Below, piece by piece: positions 1 to 61,454 of a stretch of 61,454 nt of DNA. Below the pieces are notes generated by a model. That model made no database searches. It had not been told where the DNA came from and saw only the letters and a program-made list of their open reading frames with translations. Within the stretch, counting starts at the first letter, position 1. Each line of letters starts with the position of its first letter. The DNA comes from a virus. Its lineage: Duplodnaviria > Caudoviricetes. The stretch covers positions 1-61,454 of IMG/VR virus record IMGVR_UViG_3300021368_000782, one strand, 5' to 3'. Position numbers and translations under genes: made by a program.

Positions 1-103
1 TGATGTAACAATCTCAAGTCCGAACCTTTCTGTGTTCAAACACACTCGACTTGACCTCTGCTACTGGATCGCACTTGAACCTGACTCCACTTATGAATCG
101 TAA
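1..103 (+). CDS. gp45: sliding clamp, 3' end (partial)
   Basis: Frame from nt 2 reads DVTISSPNLSVFKHTRLDLCYWIALEPDSTYES*. WIALEPDS is the typical gp45 C-terminus, and the gene directly precedes gp44. Confidence 0.85.
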   Translation, partial: DVTISSPNLSVFKHTRLDLCYWIALEPDSTYES

Positions 104-1040
104 AAATTTCCTTTGGGTTGAACAATATCGTCCTCAAAAAGTTGAGGATTGTATTCTTTCTGATAATGTAAAAAATACCTTCCAGGAATTCGTTGAAAAG
201 GGAGAGATTCCGAATCTTCTCCTTTGTGGTCCTGCTGGTATTGGTAAAACAACAATTGCAAAAGCACTCTGTAACGAACTGGGTGTTGACTCTTATGTAA
301 TCAATGGATCCGATGAAGGACGATTTCTGGACACAGTACGAAATCAAGCAAAGAACTTTGCTTCGACCGTTTCGCTTCAAGGAAATGGTAAACCAAAAGT
401 CATCATTATTGACGAAGCTGACAACACAACCAATGATGTACAACTCCTCCTTAGGGCGAATATTGAGGCGTTTCATAGCAACTGCCGATTCATCTTCACC
501 TGCAACTACAAAAACAAAATCATCGAACCCCTCCACAGTCGATGTGCCGTCTTTGACTTTACTTTCAAAGGCAGAGAAAGAGCGTCTGTTGCATCAAAAT
601 TCTTTACGAGAGTCCAGAATATCCTCCGTGAAGAACAGGTTGAGTTTGATCCCAAGGTTGTTGCGGAAGTTGTCCAAAACTATTTCCCAGATTTCCGAAG
701 AACGCTGAATGAGTTGCAGAGATATTCTGCATGTGGTAAAATTGATTCTGGTATTCTGACTACAATGTCAGAAGTCAATCTCACTGGTCTTATGGGATCA
801 TTGAAGTCTAAAGACTTTTCTGGTGTTCGTAAGTGGGTTGTTGACAATCTGGACAATGATGTGACGGTGGTAATTCGTAAAGTCTATGACTCTCTTTACA
901 ATGCACTTGAACCAATGTCTGTTCCGCAAGCTGTTCTGATTATTGCTAAATATCAGTATCAGGCTGCATTCGCTGCAGATCAAGAGATCAACACTCTTGC
1001 TTGCTTTACTGAAATTATGTGTGATTGTAAATTCAAATGA
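93..1040 (+). CDS. gp44: clamp loader large subunit (AAA+)
   Basis: LWVEQYRP, Walker A GPAGIGKT, Walker B IIIDEAD and SRC motif. ATG at 93 is the likely start. Confidence 0.97.
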   Translation: MNRKNFLWVEQYRPQKVEDCILSDNVKNTFQEFVEKGEIPNLLLCGPAGIGKTTIAKALCNELGVDSYVINGSDEGRFLDTVRNQAKNFASTVSLQGNGKPKVIIIDEADNTTNDVQLLLRANIEAFHSNCRFIFTCNYKNKIIEPLHSRCAVFDFTFKGRERASVASKFFTRVQNILREEQVEFDPKVVAEVVQNYFPDFRRTLNELQRYSACGKIDSGILTTMSEVNLTGLMGSLKSKDFSGVRKWVVDNLDNDVTVVIRKVYDSLYNALEPMSVPQAVLIIAKYQYQAAFAADQEINTLACFTEIMCDCKFK

Positions 1041-2152
1041 TCTTGACCCCAGAAGATACTCTTTATGCCTATGGTAAAATCCACGAAGCATATGATGGAG
1101 TACAACGTATTGATGACTATTTTCGTATGAAGAAGATGGAGAGGATCGACAAGATTCCTACTCCTCTTTTTGGTATGTCGATGGAAGATGAACTCTTTCA
1201 GAACTATGACATGGATCCGAATGACATGAACTTCAGGATCTTGTCACCTGATCATGAAACCTTCAATACACTTCTGGAAATGACCGCCTCGTTCACCTAC
1301 GAGGATGCTCCTGGTAAGGAGATGAAATTGATGATCCAGGAAACGACCACAGGCAAGGTTGTAGGGTTCATCAAACTGGGTTCACCTATCATCAACTCAA
1401 AACCAAGGAACGAGTACCTTGGAGGGGTGCCTGACCTCACCATTTTCAACAAGCGTGCGATTATGGGATTTATCATTGTCCCAGTTCAACCGTTTGGGTA
1501 TAACTATCTTGGTGGTAAACTGTTGTCTCTAATTTGTGCGAGTCACGAAGTTAGACAAATGCTAAATAAGAAGTACAACACAGAGATGTGTTTGTTTGAG
1601 ACTACATCTTTGTATGGAAACATCAAAGGTACTAGTCAATATGATGGTCTGAAACCCTATGTCAAATATCTTGGTGATACTGATTCTAAGTTTCTACTGA
1701 CGCTTCCTGATTTCATCTATCATGATCTACATAAATGGTTCATTGAAAAGAATGATGGTGAACAATTGATTCACAAAGGTGCTTCTAGTAGAAAACTCAA
1801 AGTGCAGACGAAGATGGTTTCTATCATTCGTAATTCTTTGAAGGAACATCATCCAGATAAGTTTGTTGAGTTCAAGCAGTTTATTGAAAGTCGTCAGGAT
1901 GTAACTACCAAGAAAAGGTTTTACATGTCTGACTATGGATATGAAAATGTCAGAGAAGTTCTGCTAGGAAAGACAGATAAACTAGTTGAAAACAAGATTA
2001 ACTTTGACAAATTTTATCTAGAAAATATGGTAAAATGGTGGAAGAATAAAGCATCTAAAAGGTATACCAAACTCAAGAAGGAAGGTACACTTCGTACAGA
2101 AATTGAGGTATGGAACGCCAAAACATTGAACACGATTGATATTATCAGATGA
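1037..2152 (+). CDS. DUF4338 (DruA-like) protein
   Basis: PFGYNYLGGKLL and ETTSLYG..SQY motifs, recalled as typical of DUF4338. Overlaps the gp44 stop (ATGA). Confidence 0.7.
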   Translation: MILTPEDTLYAYGKIHEAYDGVQRIDDYFRMKKMERIDKIPTPLFGMSMEDELFQNYDMDPNDMNFRILSPDHETFNTLLEMTASFTYEDAPGKEMKLMIQETTTGKVVGFIKLGSPIINSKPRNEYLGGVPDLTIFNKRAIMGFIIVPVQPFGYNYLGGKLLSLICASHEVRQMLNKKYNTEMCLFETTSLYGNIKGTSQYDGLKPYVKYLGDTDSKFLLTLPDFIYHDLHKWFIEKNDGEQLIHKGASSRKLKVQTKMVSIIRNSLKEHHPDKFVEFKQFIESRQDVTTKKRFYMSDYGYENVREVLLGKTDKLVENKINFDKFYLENMVKWWKNKASKRYTKLKKEGTLRTEIEVWNAKTLNTIDIIR

Positions 2153-3492
2153 ACTTAACTTCCTTTCTAACCGACGATGTTCAGCACAAAAAAACTATCC
2201 GTATTCTTGTCTATCCTAACATCACGTTTTCAAAGGACCTGACGAAAGATAGTTATATTCAGGTGATCACTAACATGATCGCCGAACTCAATAACATCAG
2301 AGATGATCTGTTCTTCTATTTGATCCTCCCTGAGTATTTGAAGTGTCTTGATTTTCCAAATACAAAACAGTATTTCATGAAAGTGCCGACGTATCCACCC
2401 ACGATGCGTTCTCACTTTGATGTGTTTCAGTTCAAGAAAATTGTGGGACACGATATTGATATTGACTTGGTATTCTCTCATCTTCCAGAACATACACATG
2501 ATGTCAAGAATGTGATCAGCAATGTGACTCATCACACTCCTGCTTACTTTGGATATTCACATTGGTTTGACTTGGATGAAGTTGTGACTTGGAGTCACCC
2601 AAGTTTCAACCAAAACATGCTTGGTATTCTGAATATGAATCGGTGTTTTATCAACACTCAATCACAGAAAGATCTTGTTCTGAATCAAGCAATGGAAGTA
2701 TTCAATAGAAATACTGTTGGTGCCCTCGATGAAATCCTCACTGTACAGCATCTAGGCGTTCGTAGAAGAGACATTGATAGATCTATTGTACCTTATCGCA
2801 AGACAATCGTATTTAACCATCGTCCAGAGACATATAAGGACTATAAGAATTTCATGAGTATCATGAAAGAACTGAGAAAACAACGTCAAGATTTCAACGT
2901 CTGGGTTCCTTTACTTGAAAAATCTACAGAGAGTTGGATCTCTACTGAAAAGTTTGATAAGAAAGGATACTACAACAAACTATCTGAGTGCTGTGTTGGA
3001 TTCTCTCCAAAGCAATTGTATGGTGGATGGAGTGTTTCTACTACAGATGGATTAATGAATGGTTGTCCTTTCATCATGTATGATGCTGATTACTATCATG
3101 AACTAAATCCAACTGCTGACTTCTTCTCCAATAATGGTGAAGCAATTACTTTGTTGCATAAGTATCTCGATGATCCAACCTATCGTGCAAGTAAGTCTGT
3201 TGAATCTATACATTACTTGGAAGAAAGTCTTTTGTATGAAGATGAGATTGGAATGATGAGTGAATATATTGATGATCTGGTTGGTACTTTGAAGAGCACT
3301 GATTCGGAAGTTACTGATAAACTTGTAAACTTGATTCGTGAGAATGGTTCGATGACAAAGAAAGAATTGTTTGGCGAACATCTTGGTTGGGGACGTGGAA
3401 TTAAGTATGGTCCCTATCGTCGTGCCCTATTGAATCATCCCAACATTTATGATACAATGGGTCCTGAACCTGAATACTGTTGGGTTGAATGA
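2149..3492 (+). CDS. GT-B fold glycosyltransferase with possible C-terminal winged-helix
   Basis: IVFNHR...K motif and GGWSVSTTDGLMNGCPFI, which resembles the GT4 nucleotide-sugar motif. Translationally coupled to the DUF4338 gene. Confidence 0.7.
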   Translation: MNLTSFLTDDVQHKKTIRILVYPNITFSKDLTKDSYIQVITNMIAELNNIRDDLFFYLILPEYLKCLDFPNTKQYFMKVPTYPPTMRSHFDVFQFKKIVGHDIDIDLVFSHLPEHTHDVKNVISNVTHHTPAYFGYSHWFDLDEVVTWSHPSFNQNMLGILNMNRCFINTQSQKDLVLNQAMEVFNRNTVGALDEILTVQHLGVRRRDIDRSIVPYRKTIVFNHRPETYKDYKNFMSIMKELRKQRQDFNVWVPLLEKSTESWISTEKFDKKGYYNKLSECCVGFSPKQLYGGWSVSTTDGLMNGCPFIMYDADYYHELNPTADFFSNNGEAITLLHKYLDDPTYRASKSVESIHYLEESLLYEDEIGMMSEYIDDLVGTLKSTDSEVTDKLVNLIRENGSMTKKELFGEHLGWGRGIKYGPYRRALLNHPNIYDTMGPEPEYCWVE

Positions 3493-3653
3493 AGAAGTTT
3501 GCTCGTATTTGGAAGTATAGTCTAGGGAGTTTTTCTGATGACAAAACCCACCGATATGACAACTACGTTGTTTTGGTACGGACTGCTATATTTCTTTCTT
3601 ATCTCATTACTAATTGTTTTATTATTGCAGGAGTGATTCGACATTGGAACTAA
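3489..3653 (+). CDS. small membrane hypothetical protein (54 aa)
   Basis: MKKFARIWKYSLGSFSDDKTHRYDNYVVLVRTAIFLSYLITNCFIIAGVIRHWN*. Overlaps both neighbours; below the ORF track cutoff. Confidence 0.75.
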   Translation: MKKFARIWKYSLGSFSDDKTHRYDNYVVLVRTAIFLSYLITNCFIIAGVIRHWN

Positions 3654-4018
3654 AAGACTGGCTCAACAGCATCAACACAACAAAGAAAAATCTTCTGGAT
3701 GAAGATCCAACATTGAAGTATCCAGCATTCATCATCAACAGATGTATGTCTGGTCACATCGACACGATCCTTCTTGCGAACGAGATGAACGTTCAGAATC
3801 ATCTAGATCCCAAGTTACAATATGACTTTTTTATAAATATTGTGAGACCAAAAAAGCGCTTCGCGCCCTGGTTGAGAAAAGACAAACTCAATTCGCTAGA
3901 ATTGGTCAAAGAATATTATGGATACAGTGATGAAAAAGCACGTGTAGCTCTAAAGATCTTGACCGATGAACAATTAAATTACATCGCTAAAAGAATGGAT
4001 CGTGGAGGGAAAAGATGA
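3644..4018 (+). CDS. gp62: clamp loader small subunit
   Basis: TTG start giving (M)ELKDWLNSIN, YPAFIINR, LVKEYYGYS. Lies just before regA. Confidence 0.92.
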   Translation: MELKDWLNSINTTKKNLLDEDPTLKYPAFIINRCMSGHIDTILLANEMNVQNHLDPKLQYDFFINIVRPKKRFAPWLRKDKLNSLELVKEYYGYSDEKARVALKILTDEQLNYIAKRMDRGGKR

Positions 4019-4434
4019 GTGCTGAAATCGAAATTAAATGGGCACCTGACCAAATGGTCGAAGTCACTCTGAATGAACCAGATGACTTTTTGAAGGTACG
4101 CGAAACTTTAACTCGTATCGGAGTTGCGTCTCGCAAAGAAAAGAAATTGTATCAGTCTTGCCATATTCTGCACAAGCAAGGCAAATACTATATCGTTCAC
4201 TTCAAAGAACTTTTTGCTCTAGATGGAAAGAGGGCAAATCTTTTTGAGAATGATGTACAACGTAGAAACAGAGTTACTCAGTTATTGTCTGACTGGGGAC
4301 TTGTAAATATTGTAGACAAAGAAAGAGTCCAAGACTCTGCACCCTTAAGTCAAATTAAGGTGCTGTCCTATAAGGACAAAGGAGACTGGACTCTTGAAAG
4401 TAAGTATAATATTGGTAAGAAAAAGACTGCTTAA
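4015..4434 (+). CDS. regA: translational repressor RegA
   Basis: DDFLKVRETLTRIG, LYQSCHILHKQG, YIVHFKELFALDG. Confidence 0.97.
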   Translation: MSAEIEIKWAPDQMVEVTLNEPDDFLKVRETLTRIGVASRKEKKLYQSCHILHKQGKYYIVHFKELFALDGKRANLFENDVQRRNRVTQLLSDWGLVNIVDKERVQDSAPLSQIKVLSYKDKGDWTLESKYNIGKKKTA

Positions 4435-4481
4435 CAGTCAATATCCATCTTTAAATAACATATAGTCTTATTAAAAGAAAC

Positions 4482-5039
4482 TCAACAATCATTAAATACG
4501 GAGCCAACTTCAGCACCAATTTCAGACCCTGCTTGCTGTCCTAGTAACATTGCCCATCCACCTGCTAACCATCCAACATAAGGGATGCTAGAGACTGCTG
4601 GGACTACTAGACCAGCACTAATTGCGGTTCCCGCCATTGCACCTTGAGATCGTGCTCCAGCGTCCGCCCGAATACACTCTTCGCTTTTTGCAAGGTGCTT
4701 TCCCTCAGCGTCTGAGACGCTACCTCCGATATTACGAGTACCATCCATAGTGTATTGATCGTGACGATACTCACGACGTTTTTCTTCAGTAGGACCAAAA
4801 AGTCCTCTCTTATGTTTGTCCAACTCTAGAGTTTTATTTGATTCTAGAATCGTAGGATCGTTTGCTTTATATTCAATACTATAACCATTCCTATCAGATT
4901 GCATCTTGTATGATGAATAATCTCCCTTAGGAAAATTAATTACAGGTAATTGCGGTCTGTTGATAACATATCCCAACAGACCTATATGAGCAATACCTAT
5001 TAACGATCCAACACCTAGTAGTGTCCATTTAAAGTTCAT
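4482..5039 (-). CDS. hypothetical membrane protein with glycine-zipper-like C-terminus
   Basis: 185 aa ORF, N-terminal hydrophobic helix, Gly/Ala-rich C-terminus. Confidence 0.75.
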   Translation of the reverse strand: MNFKWTLLGVGSLIGIAHIGLLGYVINRPQLPVINFPKGDYSSYKMQSDRNGYSIEYKANDPTILESNKTLELDKHKRGLFGPTEEKRREYRHDQYTMDGTRNIGGSVSDAEGKHLAKSEECIRADAGARSQGAMAGTAISAGLVVPAVSSIPYVGWLAGGWAMLLGQQAGSEIGAEVGSVFNDC

Positions 5040-5041
5040 GA

Positions 5042-5488
5042 TTACATTTTGTAAGTGTCATCTGTAGTAATCTTCAGTGGTGCTTGTTCAATTCTAATTG
5101 TTTGAGCAGGACCAGAAGATTTTGCAGCTTCGATTAGTTTTTCTAAATCTGCTTTAGTGATACCACCTGCAGCAGTTGCAGCGTTTGCACCATTCATTTT
5201 CATAGTTCCGTCACCAGACTTCTTAGCAGTCTGGACGCCGAACGTAGCTAACACACCAGTAAAGACTGATGCTATGAAAGTCGGGTCAAGATCTTGTTCA
5301 GGGAACTGAAGTGCTTTAGGAAGATCTACATAAGCTAAAGTTAGAATACCACCAGACCATATCAAAATTCCTAACCTAACGAAGGTAGACAAGATTGCTA
5401 GTTGTTCTTCCTTGTCTTCAGATGCCTCTTTAAGTTTACCGAAGATACCTTTCTTTTTAGGTTCTTCCTGTTTTACTTCTTCAGTCAT
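5042..5488 (-). CDS. hypothetical membrane protein
   Basis: 148 aa ORF with two TM segments (DPTFIASVFTGVLATFGV). Confidence 0.8.
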   Translation of the reverse strand: MTEEVKQEEPKKKGIFGKLKEASEDKEEQLAILSTFVRLGILIWSGGILTLAYVDLPKALQFPEQDLDPTFIASVFTGVLATFGVQTAKKSGDGTMKMNGANAATAAGGITKADLEKLIEAAKSSGPAQTIRIEQAPLKITTDDTYKM

Positions 5489-5509
5489 TCGATACAGAGT
5501 AAGGCTCTG

Positions 5510-5695
5510 CTATTTAGTTGTTCCTTCGTCTAAAAAGTATTCTGGTAGTGGACACCCTTTGAAATCGTTGATCTCATCTACAGCAAGTACAAACATAGTA
5601 CAAAATCCAACACAGAACGCGAATAACATTTGAGGAAAATTATAGTTCCCCATATGTGCAGTGGGATCAGGTTCATCATCATGAGGATGAATCAT
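5510..5695 (-). CDS. hypothetical protein
   Basis: MIHPHDD...GCPLPEYF; start uncertain. Confidence 0.55.
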   Translation of the reverse strand: MIHPHDDEPDPTAHMGNYNFPQMLFAFCVGFCTMFVLAVDEINDFKGCPLPEYFLDEGTTK

Positions 5696-5891
5696 CTTTG
5701 CGATCTCCTCTGATCGCTTTTTCGATTTGTCGCCTAACTCTGTCTCTTGCTTCTGGCGATTCGGTTTCTTTTCGGGAGTAGCCATGTTTCTGATGGAAAA
5801 TGAAATGACCTTGACAGAACATAGTAACCCCAAATATTAGGGCAAGAACTATGCCTATCCACTCGATTATTATAACGTTATTTTCAACCAT
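5679..5891 (-). CDS. hypothetical membrane protein
   Basis: 70 aa, TM helix, within a tightly packed minus-strand operon. Confidence 0.65.
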   Translation of the reverse strand: MVENNVIIIEWIGIVLALIFGVTMFCQGHFIFHQKHGYSRKETESPEARDRVRRQIEKAIRGDRKDDSSS

Positions 5892-6061
5892 GGTAGTAGG
5901 GGTGGAATTACTCCAATAAGTCGAAGGAGACCTTCAGCAAAAAGTGCAAGAACAACCCAGCCAACACACATTGAAATAATCGAAGCATTACGATTATGTT
6001 GTCGTATTGCATCTGCAATTAATACCTCCACTTCTTCTTTACTAATTGGTGTGTTACTCAT
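5870..6061 (-). CDS. hypothetical membrane protein
   Basis: MSNTPISKEEV...HNRNASIISMCVGWVVLALFAEGLLRLIG. Confidence 0.7.
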   Translation of the reverse strand: MSNTPISKEEVEVLIADAIRQHNRNASIISMCVGWVVLALFAEGLLRLIGVIPPLLPWLKITL

Positions 6062-6221
6062 TTTCGTCGTAGTCATAAGTTAAACGGCAGTCCCAAACAT
6101 GGTCTTCTTCCCATTCTGGTTCATACAATGGACAAGGTTCCTCGAATAGATGTGCCATTCTTAGTTGTTTAATTCGTTCTTTAAGTTGTTTATAAAATTC
6201 TCTTTTTTCGTCTGGACTCAT
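6054..6221 (-). CDS. hypothetical protein (55 aa)
   Basis: MSPDEKREFYKQLKERIKQLRMAHLFEEPCPLYEPEW...; overlaps both neighbours. Confidence 0.7.
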   Translation of the reverse strand: MSPDEKREFYKQLKERIKQLRMAHLFEEPCPLYEPEWEEDHVWDCRLTYDYDENE

Positions 6222-6388
6222 TGAGAGTATTCTCCGAGCATGTCTAGTATATCGTTTAATGTTTCGTTTGCAATATGCAACTGTGAATCGTTATAACTAT
6301 GATACTTACCATGACGATCATGAACTTGATTTTTCAACTTGTAGACTCTTGCAAGCATGTCAACTTTGCTGAGGATTCCACGGGGCAT
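6218..6388 (-). CDS. hypothetical protein
   Basis: MPRGILSKVDMLARVYKLK... Confidence 0.7.
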   Translation of the reverse strand: MPRGILSKVDMLARVYKLKNQVHDRHGKYHSYNDSQLHIANETLNDILDMLGEYSQ

Positions 6389-6449
6389 ACCAAATAATAT
6401 AAAGTACACTATTTATTAGTATAATACAAATATTTTGAAACTGTGACAT

Positions 6450-6502
6450 AAAAAAGGGGTCTTCTGGATTTTGCCAGAGACCCCTTTATGCGGCGACGAT
6501 AT
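6450..6502 (-). ncRNA. putative ~50 nt small RNA / terminator hairpin
   Basis: Minus-strand late promoter TAAATA (6507-6512), then AUCGUCGCCGCA and a long GC hairpin ending in a U-tract; no ORF. Confidence 0.45.
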
Positions 6503-6546
6503 AAATTATTTATGGTGTTGTGAAGTTTAATTCAATGGGTGGTGGA

Positions 6547-6630
6547 TTAGGGTAGTACGCTGGCGATTGGAACACCGATAAAAAGAGTCATTGTGGTTCC
6601 AATTACTAGAGTGGCGGCTGTTAAGTTCAT
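6547..6630 (-). CDS. 27-aa hydrophobic peptide
   Basis: MNLTAATLVIGTTMTLFIGVPIASVLP* with a GGAGG RBS. Confidence 0.6.
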   Translation of the reverse strand: MNLTAATLVIGTTMTLFIGVPIASVLP

Positions 6631-6690
6631 AAGTCGTCCTCCATAAGTACATAACTATATATCATTTTTGTATAGCAGTGATACAAAAAG

Positions 6691-6704
6691 GTATCATTAA
6701 CTAC
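6691..6704. promoter_or_regulatory. NtcA-type box
   Basis: GTA-tcattaac-TAC (GTA-N8-TAC). A GTA-N9-TAC palindrome also sits at 6670-6684. Confidence 0.5.
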
Positions 6705-6721
6705 CTACAATTGTTAATAAA

Positions 6722-7168
6722 TCAAGAAATTTCATAGATTTTTAACTTCTGATGATCTGGAACAATCTTCTGCAACTTAATAATCAACATACCATTAGTA
6801 AATTCAACTCCTTCAATTTCTACATCATCAGCTAAATTAAAACCTCTCGCGAAGGTACGGGTTGCAACCCCACGGTGCATATACTCTTCATCTCCCGTTG
6901 TCTTCGCAGACTTGGACTTGACGAACAAAACATTGGATTCGGTGCTTACTTCAATGTCTTCTGGTGCCCATCCAGCCAGTGCCATTTCGATCCTCCATTT
7001 AACCTCTGATTCTTTTACTAGGTTATAAGGTGGATACGCTTCGTTTACAGATCCCATTCCATAAGAATGTAGTCTGTACATCAGATCATCTAGACCTACA
7101 CTGTATCTCTCTGTAGCGTCTACTACGGCATTAAGATCTTTTGCCGTGAACTTTCTAAGTCCCGTCAT
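6722..7168 (-). CDS. hsp20: small heat shock protein
   Basis: YPPYNL, EMALAGW, HRGVATRTFARGF, NGMLII. Confidence 0.95.
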   Translation of the reverse strand: MTGLRKFTAKDLNAVVDATERYSVGLDDLMYRLHSYGMGSVNEAYPPYNLVKESEVKWRIEMALAGWAPEDIEVSTESNVLFVKSKSAKTTGDEEYMHRGVATRTFARGFNLADDVEIEGVEFTNGMLIIKLQKIVPDHQKLKIYEIS

Positions 7169-7232
7169 TTGTTATGCTCCTTAAATAAGCGAGTTTGATT
7201 TTGTGATCCCCGAAGGCAATCACAGTTATTTA
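7169..7232 (-). promoter_or_regulatory. hsp20 leader with ROSE-like SD-occluding hairpin
   Basis: TAAATA, then a UUCG hairpin, then CUCGCUU-auuu-AAGGAG, placing a bulged G opposite the SD. Confidence 0.55.
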
Positions 7233-7341
7233 GACTATAACACACAAATTTAGAATTAGTGTTATCCACACTACAAAGTGGTGTCTTCCGTAAAGAAATC
7301 TTGGTCTAAATAAATATAGGTCTTATTATAGATGAAAAACA

Positions 7342-7836
7342 ATGAGGAAATTTATTCCTTTCATGATGATTCTGATGACCGCTGGTGCCGCACAGGCTGG
7401 CGGACTTGTTACTAAACATGCATCTAGCGTTCAATTGACTGTTGACGCGGCTAGATCTACTGCCACAAGAGTTGGTTCTTCCTACGCCATCTCTGGCTCG
7501 GGTGTAAATACTACAGACGGAACCACTGCAGGGACAATTTCTGCAGGGACTATTTCCTCTGGTCTTCTTGCTCCTGGTAACATCTCAGCAACACAAGCTA
7601 CTGATGGAAATGCATTTAGCTTCAGTCAGTCGTTTACACAAGGTGATGCAATCCCAACTGCAGCTCCTACTACAGGTACTGTACCTAACTTCTCTTCATT
7701 GACAAGTTATACTGCTGGTGATAAGACAGGGTTAGCAGGTACTGTAGGTACTAGTGGTGCCCTTACCGTAACCGCAGGTGGAGCTGGTACTACTGCTACA
7801 GGACAATTTGTCTCTGAGATCACTGTAATTGATTGA
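7342..7836 (+). CDS. secreted/structural hypothetical protein, Gly/Thr/Ser-rich
   Basis: Signal peptide AQA; late promoter TAAATA at about 7307-7316. Confidence 0.8.
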   Translation: MRKFIPFMMILMTAGAAQAGGLVTKHASSVQLTVDAARSTATRVGSSYAISGSGVNTTDGTTAGTISAGTISSGLLAPGNISATQATDGNAFSFSQSFTQGDAIPTAAPTTGTVPNFSSLTSYTAGDKTGLAGTVGTSGALTVTAGGAGTTATGQFVSEITVID

Positions 7837-8294
7837 GGACGTTCGTAATGACGACTTCTGGAAAGATGAAGTGGTCTATTGTGACGAGTGTGGTGGCAAT
7901 CCTAAGTTTAGGTGCCACCGCCCAGGCAGTCCCCGTTGTGCCCAACTTTACTCAGGGCTCCATGACGAGCCACACGGAGACGACGAGCAAGATCACTGAG
8001 ACCATAAATTCTATGGACTACAACACAGGGTATCAATACTCTGCAACTGGTTCAGGAGTGACGGCGAGTGGCAACCTGTCACCTACGACAGGTAGTAACA
8101 ATGTAACTATTAATGGCGTGACATCATCATGGACAGGTATAACAAACAAACCAAGTTTCACACAAACAACACCAGGGGCAGCGTTCCAGTTCACGGAGAC
8201 GTACTCAGGCCCAGGTCTCAGCAACCACACAATTATAAACAGGGTGACCGAAGTTACAAGCGTAACCGACACCACAAGTATCTTCCAGCAATAA
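7833..8294 (+). CDS. secreted hypothetical protein, Thr-rich
   Basis: Signal peptide AQA-VPVVPNF; start may be the ATG at 7848. Confidence 0.8.
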   Translation: MRTFVMTTSGKMKWSIVTSVVAILSLGATAQAVPVVPNFTQGSMTSHTETTSKITETINSMDYNTGYQYSATGSGVTASGNLSPTTGSNNVTINGVTSSWTGITNKPSFTQTTPGAAFQFTETYSGPGLSNHTIINRVTEVTSVTDTTSIFQQ

Positions 8295-8929
8295 TCCTAT
8301 GTCTAACCAACCTTGCGACTGTCCCTGCCACACTGGCGGAAACTGTAGGGGGTGTAAGTGCAACAGCCGCGCCCGTAGCTAATAGTTCAGGCTCAGTCAC
8401 AAATCAAGCCATTCAGGTTCTTCAGGGGCCCTATATTACTAACACATATGGGGCGGGAATCCAGTGTCAAGGTCCCACTGTCAACTTTACGCCGTATGTA
8501 ACTGGGGCATTTAGTCAACAACATCCATATGAACCATACTGGGATAGTCCTGTCTATGACATGACTACCGATGACGATGGCAATTTAAACAACCCAGGGG
8601 ATATTTTATATTACGTTCCTACAAGGACTGGACAGAAAAACAATACAAACATATCAGTAGGTTTCTCTGCTACATGGTCTCGTCCATTAGATAAGAAGTT
8701 ACAAGACCAATGTAAACAAGCTGCTGCAGCGAATATCGCATTGATGCAACAACAACAAGCTAATAAACGCCTTGATTTTGAGATAGCTCGTCTCAAGAAT
8801 TGTGGCGAATTGTTAAAAAAAGGAATTAGATTTGCTCCTGGTACAAAGTATGCTCGTATCTGTGAGGATGTACAAGTTCAAAGTGTGAACTTTATGGTTC
8901 CACATACTCATAATATTCCTAAACCTTGA
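8129..8929 (+). CDS. secreted hypothetical protein
   Basis: Long ORF; the true start is probably downstream, near the hydrophobic KYLPAIILCL segment. Confidence 0.75.
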   Translation: MDRYNKQTKFHTNNTRGSVPVHGDVLRPRSQQPHNYKQGDRSYKRNRHHKYLPAIILCLTNLATVPATLAETVGGVSATAAPVANSSGSVTNQAIQVLQGPYITNTYGAGIQCQGPTVNFTPYVTGAFSQQHPYEPYWDSPVYDMTTDDDGNLNNPGDILYYVPTRTGQKNNTNISVGFSATWSRPLDKKLQDQCKQAAAANIALMQQQQANKRLDFEIARLKNCGELLKKGIRFAPGTKYARICEDVQVQSVNFMVPHTHNIPKP

Positions 8930-8932
8930 TTC

Positions 8933-9700
8933 ATGGAAATCCCTGATATTAGAATCAAGGGCGGAGATATTGATATTATTCGTATCCCCATGACCCCTGA
9001 TTATTTGTTAGAACCACCTCAAGCATTACAAGTCCCTGTTCCTATCACAAACCAGATCGGTGTGCCCATCGTGGACATCCCTGGTTGTGTTGAGGCACAT
9101 GAGGTGGATGAAAATAATATGCTTGAAAGTGATGACCCAAAGGGTGTCAAGGTATATTGTGATGGTCAGACACCATCTTTCAATCCCATTGATTACAATG
9201 CGAATAAACTAAAGTATGAGTATGAGGCACCTATACCGCCTGTAAGACCACCAGAACCACCAGAAACAAAAACACCTGAAACGCCCAAGACAAAAGTACC
9301 CGAAATAAAATGTCCTACAGAAGTGCAACAATTAGAAGCACCTGTGGGTACACTGACTGATGCTGGTAAGAAAAAGATTGTAGAGTATCGAATTGTTGAA
9401 AAACAATGTGTTGCAATCAAAGATGATCTGCAGATAGTTGATCAGTTTGTCCAAGCAGTTCCATCAATAGGACAAGTTACAACCACAGCAGGTATCACTG
9501 TTATCGCAACTGCTGCAGCAACTGCAACACCTTTCTTACTAAAGATTGTCAAACCAATTGTTAAACAATTAATTAAAAAGATCAAGAAGGCACTAGGAAA
9601 AGAACCTCCTAAGTTATCTCCAAATGAGATTCGCGCCAATAAGTATAGAGAAAAGAAAGGGTTGCCTGAACTCAAGCAACCCAAGAAGAAGAAATTATAG
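8933..9700 (+). CDS. Pro-rich membrane hypothetical protein
   Basis: 255 aa, Cys pairs, C-terminal TM followed by a basic tail. Confidence 0.8.
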   Translation: MEIPDIRIKGGDIDIIRIPMTPDYLLEPPQALQVPVPITNQIGVPIVDIPGCVEAHEVDENNMLESDDPKGVKVYCDGQTPSFNPIDYNANKLKYEYEAPIPPVRPPEPPETKTPETPKTKVPEIKCPTEVQQLEAPVGTLTDAGKKKIVEYRIVEKQCVAIKDDLQIVDQFVQAVPSIGQVTTTAGITVIATAAATATPFLLKIVKPIVKQLIKKIKKALGKEPPKLSPNEIRANKYREKKGLPELKQPKKKKL

Positions 9701-9940
9701 ACCAGGAAGAGAAGGTGTTGGAACAGCAGGACCAGTTGTACTAGGTAACGCTGGTTTCATACTGTCACCAAGCATACCAGGAAGTGCTCCTGCAATTGCT
9801 TCTGTTGCTGCTTTAGCCACTTTTTCTTTCGCACTTTCAATCAGTGCATCTTTTTGGATGTAGACATAAACTCCACCACCAATAATAGAAGCAGTACCTA
9901 GAAACGATAGTACAGCGAGAGTGTTAATAATCTTTTGCAT
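9695..9940 (-). CDS. hypothetical membrane protein
   Basis: MQKIINTLAVLSF... TM helix. Confidence 0.7.
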   Translation of the reverse strand: MQKIINTLAVLSFLGTASIIGGGVYVYIQKDALIESAKEKVAKAATEAIAGALPGMLGDSMKPALPSTTGPAVPTPSLPGL

Positions 9941-9976
9941 TGTAATACATATAATAAGACTATTTTTATTTAGAAA

Positions 9977-10141
9977 ATGCAGAAGCAAAAATTGAAAGAC
10001 ATATTCAGTCGTCTTCGATCCATTATTGATGAATTGGAATCTGAAATCTATTCAGACCCTGCTGCATACACAAAACCAGTTGGTGATCCTAAGTTTGGGT
10101 TCTACGCCCCAGGTGAAGATGACGATGGATATCCAGATTAA
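9977..10141 (+). CDS. hypothetical protein (54 aa)
   Basis: MQKQKLKDIFSRLRSIIDELESEIYSD...DDDGYPD*. Confidence 0.65.
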   Translation: MQKQKLKDIFSRLRSIIDELESEIYSDPAAYTKPVGDPKFGFYAPGEDDDGYPD

Positions 10142-10155
10142 GTTTTTATAAAACT

Positions 10156-10206
10156 GTATAGCATGTTACAGAATAACTTGACTAAATAGAGCATAAGGTC
10201 TATACT
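10156..10206 (+). promoter_or_regulatory. NtcA box plus sigma70-type promoter
   Basis: GTA-tagcatgt-TAC at 10156-10169; TTGACT-N17-TATACT at 10178-10206. Confidence 0.75.
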
Positions 10207-10223
10207 AGACCTACGTTCATCCC

Positions 10224-10424
10224 ATGTTAAGTTTCTTACTGGCGATGACCTTAGCCCATCATAATGACGGGTCACCTTATGGGTGGCACATGACTTGTGA
10301 AAGGTTCTTACAGAGACGAATAGAAATCCAAATGGATCCCAACCTAGACCAACGGTCTAAGTGGAATCTGATAGGATATCTTAAGTCAAAAGTAGAAGGT
10401 CAATGCGAGGGGACATTTACATGA
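10224..10424 (+). CDS. small protein nested in aptamer 1 loop
   Basis: 66 aa; ATG in the 5' P2 arm, TGA in the 3' P2 arm; C-x35-C. Confidence 0.65.
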   Translation: MLSFLLAMTLAHHNDGSPYGWHMTCERFLQRRIEIQMDPNLDQRSKWNLIGYLKSKVEGQCEGTFT

Positions 10425-10459
10425 GACGCAAGTAAGTCGCGGAACGGAGCGTTCATCCC

Positions 10460-10621
10460 ATGTTTGAACTACTACTTTATGCTGATATAAAATGCACCGA
10501 TGCTGCTGATATACTCAGACGCCTCGATGCCCATCAGCATATAGCTAATGAGATCAAGGTAGAGATTGTTGAAACCATAAAGGAATCAACACCTCATTGT
10601 CCATGGGACGCAAACGACTGA
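10460..10621 (+). CDS. small protein nested in aptamer 2 loop
   Basis: MFELLLYADIKCTDAADILRRLDAHQHIANEIKVEIVETIKESTPHCPWDAND*; C-x34-C. Confidence 0.65.
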   Translation: MFELLLYADIKCTDAADILRRLDAHQHIANEIKVEIVETIKESTPHCPWDAND

Positions 10622-10663
10622 AGGAACGGGGCTAAAAATCCCTAGTATTTCAGGAGTAAACTT

Positions 10664-10828
10664 ATGAACACCCTCAACCTAATCAAAAAGCAAATCAACA
10701 AAGCTGCAGCACTGCACGATGCTCAGATTGCTATGACTACCTATCGTGGTGTCAAGTATGAGTGTCAACAAGGCGGTGAGGAAGTACATGGTACTTTCTG
10801 CTATCGCGGTCACTCTTACGCTAAGTGA
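10664..10828 (+). CDS. DUF4278-like YRG peptide
   Basis: AGGAG RBS; MNTLNLIKKQINKAAALHDAQIAMTTYRGVKYE...FCYRGHSYAK*, with two YRG motifs. Confidence 0.8.
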   Translation: MNTLNLIKKQINKAAALHDAQIAMTTYRGVKYECQQGGEEVHGTFCYRGHSYAK

Positions 10829-10835
10829 GGATGAC

Positions 10836-10931
10836 ATGTTAGCACTACAGGTAGTTGGACTCACATCCATAGGATGTGTCGCGTTCATTGGAATGATCTA
10901 TGGTGAGCTTATCCTCTTATCGAGAGGGTGA
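10836..10931 (+). CDS. 31-aa membrane peptide
   Basis: GAGG RBS; MLALQVVGLTSIGCVAFIGMIYGELILLSRG*. Confidence 0.55.
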   Translation: MLALQVVGLTSIGCVAFIGMIYGELILLSRG

Positions 10932-10932
10932 A

Positions 10933-11106
10933 ATGACCGAGAACTATGTCTATCATGATGATGACATGGATAAAGATACAAGACCACCGTCTTGTTATCA
11001 ACTCAAATATAGAGGCGTAACATACTGGTCTTGTTACCGCATTCATTTGAAAGACTACTTTGAACAATTGCTATCGGTTGAACCGATGTATAACAGGAGG
11101 GGTTGA
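10933..11106 (+). CDS. second YRG-motif (DUF4278-like) peptide
   Basis: QLKYRGVTY motif. Confidence 0.6.
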   Translation: MTENYVYHDDDMDKDTRPPSCYQLKYRGVTYWSCYRIHLKDYFEQLLSVEPMYNRRG

Positions 11107-11135
11107 CGCCCTTCCTTTTTTATTGTATAATATAG

Positions 11136-11187
11136 CTTCCGTGTGAAGGAAGTGTAAAGACAGGGTTTAAGAACCCTGTCTTTTTTT
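11136..11187 (+). ncRNA. putative ~50 nt sRNA
   Basis: Promoter TTGACG-N17-TATAAT (11103-11131); hairpin CUUCC-GUGUGAA-GGAAG; terminator GACAGGGUU...AACCCUGUC-U7. Confidence 0.6.
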
Positions 11188-11195
11188 GTAGAAAT

Positions 11196-11209
11196 GTATT
11201 GAAATATAC
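11196..11209. promoter_or_regulatory. NtcA-type box
   Basis: tGTA-ttgaaata-TACa. Confidence 0.6.
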
Positions 11210-11321
11210 AAATGTTAGTTAAATTAACTTACGATGTATAGATAGTATAGAATTATGCGAGGTGCTATCATGAACCCTAACCCCTCCCCTATAGTATGTA
11301 ATGAATTGTTAGGAGGATATC

Positions 11322-11495
11322 ATGCACAACATTCTGTCTCGCAGTCAGCTAGATGAGTGGCGTCATTTTGAAAATACGATCGATGAGTTTGACTCTGATT
11401 TAGATAGAATCAATGACTACTACGAGTGCTTAATTGAGTGCGAAGAATCAGCGGCATCATGTAAACGAATATGTAAGGAAGTACTTATGGATTGA
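11322..11495 (+). CDS. small Cys-rich protein (57 aa)
   Basis: AGGAGG RBS; ...DYYECLIECEESAASCKRICKEVLMD*; followed by a terminator at about 11507-11533. Confidence 0.75.
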   Translation: MHNILSRSQLDEWRHFENTIDEFDSDLDRINDYYECLIECEESAASCKRICKEVLMD

Positions 11496-11566
11496 AAATG
11501 ATGCTTGGGGGGGTTGCGACCCCCTCTTTTTTTGTGTATAATTAGTATCAGAATGGCTAAATAGTA

Positions 11567-11785
11567 ATGTATACGATATGGATTCACACAGTTGCATTTT
11601 TCCAAGTGGTCGTTATGAATTGTATTCAACCCACCAACTGGCAGTATTGCTATCGTGTGGACCAGTGGTTGATACCTGATCTCATTGAAGGAATAATGAT
11701 ATACACTGGAGAAAAGACTCCATATCAATCAGAAAAGGAATACTTAAAAAGTGTACAGGGAACCGCATCTTCAGGAGAAGAGTGA
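11567..11785 (+). CDS. hypothetical protein
   Basis: 72 aa ORF after TAAATA. Confidence 0.7.
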   Translation: MYTIWIHTVAFFQVVVMNCIQPTNWQYCYRVDQWLIPDLIEGIMIYTGEKTPYQSEKEYLKSVQGTASSGEE

Positions 11786-11950
11786 TGAATGTGCCCGCCT
11801 TTGGAGGGAGTGGGAAACTCTGTGGCGAAAAAAGCATTAGGTGCGCCAGAGGCGAGAGAAAAGTGGGGTCAATGTGTGATTGAATTTGGTGAAATGGTAA
11901 GTCAGGAAGTCAAGACAAATCCAAGATATAGGGACATGAGGAAGATATAG
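11751..11950 (+). CDS. hypothetical protein split by a putative -1 frameshift
   Basis: GTG start; A_AAA_AAG at 11828-11834 in phase; the -1 frame stays open to TAG at 11948-11950. Confidence 0.55.
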
Positions 11951-11972
11951 ATAGTGTAGTTGCTAAGACTAA

Positions 11973-12296
11973 ATGAAGTTCTTTTTTGCACTTCTTGCTA
12001 CACTCTTTCTTGCTACACCTGCTTGGGCTGTAGATGTCCAAATGGGTTCTGGTGGTAACTTGATTTTTGAACCAGCTGATGTTACAATATCAGCAGGAGA
12101 ATCAGTTCATTTCGTGAACAATATGCTTCCTCCACATAATGTGATCGTCGAAGATCATCCAGAACTTGGACATGAGGCACTTGCTATGCTTCCTGGTGAA
12201 GAGTTTGATGTTGCATTCCCCGAGCCTGGTGACTATACTTATTGGTGTGGTCCTCACAAGGGTGCTGGTATGATTGGGACGGTACATGTTGAATGA
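11973..12296 (+). CDS. petE: plastocyanin
   Basis: Signal peptide, PHNV, YWCGPHKGAGM copper ligands. Confidence 0.96.
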   Translation: MKFFFALLATLFLATPAWAVDVQMGSGGNLIFEPADVTISAGESVHFVNNMLPPHNVIVEDHPELGHEALAMLPGEEFDVAFPEPGDYTYWCGPHKGAGMIGTVHVE

Positions 12297-12970
12297 TGTA
12301 TACCCACAACTATATGAAAATCTTTCTTGATACTGCCGACATTGACGAGATTCGCGCTGCGAATGAGACTGGTCTAATTGACGGTGTGACTACTAATCCT
12401 ACTCTTATTCTTAGAGCTGGGAGGACTCTAGAGGATGTTGCCAAACAACTCATTGAAGAGTTTCCACATTTTGAAAGTGTATCTACTGAGGTTGTAGCAG
12501 ACACTTCCGAAGAAATGATTGCTCAAGCGCAAAAGTTTATCGGTCTTGGTCCTGCAATCACAATCAAACTACCTTGTACTATTGAAGGTCTTAAAGCATG
12601 TAAAGTGCTTAATAAGGCTGGAGTCAAAACTAATGTGACTCTCATCTTTAGTGCTGCACAAGCAGTTCTCGCTGCTAAATCTGGTGCAACATATGTTTCT
12701 CCTTTTGTAGGAAGACTAGATGATCAATCAGTTGCAGGTCTTGAAGTAGTTCGATCTATCACTGAGTTGTATTGTCGATGGGGAGTTAGAACACAGGTTC
12801 TTTCTGCATCTATCAGAAGTGTTCAGCGTGCTGTACGCTCTTGGTATAATGGTGCGGAAGTCGTGACAATGCCCCCCAAAATCTTTTGGCAGATGTATAA
12901 TCATATTCTAACCGAAGATGGGTTAGATAGATTCCAAAAAGATTGGGACGCCGCTAATGCAGAACTTTAA
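12293..12970 (+). CDS. talC: transaldolase (TalC/MipB type)
   Basis: KIFLDTAD, GVTTNPTLI, YVSPFVGRLDD; start may be at MKIFLD. Confidence 0.96.
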   Translation: MMYTHNYMKIFLDTADIDEIRAANETGLIDGVTTNPTLILRAGRTLEDVAKQLIEEFPHFESVSTEVVADTSEEMIAQAQKFIGLGPAITIKLPCTIEGLKACKVLNKAGVKTNVTLIFSAAQAVLAAKSGATYVSPFVGRLDDQSVAGLEVVRSITELYCRWGVRTQVLSASIRSVQRAVRSWYNGAEVVTMPPKIFWQMYNHILTEDGLDRFQKDWDAANAEL

Positions 12971-13460
12971 TCAATTTGTATTAAATTTCACAATTTCAAT
13001 TATCGACTACCTCTACCGAGGTAGACCGTTTCAACGTTTCTGGGTGCTTGAGGAAATTGCTCGGGCACCCTATTTTGCTTTTTTAAGTGTGCTACATTTA
13101 CGCGAATCTATGGGTTTGCGTGGTCCAGAACACATCTATTTGATGGAGGAACATTTTGCTCAAACACTTAACGAAACAGAACATCTTGAGTATATGGAGA
13201 GCAGGGGTGGTAGTGCTTATTGGGTGGATCGCTTTTTCGCCAGACACCTCGTACTTATCTACTATTGGGTCAACGTGGTTTATTATTGGGTGGCTCCTCG
13301 CGCTGCTTACCATCTCTCCTACGAAATAGAGATCCACGCCGCGACTACATATGCTAAGTATCTTGCAGATTATGGTCATGATGACAAGATTCTAGAAATC
13401 TTGAACGATGAATTACATCATTCAAAAGAACTCAAAGAAGCAATGGAGATGATCAATTGA
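12957..13460 (+). CDS. ptox: plastoquinol terminal oxidase
   Basis: RFWVLEEIARAPYFAF, NETEHL, EIEIHA, DELHH di-iron motifs. Confidence 0.95.
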   Translation: MQNFNQFVLNFTISIIDYLYRGRPFQRFWVLEEIARAPYFAFLSVLHLRESMGLRGPEHIYLMEEHFAQTLNETEHLEYMESRGGSAYWVDRFFARHLVLIYYWVNVVYYWVAPRAAYHLSYEIEIHAATTYAKYLADYGHDDKILEILNDELHHSKELKEAMEMIN

Positions 13461-13669
13461 CCAAAACAATTATCCTCATTGGGTGTTTTACACCACTTGT
13501 AATTATCTACATAGTAATGAAACTTGCTGTGTGGATTTCTGCAGTCAATTCTGAAACAGAATATGTCAAACAAGAACCCTTCAGAAAACGAGGACCTTAT
13601 GTGGCAGATGCATATGCAGACGTTGACGAGGAGGAAGAGGAGTATGGAGATCGCACAGATTATCGATAA
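13457..13669 (+). CDS. hypothetical membrane protein
   Basis: 70 aa ORF with TM and acidic tail. Confidence 0.65.
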   Translation: MTKTIILIGCFTPLVIIYIVMKLAVWISAVNSETEYVKQEPFRKRGPYVADAYADVDEEEEEYGDRTDYR

Positions 13670-13790
13670 TGCTCTGGAAGAGTATTATTCGGAACAAGGT
13701 CTGCCAGTTCCTAACTGGAAACAACGAAAAGATCCACAATGGTGGATCGATTATCTTAAAGAACTAAACACTGATCCAAACAATCCATGA
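13644..13790 (+). CDS. hypothetical protein
   Basis: MEIAQIIDNALEEYY...DPQWWIDYL. Confidence 0.6.
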   Translation: MEIAQIIDNALEEYYSEQGLPVPNWKQRKDPQWWIDYLKELNTDPNNP

Positions 13791-14824
13791 AAGTAGGAAT
13801 TATCGGACTCGGCCGGATGGGAGAAGGAATGTCCCGTCGTATGATCAAAGCAGGAATTGAAGTCCATGGGTATCGCAACAATGTTCAAAAAGCTGAGGAA
13901 CAATATGAGAAGGGTTATATCAGTGGATATACCACTTCTCTGGAAAGCCTTGTTCAAGTAGTACACAATCAGGAGGGAATGGTCGGCAGGGCACCTGGCA
14001 TCTTTATGATGGTAGTGCCGGCAGAAACAGTAGAGGACACAATCAATGAGTTATTACAGTTTTGTGTGGAGGGAGATATTATTATTGATCATGGTAATAG
14101 TAATTTTAAAGACACTCGCAGACGAGCAGACAGGCTTGCTAAATTGGGCATCTCGTATCTTGACTGTGGCACTAGTGGCGGTGTGTACGGTTTGGACCGT
14201 GGATACTGTCTTATGGTTGGTGGTGCAAATTTTGCAGTATCCGCCTGCGCTCCAATCTTTAGGGCACTCGCACCCGGCATTGGAGCTGCCTCTCGTACAG
14301 ATCCCCTCAGTTATGAAACAAGCGCCGAGCATGGTTGGTTACATTGTGGACCACCTGGAGCAGGTCATTTTGTAAAGATGGTGCATAATGGGATCGAGTA
14401 TGGTATAATGCAAGCATATGCGGAGGGATTCAACATCTTACACGAAGCAAATGCAGGATCCAAGTATGTCAAAGCAGGAGACGCAGAGGTTGCTCCAATG
14501 GACTGTCCAGCAGATTACTGCTATGACATTGACGTTTCTGAAGTGGCTGAGTTATGGCGCCGCGGTAGTGTGGTTGGGTCTTGGTTGCTTGATCTTAGTG
14601 CGGATGTACTTAGGGGCAATAGAGAGCTTACTAACTTCGATGGGGGCGTCTCCGATAGTGGGGAAGGTCGTTGGACTTTGCATACTGCTGTGGACCTTGG
14701 CGTACCGTCTCCTGTTATCAGCAGTGCGTTGTGGTCTCGCTTTGAGTCACGCCGTCTTGGTGCTTTCGCAGCCAAGGTTCTGAATGGAATGAGATTTAAG
14801 TTTGGGGGACATGATGTTAGGTGA
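13787..14824 (+). CDS. gnd: 6-phosphogluconate dehydrogenase
   Basis: GLGRMG, DHGNS, GHFVKMVHNGIEYG, DSGEGRW, FGGH. Confidence 0.97.
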   Translation: MKVGIIGLGRMGEGMSRRMIKAGIEVHGYRNNVQKAEEQYEKGYISGYTTSLESLVQVVHNQEGMVGRAPGIFMMVVPAETVEDTINELLQFCVEGDIIIDHGNSNFKDTRRRADRLAKLGISYLDCGTSGGVYGLDRGYCLMVGGANFAVSACAPIFRALAPGIGAASRTDPLSYETSAEHGWLHCGPPGAGHFVKMVHNGIEYGIMQAYAEGFNILHEANAGSKYVKAGDAEVAPMDCPADYCYDIDVSEVAELWRRGSVVGSWLLDLSADVLRGNRELTNFDGGVSDSGEGRWTLHTAVDLGVPSPVISSALWSRFESRRLGAFAAKVLNGMRFKFGGHDVR

Positions 14825-14942
14825 CTTCTTATTATGGATATCCATACCGTTTGTATGTGCCACCTTCGCATTTGGACGACTTAAAGGTGAAAATGACTAT
14901 TACGACTCGGACGACTACGATGGAAACGGAACCGCTCACTAG
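14811..14942 (+). CDS. ndhP: NDH-1 subunit NdhP homologue (43 aa)
   Basis: MMLGDFLLWISIPFVCATFAFGRLKGENDYYDSDDYDGNGTAH*; single TM plus the YDSDxYxGNGxAH terminus characteristic of NdhP. Confidence 0.82.
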   Translation: MMLGDFLLWISIPFVCATFAFGRLKGENDYYDSDDYDGNGTAH

Positions 14943-16260
14943 AGGGATTGTTATCTTTGGTGCAACAGGAGACCTGTGTAAAAAGAAACTAATCCCTGCA
15001 CTTTATAAACTTTGGCAGAAAGAACTTCTACCAGAGAATTTTCTTATCACTGGAAGTGCTAGGAGAGAACCAACTGCAGAAATGTGGAAACAATCTCTTG
15101 GTGAATATCCAGCTGATTTTTTACAGCATTTAGATTATCAATGTGCTGATCTGGACAATGTTGAAACATTGAAAAACTTACCAGAGTACATTGATGACAT
15201 GACATATTTTCTGTCCGTACCGCCAGAACGCTATGAAAATGCTATCATCCATCTCAAAGAAGCAGGATGTCTCGACGACCCAGACCACTCCCGTTTGGTT
15301 GTGGAAAAACCCTTTGGGCACGATTATAAATCTGCTCATCATCTACAGTCTGTGGTTGAGCGACACCTACGCGAGAAACAAGTCTATCGTATTGACCATT
15401 ATCTTGGTAAAGATACTGTCAATAATATTCTTGCTACAAGGTTTAGCAATATTCTTCTTGAACCACTTTGGAACAGGCAACACATAGAAGAAGTACAGAT
15501 CTTTGCAACCGAAACATTTGGTTGTGATGGTCGAGCACAATACTATGATACTGCAGGTGCAGTTAGAGATATGCTTCAAAACCATATCTTACAGGTGTTT
15601 TCCCTGATTGCTATGGAACCTCCTTGCCGAATGGATGCAAAAGAAGTTCGTCGTGAGAAAACGAAAGTTCTTGCTGCTACTAGATTGGGGAGGGATACAA
15701 TCCTTGGACAATACGAAAAATATAAAGATGAAGAGGGTGTTAATCCTAACAGTCACACTCCTACCTTCGTTGCTGGTACTTTATTCTGTGATAACTGGCG
15801 TTGGCAGGACGTTCCTTTTCGCGTCATGACTGGTAAGAACATGCCCTATGGGTGTGTTGAAGTTGTGATCAAACTTAAAGCCCCACCGCTAAAACTATAT
15901 GAAGGTGAAGTTGGTGATCGCATTGTTATGCGTTTACAGCCTAATCCCCATCTTGATATTAGGATGGACATTAAGTCACCTGGACTTAACAATGAGTTGG
16001 AACTAGCAACTCTTACCCATGCATATCCACAGGATAGAGCAATTGATGGTTACGAGAAACTTCTAAATGATGCTATTAATGGAGATCAATCTAATTTCGT
16101 CCACGCTGACGAAGTTATGGAATCCTGGAGGATCGTTGATGATCTTCTCTGTACTGGTGACAAGTGTGCCATTCGTACTGTTCCTTATCTCTATCTCCCA
16201 GGAACATGGGGACCACAACACATAACTGAAAGAATTACTAGTTGGGATTATCCAGCATGA
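14920..16260 (+). CDS. zwf: glucose-6-phosphate dehydrogenase
   Basis: IFGATGDL, EKPFG, YRIDHYLGK, RDMLQNH. The likely start is the ATG at 14920; the longer N-terminus in the ORF track overlaps ndhP. Confidence 0.96.
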   Translation: METEPLTRGIVIFGATGDLCKKKLIPALYKLWQKELLPENFLITGSARREPTAEMWKQSLGEYPADFLQHLDYQCADLDNVETLKNLPEYIDDMTYFLSVPPERYENAIIHLKEAGCLDDPDHSRLVVEKPFGHDYKSAHHLQSVVERHLREKQVYRIDHYLGKDTVNNILATRFSNILLEPLWNRQHIEEVQIFATETFGCDGRAQYYDTAGAVRDMLQNHILQVFSLIAMEPPCRMDAKEVRREKTKVLAATRLGRDTILGQYEKYKDEEGVNPNSHTPTFVAGTLFCDNWRWQDVPFRVMTGKNMPYGCVEVVIKLKAPPLKLYEGEVGDRIVMRLQPNPHLDIRMDIKSPGLNNELELATLTHAYPQDRAIDGYEKLLNDAINGDQSNFVHADEVMESWRIVDDLLCTGDKCAIRTVPYLYLPGTWGPQHITERITSWDYPA

Positions 16261-16341
16261 CAACAATATTCATATTTGTTTTCATAACGTTGTTAACTCT
16301 TGGTATGGAACTAACATGGCCAATTAAATACAGAGGGTAAC

Positions 16342-16503
16342 ATGCATACAGTTCAACTGCTCGTTAGATCAGTTATGCAGACTCCATGGTGCTTAGGCGT
16401 CATGGGGTTCTTTTTGGTTTTTGTCCCTGTATTGGGGATGTGGGCAGTCCACCATTATGGTTGGGAACACTGGGAACCATTTGACAAGAAGCACAAGGAG
16501 TGA
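16342..16503 (+). CDS. small membrane protein
   Basis: MHTVQLLVRSVMQTPWCLGVMGFFLVFVPVLGMWAVHHYGWEHWEPF...*. Confidence 0.65.
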   Translation: MHTVQLLVRSVMQTPWCLGVMGFFLVFVPVLGMWAVHHYGWEHWEPFDKKHKE

Positions 16504-16509
16504 TATACT
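16481..16509 (+). promoter_or_regulatory. sigma70-type early promoter
   Basis: TTGACA-N17-TATACT ahead of the polymerase operon. Confidence 0.75.
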
Positions 16510-16530
16510 AGTAGGACTCAACCTCTACCT

Positions 16531-16758
16531 ATGAATCTAAAAGTAATACAACTGAATACAGGAGACTATATTATCGCTGATGTTGAGGAACTCGAAGAAG
16601 AACCTTCTTGTTACCTCAAGAACTGTTATCAGATCATTGATGGTAAACTACATGAATGGCCTAAGTACAGTTCTGAACGTGAAGCATTGATCTTCTCTGA
16701 TAGAATCGTAACCATATCCGAACCCCACCCTGATATCGTCAAACAACTGCCTTCATGA
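16531..16758 (+). CDS. hypothetical protein (Sm-like, upstream of gp43)
   Basis: 75 aa ORF coupled to gp43. Confidence 0.75.
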   Translation: MNLKVIQLNTGDYIIADVEELEEEPSCYLKNCYQIIDGKLHEWPKYSSEREALIFSDRIVTISEPHPDIVKQLPS

Positions 16759-19244
16759 AGTTCTACACTAACGTCCAACTTGTCGGAAACACTATCCTCT
16801 ATCGTGGATATGAGTATGGGGAACGTGTAATTCATCGTGACTCTTTTTCTCCGACGTTGTTCGTAACCGCTAACAAGGAAACGAAACACAAAACTCTGGA
16901 TGGTAAGAATGTAAAACCGATCAAATTTGAATCTGTTCGTGAAGCAAGAGACTTCATGAAACGGTATGATGGTGTTCAAGACTTTGATGTCTTTGGATAC
17001 GAACGCTTTTTGTATCAGTATATGTCTGACAAGTTTCCTCAAGAGGAGATGAAGTTTGATATGTCTGTGATGAATATCATGTCTCTTGATATTGAGGTTG
17101 AGTCCGAGAACGGATTCCCTAATGTTGAAGATGTTGCTGAGAAAGTTCTTTGTATCACTGTCAAAGATTTCAACTCAAAGCAACTGATCACTTGGGGTGT
17201 TCGTGAGTATGATAACAAGAGAGATGATGTAAACTATATTTGTTGTGATAATGAAAGGGATCTTCTGCTGAAGTTCCTTGACTATTGGGTTCAGAACACA
17301 CCTGATGTCATCACTGGTTGGAATGTATATCTTTATGACATTCCATACCTTGCTCGTCGTATTGACCGTATCCTTGGTGAGAAATACAAGAAGTCTCTGT
17401 CTCCTTGGAATCTAATTCAGGAACGTGAGATCTACATTCAGGGTCGTAAGAATCTTGCTTATGATCTTGCAGGTGTTTCTTGTCTCGACTATCTGGATCT
17501 TTATCGTAAGTTCACCTATACCAATCAGGAATCCTACCGTCTCGATCATATCGCTATGATCGAATTGGGTGAACAGAAACTAGATCACAGTGAGTTCGAG
17601 AACTTCAAAGACTTCTATACCTACAACTGGCAGAAGTTTATTGATTACAACATTCATGACGTAGAACTTGTTGACCGTATGGAAGACAAGATGCGACTGA
17701 TTGAATTGTGTCTGACGATGGCATATGATGCACGTCAGAACTATGAAGATGTTTATTCTCAGGTGAAGACTTGGGATAACATCATCTTCAATTTCTTGAG
17801 GAAGGACAATATTGTTGTTCCTCAGAAAACAAATCATAAGAAAGATTCCGCTTACGCTGGTGCTTATGTCAAGGAACCGATTCCTGGAAGCTATGATTGG
17901 GTGGTTAGTTTTGACCTTAACAGTCTTTATCCCCATCTTATTATGCAGTACAATATCTCGCCAGAGACCTTACAAGATACTCGACACGATTCAGCAACCG
18001 TCGAAAAGATATTGAGTAAACAGTGCATCATTCCTGGTCCGTATGCAGTTTGTGCGAACGGTGCCCAGTATCAGACTGATGTTCAGGGATTCCTTCCCAA
18101 ACTGATGTCTCAGATGTATAATGATCGTGTTGTTTTCAAGAAACGAATGCTTGCCGCAAAGCAAGCATACGAACACAAACCAACAAAAGAACTAGAAAAA
18201 GAGATTGCACGTTGCAACAATGTGCAGATGGCGAAGAAGATTTCTTTGAACTCTGCTTATGGTGCCATCGGTAATGAATACTTCAGGTATTTCAAACTTG
18301 CAAATGCAGAAGCAATCACTTTGTCTGGTCAGGTTTCAATTCGTTGGATTGAGAACAAGATGAATGAGTATCTAAATACTCTGTTGCAATCAAAGGACAT
18401 CGATTATGTTATCGCATCAGACACTGATTCGATCTATCTTAATCTCGGACCTCTTGTTACTAAATTTTTTAGTAATAAGTCTGACAATAAAACAGCAATT
18501 GTGGGGATACTTGACAAGATCTGTCAAGAAAAACTGGAACCTTTTATTGAGGGTTCATATCAAGAACTTGCAGATTACGTTTCGGCATTTGACCAAAAGA
18601 TGCAAATGAAACGTGAGAACATCGCTGACCGTGGTATCTGGACTGCAAAGAAAAGATACATTCTTAATGTATGGGACAGTGAAGGTGTTCGTTATGAAGA
18701 ACCCAAGATGAAAATCATGGGTCTTGAAACTGCAAGATCATCCACACCCGCTTTCTATCGAGACAAACTCAAGAAAGCATTCAAAATTATCATCAACAAA
18801 TCAAATGATGAACTGATCCAATTCATCGATGATGTAAAACAAGAAACCAGGAAGAGAGATGTCGCTGAGATTTCTTTCCCCCGTGGTTTGAATGGATTGT
18901 CTAAGTATGCATCCAGTTCTGATCTGTATGCTAAAGGAACTCCAATCCACGTTCGTGGTGCGATCCTATATAATCATCATGTCAAGAAGATGAAACTGGG
19001 TCACAAATATCCGATGATTCAGGAAGGTGAAAAAATCAAATTCTGTTATCTGAAGAAACCAAACCCGATCGGGGAAAACGTCATCGCTTATCTCCAGACG
19101 ATGCCGAAAGAATTTAATCTGGAGAAATACATCGACTACACCACACAGTTCGAGAAGAGTTTCCTAGAACCACTAAGAAACGTTGTTGAAACTATTGGTT
19201 GGCAAGTCGAAAGAAAAGGATCACTTGAAGCATTTTTTGTATAG
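16755..19244 (+). CDS. gp43: family B DNA polymerase
   Basis: SLDIE exonuclease motif, [24 protein letters not shown]. Confidence 0.98.
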
Positions 19245-19249
19245 TAACT

Positions 19250-20269
19250 ATGTCATTTTTAAAATCTGTTATTTCGGAGTTGGACAATGAGTTTGCATCT
19301 GTTGCCGAAGACGGCATCGCCGCTGGGGATTGTGATTCGTTTGTGGACACTGGCGCTTACATCTTCAATGCTCTTGTGTCTGGCAGCATTTTTGGTGGTC
19401 TCCCATCAAACAAAATCACTGCACTCGCAGGAGAATCCAGTACAGGTAAAACCTTCTTTGCCCTAAGTATTGTCAAGTATTTCCTGCAACAGAATCCAAC
19501 TGGTCAGGTCATTTACTTTGAATCTGAATCTGCAATCACCAAGGGTATGCTTGCTGATCGTGGTATTGATGTCAAACGTATTGGTCTGGTTCCTGTCACC
19601 ACTGTTCAGGAGTTCAGGACTCAGGCAATCAAGGTTGTCGATGAGTACATGAAACTCAAGAAGAAGGACCGCCCACCCCTGATGTTTGTTCTTGACTCTC
19701 TTGGTATGCTATCTACCACTAAAGAGGTTGAGGACGCTACTGCGGGTAAGGAGACGCGAGATATGACCCGTGCCCAAGTGGTCAAGTCTATCTTCAGAAT
19801 CCTATCTTTGAAACTGGGTCAAGCTGGTATTCCCTTGATCGTTACCAACCATACCTATGATGTTGTGGGATCTTATATGCCACAGAAAGAAATGGGTGGT
19901 GGTTCTGGTCTTAAGTATGCCGCATCTACAATCATCTATCTGTCCAAATCTAAAGAGAAGGATGGTACAGAAGTTGTAGGTAATATCATCAAATGCAAAG
20001 CATTTAAATCACGATTCACAAAGGAGAACTCTCTTGTCGCAACACGTCTTTTTTATGACGAACGTGGACTTGACCGCTATTACGGATTACTGGAACTGGG
20101 TGAGAAGTATGGAGTCTTCGAGAAGTCAGGGAATCGCTACAAAATTGGTGAATCTTCTGTTTATCCTAAATCTATTCTCGCTGATCCAGAGAAGTACTTC
20201 ACGCCAGAAGTGATGCAAGCCCTTGACGAAGCTGCTAAGAAGGAGTATAGTTACGGTAGCTTTGAGTAA
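19250..20269 (+). CDS. uvsX: RecA-like recombinase
   Basis: [23 protein letters not shown]. Confidence 0.97.
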
Positions 20270-20271
20270 GT

Positions 20272-21642
20272 ATGAAGATTGAATCCAAGATTCTGTGTCA
20301 CCTTATCCATGATGAGAAGTATCTGAGGAAAGTTCTGCCTTTCCTCAAGGATGTATACTTCGAGAATCTCAGTGAGAAGATTATCTTTGAAGAGATTAAC
20401 AACTACATGAATGAGTATGACGGTGTTCCTAACAACAGCGTCCTCAAGATTGAACTTGAAAAGAGGAAAGACATTTCCGAAGATGTCTTCAAAGAATCTG
20501 TCACTATGTTGGATGGTCTTCGTATGGAGAAGACTGATCCACAGTGGTTACTTGACACTACAGAGAAGTGGTGTAAAGAAAGAGCAGTCTATCTTGCTCT
20601 GATTGAGTCTGTCAAGATCGCTGATGGTCGCGACAAGACTAAGAATCGTGATGCTATTCCATCCATTCTATCAGAAGCACTAGGAGTCTCATTCGATGAT
20701 CACATTGGTCACGACTATCTCTCGGATGTTGAGGAGAGATTCGAGTTCTATCACAAGAAAGAAGACAAAATTCCATTTGATCTGGACTTCTTCAACCGTA
20801 TCACAAAGGGTGGTCTTCCTAACAAAACTCTCAATATTGCTCTTGCAGGTACTGGCGTGGGTAAGTCTCTCTTTATGTGTCATTGTGCCGCTGCTGCTCT
20901 TAATCAAAGTAAAAACGTTCTCTATATCACGATGGAGATGTCTGAAGAGAAGATTGCTGAACGCATCGACTCCAATCTCCTGAACGTAAATATCAAAGAT
21001 CTGGTGGATCTTCCCAAACAGTTATTTGAAACTAAGGTGGAGAAAATTGCAAAGAAGACACAAGGAACTCTCATCATCAAAGAGTATCCCACTGCCTCCG
21101 CCCATTCGGGACACTTTGAATCGCTACTTAACGAACTATCTCTTAAGAAGGGTTTTTCGCCCGATATTATTTTCGTTGATTATCTCAACATTTGTTCTTC
21201 AAGTCGATTTAAAGGTACTATCGTTAATTCATACACCTTTGTCAAAGCTATTGCAGAAGAGCTTAGAGGTCTTGCTGTAAAATGTAATGTACCTATTGTA
21301 TCTGCAACACAAACAACTCGCTCTGGATATGGTAACTCTGATGTTGAACTCACTGACACTTCTGAATCTTTCGGTCTCCCTGCTACTGCTGATCTTATGT
21401 TTGCTTTGATCTCTACAGAAGAACTTGAAGACATGAATCAGATTATGGTCAAACAGTTGAAGAATAGATATAATGACCTCAACATGAACAAAAGGTTTGT
21501 GGTGGGTATTGACAGGTCGAAGATGAGGTTGTATAATGTAGAGGCCAGCGCCCAGGGTAACATCATTGACTCTGGTAGAGATTCCGAAACTATGGAATCT
21601 CTTGATAATAAAATTCGTAATTTTGAAGGTTTTAAAGTATGA
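20272..21642 (+). CDS. gp41: replicative helicase
   Basis: AGTGVGKS, IIKEYPT, VDYLNI, TSESFGLPATAD, KQLKNRY. Confidence 0.97.
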   Translation: MKIESKILCHLIHDEKYLRKVLPFLKDVYFENLSEKIIFEEINNYMNEYDGVPNNSVLKIELEKRKDISEDVFKESVTMLDGLRMEKTDPQWLLDTTEKWCKERAVYLALIESVKIADGRDKTKNRDAIPSILSEALGVSFDDHIGHDYLSDVEERFEFYHKKEDKIPFDLDFFNRITKGGLPNKTLNIALAGTGVGKSLFMCHCAAAALNQSKNVLYITMEMSEEKIAERIDSNLLNVNIKDLVDLPKQLFETKVEKIAKKTQGTLIIKEYPTASAHSGHFESLLNELSLKKGFSPDIIFVDYLNICSSSRFKGTIVNSYTFVKAIAEELRGLAVKCNVPIVSATQTTRSGYGNSDVELTDTSESFGLPATADLMFALISTEELEDMNQIMVKQLKNRYNDLNMNKRFVVGIDRSKMRLYNVEASAQGNIIDSGRDSETMESLDNKIRNFEGFKV

Positions 21643-22040
21643 TTGATCCTGCCAAGTATCTGGAGTTTGTAAATGCGGTTACGTCGGTACAAAGTAAAGA
21701 CCATGAAGCGTTTGTCTATCGCGTTCAGGAACTCGAAGGCCAAGGTTTTCATTCCGAGCGATTGCTTACTGCATCTGTAGGAATGTGTGCGGAAGCAGGT
21801 GAGTTTACTGAAGTCGTCAAAAAGATGGTCTTCCAAGGTAAACCTGTGAATGATGAAAACATGTTCCACCTTAAACGTGAACTGGGTGACATCATGTGGT
21901 ATGTTGCTCAAGCATGTATGGGTCTCGGTGTTTCACTAGATGAAATCATTGAGATGAATGTTGACAAACTCAAAGCACGTTATCCTGGTGGTGAATTTGA
22001 TGTTCACTACTCTGAGAATCGTCAGGAGGGTGACGTATGA
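21639..22040 (+). CDS. mazG: MazG pyrophosphatase
   Basis: EAGEFTEVVKK, ELGDIMWY, NVDKLKARYP. Confidence 0.94.
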   Translation: MIDPAKYLEFVNAVTSVQSKDHEAFVYRVQELEGQGFHSERLLTASVGMCAEAGEFTEVVKKMVFQGKPVNDENMFHLKRELGDIMWYVAQACMGLGVSLDEIIEMNVDKLKARYPGGEFDVHYSENRQEGDV

Positions 22041-23045
22041 ATCTCTTCGCACAAGCTCAACTCGACCTAGTAGATGCTTGGAACATGAGTTGGGAAGAGG
22101 GCATCCAGTTCATTATTGTTCTGGTTGGTCTATATTATGTCAAGAAAAGGATGGACTTGTATTTTGCTAAGAAGCAAGCAAGGACAACCATTTACAAAGT
22201 AAAAATTGTAGAGGAACAATGACTAAAAAACAATTCGTAAATTCTAAGGGTGACACTTGGGAATGGGAAGAAACTCCTGAGACTCAAGAAGCACTCAAAA
22301 AGATGTGGAAACATATTGCAGAACTTGAATTGAAAGCACCTGATTATGGAGTAGGAAAATGAAGGACGAACCAATTACAGTTGAAGACTATAAACTAGTC
22401 TCGGATGAGTTCTTTCAGAAGTACAACTATGTAGCAGATCGTCTTGGTCCTACAAAAAAAGCGGAAGACATTCTAAAAGTAATGGAATCGCTGAGTGGTG
22501 CAGTTATGAAAGAACGAGTAAAAGAAAAGGTCGGACCTTTCGGATTCAACAAAAAAACAGAAGACGATGACAGCACTGATTGAACCTACTGATCCTAGAT
22601 ACTTCAGACAAACCTCTAACAAACCATACGATCGTCACATCTACAAAGTTGTATTCAGAAACAAAGTATACAAGTTTGATAGTTGGGACGCAGCAATGGG
22701 TTGTTGGTTTGAGAAAAAAGACTTGGGTCAGTTCAAGACTATTGAAGTCTTAGATAGGAAAAAGAAACCATGAATGCTTATGCACTCGCTGCTTCTATTT
22801 TAGATGGAACATTCGATGAGGAATATCCTGTGATAGAAAACGAAGATAGATTCAAGAAGTTTACTTTTGGTGGTCGTGAAGTAACTCCTATCCATCTCCT
22901 CTTGCTCTTGAGTGAGATGGAAGGAGTCTATCAACATCTCAAGTATATGGGATTTGAGGAAGATATGAATAGTATGGAAGAGTTGAAAAAGAAATACTAT
23001 AAACTGTACTTCCAAAAGGTAAGGGAAGAAAAGGAATCTAAATAA
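22037..23045 (+). CDS. run of small hypothetical ORFs (22037-22222, 22219-22362, 22359-22583, 22567-22773, 22770-23045)
   Basis: Consecutive ORFs with ATGA or short overlaps. Confidence 0.65.
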
Positions 23046-23068
23046 GAGGGTAAGGACCCTCTTTTTTC

Positions 23069-24784
23069 ATGCCTGAAGCACTGGGAAAATTAACATACTC
23101 AACTCTTAAACGAAGAGCCGGAAGAACTGATAAATTCCTTGAGAAACTCAGGGAAGGGGAGGATTTTGTTTTTACTGACGGTACTGCATCAAAATTAGAT
23201 GGTGTCATTGTTGGTACTGGTACTGGAACCACATATACAAAAGATGATACCGAAACATTAAAAGTAATTTTTGATAATAACGATAAACTAACTTTAAAAT
23301 TAAAAGTTGGTGCTTCAACAAAAGCTTTTGGTACTCTTGCAAAAACAGCAGAATTTGGTGGACAATCTTCTAGTTCTTCTTCAGCAGCAGTTGGAGGAAA
23401 AGTAACTGAAGTTCTTAGTGAAATTGGATTTTGTTTTTACTATGCACTACAAGAAAATGGTCATTTAGATGATTACAATTTGGAAGTGTGGTCTACAGTA
23501 AATAATGTAGCTACATTTAAATCACTATGTTCGACATATAGTGGTGTTCCAAAAATGTTGAAGTTTCAATATAAAGATGTAAAAGATATTAATGCTAGAA
23601 TTGGAACCATGTATTCCTTTTTGAAGGATCATGGTTGGGATGAAGTCTTAAGAACTCAGGTAAGTGCCTTTAAAAGGAAATATCCATCTGTAAATTCTAG
23701 TTATTATCTTGCTAGACCTTCTGCAATACCAGATGCATTCAATCCGTATTCTACATATAGATTGATTAGTGGTACTGTGAAAGACTATGCAGGATTGTCT
23801 AGAGCTATTGGCGAAGATAAATGGAATCCAGCTGATTTCTGGATCTTCAATGATAAAGGTATAAGATTTATGCGTCAGTGGAATGATAAATCGAAACGAC
23901 TAAGAAGTTTGAGGACAGAGAACTATAGCGTTAGTTATATGAATCTTGTTAATAAACAATTAATTAATTTGTATAGACAAGGTTTAGTATATCCAGTTTC
24001 TCTGAAGAGAACATCTGGCACTCCGAATATCAAGGAAATTAATAGTGGAAGAGATGAGATATCTCAAATTGTGGAGTATGATAGAGTCGAACTTTCAAAT
24101 ACAAATTTGGATGTTCAGATTTATTTCACTGTTAAAACTTATGAAGAGAGATCTTTAATATCTACCAAAAATTTGAAAGCAAAAATGAAAACCAAAGCAG
24201 GTGGTTTTCGACTTGAATTAGAGGAAGCTGCTGGTGGTTCTGCAAGACATGGATCTATTGGTATGGGATTGCAGGAATTTATTATCAAAGACACATCTGA
24301 TCAAGGAATTAAAAGACTGGATGATATCAGGGGAGACGCAAAGTATAATAATATAAGAAATGAATTCCCAACCAGAGGTAATAGACACTGGTTGGGGACA
24401 ACTGACTATATTTCATCTAGAAATATTGAAACACTGATTCCGTATTTAAGTGAATTGATGTCTGAAGTTAATTCTACTGGAGCCGATATTGGTGCATTTA
24501 CTAATAAGTATTCTGGATCTGAACAAATTGGAACAAAGATTGGCGCTGCAGAACTTGCAGTATCAATCGCCAAAATTGTGAATAGATATTCTAGAGATAT
24601 TGTTATGGAAAATTTATACAATGCAGCTGGATCACAGGGTATTGCAGCTGGTGTATCTCAGTCACAATTAGATAGGAGAAGACAACTATTGGGAATGTCG
24701 GAAGACGATGTTATCACAATTGTTAACGATACAAAGGCACTGAACGCAGTCTTTCAGGCTGGGTTCCATTTAAAAATTATGTGA
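23069..24784 (+). CDS. large hypothetical protein, possible PD-(D/E)XK nuclease fold
   Basis: 571 aa; SE...DKWNPADFW...YPVSLK pattern; TAAATA upstream. Confidence 0.6.
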   Translation: MPEALGKLTYSTLKRRAGRTDKFLEKLREGEDFVFTDGTASKLDGVIVGTGTGTTYTKDDTETLKVIFDNNDKLTLKLKVGASTKAFGTLAKTAEFGGQSSSSSSAAVGGKVTEVLSEIGFCFYYALQENGHLDDYNLEVWSTVNNVATFKSLCSTYSGVPKMLKFQYKDVKDINARIGTMYSFLKDHGWDEVLRTQVSAFKRKYPSVNSSYYLARPSAIPDAFNPYSTYRLISGTVKDYAGLSRAIGEDKWNPADFWIFNDKGIRFMRQWNDKSKRLRSLRTENYSVSYMNLVNKQLINLYRQGLVYPVSLKRTSGTPNIKEINSGRDEISQIVEYDRVELSNTNLDVQIYFTVKTYEERSLISTKNLKAKMKTKAGGFRLELEEAAGGSARHGSIGMGLQEFIIKDTSDQGIKRLDDIRGDAKYNNIRNEFPTRGNRHWLGTTDYISSRNIETLIPYLSELMSEVNSTGADIGAFTNKYSGSEQIGTKIGAAELAVSIAKIVNRYSRDIVMENLYNAAGSQGIAAGVSQSQLDRRRQLLGMSEDDVITIVNDTKALNAVFQAGFHLKIM

Positions 24785-24821
24785 CCTTGACAAAACGCTA
24801 AAAGTCTGGTAGGATACAGTC

Positions 24822-26012
24822 ATGGCAAAAAACACTCACCTCGAACACTTAGAAGACGACATCCTCAACAATGGTAGTGAGGGTGGTAAAGCTGCTGTCG
24901 CTTTCTTGAGATCTCTTGGGGACATGCTATCTCAGGGTGACGGTAGGATGAAAGTTACTACTAAATGGGATGGAGCTCCTGCTATTATATGTGGGACTGA
25001 CCCAACAGCTAATGTATTTTTCGTTGGTAATAAATCTGTTTTTGCAAAAACATCACCTAAAGTTTGTTATAATGATGCAATCGTAGACAAGTATTATCCC
25101 GCTAGTGGATTGAATTCCATCTTAAAAGATTGTTTGAAGTATCTTTCAAAATTGAATATCGAAGGTGTAATTCAAGGAGACTTACTTTTTACTGAAAATA
25201 CAAAAACAATTGCTACTATTGGCGGAAAACGCTGTGTAGTATTTCAACCAAACACTATTACATATGCAATCCCGCTTGATACAGAACTTGGTCAACGTGT
25301 TAACTCTTCTAAAATTGGCATTGTTTTCCATACCACTTATAATGGTTCTTCTCTTCAAGGGATGTCTGCAGGATTTGGTGTCGATGTATCTCCGTATCAG
25401 GGACATGATGATATTGCTGTGTTCTCTTCCGACTTCAGTGACGCAAGTGGTTCTGCAAATTTCAATATGGCGGAACTGAGAACTTTTAACATGTCTATCA
25501 ATAAGGCAGAAGGTTCTCTGAAACAAGCATCTAGATTCCTGGATGCAATGGCTGGTACTGATCGCTATTCTTTCAACGTTATCTTCAAACAGTTTTTCAA
25601 TACTTATATTCGCGCTGGTAGGTCTATTCCTTCTGTTAATACTGTGGTTGCAGATTTTGCTGCATACTATGAAAAACTCATGGACACTGAGATCCAGAAG
25701 AAGAAAACTGACTCTGCAAAGAACAAGTGGATCAAAGTTAAAACAGATGGTTTGAAGTTTATCGCTGCAAACAAACAGTCTATCTACATGACTGCTGCAT
25801 CTTATAAGAACTTGACTGCAGCAAAACTGATTGTGATCCGCAAACTAGAGAAAGTCAAGGACATTGGTACGTTCTTGAAGGACGGAAATGGATATAAAGT
25901 TACCGCACCAGAAGGTTTCGTTGCGATTAAATCTGGTCGTGCTATGAAATTAGTTGATAGACTTGAGTTCTCGGTTGCGAACTTCACGGTGGACAAAAAT
26001 TGGGACAAATAA
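24822..26012 (+). CDS. conserved T4-like hypothetical protein
   Basis: MAKNTHLEHLED, TTKWDGAP, PEGFV, KLVDRLEFS; promoter TTGACA-N17-TAGGAT at 24787. Confidence 0.8.
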   Translation: MAKNTHLEHLEDDILNNGSEGGKAAVAFLRSLGDMLSQGDGRMKVTTKWDGAPAIICGTDPTANVFFVGNKSVFAKTSPKVCYNDAIVDKYYPASGLNSILKDCLKYLSKLNIEGVIQGDLLFTENTKTIATIGGKRCVVFQPNTITYAIPLDTELGQRVNSSKIGIVFHTTYNGSSLQGMSAGFGVDVSPYQGHDDIAVFSSDFSDASGSANFNMAELRTFNMSINKAEGSLKQASRFLDAMAGTDRYSFNVIFKQFFNTYIRAGRSIPSVNTVVADFAAYYEKLMDTEIQKKKTDSAKNKWIKVKTDGLKFIAANKQSIYMTAASYKNLTAAKLIVIRKLEKVKDIGTFLKDGNGYKVTAPEGFVAIKSGRAMKLVDRLEFSVANFTVDKNWDK

Positions 26013-26043
26013 ATAATATGGTAGAAACCATTTGAGGTTTTGG

Positions 26044-27309
26044 ATGAAGTCGTTTAGCAATTTTTTCGGTGAGGCTCGTACCAAAGCAGGAAAGGAAGCT
26101 GAGAAGAAGGGTTTAGTTCACACAGGTAAAGGATATTACGCCGATAAGAATGGTGCTATTGTCGCCAAAGCTGAAGGTGGTGAAAGACTAGTCAATCTTT
26201 CTGCGAAAGAAAAAGCAAGTCTAAAGAACGGATCTCCTTTGATGCCTCCGCAATCTGCTGCGGATGTAGAAACGATGCAACAGATGGCGTCTGGTCTTCA
26301 GTCAGTGAAGGGTGGACAAGAACAACCTGCAGCCGAAGAAGAACCCAAAGCGGAAAAAGAAAAAGGTGATGAGGAAGAAGCACTAGTACCTCGTAATGAG
26401 GGTGGTGGTGAAATCGTCATTACTTTTGGTCGCTTCAATCCACCTCACGTTGGACATGAAAAACTCATCAATAGAGTTGCTGATGAAGCACATTCTAGTG
26501 GTGCAGACTATATGATCTACCCAAGTCATTCAAACGATCCTAAAAAGAATCCTCTGGATTTTGGAACTAAGTTGAATGCCATGCAACACATGTTCCCTAG
26601 TCACGCTTCTAACATTGCAAATGATCCGCAAAACGGAAGAAACATTTTTGATGTTCTGAAGAATCTACATGCACAGGGATATGATAATGTGAAGGTTGTC
26701 GTTGGTGATGACCGTGTAAAAGAGTTTACGAATATGACTTCCAAATATAATGGGAAGACATACAACTTTGGTAAACTTGACGTTGTAAGTGCTGGAGAAA
26801 GAGATCCTGATTCTGATGATGTAGAAGGTATGTCTGCATCTAAGATGAGAAAAGCGGCAATGGAAAATGACTATGACGCTTTTAAGAAAGGTCTACCTAA
26901 AGATATGGCATCGAAGGAAGCAAAAGCAATCTACATGCAGTTGCGTCGTTCAATGAATATCGATGAACAAACTTGGGAAGTTGCTCCTAAGTTGGAGGAA
27001 GAAAATCTCCGCGAAGCATATCGCAACGGTGAAATCTTCAATGTAAATGACATTGTAGAGAACCTCAACACTGGTGTAATCGGCAGAATTATTACCCGTG
27101 GTACAAACTATGTCATCGTAGTTGATGAGGAAAACAGAGTCTTCCGCAACTGGATCAAAGATCTTATGGAAGTCCATTGGGAGATCGGTACTGATGAATA
27201 CCGCAATGCAGTGATGGCATTGACTCCTGGTCAACCTGTGGTTGATTTTACAAAAAACAAAATCACACTAAATAGTAAAAAAACGAGCAAAAAGAATGGA
27301 CTTAAATAA
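26044..27309 (+). CDS. cytidylyltransferase-like (HIGH-motif) protein
   Basis: TFGRFNPPHVGH, KNPL, VVGDDR, GMSASKMR. Confidence 0.85.
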   Translation: MKSFSNFFGEARTKAGKEAEKKGLVHTGKGYYADKNGAIVAKAEGGERLVNLSAKEKASLKNGSPLMPPQSAADVETMQQMASGLQSVKGGQEQPAAEEEPKAEKEKGDEEEALVPRNEGGGEIVITFGRFNPPHVGHEKLINRVADEAHSSGADYMIYPSHSNDPKKNPLDFGTKLNAMQHMFPSHASNIANDPQNGRNIFDVLKNLHAQGYDNVKVVVGDDRVKEFTNMTSKYNGKTYNFGKLDVVSAGERDPDSDDVEGMSASKMRKAAMENDYDAFKKGLPKDMASKEAKAIYMQLRRSMNIDEQTWEVAPKLEEENLREAYRNGEIFNVNDIVENLNTGVIGRIITRGTNYVIVVDEENRVFRNWIKDLMEVHWEIGTDEYRNAVMALTPGQPVVDFTKNKITLNSKKTSKKNGLK

Positions 27310-28954
27310 GTATTCTTCATATCTTTCACTCGATCCTTCTGCACTCTATGCTGCACAAAGATTGGTAGAAAGAGTTGTTAGATATCATGGCGAGGAATAT
27401 GAAGCCATGGTTCAGGAACTAGAGGAGTCTCTACATGGCAAGACTCTAGAATATGCAATGGAACTCTTCGAGGAGAGAATTGCTGAAGGTCTAGAGTACA
27501 TGGGTGTAAAGATTGCCTTCAATGGTAAGACTTACAGTGCTCCTACTGTTGGACTCTATGGTGTTAAATCGAAACCAGAAATTAAAGCTGGTATCAAAGC
27601 AAAGGTTCTCGCGAGAAACGAAAGAGAACAGAAAGAAGAATACGAAGTCTCTCTTGCTGACAAGAAAGGTAATACTCAGGCTTATAAGAACTATAAGGCT
27701 GGTATGAAAAATAAGTTGACTGGTAAACCTCTATACAAAGCAGGTAAAGGTGTTGAAGAAGCACTTGATCCTGTAGGTCAGGAAGACGGTGATGTCAACA
27801 ACGACGGTAAGAAGGACAAGACCGATAAGTATCTGAAGAATCGTCGTCGTGCAATCAGCAAGGCAATTGCTGCTAAAGAAGAACATGAAATCGAAGCACT
27901 GGTTGATTACTTTGTAACTGAACAGATCGCTAAGAGTCCAGAAGAACTCGACGAGATCATGTTTGAGATCGATGAGGAGCATACCGAGTACTTCCTTGAG
28001 AAAGCAATGGAACTCAAGGGTAAGAAGAAAGGTAATGTAATCATCAATCCTAAGACGGAGAAGATGCAAGAAGAGGAACAGTCTGGTCAAGAAAAGACTC
28101 AACTTGCAAATCAAAAGAGAATGATGGCGAAGAAACATATGATGGATCGCCAGAAGATGCAACTCAAGAAACAGGGTAAACTCAACGTCAACGCTGAAAG
28201 TGTTGAGATGGTTAATGAGGTAGATTACTCTGGTACTCCTGCGAAGAATGATGCTGAGTCTGAGAAGGCAAAACAGTATCCTACGTTCGCTGAACTGAAA
28301 GCAAAACTTGCACAAGCAGGTGATCCTGCAAAGGGAATTCCTGCTGATACTCAACTACCACAGACTTCTTTGAAGAAGGAAGAGGTAGAAGATATCGAAG
28401 AACTCTATAAGGGTAAGCACGGTCAGTCTGAGAAAGAGTATCAAGACTCACGTTCTGATGCAGGTAAGATGGTCTCTGGTGATTCCAAGGGTAGTGGTGC
28501 AAATTATTCTTATAAAGCAAAGAATACTGGACCTAATCCTGCTGGAGGTTCTAAGAAACCACAAGGTCAAGCTCGCATGGGTGCCAAAGATAGAGAGTAT
28601 CTTAAGTATCGCAAGGCAAACCTGAAGGCGAAGAAGGAAGAGTTTGAGATGGATGAGGCAACTTATCCTCAGGATTTCAAAGGTGGTCCTGTAGCAAAAA
28701 AGAAAACAGGTAAACCCAATGCTCAGGGTGACTATGGTAAGAAGGACATCAATGAAGAAGATGCAGATCGTTTGAGAGATCAACGCATGGAACGTGGTGG
28801 TGTTGATGGTAATACCAATTACAGAAAACCAGCAAAGTTCGCATCTGGTCCTTCTAAGAAAAAGTATGACGGTATGTCCGCACTCGATAGAGTGAAGTCA
28901 GATATTCGCGCCAAGTATGGTAAGGGTGCGATTATGGATACTAAGAAGAAGTGA
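27296..28954 (+). CDS. highly charged low-complexity protein, possible internal head protein
   Basis: 552 aa, K/E-rich, many xEE sites, EF-hand-like DGDVNNDGKKDKTD. Confidence 0.6.
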   Translation: MDLNKYSSYLSLDPSALYAAQRLVERVVRYHGEEYEAMVQELEESLHGKTLEYAMELFEERIAEGLEYMGVKIAFNGKTYSAPTVGLYGVKSKPEIKAGIKAKVLARNEREQKEEYEVSLADKKGNTQAYKNYKAGMKNKLTGKPLYKAGKGVEEALDPVGQEDGDVNNDGKKDKTDKYLKNRRRAISKAIAAKEEHEIEALVDYFVTEQIAKSPEELDEIMFEIDEEHTEYFLEKAMELKGKKKGNVIINPKTEKMQEEEQSGQEKTQLANQKRMMAKKHMMDRQKMQLKKQGKLNVNAESVEMVNEVDYSGTPAKNDAESEKAKQYPTFAELKAKLAQAGDPAKGIPADTQLPQTSLKKEEVEDIEELYKGKHGQSEKEYQDSRSDAGKMVSGDSKGSGANYSYKAKNTGPNPAGGSKKPQGQARMGAKDREYLKYRKANLKAKKEEFEMDEATYPQDFKGGPVAKKKTGKPNAQGDYGKKDINEEDADRLRDQRMERGGVDGNTNYRKPAKFASGPSKKKYDGMSALDRVKSDIRAKYGKGAIMDTKKK

Positions 28955-28994
28955 TACTAAATAGTGTGGCTCGCAATATTTGAGGCACACTATT

Positions 28995-29198
28995 ATGTTA
29001 TCTTTCTTACTACCATTCGCATACAAAATTGTTGACGCTGCAGTTGCCAAAATCCCTGATGATGAGGAACTGGGCGAAAAACTACTTGACATTTGCTTAC
29101 TCATTCTGGGTAAAGCAGTCAAACTGACAAAGACTGATATGGATGATCAGCTTTTAGAAGCTGTCACCAAAGCAATCAAAACACGCGAGGAAGCGTGA
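28995..29198 (+). CDS. hypothetical protein
   Basis: MLSFLLPFAYKIVDAAVAKIPDDEELGEKL; terminator at about 29203-29222. Confidence 0.7.
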   Translation: MLSFLLPFAYKIVDAAVAKIPDDEELGEKLLDICLLILGKAVKLTKTDMDDQLLEAVTKAIKTREEA

Positions 29199-29265
29199 TC
29201 TAGGGGGCATACGCCCCCTTTTGTTATAAATAAATTATAGGAATACAAACTTATAAGGAAGTCCA

Positions 29266-30051
29266 ATGGCAATTTACGGAACAATCGATGCCGCAACTTT
29301 TGCAAACAATGTAGGTGTCACCTCTGGTGATGCTACCGTCACTAAGAACGCTGCTGACACAGTTGCGGAAGGTGATGTCCTTGAATTGGGTGGAGTTGCT
29401 TACATCGTAAGAACAGTTACTAGTACTACTGCAATCGAACTGCATAAAGCATATGCAGGTTCTACCAACAATGCCCTCTCTGGTGCAGTTCGTAGAACTC
29501 CTCCTAAGTCGGTTGCTGAGTTTGTCGTCAAAGGTGGCGACAGCAACACTGACTGGCAAATGATTTTTGTTGACACCACCGAGAGAGATGTTGCATCTAA
29601 CAAATCTCGTGGTATCACTGGTCCTGGTTGGTGGTTGTACAGATCGTACACTGATGTATCGGGTAGAACCCGTCATAAAGCAGAATGTCTCGCATTCGTT
29701 CACGCAACTGCTGCTGCAGCCGGTGACGACGCTGATGACACCATCGTGGCAGACGTGCTCGAAACGATTACGATCGGCACTCAACCTGCTAACCAGACCA
29801 CTTCTTCTGGTGCTGCAACCTTCACTGTTGCTGCAACTGTCGATCAGTCTGGTACTCTTGCATATCAGTGGCAGAAGAGAACCAGTTCTGGTGGTAGATT
29901 CTCCAACGTCTCTGGTGCAACTAGTGCATCTCTCGCGTTGACTGGTCAAACCGCCGCTGCTGATGGTAATCAGTATCGCGTTAAGATTACCACCTCTAAG
30001 GGTGCTGCAGAAGTTACATCTAGTGTCGCAACCTTGACCTTCGGTTCTTGA
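29266..30051 (+). CDS. virion structural protein with C-terminal Ig-like domain
   Basis: Late promoter TATAAATA; ITIGTQP...ATFTV...YQWQ...DGNQYRV. Confidence 0.75.
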   Translation: MAIYGTIDAATFANNVGVTSGDATVTKNAADTVAEGDVLELGGVAYIVRTVTSTTAIELHKAYAGSTNNALSGAVRRTPPKSVAEFVVKGGDSNTDWQMIFVDTTERDVASNKSRGITGPGWWLYRSYTDVSGRTRHKAECLAFVHATAAAAGDDADDTIVADVLETITIGTQPANQTTSSGAATFTVAATVDQSGTLAYQWQKRTSSGGRFSNVSGATSASLALTGQTAAADGNQYRVKITTSKGAAEVTSSVATLTFGS

Positions 30052-30068
30052 TAATTTGATTTTATAAT

Positions 30069-30431
30069 ATGAAGTTTAATGAGTTGAATGAGGATAACTT
30101 TCTGTTATTCGCTATAAAACATTATGACAACCCACAATGTGCCACGAAAGATGACTTCTATGAAGATCTGAAACGTTTTAAGTACATCAAGAGACTGTTC
30201 AAAAGATACGTCAAAACTGGTGTACTTAAAACTCATCTTTTATTGAATCACATTATTGTTGTTTATAACATCTTTGGTGATGCTGGTACTCCTCTCTTGT
30301 TTTTTAAACTAGAGTCTGAGTACTGGTCTCCGCTAAAGTCTTTTATGGTGTATCTTGATCGTATGGGTGATCAAGATTTGACTCAGGTTAACGTTGATGA
30401 ACACTGTTTGGAAGAGTTGAAGAAGATATGA
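30069..30431 (+). CDS. conserved T4-like hypothetical protein
   Basis: FAIKHYDNP, DLKRFKYIKRLF, LLNHII. Confidence 0.8.
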   Translation: MKFNELNEDNFLLFAIKHYDNPQCATKDDFYEDLKRFKYIKRLFKRYVKTGVLKTHLLLNHIIVVYNIFGDAGTPLLFFKLESEYWSPLKSFMVYLDRMGDQDLTQVNVDEHCLEELKKI

Positions 30432-30871
30432 CAATTGCAAACTCTGCTGGTAATGGTGGATTCTCGGGTTCGGCGAATGCTGCAGGACCCACTGCTGGTT
30501 ATGATCCAGTGATTGATTTTAGAAAAAAGGTTCCCAGAAGATTACCAAAACCTTATCGTGATGCTATGAGAGATGAGCAGAAGAAGACTAAGAAATTGAG
30601 AGAGATGGTTAGAAACCATCAGATGAAACAACTTAATGAAAGCGGTGGTAAGGTAATCGACCAACTCAAAAAACTAGTTCACGGTGGTGAATCTGGTGCA
30701 ATTACATTTGACTCGGGTGAGAAGATGCAGATGAACCCTGCTGCTGCATCTAAATTAGTAGACTTATACAGAAATTTAAATGCAAGTAACAGAGTGAAGA
30801 TGATTAAAACTATTAATAGTTCATCTTCTGGTCTTGTTAAGATACAACAATTCGCTGACTCAAGAGGATAA
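30428..30871 (+). CDS. hypothetical protein
   Basis: 147 aa ORF. Confidence 0.7.
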   Translation: MTIANSAGNGGFSGSANAAGPTAGYDPVIDFRKKVPRRLPKPYRDAMRDEQKKTKKLREMVRNHQMKQLNESGGKVIDQLKKLVHGGESGAITFDSGEKMQMNPAAASKLVDLYRNLNASNRVKMIKTINSSSSGLVKIQQFADSRG

Positions 30872-30875
30872 GACA

Positions 30876-31286
30876 ATGGCCTTCGGTCTGGGAAAAATAC
30901 AAGTCCTAGAATCCAAATTAGATATCTACGAAGATCTTTCTAGAGAAATGCTTTCTAGGTTAGAGAATGCTGTAGATAAAATTTCGGAGAATAGTAATCG
31001 TGTTGCTCTTGTTCTTGAAAGACATGAGGCAAGATTGGACGAAGGCGAAAGAACTAATGAAGCGATCATGAAGTTGGTCGAAAGAGTTGAAGAGAAGATT
31101 GATAAGGTAGAAGATAGAGTCAATCAACTCTCAAGATTCAGATGGATATCGATCGGTATCGGTACTGCTGCAGTTGTAATCTTGAAGTCATCAGAACTCT
31201 TTGGAACTATCCTGTCACTTCCACAAAAACAATTGACAAACTCAACCATCTATGGTAGCATACCAACAGTCGGTCGCATTATGTAA
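30876..31286 (+). CDS. coiled-coil plus TM hypothetical protein
   Basis: MAFGLGK...LESKLDIYEDLSREML. Confidence 0.7.
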   Translation: MAFGLGKIQVLESKLDIYEDLSREMLSRLENAVDKISENSNRVALVLERHEARLDEGERTNEAIMKLVERVEEKIDKVEDRVNQLSRFRWISIGIGTAAVVILKSSELFGTILSLPQKQLTNSTIYGSIPTVGRIM

Positions 31287-32269
31287 TGAGTTTCATTGAC
31301 GAGAAATACATCAACTTGTATTCTCCGAGACTTGAAAAGTTTGCTAAAAAGAAGAGAGGTCTGTACAATTTCAGATGTCCCTATTGTGGTGATTCCAAGC
31401 GTAACAGGAATCGTGCAAGGGGGTTTTTCTTTCTGAAGGGTGCTGACTACATCTACAAGTGTCACAACTGTGGTGTAGGTAGAACTCTTGCAAACTTCTT
31501 GAAAGATCACGACGTTATGCTCCATGACGCTTATGTTATGGAGAGGTTTAAGAATGGAATTACGGGTAAGGGAACCAACACGCCAACACCAAAACTAGAG
31601 TTTGAGAAACCTAAGTTCAAGAAGAACATTCTCTCGACTCTGAACAAGATGGAAGAACTAAATAGTTCTCACCCGGCTGTTGAATATCTAAATTCCAGAC
31701 GAATCCCGTTGAAAGGATTGTACTACACTGATAAATTTAAACAGTGGACTAACACCCACAAACATACCTTCGAGAGTGTAGATACAGACGAACCAAGAAT
31801 CATCATACCTCTAATTGCTGATGGTGAAGTGTTTGGTTTTCAGGGAAGATCCCTAAACCCAAAGTCCAAGTTACGCTACATCACGGTGATGTTGGATGAC
31901 TCCAAACCTAAAGTGTTTGGTTTGAATCGTATTGATACTAAAGAGGTTGTTTATGTCACAGAAGGACCCTTCGACAGTTATTTCCTTGGAAATGCTATTG
32001 CTATGTGTGGTAGCGATGTTGACCTCCGCTCTATGGATTATCAGTTCGTTTTCGTCTTCGACAACGAACCAAGAAACGCAGAAATCGTTAAGAAGATTGA
32101 TGCAGCCGCCAAGCGTGGAGATCAGGTAGTCATCTTTCCAAAAGATATCAAGGAGAAAGACTTGAATGATATGGTCCTTGCTGGACGAGACGTACAAACT
32201 ATGGTAGAATCAAATACCTATAGTGGACTAGAAGCAACTATTAAACTGACTGAATGGAAACGAGTATGA
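31286..32269 (+). CDS. gp61: DNA primase
   Basis: NFRCPYCGDS...CHNC zinc finger, TEGPFDS, FDNEPRN, KDLND. Confidence 0.96.
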   Translation: MSFIDEKYINLYSPRLEKFAKKKRGLYNFRCPYCGDSKRNRNRARGFFFLKGADYIYKCHNCGVGRTLANFLKDHDVMLHDAYVMERFKNGITGKGTNTPTPKLEFEKPKFKKNILSTLNKMEELNSSHPAVEYLNSRRIPLKGLYYTDKFKQWTNTHKHTFESVDTDEPRIIIPLIADGEVFGFQGRSLNPKSKLRYITVMLDDSKPKVFGLNRIDTKEVVYVTEGPFDSYFLGNAIAMCGSDVDLRSMDYQFVFVFDNEPRNAEIVKKIDAAAKRGDQVVIFPKDIKEKDLNDMVLAGRDVQTMVESNTYSGLEATIKLTEWKRV

Positions 32270-34578
32270 GCAACGGGATCAAAGTACAGAAAAGAACTGG
32301 TGAATTCGAGCCCTTAAATCTCGATAAGATGCATACTATGGTCGAGTTTGCATGTGAAGGACTTGCTGGTGTTTCTGCTTCACAAGTAGAAATGCAGTCA
32401 GGTATTCAATTTTTTGATGGTATTACTACAGAACAGATTCAACAGATCCTGATTCGTTCTGCAAGTGATTTGATCACCCTGGAGAATCCAAATTACCAGT
32501 TTGTTGCTGCTAGACTTCTGTTGTTTAGTATGCGTAAATCTGTTTTTGGTGCATCTTGGGCAATCAGTCATACTCATCTTTCTATCCACATTGAGAAGTG
32601 TGTTAAGAAAAATGTCTATGATGACTCAATCATTAATAAGTATACAGCAGAAGAGTGGGATACGATCGATAAGTATATCGACCATGGTCGTGATTTCCTG
32701 TTTACATATGCAGGACTTCGCCAAGTTGCCGATAAGTATCTCGTTCAGGATCGAAGCAGTGGAGAAGTCTATGAGACTCCTCAATACATGTATATCATGA
32801 TCGCAGCGACTTTGTTCCAAAACTATCCAAAGGAAACACGTCTCGATTATGTCAAACGATACTACGACGCAATCTCCAAACACAAAATCAACATTCCCAC
32901 ACCTGTCATGGCAGGAGTGCGAACTCCACTTCGACAGTTTGCTAGCTGTGTTCTTGTTGATATTGATGACACCCTCGATTCTATCTTTAGCTCTGATATG
33001 GCAATTGGCCAATACGTTGCACAAAGGGCGGGAATCGGTATCAACTCGGGTCGCATCAGGGGTATCAACAGTAAAATCAGAGGCGGAGAGGTTCAACACA
33101 CAGGTGTGGTCCCCTTCCTCAAAAAGTTTGAAGCAACTGTACGATGTTGCACACAAAACGGCATCCGAGGTGGATCAGCGACTGTCCACTTTCCTATCTG
33201 GCACCAAGAAATAGAGGACATCATTGTACTTAAAAATAACAAAGGGACCGAAGACAACCGAGTTCGTAAACTGGACTACTCGATCCAAATTTCAAAACTC
33301 TTCTATGAAAGGTTCATCAAAAACGAAGATATTTCTCTCTTCAGTCCGCACGACGTGCCGGGTCTTTATGATGCTTTTGGCACTGAATCATTTGATGATC
33401 TCTATACAAGTTATGAATCTGATGGATCTATTCCGAGAAAGACTATCGGGGCGCAGAAACTGATCCTTGATATGCTCAAGGAACGTGCAGAGACTGGTCG
33501 TGTATATTTGATGAATATCGATCACTGCAACAGTCACTCGTCTTTCAAGGACAAGGTGAATATGTCGAACTTGTGTCAAGAGATTACACTTCCGACTGAT
33601 CCTATCAAACATATTGATGATGATGCTGGTGAGATTGCATTGTGTATTCTGTCTGCTATCAATGTCGGTAAGTTGAAGAACCTGGATGATCTTGAAGAAC
33701 TCTGTAATCTTGCTGTAAGGGGTCTGGAGGAGTTGATTGACTATCAACAGTACCCAGTTGCTGCTGCAGAACGTTCAACTAAGTATCGTCGTTCTCTTGG
33801 TATTGGTTATATCGGACTTGCACATTATCTTGCACGTCATGGTTTCTATTATAGTGAAACACAAGCACACAAACTTGTTCATGACCTGACAGAAGCATTC
33901 CAGTTCTATCTACTCAAAGCATCCAATGAAATTGCTAGAGAGAAAGGACCTTGTGAAGGTTTCTCACGAACAAAATATGCTGATGGAATTCTTCCGATCG
34001 ATACATATAAGAGTGATGTAGATGATATTGTACCGAATGAGTTGAACTATGATTGGAATCGTCTTAGGGCATCTATTCTCGAATACGGACTCAGGCACTC
34101 AACACTGTCCGCACAGATGCCATCGGAGAGCAGTTCCGTTGTGTCTAATGAAACAAACGGTATCGAGCCACCTAGAGACTACCTGTCCGTTAAGAAGTCG
34201 AAAAAAGGGCCTCTTAAACAGATTGTTCCACAATATGGTTCCCTAAAAAGTAACTATACTTTACTCTGGGATATGTCATCTAATGAAGGATATATCAAGA
34301 TAGTTTCTGTTATGCAAAAATTCTTTGATCAAGCTATCAGTGGTAACTGGAGTTATAATCCAGAGAACTATCCTGACAATGAAGTGCCTGTTTCGGTGAT
34401 GGCACAAGACTTTCTAACTACATACAAATACGGTTGGAAGACTTCTTATTATCAGAACACCTACGATGCAAAGACAGATGCAGATGAAGACTTGACAAAG
34501 AAAAAGGATGCGTTAGAATCTATGCTTGCAGACATAGAATCTCTAGATGAAGACGATTGTGAATCTTGTAAAATTTGA
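32266..34578 (+). CDS. nrdA: ribonucleotide reductase class Ia alpha subunit
   Basis: ATP cone, PTPVMAG, SNLCQEI, MPSESSS, C-terminal CESCKI. Confidence 0.98.
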   Translation: MSNGIKVQKRTGEFEPLNLDKMHTMVEFACEGLAGVSASQVEMQSGIQFFDGITTEQIQQILIRSASDLITLENPNYQFVAARLLLFSMRKSVFGASWAISHTHLSIHIEKCVKKNVYDDSIINKYTAEEWDTIDKYIDHGRDFLFTYAGLRQVADKYLVQDRSSGEVYETPQYMYIMIAATLFQNYPKETRLDYVKRYYDAISKHKINIPTPVMAGVRTPLRQFASCVLVDIDDTLDSIFSSDMAIGQYVAQRAGIGINSGRIRGINSKIRGGEVQHTGVVPFLKKFEATVRCCTQNGIRGGSATVHFPIWHQEIEDIIVLKNNKGTEDNRVRKLDYSIQISKLFYERFIKNEDISLFSPHDVPGLYDAFGTESFDDLYTSYESDGSIPRKTIGAQKLILDMLKERAETGRVYLMNIDHCNSHSSFKDKVNMSNLCQEITLPTDPIKHIDDDAGEIALCILSAINVGKLKNLDDLEELCNLAVRGLEELIDYQQYPVAAAERSTKYRRSLGIGYIGLAHYLARHGFYYSETQAHKLVHDLTEAFQFYLLKASNEIAREKGPCEGFSRTKYADGILPIDTYKSDVDDIVPNELNYDWNRLRASILEYGLRHSTLSAQMPSESSSVVSNETNGIEPPRDYLSVKKSKKGPLKQIVPQYGSLKSNYTLLWDMSSNEGYIKIVSVMQKFFDQAISGNWSYNPENYPDNEVPVSVMAQDFLTTYKYGWKTSYYQNTYDAKTDADEDLTKKKDALESMLADIESLDEDDCESCKI

Positions 34579-34584
34579 GGACTT

Positions 34585-35757
34585 ATGGATCTAAGACGTA
34601 CACCAGTAAATAAAACAATTGAAGGCATGACTGTCTTCAATAAGAATAAAGTTAATACCAAGAAACAACCTATGTTTTTTGGTCAGCCTCTGGGAGTCCA
34701 GAGGTATGACTCATACAAGTATCCTATCTTTGACAAACTTACACAACAACAATTGGGATATTTCTGGAGACCCGAAGAGGTCTCTCTCCAGAAAGATAGA
34801 TCTGATTATCAGACTCTCACACCAGAACAGAAGCACATTTTTACCAGCAATCTTAAGTACCAAGTTATGCTGGACTCTGTACAAGGGCGTGGTCCTGGGA
34901 TGGCTTTTGTCCCTTACTGCTCACTACCTGAGTTGGAAGCTGCTATGACCATCTGGGAGACCATGGAGATGATCCATAGTCGCTCATACACCTACATCAT
35001 GAAGAATGTCTATTCAGACCCTTCAGAGGTCTTTGACACCATTCTGGATGACGATAGGATCTTGGACCGTGCCAAGAGTGTCACAGCGTCCTATGACGCA
35101 CTGATCAATGCTGCTCACCAGTTCGATACTGGTAATATGTGGAAGGGTGATTGGAAAGATTCTCCTACTGCACAGTGGGAGATTAAGGATCTTAAGAGAA
35201 AACTGTATCTTGCTATGGTTAACGTGAATATCCTTGAGGGTATTCGTTTCTATGTTTCATTTGCTTGTACGTTTGCCTTTGGTGAACTCAAACTGATGGA
35301 AGGATCCGCTAAAATTATTTCACTAATCGCTCGTGATGAGTCACAACATCTTGTATTGACTCAAAATATTCTTAAGAATTGGGCGAATGGCGATGATCCT
35401 GTTATGCAGGATATCATGCGTGAAGAGGAAGAGAACGTCATTCAGATGTTCAGGAATGCAGTTGACGAGGAGAAGAGTTGGGCGGACTATCTTTTTAAAG
35501 ATGGTTCGATGATTGGTCTAAACGCTAAACTGCTAAGTCAGTATGTCGAATGGATCGCTAATCGTCGTATGAAGGCGGTTGGACTTGATCCAATTTATGA
35601 TGTTGCTGCAAAGAACAATCCTCTGCCTTGGACTCAATACTGGTTGAACTCCAAGGGTCAACAGAATGCTCCACAAGAAACAGAAATCGAATCTTACATC
35701 GTTGGAGGTATCAAACAAGATGTCAAAGGAGACACGTTCGCAGGATTCAGCCTTTGA
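34585..35757 (+). CDS. nrdB: ribonucleotide reductase beta subunit
   Basis: FWRPEEV, EMIHSRSY, LEGIRFYVSF, RDESQH. Confidence 0.98.
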   Translation: MDLRRTPVNKTIEGMTVFNKNKVNTKKQPMFFGQPLGVQRYDSYKYPIFDKLTQQQLGYFWRPEEVSLQKDRSDYQTLTPEQKHIFTSNLKYQVMLDSVQGRGPGMAFVPYCSLPELEAAMTIWETMEMIHSRSYTYIMKNVYSDPSEVFDTILDDDRILDRAKSVTASYDALINAAHQFDTGNMWKGDWKDSPTAQWEIKDLKRKLYLAMVNVNILEGIRFYVSFACTFAFGELKLMEGSAKIISLIARDESQHLVLTQNILKNWANGDDPVMQDIMREEEENVIQMFRNAVDEEKSWADYLFKDGSMIGLNAKLLSQYVEWIANRRMKAVGLDPIYDVAAKNNPLPWTQYWLNSKGQQNAPQETEIESYIVGGIKQDVKGDTFAGFSL

Positions 35758-35870
35758 GAAAATTTGGAAAGAGATGGATGAGATTGAACCTCTCACTCCA
35801 TCTGTGAAACAATGTTATGATGCTTATCTGAATGCTGCAGAAGCATACGATAAAGTATTGGATGAATTAG

Positions 35871-36263
35871 ATGGACCAGAAACCACAGTTTGAATTTGAA
35901 GTCGTCTTCGATAAAGAGAAGGAGACTACAATTCAAAAAATTAAGAGGTGGATCTCAAAGAGAAAACCGCCTCTTAATACCATTCTCATGCACCTATTTT
36001 CCTATGTGGAAGTATGGTATTGGGAAGGTAAACTCAAACAAACCATGTCTGGCGTTGACAGTCAGATAGAAGATTTACATGAATTATGGGACAATGAACA
36101 CTCCGTCAGAATCAGAGTGGAGGAAGAACCTTCTGGAGTCGCCGGTCTTTCCACTTTCACAATCAGATCTCCGTTTGTTGATAAAGGGACCGAAGAGTCT
36201 GAGTCAGGCGTGGAGACTTCAAGCTTTGAAATTGAAATTCCAGATCCATGGGATAAAAAGTAA
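35871..36263 (+). CDS. hypothetical protein
   Basis: 130 aa ORF; a small ORF at 35720-35893 precedes it. Confidence 0.65.
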   Translation: MDQKPQFEFEVVFDKEKETTIQKIKRWISKRKPPLNTILMHLFSYVEVWYWEGKLKQTMSGVDSQIEDLHELWDNEHSVRIRVEEEPSGVAGLSTFTIRSPFVDKGTEESESGVETSSFEIEIPDPWDKK

Positions 36264-36291
36264 TAAATAGTACATCTTATCATGTACACAT

Positions 36292-36657
36292 ATGAAACCT
36301 CAATCTGCAAAAGCCAAAGGAAGGAATTTGCAAAAGTGGTTCAGAAACATTCTTATTGAAAAACTAAATATTCACCCCGAGGATATCGAATCCCGATCCA
36401 TGGGAGCCGGTGGTGAAGACCTTATCATGGCACGAGCGGCTAGACAAAAGTTCCCGTTTTCTGTAGAATGCAAGAACGTTGAGAAACTAAACGTCTGGGA
36501 AGCTTACGAACAAGCCAAGGAGAATTCTAAAAACTACGAACCAATAGTTGTAATGAAAAAGAATAGAAAAAAACCATTGGTGGTAGTTGACGCTGAATTC
36601 TTTGTTGGATTACTAGAACTCAAAAATGGCACCATTAACGAGGAAGGATCTAATTAA
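36292..36657 (+). CDS. PD-(D/E)XK endonuclease / resolvase-like protein
   Basis: KAKGRNLQ, GEDL, SVECKN. Confidence 0.75.
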   Translation: MKPQSAKAKGRNLQKWFRNILIEKLNIHPEDIESRSMGAGGEDLIMARAARQKFPFSVECKNVEKLNVWEAYEQAKENSKNYEPIVVMKKNRKKPLVVVDAEFFVGLLELKNGTINEEGSN

Positions 36658-36829
36658 AATCATCGTAGCAGACGAGATGGTTGGAATGCAAGATCCCACC
36701 GAATACAACAAAAATCTTAGACATTGCTATCAAAACTGGGAACACAAATCTAGTATAGAGCTTTGTACTAAATACAATCAGATTAGACACGAACACTTGA
36801 CGGTCGATCTGTTAGCCACAGACCCTTGA
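36626..36829 (+). CDS. hypothetical protein
   Basis: 67 aa ORF. Confidence 0.55.
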   Translation: MAPLTRKDLIKIIVADEMVGMQDPTEYNKNLRHCYQNWEHKSSIELCTKYNQIRHEHLTVDLLATDP

Positions 36830-36854
36830 CACTCCAGTCCAGATCCTTTATAAT
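36826..36854 (+). promoter_or_regulatory. sigma70-type promoter for the tRNA region
   Basis: TTGACA-N17-TATAAT. Confidence 0.8.
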
Positions 36855-36866
36855 GTGACCTGACAA

Positions 36867-36938
36867 GGGAGATTAACTCAGCGGTAGAGTGGTTCCCTTA
36901 CAAGGAATAAGTCACTGGTTCGATCCCAGTATCTCCCA
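36867..36938 (+). tRNA. tRNA-Val(TAC)
   Basis: Cloverleaf, anticodon loop CTTACAA, GTTCGAT T-loop. Confidence 0.93.
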
Positions 36939-36956
36939 CCTGATCATTTTATAACT

Positions 36957-37346
36957 ATGATTCTTGAAACACTTTTGGCACTCACGCCACTTGACTATGA
37001 CTATCTTGCACGTGCTGTTCAAGTAGAAGCGGCACCTGGAACGATGGATGAATACTGTGTTGCAGTATCTGTCTTGAATCGTGTTCGATCACCATATTTC
37101 CCCAACACAGTTGCGGATGTAGTATATGCCCCTGGACAGTATGAGGGGTTTGTCTACAAGCGACCTGTGGCGAATCCTGTTGTCGTTCAACGACTGATGG
37201 ATAATAGTAAAATGCTTTCAGCATATAGTATTATTGGTGATAGAACTGACTTCAAAGGTCAGACACAACTACCCTACAGGGTTGTGTCTGAAGATCCAAT
37301 GTGTTCTCCTAACGGTAACTTCTTCCATTATCACTGGCAATCATGA
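36957..37346 (+). CDS. SleB-like cell wall hydrolase
   Basis: LARAVQVEA, VAVSVLNRV, FPNTVADVVYAPGQY. Confidence 0.85.
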   Translation: MILETLLALTPLDYDYLARAVQVEAAPGTMDEYCVAVSVLNRVRSPYFPNTVADVVYAPGQYEGFVYKRPVANPVVVQRLMDNSKMLSAYSIIGDRTDFKGQTQLPYRVVSEDPMCSPNGNFFHYHWQS

Positions 37347-37756
37347 TCATTAGAAAACTCAAAGAAGTCAAAGAATTACTTACCAAAAAAACTAGTAACG
37401 AAATTGAATGTGCAATTGACGAAGACGTTGTTGATTGTAAAGAACTAGAAGATGATGGTTTGGATTACGAAGATCAGTATTATACAGGAGTTCCTGCTCC
37501 TCCTTATCTACAAGACGATCCATGGTTTGGTCCTGCTCCTACCTATTCACAGAAGCAACTAGACTACATGGTACAGGAAACAGAAATTAAACAAAAAGAA
37601 AGAGAGGAGAACTTCTCTGTGGAGTCTGAAGACATCCATCAAAGGATGTATGAGATTGCCACTCAAAATTCTCCTACAACCATCCAGCTGAACCCGCCTG
37701 GTGGGTCTGAGAACGTCTGGATGTCTGGTACAGGTATGGGACAATTCAATGAGTAA
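37343..37756 (+). CDS. hypothetical protein
   Basis: 137 aa ORF. Confidence 0.7.
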   Translation: MIIRKLKEVKELLTKKTSNEIECAIDEDVVDCKELEDDGLDYEDQYYTGVPAPPYLQDDPWFGPAPTYSQKQLDYMVQETEIKQKEREENFSVESEDIHQRMYEIATQNSPTTIQLNPPGGSENVWMSGTGMGQFNE

Positions 37757-37964
37757 TGAAGACTGGCGGTACACCGACTCAAAAATGAGACTTCGTTCAG
37801 AAGTATTTGAAATTCTTCTCCATCGATTCGGTTCAAAACTTGACGACAATGGAGAACCAATGTATAATATGTCATCAATTACGGAGTGCGCCCACGACTG
37901 GGTTTCACAAGGTAATAAAAGATCTGATGGTATTGTAAAGTACTATCTCGCCTATTATTCGTAG
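37749..37964 (+). CDS. hypothetical protein
   Basis: MSNEDWRY...ECAHDWVSQG. Confidence 0.7.
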   Translation: MSNEDWRYTDSKMRLRSEVFEILLHRFGSKLDDNGEPMYNMSSITECAHDWVSQGNKRSDGIVKYYLAYYS

Positions 37965-37974
37965 GTTCTTTTCT

Positions 37975-38048
<74 letters not shown>

Positions 38049-38049
38049 T

Positions 38050-38225
38050 TAGGAACTTGAGACGTTCCAACCATAGGTGCCACTCAGCAACAGGGCCATC
38101 ACTGTCCTGCAAGTTTGGAATCAGCCCCCTTTGGATATTCGCGGAGGACCTGCGTCTTACTCCATTGCAAACTGTCAGTATACTGGGTGTAGCGCCCACA
38201 TAGTATAAGGATAAGTGTAATGTCA
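38050..38225 (+). ncRNA. putative structured RNA between tRNA-Arg and tRNA-Asn
   Basis: GC-richer, no convincing ORF, multiple stems. Confidence 0.5.
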
Positions 38226-38226
38226 T

Positions 38227-38298
38227 TGGCCTATAGTTCAGCGGCAGAACGTCTGACTGTTAATCAGAATGTCCCTGGTTCGATCCCAGGTGGGCCAG
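38227..38298 (+). tRNA. tRNA-Asn(GTT)
   Basis: Cloverleaf, anticodon loop CTGTTAA. Confidence 0.92.
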
Positions 38299-38338
38299 TT
38301 ACCGAGGTTTTCTCGGTATATACATAGATTGAATTCAC

Positions 38339-38500
38339 ATGATCGATTTCGATAGTTTTACAGGACGATTTTATCTTTGCTACAAAGGACGAATTGTATG
38401 GTTTGATTGTTATGATCACGCCGAAGACTGGATTCAACTAAACAACCTGGAGGAATACTTCAATGGACTGGGACAGCACAACGAAAGATCAAAAGCGTAA
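38339..38500 (+). CDS. hypothetical protein (53 aa)
   Basis: MIDFDSFTGRFYLCYKGRIVWFD... Confidence 0.5.
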   Translation: MIDFDSFTGRFYLCYKGRIVWFDCYDHAEDWIQLNNLEEYFNGLGQHNERSKA

Positions 38501-38654
38501 AGATGCATTTCACATCTTTTACGAAAGCGTACTGAAACCAGACCATGAGCTGCGTCAAGATGCACATGAGCAGAAATGTTATAATGAACTTCTTGAATGG
38601 CGTTCCGAAGTTATTGCTTACTTGGATGGTCGTCGTGTACAAGAATTCTATTGA
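38463..38654 (+). CDS. hypothetical protein
   Basis: GGAGG RBS; FYESVLKPDHELRQDAH. Confidence 0.75.
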   Translation: MDWDSTTKDQKRKDAFHIFYESVLKPDHELRQDAHEQKCYNELLEWRSEVIAYLDGRRVQEFY

Positions 38655-38728
38655 CGGGGAGTGGCGCAGTTTGGTAGCGCGCTTGCTTTGGGAGCAAGAT
38701 GCCGCAGGTTCAAATCCTGTCTCCCCGA
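38655..38728 (+). tRNA. tRNA-Pro(TGG)
   Basis: Cloverleaf, anticodon loop TTTGGGA. Confidence 0.93.
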
Positions 38729-38752
38729 TCCCCAAATAATTGAGGACTATTA

Positions 38753-38950
38753 ATGCCAGAAATCATCAAAATCAAAGACATGGAAGCGAACATGGATCAC
38801 TATATGGATCGATGTGAAGCAGGAGAAACGTTCTTTATTGAACACGAAGATGGTAAACTGGTTGCAATGGTTCCTGCGAAGGAATTTGAGGACGCAAAGG
38901 AAATCATCAACGACTTCCATTACCAGCATAATCATGACGATGCTTGCTAA
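38753..38950 (+). CDS. Phd/YefM-like antitoxin-fold protein
   Basis: MDRCEAGETFFIEHEDGKLVAMVP resembles the Phd N-terminal domain. Confidence 0.55.
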   Translation: MPEIIKIKDMEANMDHYMDRCEAGETFFIEHEDGKLVAMVPAKEFEDAKEIINDFHYQHNHDDAC

Positions 38951-38968
38951 TTTATCTGAAATAAACTA

Positions 38969-39427
38969 ATGACATTTGAAGAACTATTTGAAGGTACTTT
39001 TGAAAACGAGAAACAGGCAAAGTCTGGTACTCAATGGTCTTGGATTGTAATCAAGAACGAGAAGATTGACACAGATACCTTCAGGTGTACTCAAGCGTAT
39101 AAGTTTGATGAAGATAACCCCTATAAAGAATACATCACCAAGTTTACCTATGACGGTAACAAAGTCTATTCCAGAATGTATACTAAAGATCTGGAATACC
39201 GCCAAGGTTGTGATCTAGTTTTTGAATTACAAGACGATGGTGTGTGGTATGGTCATAATACCTGTAAAGACTGTTGGGTAGAGGTTGGTAAAATCAAAGC
39301 ATATCAACTCTCTGACATCCGTATTAGTGAAGGTCATTACAACATCATTGATGTGGGTGTTGATCCAGTTAAGAGAGACATTGTTTGGGGTTCCAAATAT
39401 GGTTATCTCAAGTTTGTGCCAATTTAG
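38969..39427 (+). CDS. cpeT: CpeT/CpcT-like bilin lyase
   Basis: FEGTFENEKQA, NPY, GCDLVF, VWGSKYG. Confidence 0.75.
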   Translation: MTFEELFEGTFENEKQAKSGTQWSWIVIKNEKIDTDTFRCTQAYKFDEDNPYKEYITKFTYDGNKVYSRMYTKDLEYRQGCDLVFELQDDGVWYGHNTCKDCWVEVGKIKAYQLSDIRISEGHYNIIDVGVDPVKRDIVWGSKYGYLKFVPI

Positions 39428-39491
39428 CTCAGTTGGATAGAGCAGCTGTTTTGTAAACAGCAGGTCAACGGTTCAAGTCCGTTAATTGGCT
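39418..39491 (+). tRNA. tRNA-Thr(TGT)
   Basis: Cloverleaf, anticodon loop TTTGTAA; overlaps the last 10 nt of cpeT. Confidence 0.92.
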
Positions 39492-39494
39492 CTA

Positions 39495-39668
39495 GTCTCG
39501 GACAGACTTAAAACTTGCCCTGGTCGGGATGGGTTTTACGACCCCTCGGGTTTCTTGTTTTTCCATAAGAACAAGTGGTGCGGATGGGATAACCTCCCGC
39601 CAGGTTTCTTGTTTCCTGTCAAAGAACAAGTGGCGTGCATGGCTTTTGGGGACTGACCGTCCCCACCT
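39495..39668 (+). ncRNA. manA-type RNA motif
   Basis: GUCUCG..GACU..AAA..UGCCCUGGUCGGGA, two GGUUUCUUGUUU..AGAACAAGUGG repeats, GUGCGGAUGGG; located among tRNAs as known for manA. Confidence 0.75.
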
Positions 39669-39669
39669 A

Positions 39670-39752
39670 GTCGGTATGGCGGAATTGGTAGACGCGCTGG
39701 GTTTAGGTTCCAGTGGCTTTATGCTGTGGAGGTTCAAGTCCTCTTACCGACA
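39670..39752 (+). tRNA. tRNA-Leu(TAG)
   Basis: Long variable arm, anticodon loop TTTAGGT. Confidence 0.92.
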
Positions 39753-39816
39753 TTTTACAAAACTTGACAAAATGTAAAGTTTACTATATAATAGTAACAG
39801 TTCTTTACATAAGACA

Positions 39817-40035
39817 ATGACCGTAACAACGAATGAGTATGGCCAACAGAATATGTTCGCCAAAGAACCTCAGATGTATGTTTCTAAGACCGACGCTGAG
39901 CGTTATGGTTACGAGACATATGCAGAACGTGCTGAGAAACTAAATGGTCGCACTGCGATGCTTGGTTTTATTGCAGCAGTTATTTCTTATGCTACCACTG
40001 GTAGTATTTTCTTCTTCGGTGCCTTCGGCATCTGA
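39817..40035 (+). CDS. hli: high-light inducible protein
   Basis: AEKLNGRTAMLGF; promoter TTGACA-N17-TATAAT at 39764-39792. Confidence 0.93.
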   Translation: MTVTTNEYGQQNMFAKEPQMYVSKTDAERYGYETYAERAEKLNGRTAMLGFIAAVISYATTGSIFFFGAFGI

Positions 40036-40079
40036 TGATTCCCGCACTTTTATCACTAAATTTTTATCGGAGATTTACA

Positions 40080-40187
40080 ATGAACGAAACAGCAGAACGT
40101 TTTAATGGTTGGGCAGCAATGATCGGTATCATTGCAGCATTCGGTGCATACGCAACTACAGGACAACTTATCCCAGGAGTCTGGTAA
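40080..40187 (+). CDS. hli: high-light inducible protein (35 aa)
   Basis: MNETAERFNGWAAMIGIIAAFGAYATTGQLIPGVW*. Confidence 0.93.
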   Translation: MNETAERFNGWAAMIGIIAAFGAYATTGQLIPGVW

Positions 40188-40318
40188 TGGATGTGTTGGC
40201 ATCTGTAATCCTAGGATTCGGGGTCGCATGGTTGATAATCAATTTTAATACTGATATTGATAATGATGACGATGATCTTGGTGGTGGCATGATGATTCCA
40301 GCGACAAACCCCATTTGA
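40187..40318 (+). CDS. small membrane protein
   Basis: TM plus DDDDLGGGMMIP. Confidence 0.65.
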   Translation: MDVLASVILGFGVAWLIINFNTDIDNDDDDLGGGMMIPATNPI

Positions 40319-40369
40319 CAAAAGACACAATTAGTTGTAAAATCTAGGTTCGTTCACACACTACGTTTA

Positions 40370-40663
40370 ATGACTTTCAATGTTACTCTCATCTCTCCCG
40401 ACGGCACCACGAATGCCATTACCTGTGAGGACGATCAGTACATTCTCGATGCGGCTGACGAAGCGGGTATTGACCTACCCTATTCGTGCCGTGCTGGTGC
40501 TTGCTCGACGTGTGCGGGTAAACTTGAATCCGGCACTGTAGATCAGTCTGATCAGTCTTTTCTAGATGATGATCAAATGGAAGCAGGATTTGTACTCACT
40601 TGTGTTGCATATCCCACTTCTGATGTTACAATTAAAACTGAACAAGAGGACTCACTTTACTGA
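40370..40663 (+). CDS. petF: 2Fe-2S ferredoxin
   Basis: [15 protein letters not shown]...VLTCVAYP. Confidence 0.97.
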
Positions 40664-40989
40664 TGATTGGAAAACTTGATCCTGATGAAGACATTATGGA
40701 TGATTCTATTATCGCACAACGGAAATCAACTGCCTTAATGAAGGCACTACATGACAACATCAAAAATACCATCGCAAAACTAGGATGGGATTGCTATGAT
40801 AATGTAGTCGTTGAAATTGCAGGATCATCAGTCTATATGATTGATGGTGCTGGTACTAAATGGGCTCCACATAAGGGAACGGTTAAATATAATAAAGATG
40901 CGTTCATCGTGATCAAAAATCTTGATCGCAATCCAACTGTTCCATCTCAACCGAACCCTGAACTGAAGCAACACCATGCCGAATCCTGA
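40663..40989 (+). CDS. hypothetical protein
   Basis: 108 aa ORF; followed by a small ORF at 40976-41128. Confidence 0.7.
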   Translation: MIGKLDPDEDIMDDSIIAQRKSTALMKALHDNIKNTIAKLGWDCYDNVVVEIAGSSVYMIDGAGTKWAPHKGTVKYNKDAFIVIKNLDRNPTVPSQPNPELKQHHAES

Positions 40990-41335
40990 TGCACTCTGGG
41001 AAGACATCCAGAAACTTGATGACTTGTATGAGGAACTCCTTTGGGATCCTGATGATGAGTTGCAATTCACACATGATGGTGAAAAGATCATAATTATCAA
41101 TAAAACTCAGAGTCTTAAGTATAAATAACTACTCCTTGCACATTTAAAATGGCACTTCTCGCAACAGTTGGTATTTTACTCGGTACTTTTGTGGGTGCCG
41201 CGTTGATGACACAATCAGGTGAAGAGTCTACTAAGACATAATACGCAAATCTAAAATCATTCTAAAATATAAACAAAACTGGATAGAACTCTTATAAAAT
41301 AAGGGGGTTCTATCCAGTTTTTTGCCAGTAGTCAC

Positions 41336-41557
41336 ATGAAGAATTTACACCAGACATACGGTCACTATCTACACACCGATAAACTGCTCGACGATCATGA
41401 TATTAATGAGCGAGTTCTATCATATGGGTGGACCGATGATGGTGAAAAATTAACTGGGTACTATGTCTTGACAGAACACCACCATCTGTACTATAATCTT
41501 CAGGACCAGTTGGTTGAGAAGGTTCCTTCAGAATCAGTCGCTGGTCGCGTTGCTTGA
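41336..41557 (+). CDS. hypothetical protein
   Basis: 73 aa ORF. Confidence 0.6.
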   Translation: MKNLHQTYGHYLHTDKLLDDHDINERVLSYGWTDDGEKLTGYYVLTEHHHLYYNLQDQLVEKVPSESVAGRVA

Positions 41558-41695
41558 CAGATCTGAAAAAATCTGTTAGTATAAATACTTAACCTTGTGT
41601 CATATTTGTTACAAGGGTATACTTAAACGGAACCATGTCGAGGTTCCTATCATCCGTGGGTTAAACTCTACGAGAAATAACTAAAGGTACAAACA

Positions 41696-42067
41696 ATGAT
41701 CAAATCTTTCTTCGCTGCTGTTGCAGCTGCTCCTCTCTTCGCTGGTGCTGCAATTGCCGGCCCTTACGTCAATGTAGAAACTAATGCTGGTTGGACTGGT
41801 TCTGACTACACTGGCGCTACTACTGATTTCCATGTGGGCTATGAAGGCGCACTGGGTGAGTCTGCTTCTTACTATGTCCAAGGTGGCGCTAGTCTGGTAA
41901 CTCCTGACAGTGGTTCCGATGAGACTGTTCCTTCTGGTAAGGCAGGTATCGGTGTTGCTGTTACCGATGCAGTTGGTCTCTATGGTGAAGTCTCCTTCAT
42001 CGGTTCTGGCGACGACTCCATCGACCGTGGTTACGGTGGTAAATTGGGCGTGAAGTACAACTTCTGA
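41696..42067 (+). CDS. small outer-membrane beta-barrel-like protein
   Basis: Signal peptide, GPYVNVE, alternating beta strands, C-terminal YNF. Confidence 0.75.
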   Translation: MIKSFFAAVAAAPLFAGAAIAGPYVNVETNAGWTGSDYTGATTDFHVGYEGALGESASYYVQGGASLVTPDSGSDETVPSGKAGIGVAVTDAVGLYGEVSFIGSGDDSIDRGYGGKLGVKYNF

Positions 42068-42106
42068 TAACCAGAAGTTAACTTAGAAAGGATATCCTAA
42101 CAATAA

Positions 42107-42137
42107 ATTGCCGCTCCTTACTAGGGGCGGTTTTTTT
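42107..42137 (+). terminator. intrinsic terminator
   Basis: GCCGCTCCT..AGGGGCGGT-U tract. Confidence 0.8.
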
Positions 42138-42140
42138 ATG

Positions 42141-42222
42141 GTTAAATTTAAATTAACCCGTATTAAATACCTTAGTTTGTTAAAGACCCCTTAACGACAA
42201 CATCAAATTTTTTTGATATAAT
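42141..42222 (+). promoter_or_regulatory. Pho box (PhoB/SphR) promoter
   Basis: TTAA direct repeats at 42142, 42153, 42163 and 42180, 42191 (10-11 bp period); -10 TATAAT at about 42217; upstream of the OMP-pstS operon. Confidence 0.7.
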
Positions 42223-42265
42223 ATGCAGGTCTTTAACGGACAAACACTTTATTCTAAAAAAAGAA

Positions 42266-42628
42266 ATGAAACAAATCGCACTTGCCGCTCTGGCACTTTC
42301 TGCACTAGCGACACCTGCTTTCGCTGGTCCTTATGTCGAATCAAAGCATGAGTTTAAGGGCACTGATGAGGACTACTCCAAAGCAGTCCACCAAGGTCGC
42401 GTTGGATATGAATGGAAAACTGGTCGTTTCTCTCCTTACGTTGAAGGAGGTCTGGGTGTATCTGCTCCAGATGGTGGTGATAATGACACCTTCAAAGTTC
42501 TTGAAGTTGGTAGTAAAGTAAAGATCACTGATAGTTTCTCTGCTTATGGTAAGTGGGAAAACGTCTTCCAAGATAGCGATGACACTCGCGACTGGAAAGT
42601 AGAAATCGGCACCAAGTACAAGTTCTGA
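42266..42628 (+). CDS. small outer-membrane beta-barrel-like protein (paralog of 41696)
   Basis: AFA-GPYVE, C-terminal KYKF. Confidence 0.75.
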   Translation: MKQIALAALALSALATPAFAGPYVESKHEFKGTDEDYSKAVHQGRVGYEWKTGRFSPYVEGGLGVSAPDGGDNDTFKVLEVGSKVKITDSFSAYGKWENVFQDSDDTRDWKVEIGTKYKF

Positions 42629-42639
42629 GGTAAAGGAGA

Positions 42640-43602
42640 ATGAAACTCAAAGCACTCGCTGCCACTGTTTTGGCAGCACCCCTGATGGTGGCATGTGGGT
42701 CCACCGAGACAACATCCTTCAAACTTAATGGAGCAGGTGCTACCTTCCCTGCTCCTCTATACAACTCCTGGTTCCAAGAAATGGCTAAGGAGACGGGTAA
42801 CCAAGTCAACTATCAAGCAGTTGGTAGTGGTGCTGGTGTCCGTCAATATACTGCTAAGACCGTTGACTTCGGTGCCAGTGATGGTGCTGTAAGTGATGAG
42901 AAACAGAAGATTCCCATGATTCATGTTCCCATGACTGGTGGTGCTATTGTTCCTGCTTATAACAATCCTGGTTGTGAAGCAAAGATGACTCAGACACAAC
43001 TTGCTGATGTCTTCCTTGGTAAGATCACTAACTGGTCTGAGTTTGGTTGTGCTGACAAGAAGATCACAACTGTATGGAGGTCTGATGGCTCGGGCACCAC
43101 CAAAGGTTTTACCAACTCTTTGTCCGCTTTCTCTCCTGAATGGAAAAAGAATGTAGGAACTGGTAAGTCAGTCTCTTGGCCTGTTGGTATTGGTGGTAAA
43201 GGTAACTCTGGTGTTGCCGCTGGTATCAAACAACTGGATGGTGCTATTGGTTATCTAAACTATGGTTATGTAACTGGTGGTCAGTTCCAACAGGTTTCTC
43301 TGCAAAACAAGTCAGGTAACTTTGTAAAGGCAAATGCAGAAACTTCTGCTGCAGGTCTTGACAAGATTATTCTGGACGATAAACTGAGAGGTGCCGATCC
43401 AAACCCTGCAGGTGCGAATGCTTACCCAATCGTATCTCTGACCTGGATCTTGGCATATCCTGAGTCCAAAGAAGGAGTCAAGGAGACGCTACGTTATATG
43501 TTGAGTGAAGAGTCTCAAGCGAAATCTGATGCTCTGGGTTATGTACCTCTTCCAGAGTCTCTTCGACAAAAAGCGCTTGCTGCTGTTGACACGATTCAGT
43601 AA
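42640..43602 (+). CDS. pstS: phosphate-binding lipoprotein
   Basis: Lipobox VAC, GAGATFPAPLY, GSGAG, DFGASD, RSDGSGTT. Confidence 0.97.
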   Translation: MKLKALAATVLAAPLMVACGSTETTSFKLNGAGATFPAPLYNSWFQEMAKETGNQVNYQAVGSGAGVRQYTAKTVDFGASDGAVSDEKQKIPMIHVPMTGGAIVPAYNNPGCEAKMTQTQLADVFLGKITNWSEFGCADKKITTVWRSDGSGTTKGFTNSLSAFSPEWKKNVGTGKSVSWPVGIGGKGNSGVAAGIKQLDGAIGYLNYGYVTGGQFQQVSLQNKSGNFVKANAETSAAGLDKIILDDKLRGADPNPAGANAYPIVSLTWILAYPESKEGVKETLRYMLSEESQAKSDALGYVPLPESLRQKALAAVDTIQ

Positions 43603-43641
43603 ATGTAGTATAGTCAGGGGATCTCTTGATCCCCTTCGATA

Positions 43642-44684
43642 ATGAAAAGAAAACTTAAGAAGGCAATCAAAAAATTTTTTGAACCTACTGATAAACAAGA
43701 ATCATTTGACTATGATAATCTCTTTGATCTTGTAGAGAGACTTCAATATCGTATTGAAGATATGGAAAATGAACATATGCAACTTATAGTTAGGTTTGCT
43801 CACCTTGAAGCCAAACTTGACAATCACGAACATGAAGGGGGTTGACAACCCTCTTCTTTTTTTGTATAATACTGGAAAATCATTTTGTCATGAACTACAA
43901 ACCTTATTCACCTGAGTGGCATAGGTATCGTTATCTTAAGGAAGCGATTGATAAATACTTCGAGGATTACGTTGACAACGAAGTTATTTACGAAGACATT
44001 ATGTGCATTCTAGGAGATAGAATGTCAAATGCAGTTAATGAAGTCAACAAAGTTCTTGATTTAAAAGACAAACTCAAAAAGAACTAACATGCTTTCAACC
44101 CAGTATCGACTCCGATTGGAGTTCATCTGCAAAAAGATTGCTAACAACGAAGAAGTAAAACTAGAGGATATGATCTGGGCAGAGAAACTTGCCAAGGCTC
44201 ATACAACTGCTAGAGATTGGTTGAACAAAGCACGCCGACAGTCCAATGGGATTGAGGAGGGCAGTATCGACGATTTTATGAATAAGATGGGACTAGGAGA
44301 CCCCGACCCATCTAATCATAGAACGGGGTTTGAAGGTGCTGATGAAATTGTAGACTGGTTCCAACGCGATAAACCTGATGACTGGAGACAACGTGACTGA
44401 AAAGATTACTCCCGAGACATACGAAAAAATGAATGAGGAGTTTGAAGAGGATGGTCTTGCTTTCAGGATCAAAGTTCCCACACAAAAAGAAATCGATGAA
44501 TGGAGGCAACGTGACTGATAATGGATTTGAACCTTGGGAGGAAGAAACTAACAGGGTAATTGCTAAAGATCTCATTGAGAATGTTGAAAAACTTTTATGT
44601 GGTAAGGCACATTACCTTGAGTGCTCTGACCGTACTACATATCACAAAAAAATTGTAATTGAATACGATCACGAAAACAAATGA
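43642..44684 (+). CDS. run of small hypothetical ORFs (43642-43845, 43890-44087, 44089-44400, 44393-44518, about 44499-44684)
   Basis: Contiguous small ORFs, e.g. MNYKPYSPEWHR and MLSTQYRLRLEFIC. Confidence 0.65.
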
Positions 44685-44923
44685 CAGACAACGCAGTTCT
44701 CTATTCAAAAGAAAATTGTCAGTGGTGCGACCGTGCCAGAATGTTACTTGACAATTTGAACATCGATTATCTTGAATACAAATACGAAAAAGATTTTACT
44801 AAAGAACAATTCTACGATGAGTTTGGAGAAGGTGCTACCTTTCCCCAGGTGAACTTTGGTTCGACTCACGTCGGCGGATTTAAGGACACACTGCATTACC
44901 TGCAGGACAGACGAGTTATTTGA
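44681..44923 (+). CDS. nrdC: glutaredoxin
   Basis: CQWC, TFPQV, VGGF. Confidence 0.9.
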   Translation: MTDNAVLYSKENCQWCDRARMLLDNLNIDYLEYKYEKDFTKEQFYDEFGEGATFPQVNFGSTHVGGFKDTLHYLQDRRVI

Positions 44924-45057
44924 CAAACCCCCTAACCCATAGTATAATACAGAGGAAATCAATCAAGTCTTTCGCTTCTGTGTTAGTTTCTAAATAATCA
45001 TAGAACTATAGGGGGACACACTTTTTCTCAATAGAAACAAACACAGGGAGTAAACCA

Positions 45058-45285
45058 ATGATGATAGCTGTTTATGTGTTCGTAGTTCTCGGAGCATTCC
45101 TCATGGGAACTGTAACCTCTTGGGTCGCCAAGGATCATATCGATGCCTTCATCGATAATGCTGCATATGCAAAAGCAGTCACGCATCCAGAAATGCTGAA
45201 CTCTGATGGCACTGTTGATCAGTCTGAACTGTTAACACTAAGCTTTTTGTCAGATGAAGACTTTGATGACGATGATGACCTATGA
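45058..45285 (+). CDS. hypothetical membrane protein
   Basis: TM plus HPEM motif. Confidence 0.7.
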   Translation: MMIAVYVFVVLGAFLMGTVTSWVAKDHIDAFIDNAAYAKAVTHPEMLNSDGTVDQSELLTLSFLSDEDFDDDDDL

Positions 45286-45294
45286 ATTAAGATC

Positions 45295-46149
45295 ATGATT
45301 CTCGTTGACATGAATCAGTGCATGATCAGTAACTTGATGATGCAGATTAAAGTCGGTGACAAACTAGATGAAAAACTAGTCCGACATATGGTACTCAATT
45401 CCCTGAGATCTTACAATAGAAAGTTCAGGGAAGAGTACGGAAACATGGTCCTTTGCTACGATAGTAAACACTATTGGCGCAAGGACTATTTTCCTTTTTA
45501 TAAACAAAATAGAAAGAAGGATAGAGAAAAATCTAATCACGATTGGAACGCAATCTTTGAAGTGCTAAACAAGATTCGTGATGAGATCAGAGACAACTTC
45601 CCATACATTGTAATGGAGGTATCTGGTGCAGAGGCTGATGACATTATCAGTGCCTTATGTAAGTATTCTTCAGACACATCAGATGAAAAGGTACTAATCC
45701 TTTCTGGTGATAAAGACTTCATTCAACTCAAGAAGTTTTCTACTGTTAGTCAGTACAACCCTCTTCAAAAACATTTTGTCAAAGATGTAGATCCTATTGA
45801 ATACATCGCAGAACACATCATCAAAGGTGATCGTTCTGATGGCATCCCTAACTTCCTGTCTTCTGATGATACTTTCGTTACCAACAAAAGGCAACGACCA
45901 ATAAGTAAGAAGAACCTAGAGAAGTGGATTTATTCTAGTCCTTCTGTATTTTGTAATACACAGGAGAAACTAGATAACTATGAGAGAAACAAGACACTGA
46001 TTGATCTTGACTGCATCCCTTTATCACTTCGGATGGAAATTGTCGATAAATTTAAAGTGTTAAATAGTAATGATAAAACAAAGTTGTCGATTGACTACTT
46101 CGTCAAGAACGAATTGACTTCACTCATGAATAACTTGGAGGATTTTTAA
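45295..46149 (+). CDS. rnh: RNase H / 5'-3' exonuclease
   Basis: MILVD, WRKDYFPFYK, EADDII, SGDKDF, GDRSDGIPN. Confidence 0.95.
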   Translation: MILVDMNQCMISNLMMQIKVGDKLDEKLVRHMVLNSLRSYNRKFREEYGNMVLCYDSKHYWRKDYFPFYKQNRKKDREKSNHDWNAIFEVLNKIRDEIRDNFPYIVMEVSGAEADDIISALCKYSSDTSDEKVLILSGDKDFIQLKKFSTVSQYNPLQKHFVKDVDPIEYIAEHIIKGDRSDGIPNFLSSDDTFVTNKRQRPISKKNLEKWIYSSPSVFCNTQEKLDNYERNKTLIDLDCIPLSLRMEIVDKFKVLNSNDKTKLSIDYFVKNELTSLMNNLEDF

Positions 46150-46152
46150 ACC

Positions 46153-46605
46153 ATGGCTGAATTACAAAAGGACCAAATGCTTCTTTCAGAAGTATTGCAA
46201 AAGGTATCTAATGCTAAAACAAAAGCACAGAAGATCAAAATTCTAAAAGATCTTCGTACTGATGCCCTTGTCTCTATCCTGATTTGGAATTATGATGACA
46301 GTGTAAAGTCCATGCTCCCTGAGGGCGATGTACCTTATACACCAAATGATGCACCAGTTGGCACAGAACACACTCGTCTTCTGCAAGAGTATCGTAAACT
46401 GTTCCACTTTGTAAAAGGTGGTAATGACTCACTACAGAGAACTACTCGCGAAAGGATGTTCATTCAAATGCTTGAAGGTCTCAGTTCTGCTGAAGCATCA
46501 CTTATCTGTTTGGTAAAAGATAAAAAACTTCAGAAGAAATACAAAGTAACCAAAGCTTGTATTGATGAGGCATACCCCGACATTGAGTGGGGGAATCGCA
46601 GTTGA
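46153..46605 (+). CDS. conserved T4-like hypothetical protein
   Basis: LPEGDVPY, RERMFIQMLEGL. Confidence 0.8.
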   Translation: MAELQKDQMLLSEVLQKVSNAKTKAQKIKILKDLRTDALVSILIWNYDDSVKSMLPEGDVPYTPNDAPVGTEHTRLLQEYRKLFHFVKGGNDSLQRTTRERMFIQMLEGLSSAEASLICLVKDKKLQKKYKVTKACIDEAYPDIEWGNRS

Positions 46606-46859
46606 AGAAAGGAGTTAAAATTCTCCATAAAAAATGTCATCCAGACCTCGCTCAAGATAGATCTCTTCCTTATACAGCTTACTTGGTGACATATGTTGAA
46701 GATGGAGAGACTAGTTACGATATCGCAACCTGTAGTAAACAGGTAGAATTATTTGATTATTATTGGGATCTTTATAGACATGACTTCAAGAGATTCGATC
46801 AAACTGAAGGAAGAGTCAATCCGAAACTTTGGAACCCAAAGAAGGATGAAAAAAAATGA
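46602..46859 (+). CDS. hypothetical protein
   Basis: DRSLPYTAYLV, FDYYWD, GRVNPKLW; another small ORF follows at 46856-47020. Confidence 0.7.
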   Translation: MKKGVKILHKKCHPDLAQDRSLPYTAYLVTYVEDGETSYDIATCSKQVELFDYYWDLYRHDFKRFDQTEGRVNPKLWNPKKDEKK

Positions 46860-47085
46860 AAACCTTAGATGTTGCTTTAGTACAATTCTTTCGTAGAGTT
46901 GAAGTGATCACCGCTATGGAGATGGGTGGTAAGATCTCATCAGAAGAGGCTTACCAACGAATCAAAATAGAGATGAAACTACTAAAGAAAAACAGAAAAC
47001 ATATCAACAAAGCCTCCTAACGGGGGTTTTTTTCTTGACATAATAAGCGCTTAATGTTAGAATTACATCATGTTCGGAGAAAACT

Positions 47086-47724
47086 ATGACGGTTAAACTT
47101 GTCTCGGTCACACCTGATGCTGAGAAGACAATGGCTTATGTTGCTAGGGTGTCCAATCCTAACAACCAACCCAACCCCAACTATGCGGGTCTGCTTCGTT
47201 ACTGCATCAAACATCAACACTGGTCTGTGTTTGAACAAGCATTCATGACTCTGGAGATTGAGACTACCCGTGGTATCGCAGCCCAGATCCTACGTCACCG
47301 TAGCTTCACATATCAGGAATTTTCACAACGGTATGCAGATGTAAGTCTGTTGACTGACAACATTCCTATTCCCGAACTACGCCGTCAAGATACCAAGAAT
47401 CGTCAGAACTCAACTGATGACCTTCCTCCTGGTGTTGTTGAACAGTATCAGAAGAAGATCCAGAAACACTTTGATGATGCATCTGCACTCTATCAAAACC
47501 TTCTGGATGTCGGAGTCGCAAAAGAGTGTGCTCGCTTTGTCCTGCCTCTCGCTTGTCCGACTCGTATCTACATGACCGGCAGTGTTCGGTCTTGGCTTCA
47601 TTACATCGATCTGAGGTCCGCCCACGGTACTCAGAAAGAACACATGGACATCGCTAATGCATGTCGTGACATTTTCAAAGAACAATTCCCAATTGTTTCT
47701 GAGGCAATGGAATGGAATACATGA
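47086..47724 (+). CDS. thyX: flavin-dependent thymidylate synthase
   Basis: HWSVFE, QILRHRSFTYQEFSQRY, KECARFVLP. Confidence 0.96.
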   Translation: MTVKLVSVTPDAEKTMAYVARVSNPNNQPNPNYAGLLRYCIKHQHWSVFEQAFMTLEIETTRGIAAQILRHRSFTYQEFSQRYADVSLLTDNIPIPELRRQDTKNRQNSTDDLPPGVVEQYQKKIQKHFDDASALYQNLLDVGVAKECARFVLPLACPTRIYMTGSVRSWLHYIDLRSAHGTQKEHMDIANACRDIFKEQFPIVSEAMEWNT

Positions 47725-48209
47725 TCTATGATGATTTCCTCCCTGAAGATTTGTTTGTACAAGTCAGGGATGCAATCATCAATTCCAATTTCCCCATGTA
47801 TTATCAGACCACTACAGTGACTGATAAAAAACGACAAGATGAAATTAGTTTTGCCCATACTCTTTATAGAGACTATGGACCAACTAGTAGTAATTTTGAT
47901 ATTCTAAAGTTGTTGATTGGTCAAAGTGATATCATTGATTGTAAATCTATTTTGAGATCAAAGATCAATTGCTATCCTAGAACTGAGAAACTTGTCGAAC
48001 ATGATCTACACACTGATTATGATTTCCCACATAAAGGTTTCTTATATTACTTGAATACTTGTGATGGGTATACTATACTGAATAATGGAGAGGATACTGT
48101 GGACAGCGTTGAAAATCGACTTTTGGTTTTTGATCCTTCTATACCACATGCATCCACATCATGCACTGATGAAAAGTGTAGATGGAACATTATCATGAAT
48201 TACCTATGA
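47712..48209 (+). CDS. 2OG-Fe(II) oxygenase
   Basis: HTD...H...R pattern, YYLNTCDGYT. Confidence 0.8.
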   Translation: MEYMIYDDFLPEDLFVQVRDAIINSNFPMYYQTTTVTDKKRQDEISFAHTLYRDYGPTSSNFDILKLLIGQSDIIDCKSILRSKINCYPRTEKLVEHDLHTDYDFPHKGFLYYLNTCDGYTILNNGEDTVDSVENRLLVFDPSIPHASTSCTDEKCRWNIIMNYL

Positions 48210-48733
48210 ACATCTTTGTGACTGACCCTGACCCTATTGCCTGTGCTAAAGTTCTCCCTGATAAACACATTGTTAAGATGCCACTTGAATGCTGTCAAAT
48301 GCTATCTATTGTTGCATCTGACAAGTGGGGTCATGGATTTGGTACGCTTCCGAAAGCAGACGGTAACCCTTATGCAACTGAGAAGGGTGCATTTCGTAAT
48401 CATCCTTGTACTAAATGGGCAAATGACTATGTACTCAACTGGAGGTGGTTGATTCGTCATGGTCTTGCCCTATGTGAAGAGTATTCACATAGATACCAAA
48501 AGATCCATACCTGTCTTACTGCACTATCACATGCAAACCAAATTTTTCCATTTGGAGATCCTACAGGTAGATCTGGAAAAGACCCTAAACCCTTTGTTCG
48601 CGCTATGCCAGATGAGTTTAAACTTGACACAAGCATCGACACTTTTACTGCTTACAAAATGTACATTAGCAGCAAACCTTGGGTTGCATCTAATTATCTT
48701 CGTGACCCATCCAGAAAGCCCGATTGGGTCTGA
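48206..48733 (+). CDS. pyrimidine dimer DNA glycosylase / DenV-like
   Basis: MNIFVTD, DKHIVKMPLE, NHPCTKW, EYSHRY. Confidence 0.75.
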   Translation: MNIFVTDPDPIACAKVLPDKHIVKMPLECCQMLSIVASDKWGHGFGTLPKADGNPYATEKGAFRNHPCTKWANDYVLNWRWLIRHGLALCEEYSHRYQKIHTCLTALSHANQIFPFGDPTGRSGKDPKPFVRAMPDEFKLDTSIDTFTAYKMYISSKPWVASNYLRDPSRKPDWV

Positions 48734-48736
48734 GTC

Positions 48737-49072
48737 ATGAGACATATTTTATTTACTTTAAAAGAATGTCCACACTACCTCCTAGATGATGAAGCACATA
48801 TTCGTGAATCCTTAGTTGCTGCTGCAATACTTGCAGAGAGTACACTTCTAGACTTGTCATCACACAAGTTTGATCCACAAGGAGTCACTGCGGTTGCTTT
48901 ACTTGCTGAGTCACACATCAGCATACATACATGGCCCGAAAAAGGTATGGCTGTCTGTGATGTATTTACTTGCGGGGATCACACTAAACCAGAATCCGCT
49001 GCAAAGTATCTGTATCAAGTCATGGGTGCCAAAGATTCGGTCTCTGAAACCTTCACTAGACCATTGCACTAA
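48737..49072 (+). CDS. speD: S-adenosylmethionine decarboxylase
   Basis: LLAESHISIHTWPE, DVFTCG. Confidence 0.95.
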   Translation: MRHILFTLKECPHYLLDDEAHIRESLVAAAILAESTLLDLSSHKFDPQGVTAVALLAESHISIHTWPEKGMAVCDVFTCGDHTKPESAAKYLYQVMGAKDSVSETFTRPLH

Positions 49073-49095
49073 ATAAAACTACACCATTTAAAATC

Positions 49096-49329
49096 ATGCC
49101 CACATACCCTGTTAAACATAAAGAGACTGGGGAGACTAAGACTCTCCACATGACCATGAAAGACTACTGTACCTGGAAGGATGAGAATCCAGACTGGGAT
49201 AAGGATTGGTCTGCAGGGTGTGCAGGCGTCGCCGAAGTTGGTGAATGGAAAAACAAAGTTGACGGTGGATTCAAAGATGTCTTGACGAATATCAAGAACC
49301 ACCACCCAGGCGCCACATTTGAAGTCTAA
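49096..49329 (+). CDS. FmdB-like small protein
   Basis: MPTYP...TGE N-terminus; immediately upstream of phoH. Confidence 0.6.
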   Translation: MPTYPVKHKETGETKTLHMTMKDYCTWKDENPDWDKDWSAGCAGVAEVGEWKNKVDGGFKDVLTNIKNHHPGATFEV

Positions 49330-49337
49330 ACAAAACT

Positions 49338-50078
49338 ATGCCAAGAAAGAAGAAATCTCTCGCTGATACTAGCGCAAAGGTGATGCGTCGTAAGAAACCG
49401 ATCAATAATGATCAACTTCTTGACATTTCGCCACTTACCCCAACACAAGACAAGGTGTTTGAGGAGTGGACTAAAGACAAAAACCTTTGTCTCTTTGGTG
49501 CTGCAGGTACAGGTAAAACATTTGTTGCTCTGTATCTTGCACTGAAGTCTGTTCTGGATGAGAACACTCCCTATGAGAAGATCTATATCGTCAGATCTCT
49601 TGTAGCAACCCGTGAGATTGGTTTCCTTCCTGGTGACCATGATGACAAAGCTGCATTGTATCAGATTCCATATAAGAACATGGTTCAATACATGTTCGAG
49701 ATGCCTTCTGATTCAGACTTTGACATTCTCTATGATAAACTGAAAGAACAGGAAACTATTTCTTTCTGGTCCACCAGTTTTATTCGTGGTACTACTCTCG
49801 ATAACTCTATTGTTATCATTGATGAGATGCAGAACTTGAATTTTCACGAACTTGATAGTATAATTACAAGGTGTGGTCAAGACACCAAGATTATTTTCTC
49901 TGGTGATGCCGTACAGTCCGACCTTCAAAAGACTAATGAACGTAATGGTATTCTAAATTTCATGAGTATCATTCGGAACATGGAAGAGTTCAGTTGTATT
50001 GAATTCAATATCCAAGACATTGTTCGTTCTGGTCTGGTCCGAAGTTATCTTGTCGCAAAAATTGAAGCAGGATTTTGA
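49338..50078 (+). CDS. phoH: PhoH-like ATPase
   Basis: GAAGTGKT, IGFLPG, RGTT, DEMQN, GDAVQSD, DIVRSG. Confidence 0.95.
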   Translation: MPRKKKSLADTSAKVMRRKKPINNDQLLDISPLTPTQDKVFEEWTKDKNLCLFGAAGTGKTFVALYLALKSVLDENTPYEKIYIVRSLVATREIGFLPGDHDDKAALYQIPYKNMVQYMFEMPSDSDFDILYDKLKEQETISFWSTSFIRGTTLDNSIVIIDEMQNLNFHELDSIITRCGQDTKIIFSGDAVQSDLQKTNERNGILNFMSIIRNMEEFSCIEFNIQDIVRSGLVRSYLVAKIEAGF

Positions 50079-50740
50079 TGTTTGAACATGTTGAACTCGA
50101 TCTCCCTGCTAAACTTAAACGCGAAGAGATCGACGGTAAGAGATACTATCGATTACCTGATGATGATGTAACTAAATTAGTTTCCATCACCACGGTTACT
50201 AGTTTCCAATCTAGAAAAGCAATTGCAAAGTGGCGCCGTAAAGTCGGTGAATCAGAAGCAAACAAAATTTCTAGTCGTGCTGCAAGTCGTGGGACTGATA
50301 TGCACACACTGGTTGAACACTACTTAAAGAACGAACCAATCCCAGAGAAACAACCACTCTCTGAATTCTTATTTAAGTTTGCTAAACCAAAACTAAACAA
50401 CCTAAACAAAATCCACGCTTTAGAAAAGTCCCTATATAGTAAGAGACTTGGCGTAGCAGGAACTGTTGATTGCATTGCAGAATACAACGGTGAACTCGCT
50501 ATAGTTGACTTCAAGACTTCAAAAGAACCAAAACCTAGAGAATGGATTGAAAGTTACTTCGTACAAGCTGTTGGATATGCTTGTATGTTGTACGAATTGA
50601 CTGGTATTTCAGTCAAAAAACTTGTTATCATTATGTCATGTGAAAATGGAGAGTGCGCCGTCTATGAAGAGTACGACAAACAAAAGTATATTCGATTACT
50701 TATGCAGTACATCCGTAACTGGAAAGAATTTAATGAGTAG
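50075..50740 (+). CDS. PD-(D/E)XK exonuclease
   Basis: SITTV, RGTDMH, AGTVDC, IVDFKTS. Confidence 0.88.
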   Translation: MMFEHVELDLPAKLKREEIDGKRYYRLPDDDVTKLVSITTVTSFQSRKAIAKWRRKVGESEANKISSRAASRGTDMHTLVEHYLKNEPIPEKQPLSEFLFKFAKPKLNNLNKIHALEKSLYSKRLGVAGTVDCIAEYNGELAIVDFKTSKEPKPREWIESYFVQAVGYACMLYELTGISVKKLVIIMSCENGECAVYEEYDKQKYIRLLMQYIRNWKEFNE

Positions 50741-51002
50741 ACAAAAGGACGAACTGGAGAACTTGCTCGAGGGTAAGTTCTTAACTGCCTCTAAGTTCTC
50801 TCTGGAGATCGAAGAGATTGTTCGTGACTGCAAAGGTGAACTTAATTACATCGAAGCTATCATTTGCTACTGCGAAGAAAACCAGATCGAGTTGGAGTCT
50901 GTAAACAAACTGATTTCCAAACCACTCAAAGAAAAGATCCGTGCTGACGCACAGAGATTGAATTGCATCAAAAGAACCACTCGCGCTAAACTGCCGCTGT
51001 GA
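50733..51002 (+). CDS. gp33: late promoter transcription accessory protein
   Basis: FSLEIE, NYIEAI, LISKPLKEKI. Confidence 0.88.
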   Translation: MSRQKDELENLLEGKFLTASKFSLEIEEIVRDCKGELNYIEAIICYCEENQIELESVNKLISKPLKEKIRADAQRLNCIKRTTRAKLPL

Positions 51003-51592
51003 CGGGGTTTGAAGTATACAAAACCTATCTAGCAATCAAATTACATTTCACAAAGGACGACTACAATTACTTTACTTTCAATGGGAAGTCAAGGGCATCT
51101 GAGTCGTCCTTTGAAAAAAGAAAAGACAGATACTTTTTCAAGAAACTTGCTACTAAGTTTGACAAAGATACTATCTTACAGTTCTTTGTGTCTCATTTTG
51201 TAGAGAATAGTAGTACATGGATTGGTGATCTATCTGTATACAACTCTTCCACATATAATGCTTGGAAGAAAAAGATTCAATCTATGACATTCATGTTTGA
51301 GAATGATATAGATTATCTTATTGACATCTGTAATTTTGAAGATTTATTTGATTGCAAATCTGGTAATCATCCTATACTATTGCAAGCGTATCTTGGTGAT
51401 AGAGTAACTCTAGAATCCATGGTAATATTGAATGCTCTGGTCAAATATATTCCTGACTTTGATAAGAAGATCAAGGAACCTATTGTATGGGCAGAAGTAA
51501 GAAAGAAGGTAGTGAAATACGAACCTTTTCTTTCTATAGACAAGACTAAATATAAGCGTATCCTATTACAAAAACTCGATGGCATTCTTTGA
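50999..51592 (+). CDS. gp59: helicase loader
   Basis: YKTYLAIKLHF, KRKDRYFFKKL, GNHP. Confidence 0.9.
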   Translation: MTGFEVYKTYLAIKLHFTKDDYNYFTFNGKSRASESSFEKRKDRYFFKKLATKFDKDTILQFFVSHFVENSSTWIGDLSVYNSSTYNAWKKKIQSMTFMFENDIDYLIDICNFEDLFDCKSGNHPILLQAYLGDRVTLESMVILNALVKYIPDFDKKIKEPIVWAEVRKKVVKYEPFLSIDKTKYKRILLQKLDGIL

Positions 51593-51908
51593 TGAGGTTC
51601 CCATCCGTGCTGAAGCTGCAGAACTCTTTGATCTATATCAAAGTATGATGCGTCTAAGTATGGGTGGGTTATTGAATATGGAGCAGAAACAAGATTACCT
51701 AGACAAAATGACTAGGATTGTTGAACTGCAAAAGATCATGTACTTCAGAGCAAAATACTCTGAGGAAGATGATGCATTTGAATTCATCCAACACATGAAG
51801 CAATGCTCTAGAGTCTTGGGATACGATGGTGATGTAGATGAGGTCTTCACTGCTATGGAGTCGGACCTCAACAAAGCTCAACAAGCACTTAATATGGGAG
51901 ACACTTGA
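51579..51908 (+). CDS. DUF1825-like hypothetical protein
   Basis: MAFFD...LQKIMYFR; lies between gp59 and gp32. Confidence 0.6.
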   Translation: MAFFDEVPIRAEAAELFDLYQSMMRLSMGGLLNMEQKQDYLDKMTRIVELQKIMYFRAKYSEEDDAFEFIQHMKQCSRVLGYDGDVDEVFTAMESDLNKAQQALNMGDT

Positions 51909-51987
51909 CTCCCACCCTACAACCTGTTATAATGATTTCGTGGACAACACCACACAAGCCAAATACGAACAAATACGGAGAACACAC

Positions 51988-52908
51988 ATGTCTTTTTCTT
52001 CCCTCAAGCGCGACTCTGCTTCCGCTTTTGAAAAACTGACTCGCGAACTGGAAAAGGTTTCATCTGGAGATAACGGATCGAACAGAGATGACAACCTTTG
52101 GAAACCAGAAATGGATAAGTCAGGTAACGGTTATGCAGTGATTCGCTTCCTGCCCGCGCCCGATGGTGAAGATCTGCCTTGGGCAAAGATCTTTAGTCAT
52201 GCATTCCAAGGTCCTGGTGGATGGTATATTGAAAATTCTTTGACTACCATTGGTAAGTCTGACCCTGTTGGTGACATGAATCGCCAACTCTGGAACAGTG
52301 GTTCTGATCGCGACAAAGAAACTGCTCGCAAACAGAAACGTAAACTGTCCTACTACTCTAACATCTATGTCGTTCAGGATCCTCTGCATCCCGAGAACGA
52401 AGGTAAGGTCTTCCTCTACAAGTATGGTAAGAAGATCCATGACAAGGTTGTTGAAGCAATGCAACCTGCATTTGCAGACGAGACTCCCATCAATCCTTTT
52501 GACTTCTGGAAGGGTGCTAACTTCAAACTGAAGATTCGCAAACTTGATGGTTACTGGAACTATGACAAGTCTGAGTTTGATTCTCCTTCAACTCTTGGTA
52601 AGTTTGATGATGATCAACTCGAAGCAATCTACAAGTCTCAGTATTCTCTCGCAGAACTGACTGCTGCAGACAAGTTCAAGACCTACGAAGAACTTGAGAA
52701 ACGCATGAATACTGTGCTGAACACCAAGAAAGCACCTCGTATCGATCCCGAGACTGTTGAAGATGAGAACGAAGGTCGCGGTTACGATCACGCTAGTGAT
52801 AGTTTCAACGCTCCTGATATCACACCTACAGCTGTAGTTCCTCAGATGAGTGCAGAAGAAAGTGAAGAGGATGCAATGTCTTACTTCGCTCGTCTTGCTG
52901 AAGAATGA
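51988..52908 (+). CDS. gp32: single-stranded DNA binding protein
   Basis: GNGYAVIRFLP, WYIENSLTT, NYDKSEF, acidic tail; promoter TTGACT-N17-TATAAT at 51905-51933. Confidence 0.96.
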   Translation: MSFSSLKRDSASAFEKLTRELEKVSSGDNGSNRDDNLWKPEMDKSGNGYAVIRFLPAPDGEDLPWAKIFSHAFQGPGGWYIENSLTTIGKSDPVGDMNRQLWNSGSDRDKETARKQKRKLSYYSNIYVVQDPLHPENEGKVFLYKYGKKIHDKVVEAMQPAFADETPINPFDFWKGANFKLKIRKLDGYWNYDKSEFDSPSTLGKFDDDQLEAIYKSQYSLAELTAADKFKTYEELEKRMNTVLNTKKAPRIDPETVEDENEGRGYDHASDSFNAPDITPTAVVPQMSAEESEEDAMSYFARLAEE

Positions 52909-52917
52909 TAAATAGTT

Positions 52918-52994
52918 GTGTCACTCTTTCGTGCGTGACACTCTACGAATAGGAATATCGCTTTAATGAGGGGGTTAACCACCCCTCTTTTTTT
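52918..52994 (+). ncRNA. putative small pseudoknotted RNA plus terminator
   Basis: TAAATA at 52909; stem GUGUCAC/GUGACAC; loop UUCGU can pair with downstream ACGAA; GAGGGG/CCCCUC-U terminator. Confidence 0.45.
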
Positions 52995-53697
52995 ATGATC
53001 TGACGAATGGTTCGGAGATTCTTAGACCTTCCCTACTAACTTTATAATCAGTATTATATTCAAGCAACTTCTCTAGTTCTTCTTCCAATAGACTTAGATA
53101 TCTCTTCCTAGGAATAATAATATCTCTTTTCTTTTCATTCTGTTCATATTCATACTCTCTGTTAGTAACTGCAGTAAGACCTTGTGTGGCAGATACAGTG
53201 TTCACAACTTGTGTTCTTACACCATTGGTTGTACTGTCTGTATAATATTCAAATGACCAGTCAGGTAAATATCCAGATGCTTGTTGTGTAGTAGTTTCTG
53301 CATATTCAACAATGATACCCTGTTTTAATACTTCGCCCAAATTACTATCAACTACTCTATCAGTTTCCCAGTGACGAATCTTATCAACATTACTAGCACC
53401 ATACTTAGTTTCCATATAGTCTTCTAATTCATCTGGTCCCATAGGCCATTCAGAGTGAATATCTGTGATGTTATTCAACAACAAAATCGTCCAATAATAA
53501 GTAGAGTCATTATATTGTTTGAATGCAAGTTGTTCTACAGTCTCTCCTGGTAGAATAGTATAAGGAACTGAAGAACTAAACACTGCATTATAACCATCAC
53601 GAGCTCTTACTCTACGAAATAAGTTCTTCGATAGTTTAAAATTATTTTTATCCTTGAAATCAGGATATAAAAAATCTGGTTGGGAATTGAAAAACAT
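52993..53697 (-). CDS. gp53: baseplate wedge subunit
   Basis: KNLFRRV, YNDSTYYWTILLLNNI..WP, NREYE...NEKKR. Confidence 0.85.
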   Translation of the reverse strand: MFFNSQPDFLYPDFKDKNNFKLSKNLFRRVRARDGYNAVFSSSVPYTILPGETVEQLAFKQYNDSTYYWTILLLNNITDIHSEWPMGPDELEDYMETKYGASNVDKIRHWETDRVVDSNLGEVLKQGIIVEYAETTTQQASGYLPDWSFEYYTDSTTNGVRTQVVNTVSATQGLTAVTNREYEYEQNEKKRDIIIPRKRYLSLLEEELEKLLEYNTDYKVSREGLRISEPFVRS

Positions 53698-53698
53698 T

Positions 53699-54706
53699 TT
53701 AGAAATTCTCGTTGATTACTTCGGTCTGTGTAATGATTTCTGTCTCGGTGAAATTCAATGTCATTGTGTATGCAACTGGATTTGCACCTTCATAAGTTGC
53801 CCAAATAGCATCAGGAGTGTAGTTGACAACAACTCCTGTCAAAATACATGGTTTGAGTCTTGGTAACGCTTCAATTTCTGCACCATTGTTACCTTGATGC
53901 CAAGAGATTCTAAAGATCTTAGGTATTGTCAACCAACGATCTGATACAGATCCTGCATCATCACCATTACCAAGAGTTGCAGCGTAATCTGGTAACGCCA
54001 TTGCTCTAAGTTTTTTGATAATTGCTTTGATCTTTGTAGTTTCTCCATCATTTCTTGGAACAAGTTTCCAATCAAATGTAAACTGTCTCATGTTTACACC
54101 GTTGAACACCTGTTCGGTATATGGGTTTTGAATTCTACCGAATGCATTCTGTGTGATTTGATTTGCAGAACTACCACCCATCTGAGCAACAGCATCTAAT
54201 GCACCCATTGCAAGACCAGTCTTACCAGCACCTGCAGCTGCTTGAAGAGTATCTGTAATTGCAGAGGATCCTTCGTTATTAACAATTTGACTTGCCAGTT
54301 TAGGAAGAACCTTTCCAAGAATACCAGAGTTCTGTGTATAGTTTGGATTGTCAGAATAATTTACATTTGCTGGTACAGGTAAAATCACTGTACCATGTGG
54401 TGCTGCATTAATCTTTGTCTTGGATTGTGTATTACCAAGAAAACTAGTAGCACTAACTACATCATTAGATACACCTGACTCACTCTCTACTGCTTTCTGA
54501 ACAATATCTTCTGCTGTTCCAGTAGTTGTAAAACTAATCTGAGATACCTTTACAAATTCTACAATATCAATCTGCATATAATCATATCCGCCACCTGAAG
54601 GCCACTGCAAATCGCCGACAAGTCTATTTTTACTACCCAGCAACCTTCTAGTATTACTGCTAAGTAATGCTAGAGCGTCTGGTATAGGGTACTGCTTCGA
54701 TGCCAT
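53699..54706 (-). CDS. gp48: baseplate tail tube cap
   Basis: NPYTEQVFNG, RQFTFDWKLVPRN, VNYTP, LNFTETE. Confidence 0.85.
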   Translation of the reverse strand: MASKQYPIPDALALLSSNTRRLLGSKNRLVGDLQWPSGGGYDYMQIDIVEFVKVSQISFTTTGTAEDIVQKAVESESGVSNDVVSATSFLGNTQSKTKINAAPHGTVILPVPANVNYSDNPNYTQNSGILGKVLPKLASQIVNNEGSSAITDTLQAAAGAGKTGLAMGALDAVAQMGGSSANQITQNAFGRIQNPYTEQVFNGVNMRQFTFDWKLVPRNDGETTKIKAIIKKLRAMALPDYAATLGNGDDAGSVSDRWLTIPKIFRISWHQGNNGAEIEALPRLKPCILTGVVVNYTPDAIWATYEGANPVAYTMTLNFTETEIITQTEVINENF

Positions 54707-54741
54707 AAATATTTTTATGCGATCTATTCCTATAGCTATAT

Positions 54742-55179
54742 ATGAACACTTTGAAGGGTAGATATATTCCGAGGAACATTCGGAAGTATAGAGGAGACTA
54801 CAAGAACATCATTTATCGTTCTTCATGGGAACTTAAGTTCATGAAATACTGTGATTTAAATGACAGTATTCTTGAATGGGGTAGTGAAGAAGTTGTGATT
54901 CCATATAGATCTCCGCTAGATAACAGAATTCACAGATACTTTGTTGACTTCTATATTAAGGTAGAAGACATGAACGGTAACATCAAGAAGTATTTGATTG
55001 AAGTCAAACCCAAAAGACAAACTGCTCCTCCACCAAAACCAAAGAGACAAACTAAAAGATACATCAGTGAAGTCACTGAGTATGCAAAGAATCAGGCTAA
55101 ATGGAAAGCCGCAACTGAATTCTGTGAAGACAGACAGTGGAGTTTTATGATAATTACCGAAGACGAACTTAAGGTATGA
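54742..55179 (+). CDS. gp4: head completion nuclease
   Basis: YRSSWE, WGSEE, HRYFVDF, EVKP, NQAKWKAA. Confidence 0.92.
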   Translation: MNTLKGRYIPRNIRKYRGDYKNIIYRSSWELKFMKYCDLNDSILEWGSEEVVIPYRSPLDNRIHRYFVDFYIKVEDMNGNIKKYLIEVKPKRQTAPPPKPKRQTKRYISEVTEYAKNQAKWKAATEFCEDRQWSFMIITEDELKV

Positions 55180-55664
55180 GTATATTCTCACTAGTTAAAG
55201 ACGCTGCTGGAGACGAACCAAGATCATTTGGTTGGTATCGAGACAATGTGAAAACTCTTTTTAAGATAAGTGATCTATATGCTGATCTGGTACAACAGGA
55301 AGAGACGCTAAATCCTGTACCAGGACAGTTATACATGTTTGAATATCAGGCAGTCTACGCAGCAAGATTAAATTTCTATGATAGATTCCCTCTTGTGTAT
55401 ATCACAGGTACTGGAGATCCATTTAGAGGTATCAATCTACACTATCTCGCATTGAGACCCAGATTGAACCTAGTATTAAACCTAGAAAATGGTGTTCTTG
55501 CAGGTGTTCCCAAGAGAGCATATCATAACTATCTACTCAAGGGGTTGGAAACTCCCTTATACCTGATAAATAGTGATGATTACAGAACTGCTGCCTTCCT
55601 ACCTGTGGAGGACTTCGGCGGTACGAGTAAAACAGCAGTCTGGAACGGAGCAAAACAACAATGA
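55176..55664 (+). CDS. gp2: DNA end protector-like protein
   Basis: YDRFPL, GINLHYL, FLPVEDF. Confidence 0.75.
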   Translation: MSIFSLVKDAAGDEPRSFGWYRDNVKTLFKISDLYADLVQQEETLNPVPGQLYMFEYQAVYAARLNFYDRFPLVYITGTGDPFRGINLHYLALRPRLNLVLNLENGVLAGVPKRAYHNYLLKGLETPLYLINSDDYRTAAFLPVEDFGGTSKTAVWNGAKQQ

Positions 55665-56413
55665 CCGTAGAGAGAGTATCAAATCTAAACGTTTTATCAA
55701 ATTATAATGAGTTCAAAGCGAACGTCAGTAAGTTTGGCTATAGTATGGCCAACTTATATGATATTCAATTTGATGTATATCAATCTAGTGCATTGTACAC
55801 AGAACTTGCCTCAGACTTTGATTTGGCAACAGATGAGGGTAGTGCAACTCTAAAGGATATCGCACAGTTGATGAGATTATATACGACTGAGTGTACTATG
55901 CCTGGTGTCACTATGTCCGATAGTGAATATCGAATCACCAACACACCTCAGTTAAAATATGCCTATGGTGCAGTCTTTAATGAGTTTAGTGTTACATTTC
56001 TGATGGATGCAAACTCGAACATCAGGAAGTTGTTTGATAAGTGGACAAACGTCATTTATCCATATTCAGCATTCCAAGGTGCTGGTGATGGTGTTTTAAG
56101 AACTAGATATAAAGATGAGTACATTGCTGATATCACTGTAGTTAAATATGAAAGAGCAACTTCTTCTATAAGGAATAGATCTTTTGCTAATAACATCCCA
56201 GGTAGAAGAATTATTCCAAATGGTGAGAGTGATGCAACTACTGGTTTTAAAGATAACGTTGCAGTTCATGCCGTAAGGATGAAAAATGCATTTCCAAAAT
56301 CTATTGACTCAATGAGTCTTTCTTCTGATGCTGGTCAGATGACTCAGTTCTCTGTTTCATTTGAGTATGAGTCATTACAGACTAGTACTCCTACCAGATC
56401 TGCCCTCAGATAA
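55661..56413 (+). CDS. tail tube initiator / gp54-like protein
   Basis: MPG, FDKW, NAFP, FSVSFEY tube-protein-like motifs. Confidence 0.7.
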   Translation: MTVERVSNLNVLSNYNEFKANVSKFGYSMANLYDIQFDVYQSSALYTELASDFDLATDEGSATLKDIAQLMRLYTTECTMPGVTMSDSEYRITNTPQLKYAYGAVFNEFSVTFLMDANSNIRKLFDKWTNVIYPYSAFQGAGDGVLRTRYKDEYIADITVVKYERATSSIRNRSFANNIPGRRIIPNGESDATTGFKDNVAVHAVRMKNAFPKSIDSMSLSSDAGQMTQFSVSFEYESLQTSTPTRSALR

Positions 56414-56450
56414 ACCTTATAAATATTTTCAGATTATATTATTTGTTGTA

Positions 56451-57167
56451 ATGCCTTTACCAAAGCTAAACGCTCCAACATATGAGTTGGCACTTCCTTC
56501 CACAGGAAAAAAGATTAGATACCGTCCTTTCCTAGTTAAAGAAGAAAAGATTCTTCTGGTTGCTATGGAATCTGAGGATGAAAAACAAATGCAAGGAGCT
56601 GTAAAACAGATCCTAAAAAACTGCATTCTATCTAGAGGAGTTAAAGTAGATGATTTGTCAGTCTTTGACATTGAATATCTATTCCTCAATATCCGTGGTA
56701 AGTCTGTTGGTGAAGAAGTTAAGTTGAATCTCATCTGTCCAGATGACAACGAAACTCAAGTCGAAGTGACTATTGATATCGAAGACATTCAAGTTCAAAA
56801 ACCTGAAGGTCATGATCGTGTTGTGAAACTAACTGAGGAAGTTGCTCTGGTGATGAAGTATCCAAGTATGGAAACTTTCGTCAAGAATAACATCACAGGT
56901 GATGGTAATAATGTAGATAGTATCTTTGATCTTACAATTGGATGTATTGATCAAGTTGTAGAAGGTGAGGATGTATACGAATCTAGTAGTTTTTCCAAGA
57001 AAGAACTATTAGAATTCATGGATACCATGGATAGTAGTCAATTCCAGTCGGTTCAGAATTTCTTTGAAACGATGCCTAAACTATCTCACACTGTTGAAAT
57101 CACTAACCCCAAGACTGGTGTAAAGAGTGATGTTGTTATTGAGGGTCTACAGAGTTTTTTCGATTAG
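56451..57167 (+). CDS. gp26: baseplate hub assembly protein
   Basis: MPLPK, YRPFLVKEEK, DIEYLFLNIRGKSVGE, FFETMPKL, GLQSFF. Confidence 0.9.
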   Translation: MPLPKLNAPTYELALPSTGKKIRYRPFLVKEEKILLVAMESEDEKQMQGAVKQILKNCILSRGVKVDDLSVFDIEYLFLNIRGKSVGEEVKLNLICPDDNETQVEVTIDIEDIQVQKPEGHDRVVKLTEEVALVMKYPSMETFVKNNITGDGNNVDSIFDLTIGCIDQVVEGEDVYESSSFSKKELLEFMDTMDSSQFQSVQNFFETMPKLSHTVEITNPKTGVKSDVVIEGLQSFFD

Positions 57168-57214
57168 TTCTAGCTCACGAGTCCCTTGAAAACTATTACA
57201 GAACCAATTTTGTA

Positions 57215-57346
57215 ATGGTCCAACATCACAAGTGGGACCTAGAACAATTAGAAAATATGATGCCTTGGGAAAGAGAAATTTACGTTCAAATGCTTGTCGA
57301 TTATATCGAAGAAGAAAATGAACGAATTAAAAGTCAACAAAGATAA
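57215..57346 (+). CDS. gp51: baseplate hub assembly catalyst, cyanophage gp51-type (frame open from 57161)
   Basis: MVQHHKWDLEQLENMMPWEREIYVQML... Confidence 0.75.
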   Translation: MVQHHKWDLEQLENMMPWEREIYVQMLVDYIEEENERIKSQQR

Positions 57347-57349
57347 CTA

Positions 57350-59515
57350 ATGGCACTACCAGCAATTGCAGGAGCATTCACAAAAGGTCTACTAGGTGCA
57401 GGAGCACGTGGGGCGGCGACTGGTGGTGCAAGAGCTATGGCTGGTCAAGCAGCAAAAGGTGCTGCAAGACAAGGATTCAAGAAGTTTGCCAAAGGGATGA
57501 CGGGCAGAACTTCAGATGATTATAAAGCAAGAGTTGATGGTATCAATCCAGAGACTGGAGAATATTTAACACCAGAAGAAAGAAAGGCAAGATTTAAAGG
57601 TTTCTCAGTAGGAACTAAACCAGGATCTCAAAAGTTATTATCTGGTGGACCAACACAGACTGTAGCTGCGTTACCACCCGCTGGTGGCGTTGGTGCTGAT
57701 AGTACTTCTGATACTCAAACTAGGACGGTAAATCATCTGGAAAAAATCCAGATGTATCTAGAAAAATTACTTAAGATTGAAGAGAGTGCTTTAGCAAGAC
57801 TTCAAGATAGAATTCTGGAAACTGCTAAAGAAGATCAAAGAGATGCTGCCGCTGCAGAAGAGAATAAACAAGAAAAAGGAAAACCGAAAGAAGATAGAAG
57901 AAGAGGTAACCCTGTTGTTCAGGGGATGAAGAAGAAAGCTGGAGGAATCTTCCAGTTCTTGATGGATCTTGGGATGAAGTTTATTGGATTCAAGATCCTT
58001 GACTGGTTATCTGATCCAGAAAACAAAAAGAAAATTGATACAGTTGTAGGATTCTTCCAAGGTGTTTGGGGATTCCTGACTGCAGTTGGTACAGCAATTG
58101 GAGATGGTTGGAACTGGACTGTCGAAACTGTTGAAGCAGGTATCGAAGGAATCAAATCATTCGCAAAAGGTATAGAAGAATTCTTCACCTTTGAATGGCT
58201 TGATATTGATGGAATGATGGAACAGTTCAATGGTTTCATCACATTCTTTACTGACGGTGTTAAAAACTTATTGGACGATGCTGTAAATTGGGTTAATAGT
58301 ATTCCAGGATTATTCTCTCAGGTCGGAGAATTTATTGTCGGATCCTTTATGGACTTTTTGGGAATTCCGCAAGATATTGAAGAACCAACGACACCAGTAC
58401 CAGATCCTTCAAAAGATACTGTAGGTGATACAGTACCACAAACAATAGATGTACCTGGGCACGAGACAGAAGATGGAACAGTAATACCTGGAAAGAGTGA
58501 TAACGAAGGACTTCCAGAAATGGGGAAAGGTGGTGCATTGACTGGTCCAAGTCATGCAGGTGGTGGTGTTAATATCAATGCTGAAGGTGGTGAATATGTA
58601 CTGAATAAAAAAGCTGTTGCTGCAATTGGTACACAAGCACTTGACAGAATTAATTTTGGTATGTTCCCGAGTGGATATAAAGGTCCTGGTATGGGTGCAG
58701 GTGGTCATGTTGTTACTTCTACCATGGGTAATAGATCATTTGCATTATCTCCTGGTATGCACATGGGTGTTGATATCTCTACTGGTATCGGTGAAAAACT
58801 ACAAGCGATTAATCCTGGTGTTGTGGAGGGAGTTGGATATGATGGTGGTTATGGTAACTATGTAAGTTGGGTTGATAGTAAGACAGGACTGGGTAACTTC
58901 TATGCTCACATGAATCAAACAGCTAGAGTTAAGGTTGGTCAGAGAGTCAATAAAGGTACAGTTCTGGGATATACTGGTAATACTGGTAGATCTAGTGGTC
59001 CACACTTACATTGGGAAACTGCAACCAATCCTGCTGATACTGGGAGATCAAAATCAGCTGTTCTTTCGAGAATTAATCCTCTAAGTAAATATAATAAAGA
59101 AGCACCTTTCGGTGGTACAGAAACTGCTGTACCAACGCAACCTGGAGAAAAAACTGATTTATCTGCAGATCCACCATCCGAACAACAAAAAGCAAAAGCA
59201 GATGGATCTACTACCACTCCAACTCCAACTCAACCCAAGTTGAGTAAAGAAGCATTAATTCTGAATGCCGCAAATAGTTTGGCAGAAATGATGGGTGGTA
59301 AAGCAGTGAATACTGAAGACATCTTATCCAATCTTCAGAATGAAAACAATAGAGTTACTGGGGAACAGGAATCCGCTGCAGAAACAACAACTGAAACAGT
59401 TAACTTGGATCAGTCTGGAAGTTTTCAGACTGGTATGGATGTTGATTATGATGTACCATCTTTGGGTTTCAACTTCCCACCGTTCTATCAAGCATTCTTC
59501 CCACTTAATCCATAA
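57350..59515 (+). CDS. tape-measure/hub-like virion protein with M23 peptidase domain
   Basis: Coiled coil, amphipathic W/F repeats, EGGEYV, HMGVD...YAH...STG-like SSGPHLHWE. Confidence 0.8.
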   Translation: MALPAIAGAFTKGLLGAGARGAATGGARAMAGQAAKGAARQGFKKFAKGMTGRTSDDYKARVDGINPETGEYLTPEERKARFKGFSVGTKPGSQKLLSGGPTQTVAALPPAGGVGADSTSDTQTRTVNHLEKIQMYLEKLLKIEESALARLQDRILETAKEDQRDAAAAEENKQEKGKPKEDRRRGNPVVQGMKKKAGGIFQFLMDLGMKFIGFKILDWLSDPENKKKIDTVVGFFQGVWGFLTAVGTAIGDGWNWTVETVEAGIEGIKSFAKGIEEFFTFEWLDIDGMMEQFNGFITFFTDGVKNLLDDAVNWVNSIPGLFSQVGEFIVGSFMDFLGIPQDIEEPTTPVPDPSKDTVGDTVPQTIDVPGHETEDGTVIPGKSDNEGLPEMGKGGALTGPSHAGGGVNINAEGGEYVLNKKAVAAIGTQALDRINFGMFPSGYKGPGMGAGGHVVTSTMGNRSFALSPGMHMGVDISTGIGEKLQAINPGVVEGVGYDGGYGNYVSWVDSKTGLGNFYAHMNQTARVKVGQRVNKGTVLGYTGNTGRSSGPHLHWETATNPADTGRSKSAVLSRINPLSKYNKEAPFGGTETAVPTQPGEKTDLSADPPSEQQKAKADGSTTTPTPTQPKLSKEALILNAANSLAEMMGGKAVNTEDILSNLQNENNRVTGEQESAAETTTETVNLDQSGSFQTGMDVDYDVPSLGFNFPPFYQAFFPLNP

Positions 59516-61454
59516 TGGCAATTAAAAGCGCTATCGTACCTTATCAGGCAAATAAATCTTCTGTTATGGTTCAACCACAGCAGTCGATGAGTGCTATCGT
59601 GCCTGTACAGAAAGAGACTGCAAAGAAAGCGGAAGTTACTGCAAGAGATGTAAGAGCATCTGTACTCAGACTACTCAGAAAGAGACAACAAAGAGATAGA
59701 TTAGAAGCAAAATATTATAAGTTAGAGAAGACACTAAACGAAAGACAGAAAGCGAGAAAGGAAGAAGCTAAAAATGAAAACAATAGTTTCTTAGGGAAAG
59801 TTGGTAGTGGATTTAGAAATAGGGCAAAGAAAGCTGGTGGTGATCTCCTTGGTAGTATTGGTAAACTACTAGGTTTTCTTGCCCTGGATTGGATTTCTAA
59901 ACCAGAAAACCAGGCAATCCTCAAAGGTATTGTAGATGTCACTAAAGGAATATTCCAATTTATTGATTGGTGGGTAACTGGATCTGTTGATAATTTATTG
60001 ACTGGTTTCTCTGAAATGGTTGGGGGAGATAGTCTCTTAGAAAGATTTGTCGGATTTATTAAAGTTGTAACAGGTATTCTTGGTCTCAGATATTTCTTAA
60101 AACCAGGATTATTATTCAAAGACTTTAATACAATTAAGAAAGCGATTCAGTCTAAAGGTTTTAGAAAGTTAAATATCTTCTTTAAAAAATGGCAAAAACA
60201 AGGTGCTGGTAAAGCACTTAAGTTTGCCTTCCCTAAGATTGCCACCGTTCTTAGTAGTATTAAGACTAGTTTAGCAAGTAAAATTAGTGGTTCTGGTGTT
60301 GGTAAGTTAATGGAAAAGATCATCACGATGATCAGAGTACAACTAAGTAAAAGAGGTGCTGGTGCTTTAAAACCACTTATCAAAAAAATTGTAAAAGGTC
60401 CGATTCAATTTATCAATAAAATTCCTATTGTTGGTCCATTAATTGGTGCTGGTATTAACGTTGCTCTTGGTGATCCATGGGACAAAGCAATCATTAAAGC
60501 TCTTGGTGCTTCCTTGGGTCAATGGTTAGGTGCTGGTTTAGGTACTCTTATTTTCCCAGGTATCGGTACATTTGTTGGTGGATTCTTAGGTAACCTAATT
60601 GGTGACTGGTTGGGTGGAAGAATCTATGATATGATAACGGGCAAAAATGCTCCACCTCCAACAGAGGAAGAGAAAAAGAGACTTCAAATTGTTCGAGATG
60701 CGATGGACAAAAACTATGATGAGATGAGTGAGTCAGAGAAAGCAGAATACATCGCCAGGATTGCAAAGAAAAATAAGTTGACAGTTGAGCAGGTGAAGAC
60801 TATGCTCGAGAAAAAATCAACTGATCCTGATACCACTTCCGATGGTAACCCACCAGTAGATACCACAGAAGTTACTGGTGGTTTGTTGAAAGGATTGACT
60901 AAAGATGATTATAGAGAACTTGCATTTATTGTAAGTGGTGAAGCTCAAAGAGGAACTAAAGATGAGTATGGTGTTGCAGCAAATGTTTTAATTAGACTTG
61001 CAAGTCCAAATTATCCAAGCACAATTAAAGCTGTTGGCGCTGCTCCTGGACAGTATGAAGCTGTATTCAAAGGAAAAGCAAGATATGACGATGAATTAGC
61101 TGCAAAACTAGAATCACCAGAAGGACAAGCAGAAATTGTAAAAGCTTTAAGAATTTTAAATGGTAGAACAGATTTTAAAGGGACATCGATGTACCAACAC
61201 ATGGGTGCTTCTGACGTTAAATTTTCTGATAGGGGTAACTTCTATCATTATTCTTCCCAGATGAAAAAGAGTGATCCCGTACCATCTCCAATTCCAAATC
61301 AAGAATGGAAAAAATTTATTGGCGGACAAGGTGGTGGACTACCAAAACAAATTCCATCTAGACACAACAGATTATCTGATGTAAGTATGGATGTAGTACA
61401 AAGTAAACGACGCAGACCTAGGAAAAAAGTAACAGTGATCGTCAACAACCAAGG
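59515..61454 (+). CDS. tape-measure/hub-like virion protein with SleB-like domain (partial, runs off the window)
   Basis: ATG overlaps the previous TAA; frame open to the end; DYRELAFIVSGEA...PGQYEA...GRTDFKG...GNFYHY at about 60900-61250. Confidence 0.8.
   Translation, partial: MAIKSAIVPYQANKSSVMVQPQQSMSAIVPVQKETAKKAEVTARDVRASVLRLLRKRQQRDRLEAKYYKLEKTLNERQKARKEEAKNENNSFLGKVGSGFRNRAKKAGGDLLGSIGKLLGFLALDWISKPENQAILKGIVDVTKGIFQFIDWWVTGSVDNLLTGFSEMVGGDSLLERFVGFIKVVTGILGLRYFLKPGLLFKDFNTIKKAIQSKGFRKLNIFFKKWQKQGAGKALKFAFPKIATVLSSIKTSLASKISGSGVGKLMEKIITMIRVQLSKRGAGALKPLIKKIVKGPIQFINKIPIVGPLIGAGINVALGDPWDKAIIKALGASLGQWLGAGLGTLIFPGIGTFVGGFLGNLIGDWLGGRIYDMITGKNAPPPTEEEKKRLQIVRDAMDKNYDEMSESEKAEYIARIAKKNKLTVEQVKTMLEKKSTDPDTTSDGNPPVDTTEVTGGLLKGLTKDDYRELAFIVSGEAQRGTKDEYGVAANVLIRLASPNYPSTIKAVGAAPGQYEAVFKGKARYDDELAAKLESPEGQAEIVKALRILNGRTDFKGTSMYQHMGASDVKFSDRGNFYHYSSQMKKSDPVPSPIPNQEWKKFIGGQGGGLPKQIPSRHNRLSDVSMDVVQSKRRRPRKKVTVIVNNQ

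Follow-up and report, generated by a model that had tools for sequence, protein, structure and literature searches.

A cyanophage operon leader related to glutamine riboswitches that probably forms one interlocked double aptamer with genes in its loops

We analysed a record of 61,454 nt (the window, which is the whole stretch of DNA studied; ~33% complete), in which positions 10214-10656 form the leader of a marine cyanophage operon, an RNA that is most likely a glutamine sensor. The pairs of aptamer half-motifs, the P2 stems, the ORFs and the complementary AGUCG and CGACU strands that an earlier note had described from the letters were all located within 10214-10629. No further copy of the leader was found in the 61,454 nt. 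The features are as follows.

10156-10169, plus strand: GTA-N8-TAC box of the NtcA-type consensus, directly 5′ of the -35 hexamer (sequence reading)
10178-10206, plus strand: sigma-70-type promoter, TTGACT at 10178-83, a 17-nt spacer and TATACT at 10201-06 (sequence reading)
10214-10218, plus strand: CGUUC, 5′ strand of the outer P1; partner 10624-28 (nested) or 10442-46 (alternative fold)
10220-10227, plus strand: 5′ arm of P2(1), UCCCAUGU, holding the ORF1 start codon (sequence and covariation)
10224-10424, plus strand: ORF1, 66 aa, phrog_6471, filling the P2(1) loop; starts (AUG) within the 5′ arm and stops (UGA) within the 3′ arm
10419-10426, plus strand: 3′ arm of P2(1), ACAUGAGA, holding the ORF1 stop UGA at 10422-24 (sequence and covariation)
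10427-10434, plus strand: J2/3 of the outer aptamer, CGCAAGUA (Rfam alignments; core letters as in PMC6698751)
10435-10439, plus strand: AGUCG, 5′ strand of P3 (covariation with 10615-19)
10442-10454, plus strand: inner hairpin of GAACG, loop GAG and CGUUC, P1 of the permuted inner core (sequence and folding)
10456-10462, plus strand: 5′ arm of P2(2), UCCCAUG, holding the ORF2 start codon (sequence and covariation)
10460-10621, plus strand: ORF2, 53 aa, phrog_504, filling the P2(2) loop, with AUG in the 5′ arm and UGA at the P3/J3-1 border
10602-10608, plus strand: 3′ arm of P2(2), CAUGGGA (sequence and covariation)
10609-10614, plus strand: CGCAAA, J2/3 of the inner core (sequence and Rfam alignment)
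10615-10619, plus strand: CGACU, 3′ strand of P3 (covariation with 10435-39)
10618-10656, plus strand: putative expression platform, CUGAAG 10618-23 with UUUCAG 10648-53 (covariation and folding)
10620-10629, plus strand: GAAG (J3/1 and the other E-loop half, 10620-23), GAACG (3′ strand of the outer P1, 10624-28) and G10629
10664-10828, plus strand: DUF4278-like (IF17-like) gene, 54 aa, phrog_545 (Pfam and homologues)
10900-11106, plus strand: second weak DUF4278-like ORF, 68 aa (E 0.021, under the cut-off; no PHROG match)

The box at 10156-10169, by its consensus a putative NtcA-binding site, and the TTGACT-17-TATACT promoter were present where they had been reported and recur upstream of related leaders: among 119 distinct upstream sequences, GTAN8TAC was found in 72, mostly beginning 52-61 nt 5′ of CGUUCA, and TTGAYN-N16-18-TANNNT ended 4-12 nt 5′ of CGUUCA in 85. 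We infer that the transcript begins at about 10213. At class II NtcA-activated promoters GTAN8TAC is centred near -41.5 and replaces the -35 box, whereas here the centre of the box lies ~50 nt 5′ of the inferred start, on the 5′ side of a TTGACT hexamer that makes a good -35 element. Because the box is conserved, NtcA may still have some role. Contigs from four metatranscriptome runs match parts of 10212-10818, a match that does not by itself prove transcription, and none from these four runs covers 10000-10204. A single X15 contig starting at 10212, combined with missing cover, was insufficient as evidence for the start site.

The layout recurs at every related cyanophage locus examined. By blastn, the locus was found in at least 421 phage records; both halves were present at 10 of 10 isolate loci fetched, and a 22-nt junction motif occurred on at least 120 viral contigs. 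Taken together with the recurrent promoters, these counts place the arrangement far beyond chance. Cultured phages that have it include syn9 (gp196-198), Syn19, S-CAM1 and P-HM1. The loops fall into length classes: 123 distinct sequences comprised 78 compact/long, 38 long/long, 6 compact/compact and 1 long/compact, and the 120 loci of a second lineage comprised 52, 18, 16 and 27 of these classes, respectively, with 7 unparsed. The conserved junction of Sf-CH5 is the exact site of a homing endonuclease gene, which occupies the third loop, and in one phage the conserved helices span a 588-nt endonuclease insert. A scan of genome contigs gave eight matches, at least three of them on 188-194 kb phage-like contigs in MAG, SAG or isolate assemblies, and among the eight we saw no clear cellular copy.

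Covariation over distances of 140-190 nt was seen for each of the helices P2(1), P2(2) and AGUCG:CGACU. P2(1), which has one C-A mismatch in the window, was paired at 6.41 of 8 positions compared with 5.0 when partners were shuffled (maximum 5.27 in 200 shuffles), and P2(2) at 6.21 compared with 5.70 (maximum 5.84); the shuffle controls here and below ignore relatedness, and the loci were collected by fixed patterns. In a set of 39 long/long sequences, 86.3% of cells were paired compared with 32-51% in slid registers, and the covariation score was 0.108 compared with 0.058, with 0 of 500 shuffles attaining the former. Whole stems are swapped, for example GAUUAUGG/CCAUAAUC, and a CCCC/GGGG swap entails a change from Asp to Gly. 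P2(2) is backed for just ~5 bp, positions 6-8 being paired in 41-48% of ORF-bearing units. The alignment of homologues thus bears out the earlier proposal that the P2 stems are kept, with compensatory change maintaining them over long range. A locally permuted aptamer, pairing the 3′ arm of unit 1 with the 5′ arm of unit 2, was also tried and rejected (5.47 of 8 positions paired, compared with 6.41 and 6.21 in cis).

The complementarity of AGUCG and CGACU, which had been noted between the two units, proved to be a real helix supported by covariation between the units. All 17 parsable loci with an altered second base of P3 carry the matching change ~165-192 nt away: in this set, picked by its 5′ strand, AAUCG occurs with CGAUU in 14 of 14 cases and AUUCG with CGAAU in 3 of 3. 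A lineage with a 9-nt spacer has an 8-bp inter-unit helix, in which 6.52 of 8 positions are paired compared with 5.65 in shuffles (0 of 1000 attain it), with compensatory pairs at positions 1, 4, 5 and 8. Local mini-P3 hairpins were considered for this lineage and discarded, being kept in just 50-56% of distinct variants.

Searched against Rfam, the window gave no glutamine-family match at the gathering score (35 bits for RF01739, 33 bits for RF01704), nor at E ≤ 10 on 10100-10900 (801 nt); RF01739 does not match because its model does not accommodate inserts of this length. Three weak matches in the window, to a snoRNA, a miRNA and a lncRNA (E 0.4-9.5), were attributed to chance. The family test was run on natural relatives that lack the ORFs. 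Five of the six compact/compact loci match RF01739 at 38.4-43.6 bits, each in a single alignment that joins the 5′ half of unit 1 with the 3′ half of unit 2 and leaves 38-46 nt within P3. In a further set of 14 compact loci, four pass RF01739 (36.0-42.9 bits; 42.9 for L059), and nine give no glutamine-family match at the gathering score. The S-P4 compact unit read alone scores 26.4 (unit 1 against RF01704) and 25.8 bits, under both cut-offs. The ligand-contacting letters named in PMC6698751 are all present in both cores. The earlier note's suggestion of kinship therefore holds for natural relatives without ORFs, which pass RF01739; these results support the placement of the leader RNA with the glutamine riboswitches, and the leader would presumably bind glutamine.

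We propose that 10214-10656, an operon leader, is a member of the glutamine riboswitch family and folds as one interlocked double aptamer rather than as two separate ones, a reading to which we assign a probability of about 0.65. The outer aptamer would be glnA-like and of type I, consisting of P1 (10214-18/10624-28), P2(1), J2/3, P3 (10435-39/10615-19) and the J3/1 GAAG. Inside the "loop" of P3 would lie the inner core, circularly permuted in the order GAACG, GAG loop, CGUUC (a second copy, at 10450-54), A, P2(2) and CGCAAA, and using the same P3 from the opposite end. The terminal loops would be the sole places that tolerate insertions, two of which host whole genes in this phage. The window carries the type I sequence elements, P1 CGUUC/GAACG, a single A and a P2 hairpin. 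By the Rfam alignments, the CGC of J2/3 is the counterpart of the ligand-contacting strand and its AGUA supplies half of the E-loop; strands AAGUA (10430-34) and GAAG (10620-23) flank P3 in the nested reading only, so that an E-loop of AGUA from unit 1 and GAA from the 3′ half of unit 2 is possible in that fold alone. It is the E-loop halves, P3 and the Rfam alignment, all of which couple unit 1's 5′ portion to unit 2's 3′ portion, that lead to the nested layout. Phage matches with a single aptamer are consistent with it: in 68 of 82 distinct ones the 5′ half lies within 60 nt, and in 63 a local 4-5 bp P3 stem occupies the equivalent place. Single aptamers of phages that share this core show an ordinary P3 hairpin at the spot occupied here by the second unit.

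The strongest competitor is the arrangement advanced in the earlier note, two self-contained tandem aptamers, in which unit 1 closes 10214-18/10442-46, unit 2 closes 10450-54/10624-28 and is type-II-like, with CUGAAG and the strand abutting the ribosome-binding site as its second helix, and AGUCG:CGACU is a kissing (pseudoknot) contact between both junctions. The P1 sequence is invariant across loci, and covariation therefore cannot decide between outer/inner and tandem pairing. Folding divides: the minimum-free-energy fold is nested in six of six compact/compact loci and in L027, whereas for the window RNA at full length it (-131.7 kcal/mol) has unit 1 closed by that unit's P1 (5 of 5 pairs) and contains the platform helix, the nested fold being 5.2 and the tandem fold 7.7 kcal/mol worse. 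Three loci (L168, L261 and L264) pass RF01739 as a single 48-49-nt unit (36.0-37.1 bits), and RF01704 is passed, marginally, through unit 2 by L037 (34.0 bits) and L180 (33.2 bits), which fits two tandem units, but in these type-II alignments the second helix includes pairs that are non-canonical. By hhalign, ORF1 and ORF2 resemble distant paralogues (probability 72%, E 3.3e-5), as expected if a whole aptamer-plus-gene unit had been duplicated, and tandem glnA RNAs are mentioned in PMC2864571. Yet neither unit alone has both E-loop halves, and in the window's lineage neither carries a separate P3; covariation in P3 links one unit with the other, and the local alternative fails; the AGUCG:CGACU helix would cross both P1 helices; and the plain P3 hairpin of the single phage aptamers stands at the place of unit 2. 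Of the tandem proposal, the two cores and the helix between the units thus stand, and the self-containment of each unit does not, since the E-loop halves, P3 and the Rfam alignment join them; we consider two independent aptamers unlikely. The nested and tandem folds could also be two states of one switch, in which case the tandem fold would be the OFF state rather than a rival.

A second alternative, that the half-motifs are relics of a sensor whose function was lost after gene insertion, gains from the missing Rfam match for the window and from the coding character of the 3′ half of unit 2, where the reading frame of ORF2 crosses the P2(2) 3′ arm, CGC and the P3 3′ strand and ends in DAND-stop (GAC GCA AAC GAC UGA), which is the aptamer core itself. 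The pieces would then persist for DAND-stop coding, as translation signals, as a homing-endonuclease target or as repeats for recombination between phages, and both the position of the Sf-CH5 endonuclease gene and the direct repeats of ~15 nt on both sides of ORF1 could be read in this way. However, the compensatory changes in P2(1), P2(2) and P3 occur within ORF-bearing loci themselves, one of them at the cost of the Asp-to-Gly replacement; loci without ORF2 retain the 3′ half of unit 2; and the platform helix covaries as well. We therefore regard loss of function as very improbable, and the interlocked aptamer remains our preferred reading.

The genes in the loops were then considered as proteins, with ORF2 homologues sought by tblastn against phages. 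All distinct sequences are open (39 for ORF1 and 92 for ORF2), their lengths differ by multiples of three only, and the third codon position varies most (pairwise differences by position.34/.26/.53 for ORF1 and.45/.27/.54 for ORF2), with pN/pS values of 0.39 and 0.55, respectively. ORF2 spans from the arm to an identical stop position in 121/126 loci. The proteins conserve two Cys residues and a hydrophobic N-terminus, and their AlphaFold models are confident (pLDDT 80-81). GGAG at 10446-49, in the inner hairpin, lies 10 nt 5′ of the ORF2 AUG, and the linker is GGAG in 115 of 181 ORF2-bearing sequences compared with 0 of 36 without ORF2. Two podoviruses carry a 45-codon ORF1 homologue by itself, between hli and psbA and without flanking aptamer halves. 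That the ORFs are untranslated, long structured spacers that merely remain open could be argued from the lack of a Pfam family for either, the PHROGs annotation "unknown function" for both, Atlas matches to viral hypothetical proteins only, the 0 Foldseek matches of their models in the PDB at E ≤ 0.001 and the lack of a ribosome-binding site for ORF1, but the open frames, codon-position pattern, conserved residues, confident models, stand-alone homologue and ORF2-linked GGAG make this the least credible of the alternatives. As had been supposed for the loop ORFs, ORF1 and ORF2 are, on this coding signal, real conserved genes.

The gene under the control of the leader is most likely the DUF4278-like gene at 10664-10828, a small gene that resembles nitrogen regulators. 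The window protein itself matches PF14105 weakly (19.3 bits, E 0.0015, below the Pfam gathering score of 25.3), but 37 of 37 sampled homologues from related loci match DUF4278 at E ≤ 0.01 (best 2.3e-7) and YRG is invariant twice in their alignment, so the earlier assignment can be retained. Its AUG lies 8-11 nt past AGG, and the 3′ strand of the platform helix abuts the GGAG ribosome-binding site at 10653-56. The platform CUGAAG helix shares C10618 and U10619 with P3 and competes with P3 and the E-loop. Its covarying pair was G-C in 60, A-U in 38, G.U in 26 and A.C in none of 128 loci, the partner not being found in four. This covarying helix has the form of a normal expression platform for the DUF4278 gene: CUGAAG would be engaged either in P3 and the E-loop, or with the strand running into the GGAG. 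Glutamine would favour the aptamer fold, freeing the ribosome-binding site and turning the DUF4278 gene on, an ON direction suggested by analogy with the gifB and type-2 switches (PMC6212724).

As a corollary of the predicted structure, the folded aptamer would occlude both nested start sites, and ribosomes on ORF1 or ORF2 would prevent folding. We tentatively extend this to a three-gene nitrogen toggle on a fused double sensor, a possibility that we rate well below even odds, in which the fold and translation states would be mutually exclusive and the output opposite for the nested and the IF17-like genes. With glutamine, the interlocked aptamers, two sites with a common P3 and possibly cooperative, would fold over ~415 nt, burying both nested start sites and exposing the IF17-like gene's ribosome-binding site. 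In the absence of glutamine, ribosomes on ORF1 and ORF2 would hold the aptamer open and the platform helix would keep the IF17-like gene off. If this is true, the riboswitch governs genes inside itself and is governed by their translation, its binding core doubling as codons.

The usual view of riboswitch aptamers is of compact units that do not code for protein and that fold co-transcriptionally. In this leader, the conserved helices of a ~50-nt sensor have apparently been kept by selection while spanning protein genes of 140-190 nt, core nucleotides double as codons, and sensors appear to be joined in a new mode, with one core, circularly permuted, within a helix of the other. Searches with covariance models miss such cases entirely, as they did with the window, so that the number of split or gene-bearing riboswitches may be underestimated. 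In the literature searched, we found no description of genes inside a riboswitch or of nested glutamine aptamers. In the cultured phages, it can be tested directly how host nitrogen status, translation of the embedded genes and the IF17-like phage gene are linked.

Group I and II introns carry ORFs in peripheral loops while their long-range helices are kept, and the leader is likewise a structured RNA whose terminal loops host protein genes. It differs in being a small leader of a probable metabolite-sensing family rather than a ribozyme, in that its passengers are small Cys-containing proteins, and in that their start and stop codons overlap stems and binding core. Tandem riboswitches, glnA RNAs and glycine aptamers among them, place two ligand-binding cores within one leader, as here; in our reading the phage cores do not follow each other in series, one being permuted inside a helix of the other and that helix being common to both. 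With type I glnA RNA (RF01739; for example the Synechocystis gifB leader, PMC6212724), the leader shares P1 CGUUC/GAACG, the single A and P2, the E-loop of AGUA with GAA and a P3; it likewise precedes a DUF4278/IF17-like gene and, as in the gifB-type leader, has a putative inhibitory helix beside the ribosome-binding site that competes with the aptamer. In contrast to type I, P2 closes a 190-nt gene loop, the P3 strands lie 175 nt apart and enclose a second core, and the letters deviate from the model, J2/3 being CGC instead of CGG and the 3′ end AACGG instead of AACGC. The glutamine-II riboswitch (RF01704, the Downstream-peptide motif; structure in PMC6698751), an ON switch found in marine picocyanobacteria upstream of short DUF4278-type ORFs, has the same binding-core letters CGUUC, CGC and GGAACGG; its second helix directly flanks GGAACGG, whereas the candidate strand in the phage leader lies ~20 nt (or 42-50 nt) further on.

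A fresh reading of the sequence recovered every element that the earlier note had described. The observation is confirmed and its interpretation partly supported, with the topology corrected from two tandem aptamers to a nested, interlocked pair. The features below, on the strand as presented, were read from the sequence; units 1 and 2 are the two pairs of half-motifs (CGUUC...GAACG) within 10214-10629, and P2(1) and P2(2) are their P2 stems.

10156-10169: GTA-N8-TAC box
10178-10206: promoter (TTGACT, 17-nt spacer, TATACT)
10214-10218 and 10450-10454: the two copies of CGUUC
10220-10227 with 10419-10426: P2(1) arms
10224-10424: ORF1 (66 aa), with AUG inside the 5′ arm and UGA inside the 3′ arm
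10435-10439 and 10615-10619: complementary strands AGUCG and CGACU
10456-10462 with 10602-10608: P2(2) arms
10460-10621: ORF2 (53 aa), whose final five codons, GAC GCA AAC GAC UGA, constitute the conserved core
10664-10828: downstream DUF4278-like gene

The locus is no chance resemblance to glutamine riboswitch halves. It is common to Synechococcus and Prochlorococcus phages, with 421 phage records matched by blastn, and both halves were present in all ten isolate loci fetched (syn9 (gp196-198), S-8S56, Syn19, S-CAM1, S-IOM18, S-SCSM2R, S-CAM3, S-TIM5, S-P4, and S-TIM54). The 22-nt junction motif alone matched at least 120 viral contigs, and a pattern scan of 185,579 prokaryote genomes gave 8 matches, several on phage-sized contigs. 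The window is a T4-like cyanomyovirus fragment and the entire record (61 kb, approximately 33% complete). Six tRNA genes and a wcaG RNA (39546-39644, 97.9 bits) lie within 36867-39752, and PhotoRC-II and manA RNAs were found in related contigs (L019, L236, and L248); these are the usual cyanomyovirus non-coding RNA set.

The loop deletion proposed for comparison with the Rfam models exists naturally, in relatives that are ORF-less (compact) rather than ORF-bearing (long) in one or both units. In S-P4, a UUCG tetraloop replaces ORF1 in unit 1. Among 123 distinct sequences of the first contig sets, the states of unit 1/unit 2 were compact/long in 78, long/long in 38, compact/compact in 6, and long/compact in 1, and in unit 1 of the first set CGUUCA and the core motif were separated by either 16-51 nt (compact) or 203-238 nt (long), with no intermediates. 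A lineage with a 9-nt spacer also has all four states (52, 18, 16, and 27, respectively, of 120 loci, with 7 unparsed). Five of the six compact/compact loci passed the type I glutamine riboswitch (glnA) model RF01739 at 38.4-43.6 bits (cut-off 35 bits), and none of 13 loci with an ORF-bearing unit matched it in the same search. In a second set of 14 loci, L059 reached 42.9 bits and L168, L264, and L261 36.0-37.1 bits with RF01739, L180 passed the Downstream-peptide/glutamine-II model RF01704 at 33.2 bits, and the remaining nine gave no glutamine match at the gathering score. Locus L037 exceeded both cut-offs (38.4 bits for RF01739 and 34.0 bits for RF01704), the S-P4 unit alone fell below both (26.4 and 25.8 bits), and the window itself had no glutamine-family match in Rfam.

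The best Rfam alignments join both units, through CGUUCA, P2(1), ACGCAAGUA, AGU, 38-46 nt, ACU, and GAAGGAACG, so that AGUCG/CGACU becomes P3 of a single outer type-I aptamer. The complementarity reported earlier is a real, covarying helix, but it probably does not belong to two tandem aptamers. When contigs were selected for a second base of AGUCG other than G, 18 loci were returned, and all 17 that could be parsed carried a compensatory change 165-192 nt downstream (AAUCG/CGAUU in 14/14 and AUUCG/CGAAU in 3/3); no variants of the third or the fourth base occurred in the collection searched. The inter-unit helix of the 9-nt-spacer lineage is 8 bp long, with 6.52 of 8 positions paired over 23 distinct strand combinations compared with 5.65 for shuffled partners (0/1000 reached the observed value) and 13-37% pairing in shifted registers; the exchanges A-U/G-C, C-G/U-A, G-C/A-U, and U-A/G-C/A-U occur at positions 1, 4, 5, and 8. 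A local mini-hairpin in each unit was rejected, being kept in only 50-56% of distinct variants, whereas the inter-unit pairs are kept in 96-100%.

Each unit contributes one E-loop strand (AGUA, unit 1; GAA, 3′ half of unit 2), and the many single aptamers with the same core on phage contigs have an ordinary hairpin where unit 2 sits here. Unit 2 is therefore best read as a P3-loop insertion (GAACG, loop, CGUUC, A, P2(2), CGCAAA), a circularly permuted version of this core that re-uses P3 from the opposite end. Among 82 distinct single-aptamer matches, the 5′ half lay at most 60 nt away in 68, and 63 had a 4-5-bp local P3 stem; some lie upstream of the same MNTLN... gene. The nested fold was the minimum-free-energy fold of all six compact/compact RNAs and of L027. 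Taken together, the alignments, the P3 covariation, and the split E-loop favor interlocked units over two self-contained aptamers in tandem.

Both P2 stems are retained around the loop genes, as had been claimed, their arms changing together: 6.41 of 8 positions were paired in P2(1) compared with 5.0 in partner shuffles (maximum 5.27 in 200), and 6.21 in P2(2), where support is limited to about 5 bp, compared with 5.70 (maximum 5.84). The 3′ arm of unit 1 was also tried with the 5′ arm of unit 2, and its 5.47 fell below both cis pairings. Co-changes within ORF-bearing units include UCUCAUG/CAUGAGA, UCUUAUG/CAUAAGA, UCCUAUGU/ACAUAGGA, and GAUUAUGG/CCAUAAUC, and a CCCC/GGGG pair was seen at the cost of an Asp-to-Gly change in the protein. 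Across 39 aligned long/long sequences, 86.3% of cells in the nested structure were paired compared with 32-51% for slid partners, six pairs varied on both sides, and the covariation score was 0.108 compared with 0.058 (0/500 shuffles reached 0.108). These stem comparisons use related sequences collected by fixed patterns, with 10 rows picked for a P3 variant.

Judged by their coding signal, ORF1 and ORF2 are genes. The reading frame is open throughout in each of 39 distinct ORF1 and 92 distinct ORF2 sequences, lengths (195-225 and 150-198 nt) always differ in steps of three, and the third codon position is the most variable (pairwise differences by codon position: ORF1,.337/.257/.533; ORF2,.453/.274/.543; pN/pS, uncorrected, 0.39 and 0.55). 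In 121 of 126 long units, ORF2 extends from a start in the arm to a stop at one fixed position in the core, and 35 of 42 long units pass a stricter span test for ORF1, one subfamily of which continues in frame through GGA CGC AAG UAA (GRK-stop). GGAG occurs in the inner-hairpin linker, 10 nt 5′ of the ORF2 AUG, in 115/181 distinct ORF2-bearing sequences compared with 0/36 lacking ORF2, counts that ignore relatedness. A hydrophobic N-terminus and a pair of invariant cysteines approximately 35 residues apart are common to the two proteins, each of which is predicted as three helices (pLDDT 80-81); profile comparison suggests a remote paralogous relationship between them (72% probability, E 3.3e-5). 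An unannotated 45-codon ORF1 homologue lies between hli and psbA in the T7-like cyanopodoviruses P-GSP1 (L151, ~525-660) and MedDCM-OCT-S05-C849 (L152, ~510-650), with no aptamer halves found nearby. The gene family can thus occur without the riboswitch, in keeping with a passenger origin. In L132, L141, L143, and L148, the 5′ end of unit 1 holds a compact P2-like hairpin (CUUAUG, loop, CAUAAG) and a second copy of UUCAUCUUAUG ahead of ORF1, which looks like a scar of its arrival.

In Sf-CH5 (L283, 576-1163), a 573-nt homing endonuclease gene occupies the inner-hairpin loop; its insertion point lies precisely where GGAACGGAG meets CGUUCA, and CGTT is repeated at its left edge. Inserts can therefore be accommodated in each of the three terminal loops of the nested model. 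The target of the endonuclease is apparently the invariant riboswitch junction, and inserts of 64 and 99 nt in the L077 and L114 linkers, whose ends match those of Sf-CH5, are probably decayed copies.

Of 119 distinct upstream sequences, 85 contain the promoter hexamers, nearly all 7-9 nt 5′ of CGUUCA, so the aptamer probably lies at the very 5′ end of the transcript, leaving ORF1 a leader of approximately 11 nt. The GTAN8TAC box, present in 72 of the 119, is centered approximately 50 nt 5′ of the inferred start and precedes a good -35 hexamer, a position that differs from classical NtcA-activated promoter geometry. The Prochlorococcus phages P-HM1 (L150) and P-RSM1 (L154) carry two successive boxes, the second just 5-6 nt 5′ of CGUUCA, in a layout unlike that of the window. 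A perfect inverted repeat (AGGTCTA-TAC-TAGACCT, 10196-10212) spans the -10 hexamer and ends 1 base before CGUUC, and many related loci share the GGTCTATAATAGACC palindrome. The repeat could serve a dimeric regulator as its operator or, should upstream transcription read through, form a hairpin directly adjacent to the aptamer.

As proposed, the gene that follows the leader is DUF4278-like: 37/37 sampled homologues match at E ≤ 0.01, and the window's own protein scores 19.3 bits, under the 25.3 cut-off. A second small ORF with a YRG motif (10900-11106; weak DUF4278 match, E 0.021) begins 72 nt 3′ of it, with no aptamer detected upstream in Rfam. Before the first gene, CU(G/A)AAG pairs with CUU(C/U)AG in a platform helix; over 128 loci the variable pair was G-C in 60, A-U in 38, G.U in 26, and A.C in 0, with no partner found in 4. 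The 3′ strand continues into a GGAG ribosome-binding site, with AUG 8-11 nt further. Because C10618 and U10619 of the 5′ strand also belong to P3, and this strand includes the E-loop GAAG, formation of the platform helix excludes the aptamer fold and vice versa; in the P3-variant phages, the platform partner of 10618 also changes or only wobbles. Many relatives (L001 syn9 ~1058-1110, L003, L054, L066, L110, and others) have an extra conserved element of approximately 30 nt in the platform loop, absent from the window and without an Rfam match at E ≤ 1, consisting of AACGGAUCC, a hairpin that covaries and has a GAAA-type loop, and GAGAAGGUUAA.

In the minimum-free-energy fold of the full-length window RNA (-131.7 kcal/mol), unit 1 is closed on its own P1, the platform helix is formed, and both P2 stems are present (7/8 and 7/7 pairs); the nested and tandem folds lie 5.2 and 7.7 kcal/mol above it. 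This fold is plausibly the OFF state and the nested fold would be the ligand-stabilized ON state, an assignment modelled on gifB and the type-2 glutamine switch, which act as ON switches (PMC6212724, PMC6698751). Four metatranscriptome runs (no more than three samples, two studies) contain contigs that cover parts of 10212-10818, which establishes presence in RNA libraries and not transcription; some bridge 10459 to 10605 via UUCG, that is, a compact unit 2.

Full-text literature searches yielded no account of protein genes lodged in the loops of the aptamer, of codons made up of core nucleotides, or of a core placed within the P3 of the other; an earlier description of such an architecture may exist. 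Glutamine riboswitches and their occurrence in T4-like cyanophages are already known (PMC9964418, PMC9602691), as are tandem glnA RNAs (PMC2864571).
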